Source: a virus. Taken from it: a stretch of 37,082 nucleotides of DNA. Shown piece after piece: positions 1-37,082 of the stretch; position 1 is the stretch's first letter, and each line of letters opens with the position of its first letter. A program made the translations under genes and the position numbers. Where the stretch lies: the UHGV virus genome UHGV-0194485; one strand, 5' to 3'. Under the pieces are notes generated by a model. That model was not told the DNA's origin, did no database searches, and was given only the letters and a program-made list of their open reading frames with translations.

Positions 1-7
1 ATCAGAG

Positions 8-298
8 TCATTCGTCATCCTCCCGGGTCAGATCGTCTGCCATGCACCTGCACTGCTTGGCCAGTTCCTTACGGTCGGGGTAGTTGTCGGAGCAGACCGT
101 CCACTGGATCGCGTACAGCAGCTGGTCCATCGAGACCTCCAGCTCCGCTCTGGCCGTCGGCGTCAGATCCCCGAGGGCATTCGTTGCCATCCTCAACAGG
201 TGCAGTGCGATCCATTGCAACTCGGGCAGACGTTCGATGTCGGGGTTCTCGATCATCTCGTCGATGATGTCGGACTGATTCTCGGTCAGAACCTTCAT
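8..298 (-). CDS. hypothetical protein
   Basis: 96-aa ORF with ATGA overlaps on both sides and a GGAGG-type RBS. Confidence 0.7.
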   Translation of the reverse strand: MKVLTENQSDIIDEMIENPDIERLPELQWIALHLLRMATNALGDLTPTARAELEVSMDQLLYAIQWTVCSDNYPDRKELAKQCRCMADDLTREDDE

Positions 299-627
299 TC
301 GTCCTCCTCCTCGTCATCATCGTCATCGCTTCCGATGACCCCTGCCTCCTCCTGCTCCTCCTCGGTGTCGCCGTCCCACCATCCGACAAGCGTCACGCCA
401 TGTGCGAGGTTCGCCTTGAAGCCCGGGCCGTAGACGTAACGACCGGCGACCTTGTCCACATAGATGGCCTCGACCTCCATCTCGACACGGGTGTCGAACG
501 TGCTGGATATCACTATCCACCTGTCGGTATCGTGATAGAACCCGAAGGACACCCAATCCCTATACAGGAGCTGGAAGCTGACCTTGTCCGCGATCCTCCC
601 GATGATGCGGTCGGCGAGTCTGGTCAT
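295..627 (-). CDS. hypothetical protein with acidic C-terminal tail
   Basis: Start ATG 627 overlaps the upstream TGA. Ends in DDDDDEEEDE. Confidence 0.7.
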   Translation of the reverse strand: MTRLADRIIGRIADKVSFQLLYRDWVSFGFYHDTDRWIVISSTFDTRVEMEVEAIYVDKVAGRYVYGPGFKANLAHGVTLVGWWDGDTEEEQEEAGVIGSDDDDDEEEDE

Positions 628-998
628 CGGACCATCCTCCATCTGGCCGTGAAATGGTCATCGCACAACTCGACGATGTGGCCGTTGGCCTTCGGTCCGA
701 GCCTGTCGGTCGGCTCTCCTGCGATGATCCTCCCCTTGTCGTTCATCCAATAGTTGAACTCCGGCGCGATCTCGCACTGGCAAATCCTCCCCTCGCGCAT
801 GCACGCCAGGGCGCCCTCGAAGGACAGCTCCCAATCGTCCTTGATCTCGGCGCCGGCGAAGAAGCTGCTGTCCCGCCACGACTCTATGTACCTCACCAGC
901 AATTCACCCCCGGGATCCAGGACGTAATCCGCACTCCCGCAGGTGATGACCTTTCCCTGGAGCAGTGCGCGCATCGCCTCCTTCTGCGTCAGGGTCAT
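624..998 (-). CDS. hypothetical protein, weak DUF2829/Tad2-like pattern
   Basis: Starts MTLTQKEAM. Contains LSFEGALACMREG and ends in DHFTARWRMVR. Confidence 0.6.
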   Translation of the reverse strand: MTLTQKEAMRALLQGKVITCGSADYVLDPGGELLVRYIESWRDSSFFAGAEIKDDWELSFEGALACMREGRICQCEIAPEFNYWMNDKGRIIAGEPTDRLGPKANGHIVELCDDHFTARWRMVR

Positions 999-1146
999 TC
1001 CTTGCCCCTCCCGAACGCTTTGACGAGATCGGGCCATCCCATGCACTCGCATGTCCTCTTGTCCTCTCTCGCGTCTCCTGACGGCCCCTGCATGTGCAGG
1101 GCGGAGAATCTGCCGGCCATGAGGACGGAGATGGCGGATGGTGTCC

Positions 1147-1515
1147 TCATTCGCTCTCCTCCAGCTTCTCCTTATCCTCCGCGCGGATGTCGACCAGGAT
1201 CACCCTCGCGCACAGCACGTTCCTCGGCTTGACCAAGATGGACTCCCTGTCGTAGCCGTCCTTGATGGTGACGGGATCGTCCTGCTTGTCCTGCGGCACG
1301 TCCAGCTTCGCCAGGGCTTCATCGGCCCTGTATTTGGTCTGGTAGAACAGGGAGGTCCCGTCGTCGGGTCCTCCGGGGATGGTGATGTCGAGGCACCACA
1401 CCTTCCTGGACTGTTCCTCCGGCGTGGGCTTGGTGCATGCCTGGTCGAGGACCTTGTCGGACAATCTGCCGTCAGAGTTGCCGAGGGCAGCACGGATGGG
1501 ATCGAACAACCTCAT
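1147..1515 (-). CDS. hypothetical protein
   Basis: 122-aa ORF in the ATGA-coupled chain. Confidence 0.7.
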   Translation of the reverse strand: MRLFDPIRAALGNSDGRLSDKVLDQACTKPTPEEQSRKVWCLDITIPGGPDDGTSLFYQTKYRADEALAKLDVPQDKQDDPVTIKDGYDRESILVKPRNVLCARVILVDIRAEDKEKLEESE

Positions 1516-1769
1516 TCGCCCACCATCCTGATGACATAGACCGACTCTATATGCTCCGGATTGACCGCCACATCCGAGACCTCTGTTGTGAATGTGGGTG
1601 CGAGGACCGGGCTACCGAACATCAGCAATCTCTCTTTCCACCGTATAGCGTTACGAATTGCGCTCGCGGTCTCCTGCGCTTCCTCCATGCTCTTGCAGGG
1701 GATCACCCAATCATCTCTGCTCACCATGATGATCCGGACGGCGAACTCCAGTGTCTTTTCCGGCGTCAT
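1512..1769 (-). CDS. hypothetical protein
   Basis: Starts MTPEKTLEF at ATG 1769, overlapping the upstream stop. Confidence 0.65.
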   Translation of the reverse strand: MTPEKTLEFAVRIIMVSRDDWVIPCKSMEEAQETASAIRNAIRWKERLLMFGSPVLAPTFTTEVSDVAVNPEHIESVYVIRMVGE

Positions 1770-2209
1770 TCTCCCATCCTCCTGTTCGCCTTCTCCTTGA
1801 ATCCGTCCACCCATCCCGCGTCGGGGAAGTCGATGTCCCACGGATCGATCATCATGCAGAATCCGCAGTTGCAGGTCACGATGATGGCCTCGACAGCCGA
1901 CAATGCCTCTGCGTAGATCTCGGGCGCCTGACGGCGGTCCGCCTCGGACATGTGCACCCAATCCTCGGGGGCGGCGATGTTGCTCGGGTCTCTGGCATGC
2001 TCGAAGTCGTGCATCGTCTCAAGGTCCTCTATGTACTCGCCTTCGCAATCGCAGAAATGGATGTTGTTCATGGTGAGCCTGCGTCCGCATATCGGGCAGG
2101 GCCTGAATCCGTCAGGGCCTTTGTGCATCGTCTTCTCCCACTTCTCCGCCTTCGCTTGGAGTCCGGCGTAGTGGCAGTCCCGAGCCTCGTCTTCACTGAA
2201 TATGCCCAT
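1766..2209 (-). CDS. Zn-finger protein, Lar (restriction alleviation)-like
   Basis: FRPCPICG...VTCNCG...KANRR resembles the Lar pattern LKPCPFCG...C..CG...WNRR. Confidence 0.55.
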   Translation of the reverse strand: MGIFSEDEARDCHYAGLQAKAEKWEKTMHKGPDGFRPCPICGRRLTMNNIHFCDCEGEYIEDLETMHDFEHARDPSNIAAPEDWVHMSEADRRQAPEIYAEALSAVEAIIVTCNCGFCMMIDPWDIDFPDAGWVDGFKEKANRRMGE

Positions 2210-2452
2210 TCAGTCCACCTCCTCCCAATCATCTGCGGTCATGTCGCCTACGTTGAGTATCCTCACAAACGCGTCCTCATAGGCAGGATACTTGGTGTCG
2301 ATGATGGCTGCCGGTCCCATGTCGGACATGTCCAGCACGGCATCGCGCCATTTGACCCATCCTCTGCGCCTGAACTGATGGTATTCCGCACCATGCCTCA
2401 CACGGTAGAGGACCCACTCGAACGTCCCGATCTTCGGAATGTCCTCCGTCAT
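2210..2452 (-). CDS. DUF2829/Tad2-like small protein
   Basis: GTFEWVL...RRRGW...GDMTADDWEEV matches the family's F..AL...R.GW...D..A.DW frame. Confidence 0.55.
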   Translation of the reverse strand: MTEDIPKIGTFEWVLYRVRHGAEYHQFRRRGWVKWRDAVLDMSDMGPAAIIDTKYPAYEDAFVRILNVGDMTADDWEEVD

Positions 2453-3174
2453 TCCTCGTCCTCCATCTGCTTGTAGTACGGGCATCTTCCCTCGTTGCAC
2501 ATCTCGCAGTCCTCGTCGGTCATGGCATTCTCCATTTCGCACTCGAAATCGAGATATCCCGGGCCGTCGAAGTCCACCTTGACCTCTCCGACGAAGGCGT
2601 GTGCGCAGTCGCCGCACTGGTCGGTCACTCGCATCCCTCCATGATCTCCTTCCCGCTCCTCTGATCCGCCGGCACTCCGGCGTAGTCGTAGATGGCGTTG
2701 GCCCACTCCATCACGGTCCCCATCTCCTCGTCGTCAAGGAGTTCCATGGCGTAGGACATCATCCTGTCCGCCAGATCTATCAACGCATCAGTAGTCATCG
2801 TATGTCATCTCCCTCATTGCTTCGCTCACTGCTTCCATGGTTTTGATGTAGAGTTTCATCGGGACCCCCGCGGGGAGGTCCTTGATGCAGACGACCTCCC
2901 CGAGGGCGGTCATCGCTCCGAGCCTGACCGCGTCCATGAGCGCGGCCTTCTCCTGTCTTGTGATCTCGGTCATTCAATCCCTCGCGTATGACGAGCATCC
3001 GTCGCATGTGCGGTCGTAGGCGACGCCTCCCATGAGTCTGCATGTCCCCATGACGAAGACCTCGCCTCCTGCCATCAGTCCGCTGTCGATGTCGGTCTTG
3101 AGCCATCTGCAGCGCTTCCCGTCCGGGAAGACCCTGTCGATGTCTCCGACCGTGTCCATGTCCATCTGTCTCAC
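2449..3174 (-). CDS. four small hypothetical genes (2449-2628 Cys-rich; 2625-2798; 2788-2973; 2974-3174 Cys-rich)
   Basis: Overlapping or abutting ORFs. 2625-2798 (MTTDALIDLADRMM..., 57 aa) was read by hand and is below the ORF-track cutoff. Confidence 0.55.
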
Positions 3175-3380
3175 TCTATCGCCCTCCATGTGGCGAGCCA
3201 TGTGGTGCATCCGGGCTTCCGGACCGGCTCGCCGTCTTCGACGTAGTGGTATTTTGCCAGCTGTTTCAGCGACCTGCGGACGTAGGTCGGACTGCATCCG
3301 GTGTCGTCGCAGATCTGCGTGACCGTCATCGGTCCGTGCTTGCGGAGGGAGGCCAGGACGACCTCCTGGGATTGGATCAT
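3171..3380 (-). CDS. winged-helix DNA-binding protein
   Basis: VLASLRKHGPMTVTQICDDTGCSPTYVRRSLKQLAKYHYV is an MarR/ArsR-like wHTH pattern. Confidence 0.75.
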   Translation of the reverse strand: MIQSQEVVLASLRKHGPMTVTQICDDTGCSPTYVRRSLKQLAKYHYVEDGEPVRKPGCTTWLATWRAIE

Positions 3381-3408
3381 GCGAACGCCTCCAATATCGC
3401 TGTCATCA

Positions 3409-3630
3409 TCAGCGCACCTCCCAACGGCGTGTGCCTTTGGAGTCAACGGAGCGGGTCACATGACCCTCCTCGTACAGTCTCCGGAGCATGCTCCCGATCG
3501 TGTTCGGACCGGTCACCCACCTGTCGCCGAGGGCGTCCAGCACCTCCGATGCGGTGGACGGACGTCCGAGCGTCTTGAGGGCGTCGTAGACCATGCCGGC
3601 ACGACTGCCCGTGAGGATGGTCCCGGTCAA
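3409..3630 (-). CDS. winged-helix DNA-binding protein
   Basis: VYDALKTLGRPSTASEVLDAL...IGSMLRRLYEEGHV. TTG start overlaps the upstream stop. Confidence 0.7.
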   Translation of the reverse strand: MTGTILTGSRAGMVYDALKTLGRPSTASEVLDALGDRWVTGPNTIGSMLRRLYEEGHVTRSVDSKGTRRWEVR

Positions 3631-4141
3631 TCGACCGCCTCCCAGATCTGGACCCATCTCTGGGCGAGGCCCTTGCCGTAGGCGGGGTTGGCGCGGTAAC
3701 CGACCATGCGGATGCTCCCCTGACTCTTGAGGACGGAGATCGCGTTGGCGACCCTCCACGGCGGGAGTCCGGTCCTGCGGGCGATCTCGACGATGGTCGC
3801 GCGTCCGAGGTCGCAGATGACGCAGTAGACTCTCGACACGGACATCGCTCCCCCTCCATGCGGACGTATTGCGAGCAGCTGCGGAAATCGCACAGGTCCT
3901 CGTCGGTGATGTCTTTCGATCCGCACTCGTAGACCATCTCGCCGTCGACGTAGGCGTGGGCGTATGTGGAGCATTGGCTCTCGATGCGGATGTCCTGGAG
4001 GCGCCACCCGTCCGTCAGTCCGGCGCGGATGCGCCCGATCAGCGACACGACGCTCCTGCACCCGTCGATGGTCTCCCTGCGGGTCTCGGTGGCCGCGTTG
4101 ACCTTGTGCCGGCAGTAGGTCATGACGATCCTGTCCATCAT
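3443..4141 (-). CDS. hypothetical protein (only about 4141-3845 looks coding; 3' end uncertain)
   Basis: Starts MMDRIVMTYC at an ATGA overlap. The frame runs on over the next two genes with low-complexity shadow sequence. Confidence 0.4.
   Translation of the reverse strand: MMDRIVMTYCRHKVNAATETRRETIDGCRSVVSLIGRIRAGLTDGWRLQDIRIESQCSTYAHAYVDGEMVYECGSKDITDEDLCDFRSCSQYVRMEGERCPCRESTASSATSDARPSSRSPAGPDSRRGGSPTRSPSSRVRGASAWSVTAPTPPTARASPRDGSRSGRRSIDRDHPHGQSCRHGLRRPQDARTSVHRIGGAGRPRRQVGDRSEHDREHAPETVRGGSCDPLR
3627..3845 (-). CDS. winged-helix DNA-binding protein
   Basis: GRATIVEIARRTGLPPWRVANAISVLKSQGSI. Confidence 0.72.
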   Translation of the reverse strand: MSVSRVYCVICDLGRATIVEIARRTGLPPWRVANAISVLKSQGSIRMVGYRANPAYGKGLAQRWVQIWEAVD

Positions 4142-4326
4142 GATCGGTCCTCCCTCGGGATCAGGTCCTGCGACTCCAGCCACACGTTGAGCGTCAGGAT
4201 GGCGTTCTGGACCTCCTGGAGCCTTCCGTCGAGTTCGGGCTTGGCTCCGAACCTCGCGTCGGCGATGGCTCTCGCGAGGGCCTTTCCGCGGGCGCGGACG
4301 ACACACAGCTTCTCCGTTTGGTCCAT
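4138..4326 (-). CDS. hypothetical protein
   Basis: 62-aa helical ORF with coupled start and stop. Confidence 0.6.
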   Translation of the reverse strand: MDQTEKLCVVRARGKALARAIADARFGAKPELDGRLQEVQNAILTLNVWLESQDLIPREDRS

Positions 4327-4562
4327 CAGGCGTCACCGTCCAGCTGCTTGAGCATGGCCTTGGCCTTGGTGCCGGAGATCCATCCCTTCCCGCATGTGCC
4401 GGGTGCGATGGCGAGTTCCTTCGACGCCACCATCTTGAGCATTAGGGACGATGCGATGGAGCGGTCGATGCCGAGGTGGTCCATGATCTCCTGCTGTGTG
4501 TGCGCGGTCTCGCAGTAGGATAGAATGCGGTCCTTCAGCTGGGTGACGGTCGCCTCGGTCAC
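4326..4562 (-). CDS. winged-helix DNA-binding protein
   Basis: RILSYCETAHTQQEIMDHLGIDRSIASSLMLKMV. Confidence 0.7.
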   Translation of the reverse strand: MTEATVTQLKDRILSYCETAHTQQEIMDHLGIDRSIASSLMLKMVASKELAIAPGTCGKGWISGTKAKAMLKQLDGDA

Positions 4563-4771
4563 TCTATCGCCTCCCAGACACGGGTGGGCTTGGAGGTCTT
4601 GGGGGCTTTCCTGATCTCCTTGACGCGGACCCTGCCGGCTTCGACGAGGATGTGGATCGTATTGAGGATGGAGTTGTAGTTGGACCGAGGGATGCGGTCG
4701 ACCATCTCGCTGACGGTGGCCGGTCCCTCGGCGAGGGCGGCCATTACGAGCGGTTCATAGATCGCACTCAT
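4559..4771 (-). CDS. winged-helix DNA-binding protein
   Basis: VMAALAEGPATVSEMVDRIPRSNYNSILNTIHILVEAGRV. Confidence 0.75.
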   Translation of the reverse strand: MSAIYEPLVMAALAEGPATVSEMVDRIPRSNYNSILNTIHILVEAGRVRVKEIRKAPKTSKPTRVWEAIE

Positions 4772-5364
4772 TCGACGGCCTCCGGCATGCGCTTGGCGAC
4801 CCACTCGCGGATAATCCCTGCCTCACTCTCACTGCGAAGCGGCAGGAGGGGGGCCAGCTGCCGCGTGAGGTTCTGATAGTCCTTAGCGTGTGCTTCCTCG
4901 GTATCCAGCATCCCTACCAGCCACTGCTTTGCGATGGTGGCGGAGTAGAAATCCTCGGTCCACGCATCTCCGGTAGAGTTGTCGACAGCCACGCAAAACG
5001 GGATGACGATGGTCGTCCCCGGGATCTGGACGATATCTTGGGTGATGTATAGGCCGAGCGGCACGTAGTGCGGACCGCTGTCGAGGATGGCATCGCATTC
5101 TTCGGATGTGATGTACGAGATCTTATGGCCGCGATATTGGACCTCATTCCACGGAACGATCTTCGGGATGGCTTTCCATACCGTGGCGTATGCGTAGTTA
5201 GTGTGCTTCTCGAAGCGTGCGATCCTCACCTCTCCGCTCTCTTTGAGCACGTATATGGCCTTACGGACGCCGCTCTCGCTCGCGCGGGGGATGCGATCCA
5301 TGATCTGCTTGACGCTCCCGGGACCCTGCTTGAGGGCCTCGCGGACGTCCTCCTCGTAAGTCAT
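4768..5364 (-). CDS. N-terminal winged-helix protein with additional C-terminal domain
   Basis: VREALKQGPGSVKQIMDRIPRASESGVRKAIYVLKESGEV is paralogous to 4559-4771. Confidence 0.7.
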   Translation of the reverse strand: MTYEEDVREALKQGPGSVKQIMDRIPRASESGVRKAIYVLKESGEVRIARFEKHTNYAYATVWKAIPKIVPWNEVQYRGHKISYITSEECDAILDSGPHYVPLGLYITQDIVQIPGTTIVIPFCVAVDNSTGDAWTEDFYSATIAKQWLVGMLDTEEAHAKDYQNLTRQLAPLLPLRSESEAGIIREWVAKRMPEAVE

Positions 5365-5952
5365 TCCGCTCCCTCCTGCCATGATGCGATCAGGTCGCAG
5401 GGGCAGTGCTTCGGGACCATCTCCGCATCCTCGGTGACCATCTCGCACGCTCCGCCGTCGTCGTGACAGCGGTTGCATGTCCAGACGTGGATCCTCATGG
5501 ACGGTCCTCCGGTGTCGCACCGCAGAACGGGCAGCTGCGGATCATCATGCCCTTGCGGGGATTGTCGGTCATGCGGAGCATCAGCTGGCCCTTGGTGCCA
5601 GTGTAGACCTGTCCGCGCAGGACGCAGATGTCCATGTCGCGGCAACATGCGGCGATGCCGGTCTTGGTGACGGCCAGACGGCCGTCGTAGGTGGCGGTCA
5701 TAGGTTATGCCCCCACTGGTTGGCGGTCGGCTCCCCGTCGCCGAGCCAGACGGTCTTGAGCGGTGCCACGACTCCGGACGAGGAGACGATGGAGATCTTG
5801 CACCATGCCTCGGGCTTGATGCCCTGGCGGTCGCACTCGGCGAGGATGTCCGGCATGCGGTCCTCGATGCGCTGCTGGTCGCTGGCGACCTTGATCTTGA
5901 TCGACTCGGCGCCGTAGGGCGTGACGAGGTAGCGTGCGGTCTTGGACATCAT
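5361..5952 (-). CDS. three small genes (5361-5498 Cys-rich; 5495-5701 with CPFCG; 5698-5952)
   Basis: ATGA-coupled ORFs; the first two carry CxxC motifs. Confidence 0.55.
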
Positions 5953-6173
5953 TCGGTGTCCCTCCTGATAAGGCGCCTCGGACGGCAGTTGCCGGACGTG
6001 GCGATGTTGACGATGTAGCCGCGGACCTGCAGGTAGTCGCATGCGCTCTTGACGCGCCTGTGGGTGATGCCTGTGGCATCCGCGATCTCCTGCGTGGTCT
6101 TCCCGGGGTACATCGTGATATGATCGAGGACACGGTACCTGATGCTGGTCTTGTCGCGCTCGAATGGGGTCAT
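5949..6173 (-). CDS. winged-helix DNA-binding protein
   Basis: VLDHITMYPGKTTQEIADATGITHRRVKSACDYLQVRGYI. Confidence 0.78.
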   Translation of the reverse strand: MTPFERDKTSIRYRVLDHITMYPGKTTQEIADATGITHRRVKSACDYLQVRGYIVNIATSGNCRPRRLIRRDTE

Positions 6174-6964
6174 GCCTTGTACCTCCTGATCGCTGACTTG
6201 ATGTCGCCCATCCGGAGGAAATGCTCGTAAGCGCGGTTCATCTCCTCCCCTTCGCGAGCCTTGGATCTGGCACGAGCAGCCTCGATGATCTTTCTGTCGA
6301 GGTCATTCATTCGTACTCCTCCAGCGGCTTCCAGTCGGTCGCGTCGATGAAATCGCCCCTTGCGGCGCATGCGGGCGCGAACTCGTCCGTGTAGCTGCCG
6401 TCCTCCTGGGCGTCGTGGAGGCATCTCTGCCAGCCGAAGGCGTGGCGCGTGGTCCACATGACCATCAGGCTCCCTCCCTCGTGACCCATGCGGTGACGAT
6501 GCCTTCCTCCGAGGTGGTGCCGAGGATCGTCCATCCGAACTGCCTCAATTTGTCCACCTCGGCGAGGAACTCGGCGTGGTCGTCGGTCTTCCCATAGGTC
6601 TCCGCGAACGGCTTGGTGACGACCGAGTTCCACACGGCGACGATTTCGTACCTCATGCGTACTCCCTCCTGCGGAGCCAGGCATCGCGTTCCTTTCTGGC
6701 CGCGTCCCTGCGCATGGCTTCGATGCGGGCTTCCTCGGCCTCGATCTCCGCCTTGTACTCCTCGGAGTACTCGGTGTCGACGATGGCCCTGCATCCGGGC
6801 ATGGAGCAACGGACGACCATGCCGATGGTGCGGTCGCCCTCCTTGAGGGCCTCCGCCTGGAGGTACATCCCACCGCATGCCGGGCATGCGTGGCTGATGA
6901 CGGTGCGTCCGCACACGGCGAGTCTGTCACCGAGATAATCGGCACCGACCTGGTCGGCGATCAC
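6170..6964 (-). CDS. four small genes (6170-6310; 6307-6465; 6465-6656; 6653-6964 Zn-ribbon)
   Basis: Coupled start/stop overlaps with GGAG RBSs. The last has CPACGG...CSMPGC. Confidence 0.55.
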
Positions 6965-7638
6965 TGCGACCCCTCCCTTGCCTTGAGGCACTCGTCGTAG
7001 CACGCCTTGACGGTGTCCTCGGACCAGCTATCCATGATGCCGTGCTTGGACGCGTAGTCTGTGACGATGGCGGCGCATGCGGGTGTCGCGCTGGATCCGA
7101 ACGCCCAATCGGTCATGTTCTCGATCAGGATCCTGCGCTGCTTGTCCTTGGGGTTGGGCGCGGCCTTCCTCGGGGTCTTCGCGTTGATCCTGTCGGTTTC
7201 CTCGTAGAACTCCTCGTTGGTGTAGGAGTCGATGTCGTCGCGAGCCAACGCGCCGATGTCGAACGCAGCCTTGTAAAAATTCTTGATCAGATTGGTTACG
7301 ACCTTGCCGGTCCCCTTGTCGCCGTTGTCCATGGCCTCGCCGAGGGTCTCGTACTCGATGACCTCCGAGGGGTTGTCGGCGTTGATGATCCTGAACTTCG
7401 CGGACGCGTAGAAATGGACAGTCTTCTCGCCGGGGTTCTGGATCCTGTCGAGGTCGATATCGCAGGGTCCGACGTGGATGATGCCGGCCTCGACGCATGC
7501 TGACCTCACCCTTGCGCGCATGGTGTCGATGGTGATGGACTTGTAGGCCGAGTTGGACAGATCCTGCTCCCATGCCTGGGACCCGAGGATCTCGCACGCC
7601 TTGACGATGCGCTGACAGACGTTGAGGGTGTCGCTCAC
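6961..7638 (-). CDS. ERF-family ssDNA annealing protein (recombinase)
   Basis: GTG 7638. YKSITID...FRIINADNPSEVIE...GEAMDNGDKGTGK...FDI...DDID is an ERF-like motif set. Confidence 0.75.
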   Translation of the reverse strand: MSDTLNVCQRIVKACEILGSQAWEQDLSNSAYKSITIDTMRARVRSACVEAGIIHVGPCDIDLDRIQNPGEKTVHFYASAKFRIINADNPSEVIEYETLGEAMDNGDKGTGKVVTNLIKNFYKAAFDIGALARDDIDSYTNEEFYEETDRINAKTPRKAAPNPKDKQRRILIENMTDWAFGSSATPACAAIVTDYASKHGIMDSWSEDTVKACYDECLKAREGSQ

Positions 7639-7976
7639 TGCGATCCCTCCTTGGTCTCGGGTATGTGTGTGTATATGTGTGGTATGTGTGTGCGCACCAA
7701 TGCAGGGTGTCCCTCTGCGATGAGGGCGCCCTTGATGGCGGTCACATCGAGGATGAGGACGTTGTCCGCATAGGGCGACGGCCTCGCGTATAGCGATGCC
7801 CCGAGTGTCTTCCACATCCTGTCGAGTACGGGCTTCGACACGATGGTGTCCGAAGTCGTCATGATCCTCGTGTAAACCGCACGATTGAGCGTGCGGTCCG
7901 CTTCCCTCGGATCTATCTCCAATCCGGCCCACAACGCAGGGAGTACGTCGTGAGTCAGCGTCTTTTTTGCTGGCAT
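7635..7976 (-). CDS. hypothetical protein, first gene of the long small-gene operon
   Basis: 113-aa ORF with RBS GAGGTTG. Confidence 0.6.
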   Translation of the reverse strand: MPAKKTLTHDVLPALWAGLEIDPREADRTLNRAVYTRIMTTSDTIVSKPVLDRMWKTLGASLYARPSPYADNVLILDVTAIKGALIAEGHPALVRTHIPHIYTHIPETKEGSQ

Positions 7977-8137
7977 TTTTCAACCTCTCTTTCAGGCAAA
8001 AAACGCACTTTTTCGACGGATTTTCGATTAGGAAGGATTACACATGTAATACCTCCGTTTGAAAAATGACGTCGAATCGCTTGGATTTTGCCTATATTCC
8101 TAATCGTTCTTCTGATATTTATAAGGCACGATGCGGT

Positions 8138-9034
8138 TTATTCCGCCCTGATCGTGCCTCTCATGATCGCAGATAAACCGTCCTGCGCGGCGTGCATCTT
8201 GCTCGGATCTGCGTGGACGTAGCACCGGAGCGTCGTCGTGATGTCGCTGTGGCGCATCAGACGGCGGACGGTGTCCAGGTCGGCCTCGACGATGTTGACG
8301 AGCGTTGAAGCGTACAGTCTGCGGAGCGCATGGGTTGTGACCTTGATTCCGACGCGCTCGCCGAGGGCGTCCATCCACATGTAGATCCTGTTGGGAACGA
8401 CTCCCGTCCATCTCCCGGCCCTCTGGACTTGGACCAGCTTCGCGTCGGATCTCGGACCGTTGCCTTTCCATCTCCGGTATGCCATGATCTCGTCGGCGAC
8501 CATCGGAGGGATGTCCATTATCTGGACCAGTCCGTTCCCGTGGCCTTTGCCGCGGATCGTCATCTTATGCGCACGGAGGTCTATGTCGTCGTCCTCCAAT
8601 CCTGCGATCTCCGCTCTCCGGAGTCCCATCAATGCTCCGAGGACGAGGATCATCCTCTCGGTCGGCTCGGCTGCGTAATACAGTCTCCCGTAATCCTCGA
8701 CGGTCAACCACACGCGGTCCGGCTCGTAGCGGTTGCGGAGGATGTCCATCCTCTTGATCCAATGCGGGCATCCGAAAAAATCGGACATCCTCGACAGATA
8801 TCCGATCTCCCGGAATCTCACCTCGTCGCTTTTCGTCTCTCCGAGTTTGTCGTACAACCAATAGATGTCTTCCTCGGTGATCTCCTCGATCCTTGTCGGC
8901 CTTCCGTCCTCGGACAGCGTCCGGAGGAGTCTCGTGCAGACGCACCTCGTCTGTTTGAGCGTGAGCGGCCTCCTTCCATGGAGGTCGAGATAATCAATGT
9001 ACTCGTACACTTGCGAGTAGTCGACTGTTGTCAT
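8138..9034 (-). CDS. int: tyrosine recombinase / integrase (XerC/D-like)
   Basis: Catalytic set GLRRAEI, RGKG, HALRR, RHSDITTTLRCY. Likely start ATG 9034 or 9040 after a GGGAGG RBS. Confidence 0.93.
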   Translation of the reverse strand: MTTVDYSQVYEYIDYLDLHGRRPLTLKQTRCVCTRLLRTLSEDGRPTRIEEITEEDIYWLYDKLGETKSDEVRFREIGYLSRMSDFFGCPHWIKRMDILRNRYEPDRVWLTVEDYGRLYYAAEPTERMILVLGALMGLRRAEIAGLEDDDIDLRAHKMTIRGKGHGNGLVQIMDIPPMVADEIMAYRRWKGNGPRSDAKLVQVQRAGRWTGVVPNRIYMWMDALGERVGIKVTTHALRRLYASTLVNIVEADLDTVRRLMRHSDITTTLRCYVHADPSKMHAAQDGLSAIMRGTIRAE

Positions 9035-9262
9035 GTGCATCTCTTTCCTCCCATCCCTTGGGGTTTTTCCGACGCACACACACATATCACACATACATAT
9101 CGCGATTTTAAGCATCCGCTTATATATCGGCAGTGATGTAGAGATATACGGTGCAAATCGGGGTTCGGTCCTCGGGGGCGTCCGGTTGGATTTTGCCGTC
9201 TTTTTCGGGCGCCCGCACCCATGCACTCGGCATGTCAAATCTCTCTCGATCCCTGGTGGGAT

Positions 9263-9292
9263 CCCGGGGCCTGACTGGGGAGTAAGGCCCCG
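9263..9292. terminator. GC-rich hairpin downstream of the GNAT gene
   Basis: CCGGGGCCT-12 nt-AGGCCCCGG. Confidence 0.5.
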
Positions 9293-9350
9293 GTGTTCGT
9301 TTCATCTTGTGTATCTATGATTCTTCGACATCGGCTTAAAGCCATCGCCT

Positions 9351-9692
9351 TCAGAGCTCGATGGAGTACACTCCGAACCCCTGGTCGAGGTAGTACAGGC
9401 ACTCAAGGGGTGCGGCCGCGTCGATGTCCTCTCCGACGACCTTCTCTCCGATCCTCGCGTACAGTCTTGCCGCGTCCTCGTTGTCCGGCGCGGCGTACAG
9501 TGCATCGAAGTCTCCGAGGATCTCGCGGATCGCGGCGGTTCCGATGCCCTGTCCGCGGAAGCCCTCGTCGACGTCGATGCGCTCCAGGTATGCGGATCCG
9601 TCGTCGAACTCCTGCACGATCGCGCGCACATGCTCGGCGACCTATGTCCTGAAGGTTCCCTCGTCCTCGTAGGTCTCGGTGGTGTAGTCCAT
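9351..9692 (-). CDS. GNAT-family acetyltransferase with in-frame TAG at codon 17 (candidate pyrrolysine)
   Basis: Motif A IDVDEGFRGQGIGT and motif B NEDAARLYARIG. ATG 9692 follows the promoter and RBS and is in frame through TAG 9642-9644. Confidence 0.75.
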
Positions 9693-9700
9693 GCTGTTCA

Positions 9701-9760
9701 CTCCCGGGGTTTCTCTTTTTCCCCTTAATACTACATAGTAGTATTACTATATAATACTTT
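9701..9760 (-). promoter_or_regulatory. early promoter plus 5' leader, copy 1
   Basis: 56/60 identical to 10935-10994. Minus strand has AAAGTATTATAT (BRE/TATA-like) and GGGAG RBS. Confidence 0.8.
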
Positions 9761-9761
9761 C

Positions 9762-10151
9762 TTAATCTGCCCTCTCAACCGTGACCTTGACATACTCCCC
9801 CGCCTCGACTCCGAGGGCCTTGAGCTCCCTCGTGACGATCACTCCGAGCGAGTACCCGCCGAGGGCCTTGACCTTGACCGTGGCCGTCATGCTCTCCGGT
9901 GCGGATCTGTCCACGGGGATGGCATCGTCACGGCGTCCGGGGCACTCTCCGACCGCCGCGACGGTACGGAGGATGTCCGCATCCGAGGGCACGGCATCGC
10001 CGAAGCTCTCGCTGAGGTATATCGACCACTCGGAGCCGTCGTCCGTGCGCATCTGCACGATGTCGCCGCACTCCGGGTCGGTGACTCCTCCGACATACTC
10101 TCCATGTCTGAGGATCTCGCGCACCTCTGTCAGCGTGATGGCGTCTCTCAT
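9762..10151 (-). CDS. protein with C-terminal AbrB/SpoVT-like DNA-binding domain
   Basis: VKVKALGGYSLGVIVTRELKALGVEAGEYVKVTVER. Confidence 0.72.
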   Translation of the reverse strand: MRDAITLTEVREILRHGEYVGGVTDPECGDIVQMRTDDGSEWSIYLSESFGDAVPSDADILRTVAAVGECPGRRDDAIPVDRSAPESMTATVKVKALGGYSLGVIVTRELKALGVEAGEYVKVTVERAD

Positions 10152-10153
10152 GC

Positions 10154-10282
10154 TCACTCCTCCTCCATTCCCAGCTCGCACACCGGGCACAGCACCTCGA
10201 CGTACCCTACATCCATCGCCACTGCGACCTTGGTGCTGCCGCACCTGTCGCAGGTGCATTCTGCCACTGCGTTTCCGTCCAT
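10154..10282 (-). CDS. small Zn-ribbon protein
   Basis: 42 aa with CDRC...CPVC, read by hand. Confidence 0.55.
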   Translation of the reverse strand: MDGNAVAECTCDRCGSTKVAVAMDVGYVEVLCPVCELGMEEE

Positions 10283-10283
10283 C

Positions 10284-10685
10284 TCACTCGACCTCCCAGA
10301 CCGCCGCGACCTCGCACGACTCGAACGGTCCGCATCCGGACAGGATGATCTCGTCGGGATCGTTGCCGTACCTCATGCTGTCACCATGGATCAGCGCGAA
10401 GCGTCCGCCCGGTCCCGCGTACAGGCCAGCGCCGTCCATCGCCCTCTCGATGCTCCCGAGGTCCTCGGTGTCGGCGATGCACACGGCGCATGTCCCGCCG
10501 ATGGTCTCGCCCGTGGTGCTGCGGGTGCTGCAGTCCCACTCCAGATCCCAATCGTAGGACTCCCTCGGCGTGTCGCCGATCTCGTACTCCTCGTCAGGGC
10601 ACAGGCCCCTGATGCCCCAGAATCCGGAGCATCCGTGCTCCTGCTCGTAGGCCTCGATGGCCTTCATGATCTCCTGCGCGTCCAT
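10284..10685 (-). CDS. acidic hypothetical early protein
   Basis: 133 aa from ATG 10685 with GAGGT RBS. Confidence 0.7.
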   Translation of the reverse strand: MDAQEIMKAIEAYEQEHGCSGFWGIRGLCPDEEYEIGDTPRESYDWDLEWDCSTRSTTGETIGGTCAVCIADTEDLGSIERAMDGAGLYAGPGGRFALIHGDSMRYGNDPDEIILSGCGPFESCEVAAVWEVE

Positions 10686-10686
10686 C

Positions 10687-10926
10687 TCACTCGACCTCCC
10701 CATTCAGGAGGTCCGCGAAGTCGTAGACCGGGGTGATCTCCTCTCCGTTCTCGTCGTCCTCGGAGATGTAGAAGAACGCTCCCATCTCCCTGTCCGTGGT
10801 GGCCCTCCTCTCCTTGGGAGTCAGGTGGTACCATGCATCGTCAGCTGCTCTGCGGGCCTCCTCGAAGGTCTCGTATGCGGTCTCCTCTCCGACGTTTCCG
10901 TTGAATATGCGCACCGTGTATGTCAT
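10687..10926 (-). CDS. acidic hypothetical early protein
   Basis: First gene after promoter copy 2. Confidence 0.72.
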   Translation of the reverse strand: MTYTVRIFNGNVGEETAYETFEEARRAADDAWYHLTPKERRATTDREMGAFFYISEDDENGEEITPVYDFADLLNGEVE

Positions 10927-10934
10927 TTCAATCT

Positions 10935-10994
10935 CTCCCGGGGTTTCTCTTTTTCCCCTTAATACTACATAGTAATACCAATATATAATACTTT
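10935..10994 (-). promoter_or_regulatory. early promoter plus 5' leader, copy 2
   Basis: Direct repeat of 9701-9760; the first 40 bp are identical. Confidence 0.8.
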
Positions 10995-11070
10995 GCTATA
11001 ACACTCGACACACTATGAGGAGGGCAGGGTCGCGGCGGAGTGAGAATGGGTGCTTGACGCCGCGTTGATG

Positions 11071-11090
11071 ACTCCGCCTGGAGGCGGAGT
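11071..11090 (-). terminator. hairpin at end of late region
   Basis: ACTCCGCC-TGGA-GGCGGAGT, next to the AAACCCCTT motif that follows the 11125 stop. Confidence 0.55.
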
Positions 11091-11124
11091 AAGGGGTTTG
11101 CTGTTCAGGTTTCCGGATTCCGGA

Positions 11125-11553
11125 TCACTGCTCAGGCATCTTTGCCCTTGCGACGTCGGCCTTGGCCTTATCGCGGATGGACTCCACGAAAGGGAGGGCG
11201 AGGAACTTCGATCCTCCCAGGCCGATGATGGCGCTCACGACGAGGGCCATCGAGTTGCAGAGTCCGGCGGTGACCTGGACTCCGCTGGCGTCGGCGTACC
11301 ATCCGATCATCGCGAGGGATGCGACGACGCAGATGGCGACGATCAGGATGTTGGACGACAGGTACGAGATCCCGTAGGTGATCTTGCCGCCGTTCTTCCT
11401 CGCGATCTCCTTGTCCTGCTGGTAAAAGCCGGGCAGGGACACCGCGAAGGTGCAGACCAGCCCGATGACCATGGCGATGACCATGGTGACCGGGATGAAC
11501 TCGGCAGGGACGCCGAGAATATAGTTCGCTGCTGCTTCTATTTCTGCTGCCAT
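11125..11553 (-). CDS. multi-pass membrane protein (holin-like candidate)
   Basis: About 3 hydrophobic segments and a charged C-terminus. Last gene of the late region. Confidence 0.6.
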   Translation of the reverse strand: MAAEIEAAANYILGVPAEFIPVTMVIAMVIGLVCTFAVSLPGFYQQDKEIARKNGGKITYGISYLSSNILIVAICVVASLAMIGWYADASGVQVTAGLCNSMALVVSAIIGLGGSKFLALPFVESIRDKAKADVARAKMPEQ

Positions 11554-11651
11554 TTTGTCAACTCCGATTATGAGGACGATCTCACAGCCGATCATGACGG
11601 TCCGGGCCTCCCACACGATGCGGGAGGTCAGACCGCGTTCGGCCAGTGCGA

Positions 11652-12872
11652 TCAGGCCTGGCCGTCCCCAGGGCCTTTCTTGCCCTTGTCCAGCCTCTTG
11701 AGCATCGCGACGCGGATGGCCTCGCGCTTCCAAATGGCCAGTGCGATCATCGCCAGAACGAGGGTTCCGAGGCAGATGGCGAGGACCTGTGTGGTCGGGT
11801 CGTCGAATCCGGTGGGTGCTGGCGCAGGCGTCGGCTCGAAGACGGCCTGGATGTCCAGGTCGGAGGTCACGGGCGCGGAGAAGTCGTGATCCCATGCCAC
11901 GAAATCGTAGCCCTCCTTGACGGGGATGGTCTTGGGCTCGGTGACGAGCTCTCCGTGCTTGACGGACTGTGCGGGCAGGATCTCCTCACCGTCGGCATAG
12001 AAATGGACGGTGTAGACGGCAGGCTCCCAGACCGCGACCAGAGTTGTGTCGGCAGCGACGGACTCCGCGAAGGCGGAGAGGTCGCTGATGACCTCGGTTC
12101 CGTCGGACCAGCCGAGGAAGGTGAATCCCTCCTTGGTCGGAGCTGAGGGCAGGACGATGCCGTAGACGGTGTGAGAGTAGGTTGTGGTGCCGTCGACGAT
12201 GAAGGTCAGGACGGGGTTGTGGGCGTAAACCGCGACATATGCCGCGTTGCCCGTGACGGTCGCCTCGACAGCGTCCGAGGCGATGACGACCTCGGTGGTG
12301 TTCTTGAGCGCCCATCCGACGAAGCACTGGCCATCGACGAACTCGATGACCTTTCCTGCTCCCTTGACCTCGGAGATGACAGGGAGGGCGACGGTCTGGC
12401 CGTAGCTCTTGGTGTTGTCCGAGGAGATGACGGTGCCGTCCTCATAGGTGAAGCTCACGGTGTAGACATCGGCCGTGATGTAGGCATAGAGGTTCACGCC
12501 TGTATCGACTCCGACGGAGTAGGTGGATCCTGCGGAGTAGACGTTGGTGGGTGCGGTGCCCTCGACGATCTCGGAGGTGGACCATCCGTGGAAGGTCTTT
12601 CCGGCAGGGATGGAGTATCCGAGAGTGGCGAGATCCTTGAGAGTGGTGGGGATCGCAGCTCCGGTGCCTGTGACCGTGTCGTTGACGACGGTGGTACCGA
12701 TGTGATATACGACGGTCGCAGTGACCGCCGGCTCGGTCGGGGTCCCCGAAGTTTCGGATCCGGAGTCCGCTGCGCCATCGCCCTCCGCGTAGGCATCGCC
12801 CATGACGGCGACACCTGCGAACGCGGCCAGAAGGACGACGCTCACGACCAAAAATGCGCATTTGGTGTTCAT
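11652..12872 (-). CDS. adhesin-like surface protein with InlB B-repeat (Listeria-Bacteroides/Flg_new) domains
   Basis: Signal peptide. Repeats GKTFHGWS, QCFVGWA, PTKEGFTFLGWS, PVKEGYDFVAWD. C-terminal TM helix plus basic tail. Confidence 0.85.
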   Translation of the reverse strand: MNTKCAFLVVSVVLLAAFAGVAVMGDAYAEGDGAADSGSETSGTPTEPAVTATVVYHIGTTVVNDTVTGTGAAIPTTLKDLATLGYSIPAGKTFHGWSTSEIVEGTAPTNVYSAGSTYSVGVDTGVNLYAYITADVYTVSFTYEDGTVISSDNTKSYGQTVALPVISEVKGAGKVIEFVDGQCFVGWALKNTTEVVIASDAVEATVTGNAAYVAVYAHNPVLTFIVDGTTTYSHTVYGIVLPSAPTKEGFTFLGWSDGTEVISDLSAFAESVAADTTLVAVWEPAVYTVHFYADGEEILPAQSVKHGELVTEPKTIPVKEGYDFVAWDHDFSAPVTSDLDIQAVFEPTPAPAPTGFDDPTTQVLAICLGTLVLAMIALAIWKREAIRVAMLKRLDKGKKGPGDGQA

Positions 12873-12876
12873 TTTC

Positions 12877-13503
12877 TCATCTCATCCGCGTGAGAGGGCC
12901 ACGGATGAGGATGATTGAGTTTTTGGGGGTATATAAACGAAATCCGATATTCAGCGATCGGAGTCGGTTTCCTGCGTCCTCCGCATCCGTTTCGCCTGCC
13001 GATAGGCCCTCTTGATGCGCTTGGCTCCCGCCGGAGTCGTCGCATATCTGAGGAGCGCCTGCTCCGTCCTCGGCTTGGATCTGCGCTCGGCCATCGGACT
13101 CCCTCGACCGGATGTAGACGCGGTTGACGGTCGTCTTGTAGTCCTCAACGGCCTGTGCGTAGCGGGGATCCTTGAGGCACATCTCGGAGATGATAGAGGT
13201 CTTGATGTCCGCGACCTTCTGGCGTGCCTCCCGGACCTCCGGGTCGCTCTTGACCGATGCTTCCATCACGGCCAGCAACTCCGCGTTCGCATCGTGTTTG
13301 GGCTGGGCTTCGAGGGTCTTGACCTTGGCTTCCAGCTCGTCCATGCGCTTGATCAGATCCGGCAGATACACGCCTTTTTTCATCAGCTCGGAGAACGCGT
13401 TGTAGTTGTCGGACTGCTGCTCGTAGGTCAGTCCCGGCGCCGATGCCGTCGCAGGGGACTGCATGCCCTGGAGGGCCTTCATGACGTTGCTGTACTGCTC
13501 CAT
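12877..13503 (-). CDS. coiled-coil hypothetical protein (3' end uncertain)
   Basis: Starts MEQYSNVMK at ATG 13503. The frame runs through the next promoter. Confidence 0.55.
   Translation of the reverse strand: MEQYSNVMKALQGMQSPATASAPGLTYEQQSDNYNAFSELMKKGVYLPDLIKRMDELEAKVKTLEAQPKHDANAELLAVMEASVKSDPEVREARQKVADIKTSIISEMCLKDPRYAQAVEDYKTTVNRVYIRSRESDGRAQIQAEDGAGAPQICDDSGGSQAHQEGLSAGETDAEDAGNRLRSLNIGFRLYTPKNSIILIRGPLTRMR
12927..12946 (-). promoter_or_regulatory. late-promoter motif variant
   Basis: GGGTATATAAACGAAATCCG, 18/20 match to the three identical copies. Confidence 0.65.
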
Positions 13504-13574
13504 CCTATCGCCTCTGTGTGGGGTTTGGAGGCCCCGCAGGGCCTCATATGTCCGGCATGGATGCGTCGGACAGG

Positions 13575-14456
13575 TCAGGAGAGCGATCCGGTGCCGGTGA
13601 ACGCGGTGGCTCCGGCGGTTCCCTGAAAGCTGATGGCGTCCTTGTTCGCGATCGCGTTGAGGATCGCCAGCGTGTTGGCGTTGTCCCTCTGCTCGGACAA
13701 CTTGTCGCGGAGGGACTGTATCTCGCGCTGGTCCTCCCTGCTCTTGATCTGGCAGAACTGGTCGGCGAGATAGGCGTTCTGTGCGCTGAACAGGCTCTGC
13801 ATGAGATTGTCCTGGGCAGATGCCGTGGACTGGACGAGATACCTGACATCCTGGATGTCCGCTCTGGTCTGGCATCCCTGCCTCTCGATATTGAGGTTGG
13901 TCTGGCAGCAGCAATCCTGGATCTTGCCCTGGATGTTGCAGCAACACGACTGGACCGCGTTGATGATCGATCCCTGGTTGACAGCGATCTGCTTGTCCAC
14001 TCCCGCCAATGCGGCGGTTATCTGTCCCTGGGTGCAGTTGAGGGTCTGCGCCAGCTGGCTGATGGCCTCGCGGTTGCCTCCGATGGCATCGAGCATCCTG
14101 CTGTAATTGGCCTCGTTGACAACGGTGCGGTCCACTCCGGCCACGTCGCGGTTCGCGCCTCCGAAGAATCCCGAACCGCCTCCGAATCCCATAATCAGGA
14201 TCAGGAAAAGGATGACGAGCATGCCGCCGTCTCCGCCCCATGCGCCCTTTTCCTTGCAATCGTTGAGCATCGCGATGATGCCCGGGTCCACGCCCTTGTT
14301 CGCCAGCATGCCCATGAGGGCACCCGTGTCGAATGATTCACCCATTTTCTCACTCCCTAACATCTTGATGATGGAGTCGGTGTCGTGTCCGATGTCTTCG
14401 ATCATGCCGTGCTCCCATCTCTGGTAGCTCGTCATGTCGTCATGAGTCTCGTCCAT
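13575..14456 (-). CDS. Gly-rich TM plus CCC coiled-coil protein
   Basis: RBS GGAGGTG; alternative start 14345. GG..LVILFLILIMGFGGG followed by SCCC and DCCC motifs. Confidence 0.8.
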   Translation of the reverse strand: MDETHDDMTSYQRWEHGMIEDIGHDTDSIIKMLGSEKMGESFDTGALMGMLANKGVDPGIIAMLNDCKEKGAWGGDGGMLVILFLILIMGFGGGSGFFGGANRDVAGVDRTVVNEANYSRMLDAIGGNREAISQLAQTLNCTQGQITAALAGVDKQIAVNQGSIINAVQSCCCNIQGKIQDCCCQTNLNIERQGCQTRADIQDVRYLVQSTASAQDNLMQSLFSAQNAYLADQFCQIKSREDQREIQSLRDKLSEQRDNANTLAILNAIANKDAISFQGTAGATAFTGTGSLS

Positions 14457-14685
14457 GCCACACCTCCTGCTCTTCCGAGCATGTGAAAAATCGGAGTGGA
14501 GGTTTAAAAGGGGTTTTTAAGGAGGTTTTAAGGTCTGTCGGAAGATTGCGATAGGTGTAGGTCGGGATGCGCTGTTTTGAGCATCTCTAGATGTGCTTGC
14601 ACGCCCCGGCCTTGGAGTAGACGGCATCCAGATCCTTTTTACAGTACGGACAAAAACGCGGGATCTCACCGCGATTATCGTACAT
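14440..14685 (-). CDS. small C2HC zinc-finger protein with in-frame TAG at codon 33 (candidate pyrrolysine)
   Basis: MYDNRGEIPRFCPYCKK...KHI(TAG)RC. TTAAATA box 23 nt upstream of the ATG. Absent from the ORF track. Confidence 0.5.
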
Positions 14686-14729
14686 GAACGATTTTAAGGT
14701 CTTTTGTTATTTAACTAAGATTCGTGATT

Positions 14730-14748
14730 CGGGGGGTTGCACCCCCCG
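14730..14748 (-). terminator. hairpin after the tail-fibre chaperone gene
   Basis: CGGGGGG-TTGCA-CCCCCCG. Confidence 0.6.
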
Positions 14749-14757
14749 TTAAGTCGT

Positions 14758-15174
14758 TTAGAGTCCCGGATACTCCGGGTAGTCGGCCTCCGCAGGGAAG
14801 CCGGGTTGCGTCTTGGTGGCACGGACGGCCATCTTATAGGTCCTCAATGTCTTCACACGATCCGACCAATCTTCGCCAGCGGCGATGTAGTCCTCGGCCT
14901 TGGCGATGTCAATGTCCGCTGCGTCCAGCTTCGCGGACCTCTCGATCCTGCGGAGCTCCGCGTCCCATACGACTCCGTCCGGGAGGATCCCGGCGCGTAT
15001 GAGATCATACTCCCCTGCTTCGAGGCGGTATTGCGTGTAGACGCATTCGGTGCGGCTCTCGCCACGCTCGTTTTCGACGGTCTCCATGCGTGGGTTGCGG
15101 TTGACGAGGACCATAGTCGGTCCAGTGACGATCTCCGGCGGTGCCGTCATGCTTCTGGCTTCGATGATCTCCAT
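14758..15174 (-). CDS. tail fibre assembly chaperone-like protein
   Basis: C-terminal LRTYKMAVR...QPGFPAEADYPEYP resembles the Tfa ending YR..L...GFP..I.WP..P. RBS GGAGG. Confidence 0.6.
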   Translation of the reverse strand: MEIIEARSMTAPPEIVTGPTMVLVNRNPRMETVENERGESRTECVYTQYRLEAGEYDLIRAGILPDGVVWDAELRRIERSAKLDAADIDIAKAEDYIAAGEDWSDRVKTLRTYKMAVRATKTQPGFPAEADYPEYPGL

Positions 15175-16181
15175 TTGAATTCCTCCATCAGTGGATAAAC
15201 TGTTTGCTTGCCCAGATAGTGGCCGTTGCACCACTCCAGGCATCCGTTGTATGCTGCGAGGACTCCACGATCATGCAGATCGGGTTCGCGGCCCTCGGCC
15301 CATTTGCGGCGTATGCGACTGCATGCGCGCTTGAGTCTTATCTTGGTTCTTTTGCGTAGGAGGCAGTGGTCGGGGTATATGACGTATCCGACCCAATCGA
15401 TCCCCTCGGTGACCGGACGGATGCACCAGTTGCCCTTGACCTCCAATCCCCAGGGTGCGATGATCTCCCCGATCTTGTGGAGCGCACGGCGGAGCCATGG
15501 TTTCGACCAGCCCAGGATGATGATGTCGTCCATGTAGCGTAGATACCAGCGACAGTGGAACGACTCTTTCATGTAGTGGTCCAGATCGGACAGGTAGAAA
15601 TTGGCGAAATATTGCGACGTGTAATTCCCGATCGGGAGGCCGCCATAGGGGTACTCGTAGATGATCCGTGCGCACAGGTCCAGAACGTCCTTGTCCTTGA
15701 CACGCGCTTCGATCTTGTCCATCATGACGTCCTTGTCGATGGACGGAAAGAATTTGCGGATGTCCAGCTTCAGATAGTACTTGGCTTGCGGGTCGCGGAG
15801 ATACTGCTTGAGTTTGGTCAGACCCTGATGCGCTCCCCTCTCCGGCAGTGCCGCGTAGGTCTGCGGGATCAGATTGCGCATGACCATGTCGTGAAGCACC
15901 TGCATCAGCGCCCAATGGATGATGCGGTCCGGATAATAGGGGAGGTCCGCCACCTCGCGGGTCTTCCCTTTCTCATGGATCTCGAACATCCTGTAAGGCG
16001 ACGTGTGGTATGTCCCTTCGACGAGCATCGTCTGAATGCTCTTGATGTAGAACTCCGGATCCTCATCGACCTTCCGCACGTCCGGACGATGCGTCTTGCC
16101 CTTGCGGGAGTTCTGATAGGCGCGCTTGATGTTCTCGTAGCTTACGAGCGTTCCCCAGATGTTTCCAAGTCTTTTCGTCAT
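15147..16181 (-). CDS. DGR reverse transcriptase
   Basis: 344 aa. Motifs PDRIIH, LKLDIRKFFPSID, GLPIGNYTSQYFAN (DGR-type IG...SQ), YMDD, GIDWVGY. No intron maturase or endonuclease extension. Confidence 0.96.
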   Translation of the reverse strand: MTKRLGNIWGTLVSYENIKRAYQNSRKGKTHRPDVRKVDEDPEFYIKSIQTMLVEGTYHTSPYRMFEIHEKGKTREVADLPYYPDRIIHWALMQVLHDMVMRNLIPQTYAALPERGAHQGLTKLKQYLRDPQAKYYLKLDIRKFFPSIDKDVMMDKIEARVKDKDVLDLCARIIYEYPYGGLPIGNYTSQYFANFYLSDLDHYMKESFHCRWYLRYMDDIIILGWSKPWLRRALHKIGEIIAPWGLEVKGNWCIRPVTEGIDWVGYVIYPDHCLLRKRTKIRLKRACSRIRRKWAEGREPDLHDRGVLAAYNGCLEWCNGHYLGKQTVYPLMEEFKWRSSKPEA

Positions 16182-16317
16182 TTTATCCGCCTTTGTGCTT
16201 TGAGCGTCCTTTCCCTTTCGGTACTAAACCGCTTTGTGCATGGTCTATTTCGGCGAGGGCCGAGGTCATGGGCGGATTGGATGGTGATGGTTTTACAGGA
16301 CCGATGGTCCTGTGGCC
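16182..16317 (-). ncRNA. DGR spacer (3' part of the TR-containing RNA)
   Basis: Non-coding gap between TR and RT. Perfect 8-bp hairpin at 16295-16313 and a CC-GAAA-GG tetraloop. Confidence 0.6.
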
Positions 16318-16439
16318 CAAAGGCCAGACGCGCCCCGTTGTTCGAGTTGGAGTTGGACAGGGAATTGTTCGCATTCAGGTAAGAGGGGCCGGCATTGCCA
16401 TTCGACACATTGTCCGAATTGCCCCCGACGTTACCGAGG
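16318..16439 (-). repeat. DGR template repeat (TR)
   Basis: 122 bp, ungapped match to VR. 26 sense-strand adenines lie in 12 AAY codons plus GAC and TAC. Confidence 0.97.
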
Positions 16440-16577
16440 AACCCCCGAGGTACGCGTCACTTCCGCTCAGACCTGTCCTCCGTTTCCGGATGGACTGTGA
16501 TGGATGACGGGGCTGGCGCCCCGATGATGGTTTAAGGGGTTTGGATAGGAGGTTGCTTTAGTCGCGCGAGGACGCGC

Positions 16578-18281
16578 TCACAGGTCGAAGACAAAGGCCA
16601 GACGCGCCCCGAAGTCCGAGTTGGAGTAGGACAGGGAAGCGTACGCAGACAGGAAAGAGGGGCCGGCACTGCCATCCGACACATTGCCCGAAGCGCCCCC
16701 GACGCGACCGAGGTATGTTCCATTGGCCGACCATAGATAGTCGCACTGATACGTCGAACTCGATCCGCCGACGTTGTCTGGCATGCCCCACCATGGTCCC
16801 GTCGTTTTCGCGCCCTTCTGCCATCCCGAAATTGTGACGAAAGATGTGTTGACCTTGTTGTTCACATCATCCGTAGGCTTGGAGTTCTGTCCCGCATACA
16901 TCTTTCCCGAGATGTTGACGAAATCGTCGATGAACTCGAATTTGTATCCCCACGGGTTTTCGATCAGTGCCTTGACACTGTGCGAAGCGTCCGCACTCGC
17001 GGCGGTGCATCCTGCCCAGAGTCCCATCTTGTTGCATAGACCTTGGCCTGTCGATCCGTTGTACGGAAACCCGCCCTGTCCGATGGCACGTTGTCCGTTG
17101 AAATCCTTGGCTGCGAACAGGCATAGATGCCACCAATCTCTCCACTGATGGAAATTCCAAACCATCGCTTTCCCGTTTTTCACGGTGTTCGCAGCTGCAT
17201 AGTTGCGGAAGGTCGAACGGATGTATCCTCCGGACGATGCCTTGCCGGATAGGGACATCAGCTTGGAGCCGTTGACGTATCCCTCGTATACCCCGATCGC
17301 TTCGTACTCGTATGTGTGACCGTCGATGGTCGCTCCATAAGCCACTCCCGACTTCGCGGTATCTCCGATCGTCACGGAGTTGGATGCGCCTTTGCGATAT
17401 AGTGCAGGGAAGCAGAACATGGTGTTCTCGGTCGTGATGGCCGAGGATCCGCTCGCATCGATCCACTTCTTGGAGGTCACATTCCACACGGAGATCACCT
17501 GCGTCAGATCCTTCGGATTGAGGCGCTGATGGAGGTTTCCTGCAGAATCGAATGTCGCGTAGAAGCATTTGTTCAGATACGGGTTGGATGATGATCCATC
17601 CTCATTCATGTCCCATGAGCCGACGGTCTGACACGCTCCCAATGCGCTCGGAGGCGAACCGACCGGCGTGAAACCTGCACAATCGCCGGAGTAGGTCAAA
17701 CAACCCTTGGGGTCCGTCGCGAACGTGGACGCGTTGAATGCCATGCTGAACACGATCGATTTTCCGACCGTGATGCTTTGAATCAGACGGTCGATCGTGA
17801 CAGTGGCCGAGGCGCCGTTTGCCGTGAATGTCCAGACGGAGCCGGTGGCCAATCCGCTGAATTGGGCCAATCCGTTGCTGTCCGCGACGACCGACATGGA
17901 GTTGGACCCGGAGGTTCCGGTGACCGTCGTTCCTGCTTCGGTGTAGACTTGCACCACCGTCTTGATGTCCGGATACTGGAAAAGGTCGAAGTAGACCCAT
18001 ACGACGCCCGTCGATGTCGCGGCGACTGTCTGCGGATCGTCGTTGTAGTAGCTGCCCTGGTGCGTCAACGTGACCGTATAGGTCAATCCCGAGTCCACGA
18101 GCAGGTCAGCTCTTCCGGTGCTGTCCGCCGTGGCCGTGAAACTCTTTCCGGTCGCGGTGACCGTCCACGATGCCGTCCCCAGATTGAGGCGGTCGATGGT
18201 GTTGATCGACAGATGTAGCAAACATTTCCCGGCGGGGACGGTCTTGTTGCCGCCCCCATAGAACGCTCCGACGATTGTCAT
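16578..18281 (-). CDS. DGR target: tail fibre / receptor-binding protein with C-terminal CLec-like (FGE/Mtd-type) domain
   Basis: 567 aa from ATG 18281. Beta-rich N-terminal half. IENPWGYKFEFID and terminal GARLAF motifs. Confidence 0.9.
   Translation of the reverse strand: MTIVGAFYGGGNKTVPAGKCLLHLSINTIDRLNLGTASWTVTATGKSFTATADSTGRADLLVDSGLTYTVTLTHQGSYYNDDPQTVAATSTGVVWVYFDLFQYPDIKTVVQVYTEAGTTVTGTSGSNSMSVVADSNGLAQFSGLATGSVWTFTANGASATVTIDRLIQSITVGKSIVFSMAFNASTFATDPKGCLTYSGDCAGFTPVGSPPSALGACQTVGSWDMNEDGSSSNPYLNKCFYATFDSAGNLHQRLNPKDLTQVISVWNVTSKKWIDASGSSAITTENTMFCFPALYRKGASNSVTIGDTAKSGVAYGATIDGHTYEYEAIGVYEGYVNGSKLMSLSGKASSGGYIRSTFRNYAAANTVKNGKAMVWNFHQWRDWWHLCLFAAKDFNGQRAIGQGGFPYNGSTGQGLCNKMGLWAGCTAASADASHSVKALIENPWGYKFEFIDDFVNISGKMYAGQNSKPTDDVNNKVNTSFVTISGWQKGAKTTGPWWGMPDNVGGSSSTYQCDYLWSANGTYLGRVGGASGNVSDGSAGPSFLSAYASLSYSNSDFGARLAFVFDL
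16592..16713 (-). repeat. DGR variable repeat (VR)
   Basis: 105/122 identical to TR, and all 17 differences are at TR adenines. Located at the 3' end of the tail-fibre gene. Confidence 0.97.
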
Positions 18282-18511
18282 TCGACGACCTCCGTCCAGT
18301 CGTCCATGAGCATGTCCGTTTGGCTGGCCAACCAGGGAACCAATTCGCCCCCGACGGTCCTCATATAGATGAACGGCAGGAACGGCGTACCGTCCTCCGA
18401 CTCGACGCCGGGTTGGAGGCTGATCCACATCCTCTTTCCGTTCCATCCGTCTCTCGCGTATCTTTTCTCCGGAGTCTTCTTCAGACTCTCTAAAACCTCT
18501 CCGAAATTCAT
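18278..18511 (-). CDS. DUF2829 / Tad2-like anti-defence sponge protein
   Basis: MNFGEVLESLK...ARDGWNGKRMWI...PFIYMRT...VPWLASQTDMLMDDW. Confidence 0.82.
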   Translation of the reverse strand: MNFGEVLESLKKTPEKRYARDGWNGKRMWISLQPGVESEDGTPFLPFIYMRTVGGELVPWLASQTDMLMDDWTEVVE

Positions 18512-18672
18512 TCGTTCTCCTCCTCATATGACGGAACGTCCGTCGGAAGGCGTTTCTTCACGTCGCGGAGCGCTCTCGCGTAACCGCGCCAGTACTCGGT
18601 GTCGGTCTCCCCGACCTCCGCCTCCATCCTCTCGATGGTGCGTCTCACGACCTCGATGGGTCCGGATGCCAT
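18508..18672 (-). CDS. hypothetical protein
   Basis: 54 aa, starts MASGPIEVV, with coupled overlaps. Confidence 0.55.
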   Translation of the reverse strand: MASGPIEVVRRTIERMEAEVGETDTEYWRGYARALRDVKKRLPTDVPSYEEENE

Positions 18673-19559
18673 CACTCGGCCTCCGACGTCTCCCACATGA
18701 CCGCGGGATCGAGGTCGATGGTCGGCTTGGATTCGATGGCCCGGACCGTGATGGTCTTGCCGTTGATCGCGGAGACGCTGATGATGGCGTTGGCCATCTC
18801 CAACACCTGCGCGTCGCTCATGCCCTCGTGGGCGCCGATGACCGCATTGACAGGCACGGTGGTCAGCGTGGCGGTCTGCGTCCACGGCCCCGACCCTTGC
18901 CAGCCGGATGCGGGCAGATTGATCACCTGATGCAGATGGAATCCCCCTATTGACAGTCTGATCGGCAGATCCTCGTCGGGCTTGACTGACAATGCCCAGA
19001 TGCGGATGTGCCGGTCGGAAACGATTTGCGGCTTGAGGGTCGCGTCGTATTCGGCGACCCTCTGCTCCAGTGTTGCGATGTGGGCGACGTAGGCCAGCAC
19101 ATCGGTGTCGGTCATGATCCCGGGGGTCACGAGGTCGTGATAGTACGGCCCCGTTCCCTTCCACGCATCCGCGAATAGAGTCGCGGAGTATGTGACGAGG
19201 ATCTTTCCTGCCGGGATCCTCTCTCCGATTCCCCCCATCGCGGTGTAGAGCGTCCAGAAATTCGACTCCCACCTCTCGAAATCCGCGAAGGAGACGGTGC
19301 GATTGTAGCCCCACGCCTCCTCGATCCGGATGGCGACTCCGATCTTGGAGGCGACCGCCGCCAGAAGGTTCTCCAGCTTCTGCGCCTCGTCGTAGCGGAA
19401 CTGGTGCTTGCGCTGGACCTCGATGAACTCGACGTTCGGGACCTCCGCCTCGGTCGCCAGGGTGTTGGCGTTGAACTCCACGCGGTTCATGTCGAGCCAT
19501 GTGAAATATTCGTTCGGGTCCCCGTCCCATATCTTGCACATCAGATGCGGGAGTGTCAT
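18672..19559 (-). CDS. tail/baseplate-associated protein
   Basis: Two W.G.GP[YW] repeat domains, located in the tail module. Confidence 0.7.
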   Translation of the reverse strand: MTLPHLMCKIWDGDPNEYFTWLDMNRVEFNANTLATEAEVPNVEFIEVQRKHQFRYDEAQKLENLLAAVASKIGVAIRIEEAWGYNRTVSFADFERWESNFWTLYTAMGGIGERIPAGKILVTYSATLFADAWKGTGPYYHDLVTPGIMTDTDVLAYVAHIATLEQRVAEYDATLKPQIVSDRHIRIWALSVKPDEDLPIRLSIGGFHLHQVINLPASGWQGSGPWTQTATLTTVPVNAVIGAHEGMSDAQVLEMANAIISVSAINGKTITVRAIESKPTIDLDPAVMWETSEAE

Positions 19560-20173
19560 AGCGCAGCCACCCCGATGGTCACGGCGGTCGACGGCTTGGC
19601 CAGCATCGCGCGGATCGTCACGGTCGCACCGCTGACGGCGGACACGTGCATGCCGCAGTCAGACACGGCCTTGGCGGACGCGTTGTCGCTCCCGCTGACC
19701 TGTCCGCACATGGCGGTCCTGACTGTCTTGCCCATCCCCACCTGTGCGGTCCACGGCCCGCTTCCGGTCCAGGATCCTGCGGAGATGGTGACGGTCTTGA
19801 GCGTCGGGAGCGGTCCCGTGATGATGCGCAGGACGAGGTTCACGGTCGGCTTGATCCCCAACGCAGTGAACTTCACACGTCCGGCCTGGACGACCTCCGC
19901 ACGGATGACGGCATTGAACTCCTCCACGCGAGCATCCACGCTCATGGTGTGGTCGCCGTATACCAGGAGGTCGTCCGTCGGCGTAATGTCGCTAGCCACC
20001 GCCAGCGTCTGTGTGTACGGCCCCGTCCCCGACCATGCGGAGGCGGACAGGGTGTACTGGCGCGAGACGATCTCCTTGAGTCCCACGCTCACGAGGCACG
20101 ACTGCCCCGTGGTCGCAGGATTGGGCGATAGACGGATCGCAGTGATGACCGCTCCTGTGATGTCCGCGCTCAT
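19556..20173 (-). CDS. tail/baseplate-associated protein
   Basis: Starts MSADITG at ATG 20173. Two W.G.GP[YW]T repeats. Confidence 0.7.
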   Translation of the reverse strand: MSADITGAVITAIRLSPNPATTGQSCLVSVGLKEIVSRQYTLSASAWSGTGPYTQTLAVASDITPTDDLLVYGDHTMSVDARVEEFNAVIRAEVVQAGRVKFTALGIKPTVNLVLRIITGPLPTLKTVTISAGSWTGSGPWTAQVGMGKTVRTAMCGQVSGSDNASAKAVSDCGMHVSAVSGATVTIRAMLAKPSTAVTIGVAAL

Positions 20174-20454
20174 ACTCCGATTTCCTCGACGCTGATCAGA
20201 TGCGGGGTCTTGTACCGATCCAATCCCATGGACCATGACACCTCGATGGTGCTGATCCCGACGGTCGTCGCGTTGAAACGGAACCGCCCGGTCTTGCCGT
20301 CCGCGTCGATGCTCATGGTCCCCGCTTGCACGGTGGCGCCGTCCTGCGCCAGGATGCGGTAGGACGCTTCGTCGACCTTGCGGTCGGGGTCCTTCGGGTC
20401 GGAGAACTCGAAGACCAACTCGAAACTCTCGTCGATGTAGGCGTGTTGCATCAA
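20170..20454 (-). CDS. small beta-rich tail-module protein
   Basis: 94-aa ORF with coupled overlaps. Confidence 0.65.
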   Translation of the reverse strand: MMQHAYIDESFELVFEFSDPKDPDRKVDEASYRILAQDGATVQAGTMSIDADGKTGRFRFNATTVGISTIEVSWSMGLDRYKTPHLISVEEIGV

Positions 20455-20831
20455 GCCTCACCTGCCAGTGGACACACATGCGGACGGAGGACGCACGTTG
20501 GACGGGCCGTGATGTCGACGGCATCCGCGCAGGAGCGGCACATGGTCGTCTCCGGCTTGGGGATGGTCATCGTCGCGGTCGGATGGCCGGACGCCAGCAT
20601 GATGCAGTCGCATCCGGTCGTCAGCCACCGCCAGCATTTGATGGACCCTCTGTCGAGCGTGATCAATGCCGCGCGATAACCCACGTTGCCGTACTCGTCC
20701 TGCGCCCAGAACTCGCAGACCAGCGCCCCCGACGCCCCAGCGGGCATCGGGAAGCACCAGTCGTCTCCGTCGTGCGTCAGGGGGAGGACATCCGTTCCCT
20801 GGACCCTCCCCCACACATCCGTCACAGTCAT
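20451..20831 (-). CDS. small Ig-like tail-module protein
   Basis: VWGRVQG...EFWAQDEYGNVGY motif. Confidence 0.65.
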   Translation of the reverse strand: MTVTDVWGRVQGTDVLPLTHDGDDWCFPMPAGASGALVCEFWAQDEYGNVGYRAALITLDRGSIKCWRWLTTGCDCIMLASGHPTATMTIPKPETTMCRSCADAVDITARPTCVLRPHVCPLAGEA

Positions 20832-20833
20832 GG

Positions 20834-21778
20834 TCAGTCTGTGGCCGTCACCTTGATCACGTAGGTCTTACCGCCGTCCACGGGGTTCGGCGCGAGTTCG
20901 ATCTTGGTGATGACAGGTGCTCCGGTATCGACGGTGACGGTCCTCGTGACGGTCGAGACCTTGCCGGCGGAATCGGTCGCCGTGACGGTGATGGTGTTCG
21001 CACCCTCGGACAGATCCACGACTTGTGAGAACGCTCCGCCCTCTCCGACGGCCGGGTTGTAGGTCTTTCCACCGCAGGAGATCACGACCTCGACAGGCGA
21101 GGACGTGACATCGTTGGTCTTTCCGGTGACGGTCACGGTCGAGGCGTTGGTCTTGAGACCGTCGGCAGGAGCCGTGATGTTGAGGGTGGGCGGAACGGTA
21201 TCGACCGTGAACGTCGAGGACACGGCATCGGACTGATTGCCGTCGTAGTCGAAACCGTAGACCTGGACGGTGTGCTGTCCTTCGGACAGGGCTGCGGTCG
21301 GCGTGTAGGTGCAGGTGGCGGTGTTGCCGGAGACGCTGACGGCGGAGGCAGGCAGGGCCGTCGCATCGCCGGAGTCGATCTTGATGTAGCACTTGGCGGG
21401 GTTGACTCCCGAGCCGGCATCCGTGACCGTGAAGATGATCGACGGCTTGCTGTTGGTGATGTAGGACCCGGTTCCGGGCGAGGTGATCGCAGCTGTCGGC
21501 TTGGTCTTCTCCAATACCTTGAGTTTGAGGACGTTCCCCCACGTTGCGTCGGAGGTGTCCACGGTGGTAGTGTTCCCTGCGTCGTCGGTGACCTTGACGA
21601 CACCGGGATAATAGCCCTTGCCTTTGGCGTTGGCGCCGACTCCGGGGCCGTTTCCGGCGTTATTGCTGCCGGATGTGGCCGTCGGAGCCGTGACGGTCGC
21701 AGAATAGACGCCGTCGGACCCTTTTGTGAGGGTGACGGTCTCGCCGTTGATGGCGAACGTGACGGTTTTTATCGTCAT
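20834..21778 (-). CDS. multi Ig-like domain virion protein
   Basis: Repeated VTDDAGN / DYDGNQS / ATDSAGK and VDTVPP / VDTGAP Ig-like motifs. Confidence 0.82.
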   Translation of the reverse strand: MTIKTVTFAINGETVTLTKGSDGVYSATVTAPTATSGSNNAGNGPGVGANAKGKGYYPGVVKVTDDAGNTTTVDTSDATWGNVLKLKVLEKTKPTAAITSPGTGSYITNSKPSIIFTVTDAGSGVNPAKCYIKIDSGDATALPASAVSVSGNTATCTYTPTAALSEGQHTVQVYGFDYDGNQSDAVSSTFTVDTVPPTLNITAPADGLKTNASTVTVTGKTNDVTSSPVEVVISCGGKTYNPAVGEGGAFSQVVDLSEGANTITVTATDSAGKVSTVTRTVTVDTGAPVITKIELAPNPVDGGKTYVIKVTATD

Positions 21779-21798
21779 GCCTGAAAAGACGAGAGACA

Positions 21799-21818
21799 GG
21801 GTATAAAAACGAAATTCG
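21799..21818 (-). promoter_or_regulatory. late-promoter motif (TATA 24 nt before ATG 21778; leaderless)
   Basis: Minus strand CGAATTTCGTTTTTATACCC. Confidence 0.75.
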
Positions 21819-21853
21819 TAGGGAAGTGGTTTGGAAGGGGTTTGGAGGTATGA

Positions 21854-22327
21854 TCAGATCGTGATGGACGTGTCGCGCTCCAGTTTGGGAGGGTCGTTCG
21901 TCCAGGTGTACTCCTGGGAGATCGTGATGTCGTCCAGAGTCGCATCGGCGGGGATCTCAAAGAGCTCCACGCTTCCGCCGTGTCCTCCGACCGCGACGGT
22001 GATCAGCTGGTAGCCGGGATGGAGCATGCCGTCGGATGTGCTGGAGTAGGTTAGGCCGTTGTATGTGGCCTTCCAAACCCAGATCCAATCGTTGGTCGTG
22101 ATGCCGTCCTCATATGAGTCGTTATAGACCATGTACTCCAGGACGAGGAATTGCATCCCTTCGTCCGCTTTGTACTCCAAACCGCTGGAGGAGGTGAAAC
22201 CATCCGCCAGGCTCAACTCGTAGTTGTAGCGTGCTTCCGGTTCGGAGCTGCCGCCGAGCGCAAGAGCAGCGATGGCAATGATGGCGATCGCGACGACCGC
22301 CCCGATGATGACCTTCTTAGAGACCAT
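21854..22327 (-). CDS. membrane-anchored exported protein (DUF4352-like moron)
   Basis: N-terminal KK plus TM helix, beta-rich ectodomain, own TTTAAG box about 24 nt upstream. Confidence 0.7.
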   Translation of the reverse strand: MVSKKVIIGAVVAIAIIAIAALALGGSSEPEARYNYELSLADGFTSSSGLEYKADEGMQFLVLEYMVYNDSYEDGITTNDWIWVWKATYNGLTYSSTSDGMLHPGYQLITVAVGGHGGSVELFEIPADATLDDITISQEYTWTNDPPKLERDTSITI

Positions 22328-22465
22328 GCGAAAGGATTCCCCTTTTGAGTCTTAAATATGATGTTCCGAGATGTGTTGATTCAATACTTTATACCACGAC
22401 GGCGATGCGGATGCACCGTCCGGAGAGGCCGGCGGACGGCGATCAGCGCTTAGAGACCTCCGGCC

Positions 22466-24025
22466 TCAATCCGTGCTTCTCATGACCGCCCTGTACGAAC
22501 CATCGTAGGTCTCCTCGATGTAGACCGCCTTGTAGGCGATGGGTTCGTCCTGCGTCCACCTCCCCGGGATCTGCACCGTGTCGCCCAGGTCCATGGCGGG
22601 GTCGCCGCGCCACTCCGTCTCGACCTCCTGCGCGGAGATCCTGCCGACCAGCCTCTGCATGACGGCCGTCGCGCGGGACTGCGACGCAATGAGCGGGTTG
22701 CCGGTGATCTGGAGGACGTTCTTGCCCTCGGACGGGTCGGTGCGGAGATCGGTGCTGACGTAGAGAGTCTGCGTCGCGCCGTTCTCGGTGACGGCGTAGC
22801 CGATCTGGACGAAATTGTATCTCGTCGCCTGCATAGGGGCGGGCCACGAGTAGACGGTCGCCACCGGCATCGCGCCGTAGGTGTCCGCAGGCCATGTCCG
22901 CGTGACGCGGATGGACCCTGCCCTATCGGGGATGCAGTAGACGGCGTAGGCCTGCTCGATGGTCAGGAGGTCATCCGCTACCGAGGACCTGTCGTCAAAC
23001 GTGTAGGCTCCGTCGGGCATGACCTCGAACAGTTCCGTGTCCACGATGTGGGGCACGGCGTACTCCGTCAGGAGGTCGTCCAGCGTCTTGCCGAGCGACT
23101 GCCCCGACGGCATCGTCCACGACGTGTAGACGGTCGAGAGCATCCATCTGGCGTCGAACGCCGTCAGGTCCAGGCGCGTCTCCGACGACGACCGCTCACC
23201 GATGAAGAACCGCCCGCATCTGACGGAGTGGCGCTGGCCGTTTCCGGACCGGACCGTGAATCCGAGGTCCAGCGGGTATCCTATGGCCAGCTCCCCGAAT
23301 CTCCCTGCGGGGTTGTCGGGGTCGTAGTCGCCGTAGACGTTGAGGACGGACAGGTCCAGCTCGTGCATCGGCGCCGAGAGCTCCACGGGATCCATCTCGC
23401 GGATGACCGTGACCTCTCCCCCGAGCTCCGATTTGGACAGCGAGATGGACGCCCCGAACTCGCACTCGACGATGCGCGCATGGCGGTAGGGCGCGTTGAG
23501 CGAGACCACCGTGACCTCGATGGACGTGTAGGTCATGGCGTCGGAGATCTCGATGTAGCCGGCATGGCACGAGAACGCCTTGGTCGTCCGCGTGTCGCCG
23601 TTGATGAAGATCGCCGACGCGGACAGGACGTCGGGTCCTGCGGTGTAGATGCGGAACGCCGAGGTGTGCGCCTGCGAGAGCGTCAGGACGAACGTGAAGC
23701 CGATGGCTCCAGACTCGTCGCTGATGCCGTCCGACCATATGCCCGCCTCGGGCGGGTACGCCGTGGCGGTGAGCGGAGGGGCGATCATCCCCGCCGACAC
23801 CGCCGTGGGGATGCCGTAGCCCTCGAATGTTGTCAGGCCGTCCGTCATGTAATAGACGGCATCCGTGACCTGATCCGTGTTGCTCATGGGCAGGAACGTG
23901 CCGGTGACGGATGTGAGGTCGTCCGCCGCCGTGATGTCGATGCCGGTGCCGATGGAGATGAACACGTCCACCGTGCGGTCCGCCGCGCTGACGGCATCTG
24001 AGTAGCCGTCGGGCATGTCCTGCAT
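22466..24025 (-). CDS. baseplate hub / tail tip protein
   Basis: 519 aa after Dit. C-terminal WRGDPAMDLGD motif. Confidence 0.75.
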   Translation of the reverse strand: MQDMPDGYSDAVSAADRTVDVFISIGTGIDITAADDLTSVTGTFLPMSNTDQVTDAVYYMTDGLTTFEGYGIPTAVSAGMIAPPLTATAYPPEAGIWSDGISDESGAIGFTFVLTLSQAHTSAFRIYTAGPDVLSASAIFINGDTRTTKAFSCHAGYIEISDAMTYTSIEVTVVSLNAPYRHARIVECEFGASISLSKSELGGEVTVIREMDPVELSAPMHELDLSVLNVYGDYDPDNPAGRFGELAIGYPLDLGFTVRSGNGQRHSVRCGRFFIGERSSSETRLDLTAFDARWMLSTVYTSWTMPSGQSLGKTLDDLLTEYAVPHIVDTELFEVMPDGAYTFDDRSSVADDLLTIEQAYAVYCIPDRAGSIRVTRTWPADTYGAMPVATVYSWPAPMQATRYNFVQIGYAVTENGATQTLYVSTDLRTDPSEGKNVLQITGNPLIASQSRATAVMQRLVGRISAQEVETEWRGDPAMDLGDTVQIPGRWTQDEPIAYKAVYIEETYDGSYRAVMRSTD

Positions 24026-24026
24026 G

Positions 24027-24401
24027 TCAGGCCTCCACGAACTCGAACACGACGTCGTAGTACTGGAACGTGGTGCCCTCGAACCTGCCGTAGCCTTTGA
24101 TCTCCGGCGAGGATCCGCGGTAGAACGTGCCGTACTTGACGGTGTCGTCGAAGATGTCGAGGTACCGCATCGAGAACGTGTTGGCCGATGTGGCGCTGAC
24201 GACGGCGTTCTTCTCCTTCGCCGTCAGGCCGTGCCATTCCGCCTTGATGTTCGTCTTGACGGTGATGCGCTCCTTGATGAGGTTGCCGAGGGTGTTCCTG
24301 TCGGCCTTGGACAGCTCCTCGGGGACGGAGGTGTAGGCCATGTAGGCCGGGTCCGGGAACTCGATGTAGGAGCCGGTGGAGTTGGCTGCGAGGACGCTCA
24401 T
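24027..24401 (-). CDS. distal tail (Dit-like) protein
   Basis: Position directly after the tape measure; ADRNTLGNLIKERI...FEFVE pattern. Confidence 0.7.
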   Translation of the reverse strand: MSVLAANSTGSYIEFPDPAYMAYTSVPEELSKADRNTLGNLIKERITVKTNIKAEWHGLTAKEKNAVVSATSANTFSMRYLDIFDDTVKYGTFYRGSSPEIKGYGRFEGTTFQYYDVVFEFVEA

Positions 24402-26218
24402 GCCCTCGACCCCCTGCGCCTGGATTCGGTCTGGAGCGGGTCGTACACCGCCCTGGCGATCTTGCGCCCGTCGAGATTGACGACCAGCTCGATGGGTCCT
24501 GACGACTGCCTGCCGGCCCCGCCCATCTCGGAGATGGCGGACTTGACCGCGTCTTTCATCAGGCTCACAGGAGAGACGACCTCGTACTCGCGGGTGTTGT
24601 CGCCGAGGATGTAGGGCATCGGGTTGTTGGGTGCAACCGCTCCTCCGGATGCGAGGCCGAGCGCGCCCTTGATCTTGGAGACGGCTTTGCCCGGCAAGGA
24701 TGTTATGCCTCCGACAGGGTCCTCCACGAAGGATGTGACACCTCCAACGAGGCCGTCCTTCAACTCACGGACATTGGATATCATATCCTCGATCTTGCCC
24801 AGGACCTTATCCACGATCTTCTTGATCTTGTCCCATACGGCCTTGATAGGGTCCATGATATGGTCCTTGAACTTCTGGCCTGCCGTCTGGATGACTCCCC
24901 ATACGGTCTCGGCGATGGTCTGGATTCCTTTCCAGACGTTCGTGGCGAATCCCGATATCCCTCCCCATACGGTCTGCGCGACGCTCTGGATGGTCGTCCA
25001 GACCGTGGTGGCGACACCAGAGATGGTGGTCCACACTGTTGAGCCCACCCCTTGCAGAGTGGACCATACCGTGGAGCCAACGGATTGGATAGTGGTCCAT
25101 ACGGTCTGCGCGACGCTCTGGATGGTCGTCCAGACCGTGGTTCCGACACCCTGGAGGGTCGTCCATACCGTGGAGCCAACGGATTGGATAGTGGTCCATG
25201 TGTCCCCTCCGAATTTCGTGAGGGTGCCCCAGACGCTTCCTCCGATGGATTGGATGGTCGTCCATGTGTCCCCTCCGAATTTCGTGATCTTGCTCCACGC
25301 TTCGCCGCCCCACTTGCAGACGTTTTCAAAGACCCTTTTGATTTTGTCCTTGATGCCCGTCAGGGAGAAATTGTCGAGGAAAGCGCGGATCTCCTGCCCG
25401 ATCTCCTCCCCGAGCTTGGAAGCGCCCTCCATGCCGTCCTTGAGCTTGTCGGCCTGCTCCGTATCGCCGGATTTGGATGTGTCGAGGGTGTTGAGCTTGT
25501 CGAAGCCTGCCAGTCCTGCGGATGTGGCCTCGACGACCTCGCCCATCGAGTCCGCGGTGTCCTTCGCCGACTCGGAGGATGACTTGAAGACATCCCCGAA
25601 ACCGAGGAATCCCGCCAACGCATTGATGCCCTGCTTTATCCAGCTGATGATCTGCTTGACGGCATCGATGATAGGCTGGATGACTCCCTTGATGACTCCC
25701 CAGAGGAATGACCGGAGAAGACGGATCTTCTCCAGGATCCATGTGATGCCGTCCACGACCTTGGAGACGACCGTCATGATGCCGTTGACCAGCGGAGCCG
25801 TGAAGGATCCGATGGTCGTCTTCAGCTTCTTGACGCTCTTCTGCATCTGCCCCGCAGCCTTGGAGTAGCCCTGTGGGTCGAACATCCTGGCGGTGTCACT
25901 GGCGAACTGCCATGCCACCTTGGCGGCCTTGGCCGCGATGGCTGCAAGCGCTCCGATAACGCCGAGTTTGAAGAGTTTAGCCGCGCCGGAGGATTTGCCG
26001 AAAGCTCCATCTATCTTGCTGGAGGACTCCTGCCATGTGTCGGACAGCTTCTTGAATGTCGGCGAGATGGAGGACAGCTTGGAGTTGAGCTGCCCCCATT
26101 TGGACTGCGACTTCTCCGACTTGTCGGCGGTCTGATCGAGTTTCTTGTCGACCGTGTCCATGTCCTTCTCGAAGGACTTGGTATCGGCCGTGACCTTGAT
26201 CTTGATCTCATCTGCCAT
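24398..26218 (-). CDS. tape measure protein
   Basis: 606 aa, helical, with 11-aa Trp-spaced repeats (VWTTIQSVAQT). C-terminal LASGGAV and VNLDGRKIA. Confidence 0.9.
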   Translation of the reverse strand: MADEIKIKVTADTKSFEKDMDTVDKKLDQTADKSEKSQSKWGQLNSKLSSISPTFKKLSDTWQESSSKIDGAFGKSSGAAKLFKLGVIGALAAIAAKAAKVAWQFASDTARMFDPQGYSKAAGQMQKSVKKLKTTIGSFTAPLVNGIMTVVSKVVDGITWILEKIRLLRSFLWGVIKGVIQPIIDAVKQIISWIKQGINALAGFLGFGDVFKSSSESAKDTADSMGEVVEATSAGLAGFDKLNTLDTSKSGDTEQADKLKDGMEGASKLGEEIGQEIRAFLDNFSLTGIKDKIKRVFENVCKWGGEAWSKITKFGGDTWTTIQSIGGSVWGTLTKFGGDTWTTIQSVGSTVWTTLQGVGTTVWTTIQSVAQTVWTTIQSVGSTVWSTLQGVGSTVWTTISGVATTVWTTIQSVAQTVWGGISGFATNVWKGIQTIAETVWGVIQTAGQKFKDHIMDPIKAVWDKIKKIVDKVLGKIEDMISNVRELKDGLVGGVTSFVEDPVGGITSLPGKAVSKIKGALGLASGGAVAPNNPMPYILGDNTREYEVVSPVSLMKDAVKSAISEMGGAGRQSSGPIELVVNLDGRKIARAVYDPLQTESRRRGSRA

Positions 26219-26549
26219 GTGATAACCTCATGAGCTTGGCGATCTGCTGGCGCTGGGCCATCAGCTGGCGCTCCTCCTCGGCCTGACGCTCCATCTCGGC
26301 CCACTCCCTCTCAGTGTAGAACGGACGCAGGACGCGAGAGGTGTCGCCCCCGCCCAGATTGATGCCGATGCCTGCGCAGATGGACAGTGAGAGCGATACC
26401 AGCTCCTCCCTCCTCCGCTCGCGCTTGAGCATCGCAGCCTGCCAGACGAGGGACGGCGGGAGCGTCGGGTCGATGCCCTCCGAAGCCGCCACGACCCTCG
26501 TCAGCTCGCTCAGTCTCTCTCCTCTCCGCCCAGGGTATCCATAAACCCC
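26208..26549 (-). CDS. tail assembly chaperone, frameshift extension (gpGT-like)
   Basis: Open -1 frame overlapping the end of the upstream chaperone, directly before the tape measure. Confidence 0.55.
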   Translation of the reverse strand, partial: GVYGYPGRRGERLSELTRVVAASEGIDPTLPPSLVWQAAMLKRERRREELVSLSLSICAGIGINLGGGDTSRVLRPFYTEREWAEMERQAEEERQLMAQRQQIAKLMRLSHGR

Positions 26550-26797
26550 ATGTACTTCGACTCCCGCACTAGGTCGGCCATGCGCTCCATGTCGACGCCC
26601 TGCTCGATTGCATCGTCGAAGTCGCGGAACCCGAGGAACGAGGCCATCAGGTTGAGATCAGTGAAACGCATGCGTTCCATGCGCTCGATCAGGTCGAGAA
26701 TGGACCAATCCGGATGCTCGGCCTCGTAGGCGCAGATGGCATCATTGTCGAGGTCGATGTCCCTCTCGGTGCCGTCGGCGAGGGTGACGAGGGTCAC
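26510..26797 (-). CDS. tail assembly chaperone (gpG-like)
   Basis: GTG 26797. Acidic 95-aa protein between the major tail protein and tape measure. Confidence 0.7.
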   Translation of the reverse strand: MTLVTLADGTERDIDLDNDAICAYEAEHPDWSILDLIERMERMRFTDLNLMASFLGFRDFDDAIEQGVDMERMADLVRESKYMGFMDTLGGEERD

Positions 26798-27009
26798 TCG
26801 GTCGCCTCCGGGATCTCCTCTGCCGCGTCCACCCACATGGGATAGAGGTGCAGGGATTCGATCATGGTGATCTTCTTGCCGGGCTTGTAGACCGCGCCCG
26901 TTCCGTCCTCGCGGGTGTTCCACGCATAGAACGCCTTGCCGTCGGGAACGGGGCCGTCGTATGTCTTGATGACGATCTCGGCTCCGATGCGGTGCTTGGT
27001 CATGGTCAT
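26794..27009 (-). CDS. single InlB B-repeat-like domain, probably a frameshift extension of the major tail protein
   Basis: GKAFYAWNTREDGTGAVYKPG...LHLYPMW. Confidence 0.65.
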   Translation of the reverse strand: MTMTKHRIGAEIVIKTYDGPVPDGKAFYAWNTREDGTGAVYKPGKKITMIESLHLYPMWVDAAEEIPEATE

Positions 27010-27476
27010 GCGACCGCCCCCTGCTGTCCGTCCTCATATGTGAGATTGAGAGTCTGGGTGATCTCCCCCACGGTCAGAGCAGACTGCGGGATGATAGTCA
27101 GTATGAAGTCCTGCTTGGAGGACACTGCACCTGCGCCGAAGCGGTAGGAGAACTGGCCCTTGAAGCTGACCTGTTTCTTGAGCTGGGAGTAGACGACTTT
27201 CCATTCGTAGACGGTCTCCTCGTCCATGGCGAGGATCAGGTCCATGTTGGAGTCCGTCACGCCCGCGGGCATAGCGTTCATCGTGAACTCCAGGTCGGAG
27301 GACCAGTCGGGGATATCCCGGATATATTCCTTCATCTCGGAGGTCAGGTGGGTCACGTCGATCTTCTCCGCGCTCTGCCCGATCTCGGGCACGGCGCTCA
27401 CCTCCTTGATCTCCTTCCAGTCCGTGCTCTGCTTCACGTAGAGCTGGACACCTTTGGCGGATACTGCTTCTGACAT
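27006..27476 (-). CDS. major tail (tube) protein
   Basis: VPEIGQSAEKIDVTHL...EYIRDIPD...LEFT, a siphovirus tube motif. Confidence 0.88.
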   Translation of the reverse strand: MSEAVSAKGVQLYVKQSTDWKEIKEVSAVPEIGQSAEKIDVTHLTSEMKEYIRDIPDWSSDLEFTMNAMPAGVTDSNMDLILAMDEETVYEWKVVYSQLKKQVSFKGQFSYRFGAGAVSSKQDFILTIIPQSALTVGEITQTLNLTYEDGQQGAVA

Positions 27477-27485
27477 ATGATCTCC

Positions 27486-27848
27486 TCATGCGAAGATTCT
27501 CCCGCGCGTGTCCATCAGCCCTCCGATGGTCAGATTGACGCGGTAAAGATGATTGGGCTCCTCGTAGATGCCGGAGAAGCCGGTGGATTGGATATTGTAA
27601 CGGGATAGAGCATCGAGGACGTCCATCGCGGTCTTGCGCGCAACAGATGGCGAGGATGCGAGGATGCCCACGGAGTAGGTGAGACGGACGAGGACCTCGG
27701 AGCCGTCGGGTCCGACCTGCTCCGGTGTCCTGCCGATCATGTCGATGACGGCGTAGGGTCCCTTGGGGGACTTCTGCGGCCATGCAAGGTAGGCGGAGCC
27801 TACCACACCCTTGATGATGGATAGGATGTGCTCGGTAGGGTCTATCAT
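27486..27848 (-). CDS. tail terminator / completion protein
   Basis: Starts MIDPTEHI; position just before the major tail protein. Confidence 0.65.
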   Translation of the reverse strand: MIDPTEHILSIIKGVVGSAYLAWPQKSPKGPYAVIDMIGRTPEQVGPDGSEVLVRLTYSVGILASSPSVARKTAMDVLDALSRYNIQSTGFSGIYEEPNHLYRVNLTIGGLMDTRGRIFA

Positions 27849-28321
27849 GCCTCGAACTCCTCCTTGATGCCTTCCTTGATGATCTTGACGAAGGCCTTGC
27901 GGTTGTCGTAGAGCGCGGGGCGCATGAACGGCCTGGCGGGCTGGCTGACGGCGACCTTGAACGGATGCTCGGGGTCGCCCGTAGGATAGACCCATGAGGA
28001 CTTGGAGGTGTGCGGTATCTCCGGGTCGCCCTTGGGTCCGGTGCCGTACTCGATGAACAACGCGTAAGACACGTCCGTGCGGATGCCGACCGACACGCCC
28101 TCCTCCGGATGCTCCACGAATGAGTTGTAGCCGTCGTCCGTCTCGATGGATGCAAGCAGGACCCCTGTGTCCACGGCCTTGGATTCGGTCAGGTTCTTGA
28201 CCGCATCCTCGCGCATGACCTCCTGGATCCTGTCCGCGCACCGTCTCTCGATGATGCCGTCCAGGTCCACCATGCTGCGGAGCTTCCTCTGCACGTCCTC
28301 GGCGTCAACCTCTATCCTCAT
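27845..28321 (-). CDS. HK97 gp10-like tail component
   Basis: VDTGVLLASI...YALFIEYGTG...QPARPFMRPAL. Confidence 0.88.
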   Translation of the reverse strand: MRIEVDAEDVQRKLRSMVDLDGIIERRCADRIQEVMREDAVKNLTESKAVDTGVLLASIETDDGYNSFVEHPEEGVSVGIRTDVSYALFIEYGTGPKGDPEIPHTSKSSWVYPTGDPEHPFKVAVSQPARPFMRPALYDNRKAFVKIIKEGIKEEFEA

Positions 28322-28644
28322 AGCGGTCTGACCTCCAGGTTCTGACTGCCCGGATAGTCCAGGCATGACACGATCTCATAGGTCGGCTCGGTGGAGCCCG
28401 CAGGCCCCATCCTGTCGCCGAGGACGAACGGATGTGCGAACGACACGACAGCCCTCCAGCGGGTCTCGGAGTCCGAAGTCCCCGAGTCGGACTGGGTCCG
28501 ACCGGAGGACAGGGGTGAGAAGCCGATGAAGATGACCTTGGGCTCACGCACATAGGATGGCACGGCATCGCCGGTCTCGGAGTCCGTGGACTCGACCCTG
28601 CGATACCGCAGCATGCGGCGGAGATCGGTTGCCAGACACTGCAT
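28318..28644 (-). CDS. head closure / head-tail joining protein
   Basis: Synteny and size (108 aa). Confidence 0.6.
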   Translation of the reverse strand: MQCLATDLRRMLRYRRVESTDSETGDAVPSYVREPKVIFIGFSPLSSGRTQSDSGTSDSETRWRAVVSFAHPFVLGDRMGPAGSTEPTYEIVSCLDYPGSQNLEVRPL

Positions 28645-28960
28645 CGACACCGACCACCAGCTTCCATGCCTTGATCTCGCGCTCGATATCCGCGGGCATG
28701 GTCGCCTCCGGATACTCGCGCTCGACCTCGCCGTCCTTGACGTGCTTGGCACCCTCGCCGCCCTCCATGTTGGACCACATCACCGCGATGCGCGTGATGA
28801 TGGAGTCCGCACGGGCTCCGGGATCCGCACTGCGATGGGTCACGGAGAGGAAATAGTCCCTCGAATCCTCCAGGAGCATCGTCAGATACTCGTCGGATTT
28901 GTCCGTGAGGGTCCTCCTGGTGCGGAGACGGGATAGACGGCGGAGGGTGTCGGTGTCCAT
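28544..28960 (-). CDS. head-tail connector (gp6/gp15-like)
   Basis: Follows the capsid gene; EGGEG...KDGEVEREY pattern. Confidence 0.7.
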   Translation of the reverse strand: MDTDTLRRLSRLRTRRTLTDKSDEYLTMLLEDSRDYFLSVTHRSADPGARADSIITRIAVMWSNMEGGEGAKHVKDGEVEREYPEATMPADIEREIKAWKLVVGVDAVSGNRSPPHAAVSQGRVHGLRDRRCRAILCA

Positions 28961-28964
28961 CGGA

Positions 28965-29930
28965 TCATCCCGTCTTCTTTCCGCACTGGGCGTAGATGCC
29001 GCTTGCGCCGGAGTTCTTCTCCACGATGACATCGTGGTAGAGCCTATACATCAGAGAGTCCGCATCCTTGGACTGGTTGATGCTCGCGTCGATGAACTTG
29101 GGCTCGCTGAAGACGGTGACTCCCTGGGCGCATCCGGGTGCGACGATGACGAAATAGATATCCTGCGCATCGGTGCCGGGTGCGATGCCGCCCTTGTTGC
29201 CGGAGGTGGCCCCGGGGGTGTTGTAGGAGTAGATGGTCTTCATCCTTGCAGACGGGACCCACACGATGGGGTTGCCGTCGATGGACTCGGTGGTGAGGTC
29301 GATGTTGGGCACTCCGGAGATCTGCTTGACCTTGGTGTACTCGCTGGACTCGCGGAGGACCGCTTTCATGTTGTTGTTGAGGTAGATGGTGGATCCCGAA
29401 TCGACTCCGCGCTCCTCGTAGATGGTGTCGAGTCCGACTCCGATCTTGGAGAGGAGGTTGGCCTTGGTGGGTGCGGCGGTCTCTTCGACCACGTGGGATG
29501 CCAGTGCGGTCTTGGTCTTGGAGACGGCTCCGCTAAGTCTGGTCGCATCGATTTCGGGGATGACCTGGAGCCTCATGAGCTGGGCCGCTGCTGCGGCGGT
29601 GCTTGCGAGTCCGTCGGTCTGGACCTTGTCCTTGCGGTCGATGTCGATCTTGATTCCCCTGTCGTAAGCCAGGGTGTAGTCCGTCCACTCGATGGTGGCG
29701 GCTCCGACGGGATATCCCTTAACTTTGTCATAGTCTCCGAGTCCGTCGGTGGACATGGTGGGGAGCTTGGCGGTCGCCGAGCCGTTGAAGGCCTGGACGA
29801 TCTCCGAAGATGCATTCATCCCCGCCGTTACGCTTTCTTTCTTGACGATCTCGTCCATCTTGGATGAGATCATCTTGACGATGGTGGTGATGGAGTTGTC
29901 CACACCACTGCCTGAGTATGTCGCTGCCAT
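28965..29930 (-). CDS. major capsid protein (HK97 fold)
   Basis: 321 aa after the scaffold. GLGDYD, YDRG..IDID, VIPEIDA.RLS and YRLYHD motifs. Confidence 0.88.
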   Translation of the reverse strand: MAATYSGSGVDNSITTIVKMISSKMDEIVKKESVTAGMNASSEIVQAFNGSATAKLPTMSTDGLGDYDKVKGYPVGAATIEWTDYTLAYDRGIKIDIDRKDKVQTDGLASTAAAAAQLMRLQVIPEIDATRLSGAVSKTKTALASHVVEETAAPTKANLLSKIGVGLDTIYEERGVDSGSTIYLNNNMKAVLRESSEYTKVKQISGVPNIDLTTESIDGNPIVWVPSARMKTIYSYNTPGATSGNKGGIAPGTDAQDIYFVIVAPGCAQGVTVFSEPKFIDASINQSKDADSLMYRLYHDVIVEKNSGASGIYAQCGKKTG

Positions 29931-29934
29931 GTGA

Positions 29935-30465
29935 TCATCTCTTAATGCCCATGAGGCGATCGAGCATGCTGCTCATTTCGTCCTCCTTGGTCGGGCCGGC
30001 ACCCTGTCCTGCCGGAGGGGTGCCCCGATTGAGGCTCTCGCTGACCTGTCTGGCCACGAGATCCGAGACGGACTTGGAGAACGCGGCGATGTTGGCATCC
30101 GTCTGATCATCGGAGTCTCCGATGAGGTTGCCTGCGAACTCCACAGGAAGCCCCTGTTTGGCGAGCTCGCCCTGCGCTCTGGTGACGGCCAGGGTACGCT
30201 TGAGCTCCGCGAGCTCGGTATCCCTTGCCTTCACCTTCTGCTCATACTCGGCCTTGACGCGCTCCTCCCCTTCAAGTTGGGCGATGCGGGCCTGCTCCGC
30301 TGCCTCGTCGGCGCGGGTCTTGTCCTCGCGGTCTCTCCGCTCCCTCTCCGCTTTGAGACGCTGCGACACGATCTTGTCCACCTCGTCCTGGGTGAAGGTC
30401 TTGAGCTCGGGTTGGGGTTCTCCCCCTGTGCCGGTATCGTCGATGTTCTCTTTTCCGTCTGTCAC
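29935..30465 (-). CDS. capsid scaffolding protein (DUF4355-like)
   Basis: KTFTQDEVDKIVSQRL followed by a coiled coil. Confidence 0.85.
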   Translation of the reverse strand: MTDGKENIDDTGTGGEPQPELKTFTQDEVDKIVSQRLKAERERRDREDKTRADEAAEQARIAQLEGEERVKAEYEQKVKARDTELAELKRTLAVTRAQGELAKQGLPVEFAGNLIGDSDDQTDANIAAFSKSVSDLVARQVSESLNRGTPPAGQGAGPTKEDEMSSMLDRLMGIKR

Positions 30466-30507
30466 GGGTACAACCCCCCCTTGGGGTGGTTAAAACGACG
30501 AGGATAG

Positions 30508-30527
30508 GGGTATAAAAACGAAATTCG
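30508..30527 (-). promoter_or_regulatory. late-promoter motif upstream of scaffold/capsid
   Basis: Identical 20-mer GGGTATAAAAACGAAATTCG. Confidence 0.75.
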
Positions 30528-30552
30528 GGATTAAGGGGTTTAGGAGGGGTTT

Positions 30553-31608
30553 TCAGTCCTTCTTCTTGAATTTGGGCTTGTATGCGACTCCGTCCTTCCT
30601 GCCGGGTCCGAAGGTATCATACCAGTCCTTATAGCCGAAGTTGCGCGGGATCTCGTGCGTGACTCCCGTAGCGTCGTCGGTGTAGCGCCTTTGACGCATG
30701 AGCGCCTCCAGCTCCGGGTCGATCTTGGCCACCGTGGTGCATCTGCAGTTGGGGTGCATCGGCGGGTAGTTGATACCGACCTGCGCCTTATCGCGGTCGA
30801 ACACCTGCCCGTCGAGCCGACCGCAGACGGGGCATGTGCGCTCGTCCCACGCGGCGGTGAAGACGTACTGCTCCACGCCGTGCTTCATATAGGCCTCCAT
30901 GTGGGCCTCGCCCGCCGTCTCGGTGATGACGGTCCGGGCCTCGCGCTTAGATCTGAACCTCATGGCTCCCTTGATGTCGTCCACGCTTTTTGAAACCATG
31001 TCCGGCGGGAGGCCGCGGAGCATGGAGTTGATGACCGTTTTGGACGAGAAATCGACGAGAGGGTCCATGTACCGCCTCGCATCGGGCAGGTCGAACACGG
31101 AGTCCACGATGACCTGCACGCGGCCGCCTTTGATGGCGTCGACCGCCCACCCCATGCCCGTCTCCTTCTGGAGGACGAACGTCCCGCGATAGTAGCCGTC
31201 CTTGGCGACCTCGGACAGGATCCTCGCGGTCGTGTAGAGCATGTCGTCGAGGACCGCATAGCAGTTGAGACGGGCGAGCGTCCTTATGGCGCGGATGTTG
31301 GTCATGCGGTGATGGGCGATCTGCCCCGTAATGCTCTCCCATATCGTCTCGCGGTAGCGCTCCGGGACCGCCTTGAGGAGCGCCTGCATCCTGATGATGG
31401 TGGCGGAGTCCGCGAAGCCGTTGAGGAAGATGGCGGCGGGCTGGTCCGCGTACCTCCCGCGCTCCATCATGGCGCGGACGTCCGAGATCAGCCCGTCGAG
31501 GGCGCGGTTGGTGATGCGCGAGAGGGACTTGGCGAGGGGCGTCATGTTGCCCTGGTAGCTCGCCACCTCCCTCTCGATGTCGTCACTCCAGGATGGGGCC
31601 TTCGCCAT
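30553..31608 (-). CDS. minor head protein (SPP1 gp7 / Mu gpF family)
   Basis: DERTCPVCGRLDG...PPMHPNCRCT. Confidence 0.9.
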   Translation of the reverse strand: MAKAPSWSDDIEREVASYQGNMTPLAKSLSRITNRALDGLISDVRAMMERGRYADQPAAIFLNGFADSATIIRMQALLKAVPERYRETIWESITGQIAHHRMTNIRAIRTLARLNCYAVLDDMLYTTARILSEVAKDGYYRGTFVLQKETGMGWAVDAIKGGRVQVIVDSVFDLPDARRYMDPLVDFSSKTVINSMLRGLPPDMVSKSVDDIKGAMRFRSKREARTVITETAGEAHMEAYMKHGVEQYVFTAAWDERTCPVCGRLDGQVFDRDKAQVGINYPPMHPNCRCTTVAKIDPELEALMRQRRYTDDATGVTHEIPRNFGYKDWYDTFGPGRKDGVAYKPKFKKKD

Positions 31609-33019
31609 CGTCCTCGTCCTCGTCATCCATCGGAGGGTTCTGCATCCTGCCGAGCGACCTCGTGGCGTCGTCCTCGAAGGACATGGCGTCGGAGGACGAT
31701 GCGGACGACGCCTCCTCCTCCACGAGCTCCGCCTCCTCGGCGGGGTCGGGAATGGCGGAGATCTGCATCCTCGCGGTCGCCTTGGACATGATGCCGGAGG
31801 ACGTGAGCTGCGTCAGGGCCGTCGCCATGTAGGACAGGTCCTGGGGCGCGTTGAACTGGAAGACGATGTCCATGCTCTCGATGTCCGTCCTCGGCTCGTA
31901 CCCGACGGACATGGAGGGGTTGTTCATGCGGTAGTCGTAGAGCTTGACACGGCGGATGAAACCCTCGCGGAAGCGCGCGGTCTTCTCCGCCATCATCTGA
32001 TCCGTTCCGAACATCTTGTACGCCATGGCGATGCCCGACGCGTTGCCCGCGAACTGCTCGTCCGACAGGTCGGGGACCATTGCGAACTTGTGGATGTCGC
32101 TGGCGTATTGGTCCTGCAGGACCTGGATGCCCGTCTCGTCCATGGTCTTGGTGAGCCATGTGGCGGTGGTGTCGTCGTCGCCCTGTAAGACGCGGGTCTT
32201 CTTCAGGAACTCCTTGCCCTGCTCGATCTCCTCCGGTGTGGCGCCGATGATGGAGCCTTGGATGAAGAGCATGGTCTGGGCGAAGGCGTCCTTATCGTCC
32301 TGTCTGTCGGACAGGAGCGAGTTGTAGGCATCCTGCAGGTCCATGATGCCCTCGAAGTCTCCGAGCATGTCCCGTGAGTTGCGATACTCGATCAGAGGCA
32401 CGCGTCCGAAGCCGTGCGGTACGGGGTCCTGTATCATGCGCCAGCCATCGGCGGAGTCGTCGTTGACGGACTCCCACACGCTCATGCTCTGCCTGTCGTA
32501 CATGTACATCGTGTAGTGGATGGTGTCGGCCTCGTCGCGGTAGGAGTAGATGACCGCGCCGAAGACCGAGTCACGCTCCATGTCTCCGGTGTAAGCAACA
32601 AATGCGTTGCGAGGGGACACGACGACCGAGTTCGGTTCTGTCTTGTCCTTCGGAAGATAGACGAGCTCGAACGCCTTGCCGTAGATGCTCATGTCGAGAG
32701 CGAGCTGGGAATCTACGGACCACTTGGTCTGACGGTGCATGAGGTCGATGATCTGCTGGCCGTAGGAGTCGTTCTCCGCGCAGACGTACTTCGGCTGGTT
32801 GCCGACCATGTAGCCGCGGAGGGCTTTGGAGATGTACGCGCAGAAGTTAGAGACGATGCGGTTACCGTCACGGTCGGGGAAGTCCTGGTCCCCGATGTAG
32901 TAGCGGTAGAGCGTATCGTAGCGCGACTTCTGGCCGATCCAGTCCACGAATGCGTTGCGGACTGTCCTCGGCGTGATGTTCTCTTGCGTGACGATGGTTT
33001 CGGGTGGTTCTGTTTTCAT
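31583..33019 (-). CDS. portal protein (SPP1 gp6-like)
   Basis: NRIVSNF...GYMVGN, SIYGKAFEL, HGFGRVPLIEY, FAGNASGIAM. Confidence 0.93.
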   Translation of the reverse strand: MKTEPPETIVTQENITPRTVRNAFVDWIGQKSRYDTLYRYYIGDQDFPDRDGNRIVSNFCAYISKALRGYMVGNQPKYVCAENDSYGQQIIDLMHRQTKWSVDSQLALDMSIYGKAFELVYLPKDKTEPNSVVVSPRNAFVAYTGDMERDSVFGAVIYSYRDEADTIHYTMYMYDRQSMSVWESVNDDSADGWRMIQDPVPHGFGRVPLIEYRNSRDMLGDFEGIMDLQDAYNSLLSDRQDDKDAFAQTMLFIQGSIIGATPEEIEQGKEFLKKTRVLQGDDDTTATWLTKTMDETGIQVLQDQYASDIHKFAMVPDLSDEQFAGNASGIAMAYKMFGTDQMMAEKTARFREGFIRRVKLYDYRMNNPSMSVGYEPRTDIESMDIVFQFNAPQDLSYMATALTQLTSSGIMSKATARMQISAIPDPAEEAELVEEEASSASSSDAMSFEDDATRSLGRMQNPPMDDEDEDDGEGPILE

Positions 33020-34275
33020 TGTATCGCTCCGATAACAGGTTTGATGTGAGTGTAGGCGAGATAGCGCAGTGCATCCATGCGGTCATCGCGCATCTTGATG
33101 GGTTTGTCCTCTCCGCGCTCCGAGGCCTTGGGATCCCAGGAGTAGGTGCCGAACTCGTTGAGGAGGTCCAGCACATCCGTGTGGAAACCGAGAATCCCGC
33201 CATAGATCAGAGAACGTGTGTACTCGATGCCGTCCAGAACGTCGTTCTTGGCCTTGATGACATGAAGGCTATGACGCATGAACTCGACACGCAGGATCTT
33301 GGCGGCAGGGTCGATGGCGATGACGACCCTCTGAGGGTCGACACCGAGATGCTGGCAGACATCGAGGAAGCCGATGTAGTGGTCATAGGTGGTCTTGTCG
33401 CTCTTCTCGTCGAAATACTCCGCCACGATGCGCCAGTCCTTGCGATTGCCCTTGACCATGCCCCCGAACAGCATCACGGTCGGGTGGTCGGCTCCGAAGT
33501 CGATGGCGCAGTAGCGGACGTCGACCTCGGCCTTGTCGAACTCGCGGAAGTAGGTCCGGTCGACGCGCGGATAGATCAGGCCCTCCGCCACGCACCGCAG
33601 TCCGAGGATCTTGCGGTCGTACTCGTAGCCGTGGTAGCGGAGCTTGAGGGCTTCGATCTTGTCCGGAGTCATGATCGGGTTGTCTTCGAGGACGAAGTGG
33701 AACTCGTGGTATCCTCCGAACGCCTTCTTCTCGGCCGGTGTCATGCGGAGGTAGCGATCGGTGTGCTCCGTGTAGATAGGGTTGTGAGGGTTGTCCGGGT
33801 TGGAGGTCCATATCATGTAGGGATGGTCAGACGCCGCGAGCCTCGCCATCGCCTCGTTGATGAAGCTCATGTGGTGCTTTGTGATCTCGTCGGCATACCA
33901 GAAATCTGCGGTCAGTCCTCTCAGCTGGTCCTCGGAGTTGGACTTTCCCCCTCCGAAGACATAGATGGTCACGTCTCCGCGGTTGGTGGGGACGATGACC
34001 TGTGTTGCGTTATCGCGGGTCACGATGGACGATCCCGGGCATAAGTCCAGCAGGCCCATCTGGGACTTGATGACGTTCCTGGTGACGGATGCGACGGTGT
34101 TCCCGGAGATGATGCCTCTTGAGACGGGGTGGGTGGCGATATAGTACAACAAAGATAGCACGGAGGCCTGCGTCTTGCCGCTACGGACTGGACCTTCGTA
34201 GAACTGGAGGGCATCGGTGCATAGGATCCTCCGCAGGACCTTCGGACCGAACGGCTTGAGGCCCTCGATGGTCAT
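33016..34275 (-). CDS. terL: terminase large subunit
   Basis: Walker A GPVRSGKT, Walker B WYADE, TSNP coupling motif, nuclease AIDFG and DDRMDALRY. Confidence 0.95.
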   Translation of the reverse strand: MTIEGLKPFGPKVLRRILCTDALQFYEGPVRSGKTQASVLSLLYYIATHPVSRGIISGNTVASVTRNVIKSQMGLLDLCPGSSIVTRDNATQVIVPTNRGDVTIYVFGGGKSNSEDQLRGLTADFWYADEITKHHMSFINEAMARLAASDHPYMIWTSNPDNPHNPIYTEHTDRYLRMTPAEKKAFGGYHEFHFVLEDNPIMTPDKIEALKLRYHGYEYDRKILGLRCVAEGLIYPRVDRTYFREFDKAEVDVRYCAIDFGADHPTVMLFGGMVKGNRKDWRIVAEYFDEKSDKTTYDHYIGFLDVCQHLGVDPQRVVIAIDPAAKILRVEFMRHSLHVIKAKNDVLDGIEYTRSLIYGGILGFHTDVLDLLNEFGTYSWDPKASERGEDKPIKMRDDRMDALRYLAYTHIKPVIGAIQ

Positions 34276-34697
34276 TTCTCCTCCCATCCCTCCGTGTCTT
34301 CGGAGGTCTTGGATGCGGCGAGCTTCTGGAGCTGGGTGGCGAAGTCGGCGAGCTCCGAACCCTTGGAAGACTTGGGCATCTCCCCGAGCATATCGCGGAT
34401 GAACTCCACCGCCTTCATGTCGCCCTTGAGGGCCTTGGACATGACGGTGACCATCAGGTGGTCGCCCATCGTCACGTTGCGGCCCTTCATATCCTTGGCG
34501 GACTCCATGCCCGATACGGACTCTACCGGGCCGTTCTCCATGGGCATCTTCATCAGGATCTCCAGCGTCTCTGCCATGGATTTGCGCTCGGCCTTCTTGC
34601 GTTGACACGCGATTCCGCCTGCACGACCGCGTTTCTTTGCCTCCTCACTGCTCAACTCGCCTTTTTTCAGGGGCCTGAGGTTCTGCTCGTTGGCCAC
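34272..34697 (-). CDS. terS: terminase small subunit
   Basis: GTG 34697. NEQNLRP...GRAGGIA...KALKGDMKAVEFIRD; immediately upstream of terL. Confidence 0.75.
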   Translation of the reverse strand: MANEQNLRPLKKGELSSEEAKKRGRAGGIACQRKKAERKSMAETLEILMKMPMENGPVESVSGMESAKDMKGRNVTMGDHLMVTVMSKALKGDMKAVEFIRDMLGEMPKSSKGSELADFATQLQKLAASKTSEDTEGWEEK

Positions 34698-34702
34698 TCC
34701 TC

Positions 34703-34882
34703 TCACCTCCACGGCTTCCAGTCCTCGAAGCCTTCGTTGAACGGTTGCAGGTCGTCGAAGAAGGCCTTGTAAAACTCCGTGACCTCGTGGTCCACGGCCT
34801 GGTCGTTCCTGCGCGGGTTCCTCGCATAAGGCACGAGGTCCTTCACCTTGACCACAATGGTCTTCGATTCGAGTTTCTCCAC
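34703..34882 (-). pseudogene. truncated ParB-N-like ORF
   Basis: VKDLVPYARNPRRNDQAVD is the start of a ParB/Srx domain, but the ORF ends at 59 aa. Confidence 0.5.
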
Positions 34883-34922
34883 GGTTAACCCTCCGTTTAG
34901 GTGATGAAAAGACGAGCCGGGG

Positions 34923-34942
34923 GGGTATAAAAACGAAATTCG
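34923..34942 (-). promoter_or_regulatory. late-promoter motif upstream of the packaging genes
   Basis: Identical 20-mer. Confidence 0.75.
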
Positions 34943-35073
34943 GAAAAACGGAGGAAAAAGGTTTGTCCGACATGGCACAAAAACATCCTCGTCATGTCGG
35001 GGTTTGCGAGGTCGACCGCCGTGTTTCATCGATGTGCCGACAAACCAACATCGTTTTTGTCCGATATACATCA

Positions 35074-35280
35074 TCACATCAGCTCCCAGACGGCGAGATG
35101 GCAGGACGTATCCAGGCGCTTGCGCCGGATGTACCCCAACCATTTGAGACGGTCGAGCGCCGCGGCGATGTCAGCGTCATGGCGGTTCCTCCCCATCGCC
35201 TCCTCGATGTCCTTCATGGTCATGGGCCTGATGCGGAGATGCCTCACGATCTCCTGCTCGATGGGCGTCAGCGGCTGCAT
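35074..35280 (-). CDS. winged-helix DNA-binding protein
   Basis: IVRHLRIRPMTMKDIEEAMG...IAAALDRLKWLGYI. Last gene before the late promoter. Confidence 0.72.
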   Translation of the reverse strand: MQPLTPIEQEIVRHLRIRPMTMKDIEEAMGRNRHDADIAAALDRLKWLGYIRRKRLDTSCHLAVWELM

Positions 35281-35435
35281 GACACCTCTGTCCATGCCCA
35301 TGCGATGCCTGCGAGCCATGCTGATGCGCCTGCGACGATGCCCCCGGGCGTGCATATAACCGCGAGGATGGAGACGACGGTCGCCCCGAGGACGATGACG
35401 GCGGATGCGAGGATGTGGTCTTCGCGTTCGGTCAT
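35268..35435 (-). CDS. small two-TM membrane protein
   Basis: 55 aa, MTEREDHILASAVIVLG..., read by hand. Confidence 0.55.
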   Translation of the reverse strand: MTEREDHILASAVIVLGATVVSILAVICTPGGIVAGASAWLAGIAWAWTEVSCSR

Positions 35436-36893
35436 CGACCCTCCACTCCCATCCGCTCTGGTCCAACGCCTCGTCCATCGCGTCCCTGCGCTTCGCCACC
35501 AGGTCCCAATCTCCCGATCCTATCGCCGCGAGGTAGTAGTGGTAGCACGTCTGCAGCCTCTTCCGCTTGTCCTCCGGCATGGTCGCGCCGGTCAGGATGT
35601 CGTCGATGCACAGCGCGTAGTCCATCGCCCGGCGATGGGCATGGCGTTCCCGTTCCATCTCGTTTTGGAGTTTGCAACCGTTGAAATAAAGGATGCTCGC
35701 GCAGATGATAGCGAGTATCCCGGATATCAGTGTGATCCAATCCGCCATCCATCTCTCCTCTCCCTCGCTCCTGATGCGTAGCTTCCGCATCCGAACCCCT
35801 CCGGGTCCCATCTGATCTGACAGCGGTTGTGTCTGCAGTACGGCGACAGTCCGCGCCAGGTCAGACTGTCGCACTCGTAGCATGTGAACCAGTCGCGCGA
35901 CATGAACGCGTGGATCTTCGCCATCGCTCGTCCACCTCGAACATCATCGCTCCGACGATGTGCTTCCCGTTGAGGATGCGCACGGTGCCGGGCTTGGGGC
36001 CTCTGCTTACAACACACCCGCCCTCGTTGATTCTGCTCCTGATGATATCGAGCCTTCTCTCCGCCGCCTTCTGCGTCCCGTAGATCTCGTCGATGACGAG
36101 GATGCTCTCGTGCGTCGGATAAACGCAGACGCGCCATTGAGTCATTCCTCCCTCTCCTCCCTTATCCACGCCTTCATCTCCTGCGTCCCCTGGATGACCG
36201 CCTCCTCGAATTGGAGGTCTCCGGCGTACCACGCCACATCAGACAGGAGGTCCTGGATCATGCCGAGCCTCCTGTCGTACTCCTCGGGCATGAGACCCCT
36301 CAAGCGGTCCAACGCCTCGATCGCGGTTGTGAGGGCGTTCCATGTGTTGCTCGTATGATCGAGTTCGTCGGTCATTCGTCGTCCTCCCATTGCGTCAGAT
36401 CCGCCTGTCTCGGATAGTCCAGGGCCTTTTCGAGTTGGGCGAACAACGACTGCTCCTCCGCGCTGAATCCCTCCAAGTGTCTGATGTGCATACGGATGGA
36501 CGCGCCCGAAATGGGATTGCGCTTGATGACATCGAGATCGGTCATTTCTTCGCCTCCTTGAGTTCCTTGCGATCCTGTCGCACATCCTCTTTGTCTGGGC
36601 CCTCTGTTCCTTCATGAGCTTCTTCATCCCATTGTACGCCTGTATGCGTTGATTTTGAAGACAGTCGAAGCACAGGCCCATGTCTGCCGCCTGTTCCTCT
36701 GCGGGATGGTTCGGGATGAACGTCTTTCCGCAGGTCTTGCATGTGCACTCGGTCATTCCTCCGCCTCCTTACCCGACTTGCCCGCCCCTGCTGGAGCAGG
36801 GGTCCAAACGTAGGTGATCATCATCCCGCATCTGAGACATCTGAACTCATCTCCATCTCTCTTTATCGGTCTCTTGCACATGCAAGTCTTCAC
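35432..36893 (-). CDS. cluster of small genes (starts at 35748 TM-anchored, 35924 Cys-rich, 36145, 36375, 36545, 36756 Zn-finger, 36893 Zn-ribbon)
   Basis: Mostly ATGA/GTGA-coupled ORFs with GGAGG RBSs. Two have uncertain 3' ends. Confidence 0.55.
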
Positions 36894-37082
36894 TCGTCTC
36901 CCTCCTCTTTGAGCGCCTTGTTGCATTCGCATCTCCTGAGCGCGCGCATCAGCCATCTCACCTCGTCCCATTCGAGCCAGCACCTGCGCGACTTCAGTCT
37001 GTCGTCATCGATGCTCAGAGTAAGGCGCCCGTCCTGCATGACATGGACGTTCATCCGGAGGTCGTCGGCCAGGTCGTAGGTC
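36890..37082 (-). CDS. 67-aa hypothetical protein spanning the window junction (starts at position 11)
   Basis: ATG at 11 reads MTLM|TYDLADDL...EEGDE* across the join, with overlaps at both ends. Confidence 0.75.
   Translation of the reverse strand, partial: TYDLADDLRMNVHVMQDGRLTLSIDDDRLKSRRCWLEWDEVRWLMRALRRCECNKALKEEGDE

Follow-up and report, generated by a model that had tools for sequence, protein, structure and literature searches.

An avd-less diversity-generating retroelement in a tailed, likely temperate virus that probably infects Methanomassiliicoccales gut methanogens

The UHGV virus genome UHGV-0194485 was analysed over its whole 37,082-nucleotide stretch (the window). Its minus strand carries the components of a diversity-generating retroelement (DGR), a reverse transcriptase (RT), a template repeat (TR) and a target gene ending in a variable repeat (VR), flanked by two further genes:

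14758-15177, minus strand: gene resembling tail-fibre assembly chaperones and overlapping the end of the RT (PF16778 at E 7.5e-5, short of the cut-off; PHROG 8746)
15147-16181, minus strand: DGR reverse transcriptase, 344 aa (Pfam RVT_1; PHROG 1423, E 9e-111; tree)
16318-16439, minus strand: TR with 26 adenines (gapless TR/VR alignment; 2-3 differences from close strains)
16578-18281, minus strand: DGR target gene, 567 aa, with two N-terminal beta-sandwich domains and a C-terminal FGE-type CLec domain carrying the VR (PHROG 5302, AlphaFold, Foldseek)
16592-16713, minus strand: VR, target codons 524-563, 14 variable residues (alignment to TR and strain comparison)
16592-16611, minus strand: 3' end of the VR, adenine-free, G/C-rich and IMH-like, kept in related pairs
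18278-18511, minus strand: Tad2-like gene just upstream of the target, outside the DGR (PF11195, E 3e-23)

In every methanogen-virus relative, the chaperone-like gene accompanies the RT. At its site, the Tad2-like gene is confined to the close strains L001, L002 and vir215 (NC_092586.1 / BK063676.1), the last being the sister of the window with 92% identity over 85% of the window, and is absent in L003, L006, L007 and L008. Other genes of the virus code for Ig-like and Flg_new proteins. No tRNA genes were found in the window, and a sigma-70 promoter scan of it remained at chance level.

TR and VR match without gaps over 122 bp at an offset of 274. All 17 mismatches are located at TR adenines (7 A>G, 6 A>T, 4 A>C), for which the probability is 1.2e-14 if 17 random mismatches were to land on the 26 adenines. 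These adenines lie in 12 AAY codons, a GAC and a TAC, where substitution cannot create a stop. The residues encoded by the two repeats are unlike at 12 of the 14 variable positions, and the theoretical protein diversity from the TR is 2.08e15. Every number of the original prediction was reproduced. The last 20 bases common to both repeats contain no A; beyond this G/C end the VR side is unlike the TR side (differing IMH*). Together with a downstream inverted repeat, this constitutes an IMH-type layout at the level of sequence, with an atypically short hairpin. A window-wide scan of repeats of at least 45 bp returned no second target, as judged by further A-only pairs with more than 2 mismatches.

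The RT frame is open, and the IGNYTSQ (within LPIGNYTSQ) and YMDD motifs are intact, as predicted. In a tree of 31 RTs, including BPP-1 Brt and four group II intron RTs, the window RT falls on the DGR side with a branch support of 100/100, which bears out its proposed identity. The distant loci L012-L014 entered this tree only. The RTs of methanogen viruses form their own clade (99/98); the nearest outside relatives are the RTs of phages with Avd-less DGRs (cr52_1, p00, FP_Epona, Perkons) and of Firmicutes phages. Assignment to group II introns was rejected, with 108.6 bits against a cut-off of 300 for the family model, a separate clade (100/100) and no match to any Rfam family in the window. 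A retron was likewise rejected on the retron_St85 model (54.9 bits against a cut-off of 235), the tree having been built without retron RTs.

The accessory gene avd was not found. The 152-bp gap between VR and TR holds no ORF of Avd size, and profile searches gave no match to the Avd family among the window proteins scanned. The bAvd family is missing from all three related virus records; of 261 host-order genomes one contains it, and that genome is not among the 26 with a related RT. With avd missing, assignment to the BPP-1-type architecture B was rejected; the element fits architecture A of Wu et al. (2018; PMC5758913), in which no accessory gene joins the TR-RT core. DGRs lacking Avd have been described as a class (PMC5758913), and the window shares the target-TR-RT order of their Lineage 3. 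The interval between target and RT contains no annotated gene in crAss cr52_1, FP_Epona and Perkons, and a single 64-codon ORF in hankyphage p00. The likeness to Lineage 3 rests on these four phages, whereas the window RT belongs to the separate methanogen-virus clade.

Further elements, mostly predicted, surround the repeats:

16564-16577, minus strand: inverted repeat directly 3' of the target stop, with a 5-bp G/C stem and a TCCT loop; putative target hairpin or cruciform
16462-16474, minus strand: 5' strand of a predicted long-range RNA helix, cPRT-Stop-like
16295-16313, minus strand: stem-loop immediately 3' of the TR, at the position of the BPP-1 Avd-binding stem-loop
16277-16281, minus strand: candidate primer strand pairing with 16316-16320; its invariant A16277 is the predicted cis-priming base
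16247-16276, minus strand: 3' strand of the long-range helix (16263-16276), followed by a 4-bp stem-loop (16251-16262) and conserved adenines
16204-16232, minus strand: distal spacer stem, candidate RT-binding element

In the long-range helix, 8 of 13 pairs covary, with changes on both sides, and 92.8% of cells are paired. For the whole 34-pair structure, which was predicted from the same alignment as was used for the pairing counts, none of 500 shuffles matches the observed pairing. The primer duplex has less backing than the main helix, as 69% of its cells are paired and 3 of its 5 pairs covary; 10 of 15 sequences fit one register and a subgroup requires a 2-nt shift. Of 17 relatives, 15 have a predicted stem-loop at the 16295-16313 position, its sequence varying between them, and in 13 of the 17 no more than 10 of 200 shuffles fold equally well. 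The hairpin stem at 16564-16577 is identical in all 14 sequences covering the site and altered on both arms in the G130, G131, G134 and G163 proviruses. Judged by this covariation, the RNA appears to retain the predicted BPP-1-type priming structures.

Both similarities and differences to BPP-1 (mtd-avd-TR-brt) can be observed. The two systems share A-only TR/VR differences, AAY codons, a C-terminal CLec target, a G/C end, a downstream inverted repeat and a spacer of ~140 nt. The predicted helix between leader and spacer, followed by a short stem-loop and adenines, resembles that described in a cryo-EM preprint (10.1101/2023.10.23.563531). In contrast to BPP-1, the window lacks avd, its RT is just 31% identical, the target has 14 variable residues and a pilin-like N-terminus instead of a beta-prism, and the host is likely archaeal. 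Phage DGR hairpins are described with a 7-10 bp stem and a GRNA loop (PMC3240598), and the 5-bp stem and TCCT loop of the window differ from BPP-1 as well. The BPP-1 mechanism originally proposed was overstated with regard to Avd and to the form of the hairpin.

It is possible, if doubtful, that in the same DGR an unrecognised viral or host protein takes the role of Avd by binding the 16295-16313 stem-loop. The recurrence of this stem-loop at the Avd-binding position, the dependence of BPP-1 on Avd (PMC5758913) and the presence of a gene adjoining the RT in all methanogen-virus relatives agree with such a substitute. That gene, however, resembles tail chaperone families, and the searches of window proteins, related virus records and host-order genomes described above argue against it.

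The target is a tail-module protein with a predicted lectin fold. Its start is the ATG at 18281, which the vir215 annotation also uses; where the locus reaches this far, 6 of 6 proteins of viral relatives align from residue 1-3. The protein matches the tail protein family PHROG 5302 (E 4e-23), and the best BFVD structure matches are phage tail collar and fibre proteins. The AlphaFold model reaches a pLDDT of 97 over residues 174-567. The best structural match of the CLec domain is TaqVP from a Thermus aquaticus prophage (PDB 5vf4; Foldseek E 1.8e-9; VIA Z 24.2, rmsd 3.1 over 261 residues), in agreement with the fold expected for the C-terminus. Both proteins have an FGE-type CLec with a 40-residue C-terminal VR, which in the window sits at the C-terminus of the predicted fold. 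They differ in that TaqVP is a single domain with 9 variable residues versus 14 in the window target, at 17% sequence identity. Residues ~19-171 form two beta-sandwich domains that match SpaA pilin domains (pilin/Ig-like) in the model. The original label of a tail fibre was overstated; fold and gene position indicate a tail-module protein. Over the target and the 30 homologues nearest to it, the mean column entropy is 2.76 bits at the 14 variable sites and 0.43 at other VR sites.

The variable domain might bind gut mucus, glycans or another surface instead of switching the entry receptor, a reading that we regard as unlikely. The pilin/Ig-like domains of the target and the Ig-like and Flg_new proteins of the virus would suit it, as would a host adhesin that contains a non-variable homologue of the same domain; no VR-like DNA was found in the host adhesin adjoining the G131 provirus. 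Variation at 14 sites, by contrast, fits an arms race, the target gene ends the tail module and adjoins the tail chaperone, and the prototype Mtd binds a host receptor.

Comparison of strains indicates that the DGR has been active. In 5 close strains the TR is almost fixed and the VR is different in each. The window VR differs by 16.4% from L001 (TR 2.5%, rest of the target 2.3%) and by 16.4% from L002 (TR 1.6%, rest of the target 9.3%). TR adenines account for 19 of 20 VR differences in each case, as well as for 17 of 18 from vir215; 2 of 5 TR differences among strains are at non-adenine bases. Pooling 18 TR/VR pairs, 310 of 484 adenines differ compared with 5 of 1604 other bases. The count omits L011 and L024, which are truncated, and G130 and G163, in which the anchor motif is not the same, and L009 and L025 gave no pair at their contig ends. 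At non-A bases, the window TR differs from those of 17 relatives 159 times in total, and every one of these differences recurs in the VR of the same genome, although the counts are not independent.

Template erosion, in which the TR loses adenines by self-targeting, was rejected as a general trait: at codon positions 1-2, deviations from the majority base occur at 13 of 390 A and 40 of 765 other positions (p = 0.18). The TRs of L011 and L006 look individually eroded.

An element frozen in the window genome, with purely historical mismatches, is improbable. Three sequencing runs with 5-7% of the window words yielded a few scattered 151-bp contigs, none over the VR, which makes them uninformative, and current variation is seen in no reads; the relative L006, in which the RT is deleted, has just 6 TR/VR mismatches. 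Against this stand the intact RT frame and motifs, the TR-specific alleles carried by the VR of the same genome and a VR that changes in every close strain, which together uphold the original description of an intact, active element.

Several observations identify the host as likely being Methanomassiliicoccales gut methanogens, and the virus is likely temperate and tailed. The recorded host of vir215, a gut metagenome record, is Methanomassiliicoccales. A related provirus with the same cassette resides in a 1.66-Mb single-contig methanogen chromosome and therefore supports an archaeal host, as originally claimed. Its flanks are archaeal (uL16, Dph2, methanogenesis marker 4), and the chromosome contains mcrA and PylS but not FwdA; the order name of matching genomes was inferred from such marker genes. 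RT homologues carry the names of Methanomethylophilaceae and Thermoplasmata MAGs. TAG is the stop in 1 of 64 window genes, and four TATA-like boxes are present. No CRISPR spacers against the window were found among the 261 host-order genomes in a search made insensitive by scoring only 2 candidates per genome; 10 short-match loci contained no arrays. No att core emerged when the G130 and G131 flanks were compared by short-word BLAST. A gut bacterium (Firmicutes or Bacteroidota) is already largely refuted as host, since the SPP1-like head genes, the nearest outside RTs in Firmicutes phages, and the Lachnospiraceae or Bacteroidaceae record titles of close loci L007, L011 and L010, as well as the titles of genomes G004 and G006, are countered by mcrA (partial in G006) and PylS in both genomes, which share their listed order with G005, by the match of the L010 contig to vir335 (recorded host Methanomassiliicoccales), by the archaeal provirus flanks and by the names of the RT homologues.

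The DGR of the window is not new, because vir215 carries the same cassette, and the novelty first attached to an archaeal-virus DGR was overstated. The gene order, the 274-bp offset and the lack of avd are shared, the RT is 96.8% and the target 95.8% identical, the TR has 2 differences, and 64 of 71 vir215 proteins are matched in the window. The VR (18 differences), the terminase, the tape measure and one baseplate gene are divergent. With a rough intergenomic similarity of 78%, and by the usual thresholds, vir215 is probably another species of the same genus. Its record annotates the RT and the tail protein, but not TR and VR. A literature search on vir215 gave no relevant paper, and "retroelement" is absent from the text of PMC11375127 and PMC9800368. 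The DGR of ANMV-1 also belongs to an archaeal virus and targets a predicted CLec tail protein; by its description (PMC4372165), it differs in its Avd gene, in having 21 codons that vary and in coming from a marine methane seep.

We consider it very probable that the window holds an intact avd-less DGR, consisting of target/VR, TR and RT, in which adenines alone separate the VR from the TR; that its virus is tailed, likely temperate and one of Methanomassiliicoccales; and that RNA-primed, adenine-mutagenic reverse transcription likely diversifies the tail protein, with its predicted lectin fold, so that host attachment varies. RNA from ~16500-16182 would fold such that the leader pairs with the spacer and the TR is enclosed, as covariation suggests. 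By analogy to BPP-1, the RT may prime in cis near A16277 and copy the TR with errors at A. The G/C end, together with the hairpin, would then steer the cDNA into the place of the VR; the transfer from TR to VR is evident from the comparisons, and its integration is presumed. The 14 CLec residues, which vary between strains, may form a receptor-binding site and enable receptor switching, on a wall-less host as we infer.

As a discovery this is modest, since archaeal-virus tail-protein DGRs are in print (PMC4372165) and the vir215 record already contains the cassette; what the element offers is a clean test case for Avd-less DGRs. Wu et al. merely suggest that these represent a distinct variant (PMC5758913), and the conservation survey described in the cryo-EM preprint took in DGRs with Avd. 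For the priming and copying steps of Avd-less DGRs, covariation here locates the RNA elements along with a candidate base for priming. We tentatively propose a minimal two-component DGR, in which the RT and a self-priming RNA of full BPP-1 architecture suffice without an accessory protein, and a cassette that moves between unrelated Methanomassiliicoccales viruses of the 37-kb vir215-like and the 83-kb vir335-like kind. If true, the integrated copy in a closed methanogen chromosome would be the first archaeal-virus DGR open to direct experiment. The VR points toward a receptor on methanogen cells, which in M. alvi are described as having no wall or S-layer (PMC10673518). As related RTs occur in 26 of the 261 host-order genomes, variation driven by DGRs is probably widespread among viruses that infect these gut methanogens.

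The diversity-generating retroelement (DGR) of the window is genuine, historically active and of a known class, and the virus carrying it is sister to a methanogen virus already deposited.

DGR cassette, in cassette order
18281-16578, minus strand: target gene, first, with the variable repeat (VR) at its end
152 bp, minus strand: gap between the target VR and the template repeat (TR)
136 bp, minus strand: spacer after the TR, before the reverse transcriptase (RT) gene
16181-15147, minus strand: RT gene, after the spacer
Minus strand: tail-chaperone-like gene, last, after the RT

The repeat features named in the original prediction were all re-derived. TR and VR align without gaps over 122 bp, and 17/17 mismatches fall at TR adenines, a placement with a chance probability of 1.2e-14. 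The 26 TR adenines lie in 12 AAY codons plus GAC and TAC, 12 of the 14 variable residues differ between TR and VR, and the shared repeat ends at its 3' side in 20 bases without A. The computed protein space of 2.08e15 agrees with the earlier value of about 2e15. Together with the comparison of relatives, this shows adenine-specific, template-directed rewriting of 14 codons.

In each of two comparisons of the window with a close strain, 20/122 VR sites differ and 19 of these are TR adenines; the TR shows 3 differences in one comparison and 2 in the other. Each of five close genomes (window, L001, L002, vir215, L020) has a VR of its own, and the residues seen at any one of the 14 variable positions number 2-5. 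In a pool of 18 related TR/VR pairs, which includes some near-duplicates, the VR differs at 310/484 TR adenines vs 5/1604 other bases; A>G is the commonest adenine change (166, vs 83 to T and 61 to C). Where a relative's TR differs from that of the window at non-adenine positions, each VR matches its own TR (159/159, counts that are not independent). These patterns show that TR-to-VR copying happened repeatedly across clade history. They do not extend to activity within a single sample, where the sequencing runs found gave no coverage of the VR. Among relatives, L006 has an RT deletion of residues 50-127, only 6 TR/VR mismatches and a nearly homogenised VR, and in L011 several adenines are gone from the TR. 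The first 26 bp of TR and VR are identical in L001, changed codons included, reflecting either conversion or an assembly artefact.

The proposed equivalence to the BPP-1 mechanism holds for the adenine-specific rewriting, but not for the accessory protein Avd, which was not found, or for the VR hairpin, which is atypical. Avd was absent among the window proteins scanned and from 3/3 related virus records; bAvd is present in 1/261 genomes of the host order and in 0 of the 26 carrying a related RT. Its sole matches there are two equal-scoring copies 38.7 kb apart (G181:C1:49010-49312 and 87669-87971). Several fetched phage relatives share the Avd-less layout, and in Wu et al. (PMC5758913) accessory-free DGRs form architecture A (75/372), with Lineage 3 lacking avd. 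A partner protein may stand in for Avd.

In the structure predicted from an alignment of 15 relatives, the leader (16474-16462) pairs with the spacer (16276-16263) in a 13-bp helix; a stem-loop of 4 bp comes next, with conserved adenines. In eight of the 13 helix pairs both partners have changed. The observed pairing of the whole structure was reached by no shuffle or slide, a control that is lenient because the structure was predicted from the same alignment. The layout matches the BPP-1 'cPRT Stop' as described in 10.1101/2023.10.23.563531, where the conservation survey is limited to DGRs with Avd; a narrow literature check found no RNA-structure survey of Avd-less DGRs. By analogy, the invariant A16277 would serve for priming and pair with the end of the TR, with weaker support than the main helix. 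A stem-loop is predicted at the Avd-binding position in 15/17 relatives. The hairpin after the VR combines a 5-bp stem, covarying in proviruses, with a TCCT loop; the consensus in PMC3240598 is 7-10 bp and GRNA.

The RT scores far under the profile cut-offs of both the group II intron and retron families. In phylogeny it groups with phage DGR RTs, BPP-1 Brt among them, and a group II affiliation is not borne out: in a 31-row tree the DGR side is split from four group II RTs at 100/100. The RT falls within a clade of 13 rows supported at 99/98. Ten of the rows represent the window, viruses related to it and methanogen genomes; two more are proteins whose names point to methanogen MAGs, and one is a further protein. 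Outside this clade, the nearest rows are RTs of Firmicutes phages and crAss, consistent with acquisition from phages of gut bacteria but no proof of it. Two related RTs (L026:634 onward and G168:C99:2929-3957) contain an in-frame TAG, possibly pyrrolysine.

The AlphaFold model of target residues 174-567 (90 sequences, pLDDT 97) yields the anticipated C-terminal CLec fold. The top match is the DGR variable protein TaqVP (Foldseek E 1.8e-9; VIA Z 24.2, rmsd 3.1 over 261 residues); TvpA is the second VIA row (12.1), and Mtd and FGE-type proteins come after. The best viral structural matches are 'tail collar fiber' proteins, and residues 1-177 are modelled as two beta-sandwich domains resembling SpaA pilin. 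The variable residues of TaqVP are exposed and make a putative binding site (PMC6328139); those of the target probably cluster in the predicted CLec domain.

With genes for terminase, an SPP1-type portal, head, tail, tape measure, integrase and Erf, the window covers nearly all of a tailed-virus genome. Among deposited relatives, Caudoviricetes sp. vir215 (NC_092586) is the closest; it stems from a gut metagenome, and its recorded host is Methanomassiliicoccales. The two align at 92% nucleotide identity across 85% of the window, 64/71 vir215 proteins match, and vir215 has the same DGR cassette (target 95.8%, RT 96.8%, TR with 2 differences). Its record annotates the RT and tail protein, leaving TR and VR unnamed. 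The vir215 source paper, Medvedeva et al. 2023, reportedly describes DGR enrichment in gut methanogen viruses and may already describe this element.

Several other loci stand out in this probable archaeal virus. A Tad2-like gene (Thoeris anti-defence family; 18278-18511, minus strand) precedes the DGR target in close strains only. A membrane-anchored Flg_new adhesin gene (11652-12872, minus strand) gives way in strain L001, elsewhere 96% identical, to a version with 31% identity. Near the integrase, a 63-bp AT-rich repeat (9698-9760 and 10932-10994, copies 92% identical) has an internal inverted repeat in each copy and is a candidate promoter or operator. An acetyltransferase-like gene (9351-9692, minus strand) has an in-frame TAG at 9644, Tyr in vir215, L001 and L002, which is either a nonsense change or read through as pyrrolysine. 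In vir215 the adjoining 46 bp (9596-9641) have the opposite orientation.

The assignment to an archaeal virus is supported by concordant indirect evidence from marker genes, provirus flanks and the vir215 record. CRISPR spacer matches (261 genomes, 2 candidates scored in each) and an att site (against the G130/G131 flanks) were not found. Genomes G004, G005 and G006 (loci L007, L008, L010, L011) contain mcrA (one partial) and PylS without FwdA, which is the pattern established for Methanomassiliicoccales, the order being read from markers. Their record titles (Lachnospiraceae, Methanomicrobiales, Bacteroidaceae) look wrong. DGR-type RT matches number 8 in G005 and 5 in G004. G131 is one contig of 1.66 Mb that holds both mcrA and PylS. 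It has an integrated provirus whose head, tail and DGR genes are those of the window (RT 67%; 21 A-only TR/VR mismatches), flanked by serS on one side and archaeal uL16, Dph2 and methanogenesis marker 4 on the other. Similar cassettes occur in G130, G134 and G163. TAG is the stop of 1/64 window genes, as expected for a pyrrolysine-using host, though TGA dominates at the window's GC content regardless. Four TATA-like boxes lie ahead of window genes. M. alvi has no cell wall or S-layer (PMC10673518); the host species of the window virus may differ.

At a distance of 6 kb from the G131 provirus, the host encodes an adhesin of 3090 aa that has Flg_new repeats (L111:6957-16229; G131:C1:1091957-1101229). 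It contains a homologue of the target CLec (29% over target residues 237-467, E 8e-20), and no VR-like DNA was found in it. This domain may have passed between host adhesins and viral tails. L010 (G006:C1, 83.7 kb) is a virus resembling vir335 with the same DGR (RT 76%), and the deposited vir335 has no RT match; the cassette is, on this comparison, patchy and common to unrelated virus types.

On the predicted RNA structure, the RT would prime in cis, and integration into the VR would be guided by the hairpin. The variable domain, with its predicted CLec fold, would bind the receptor, allowing receptor switching.
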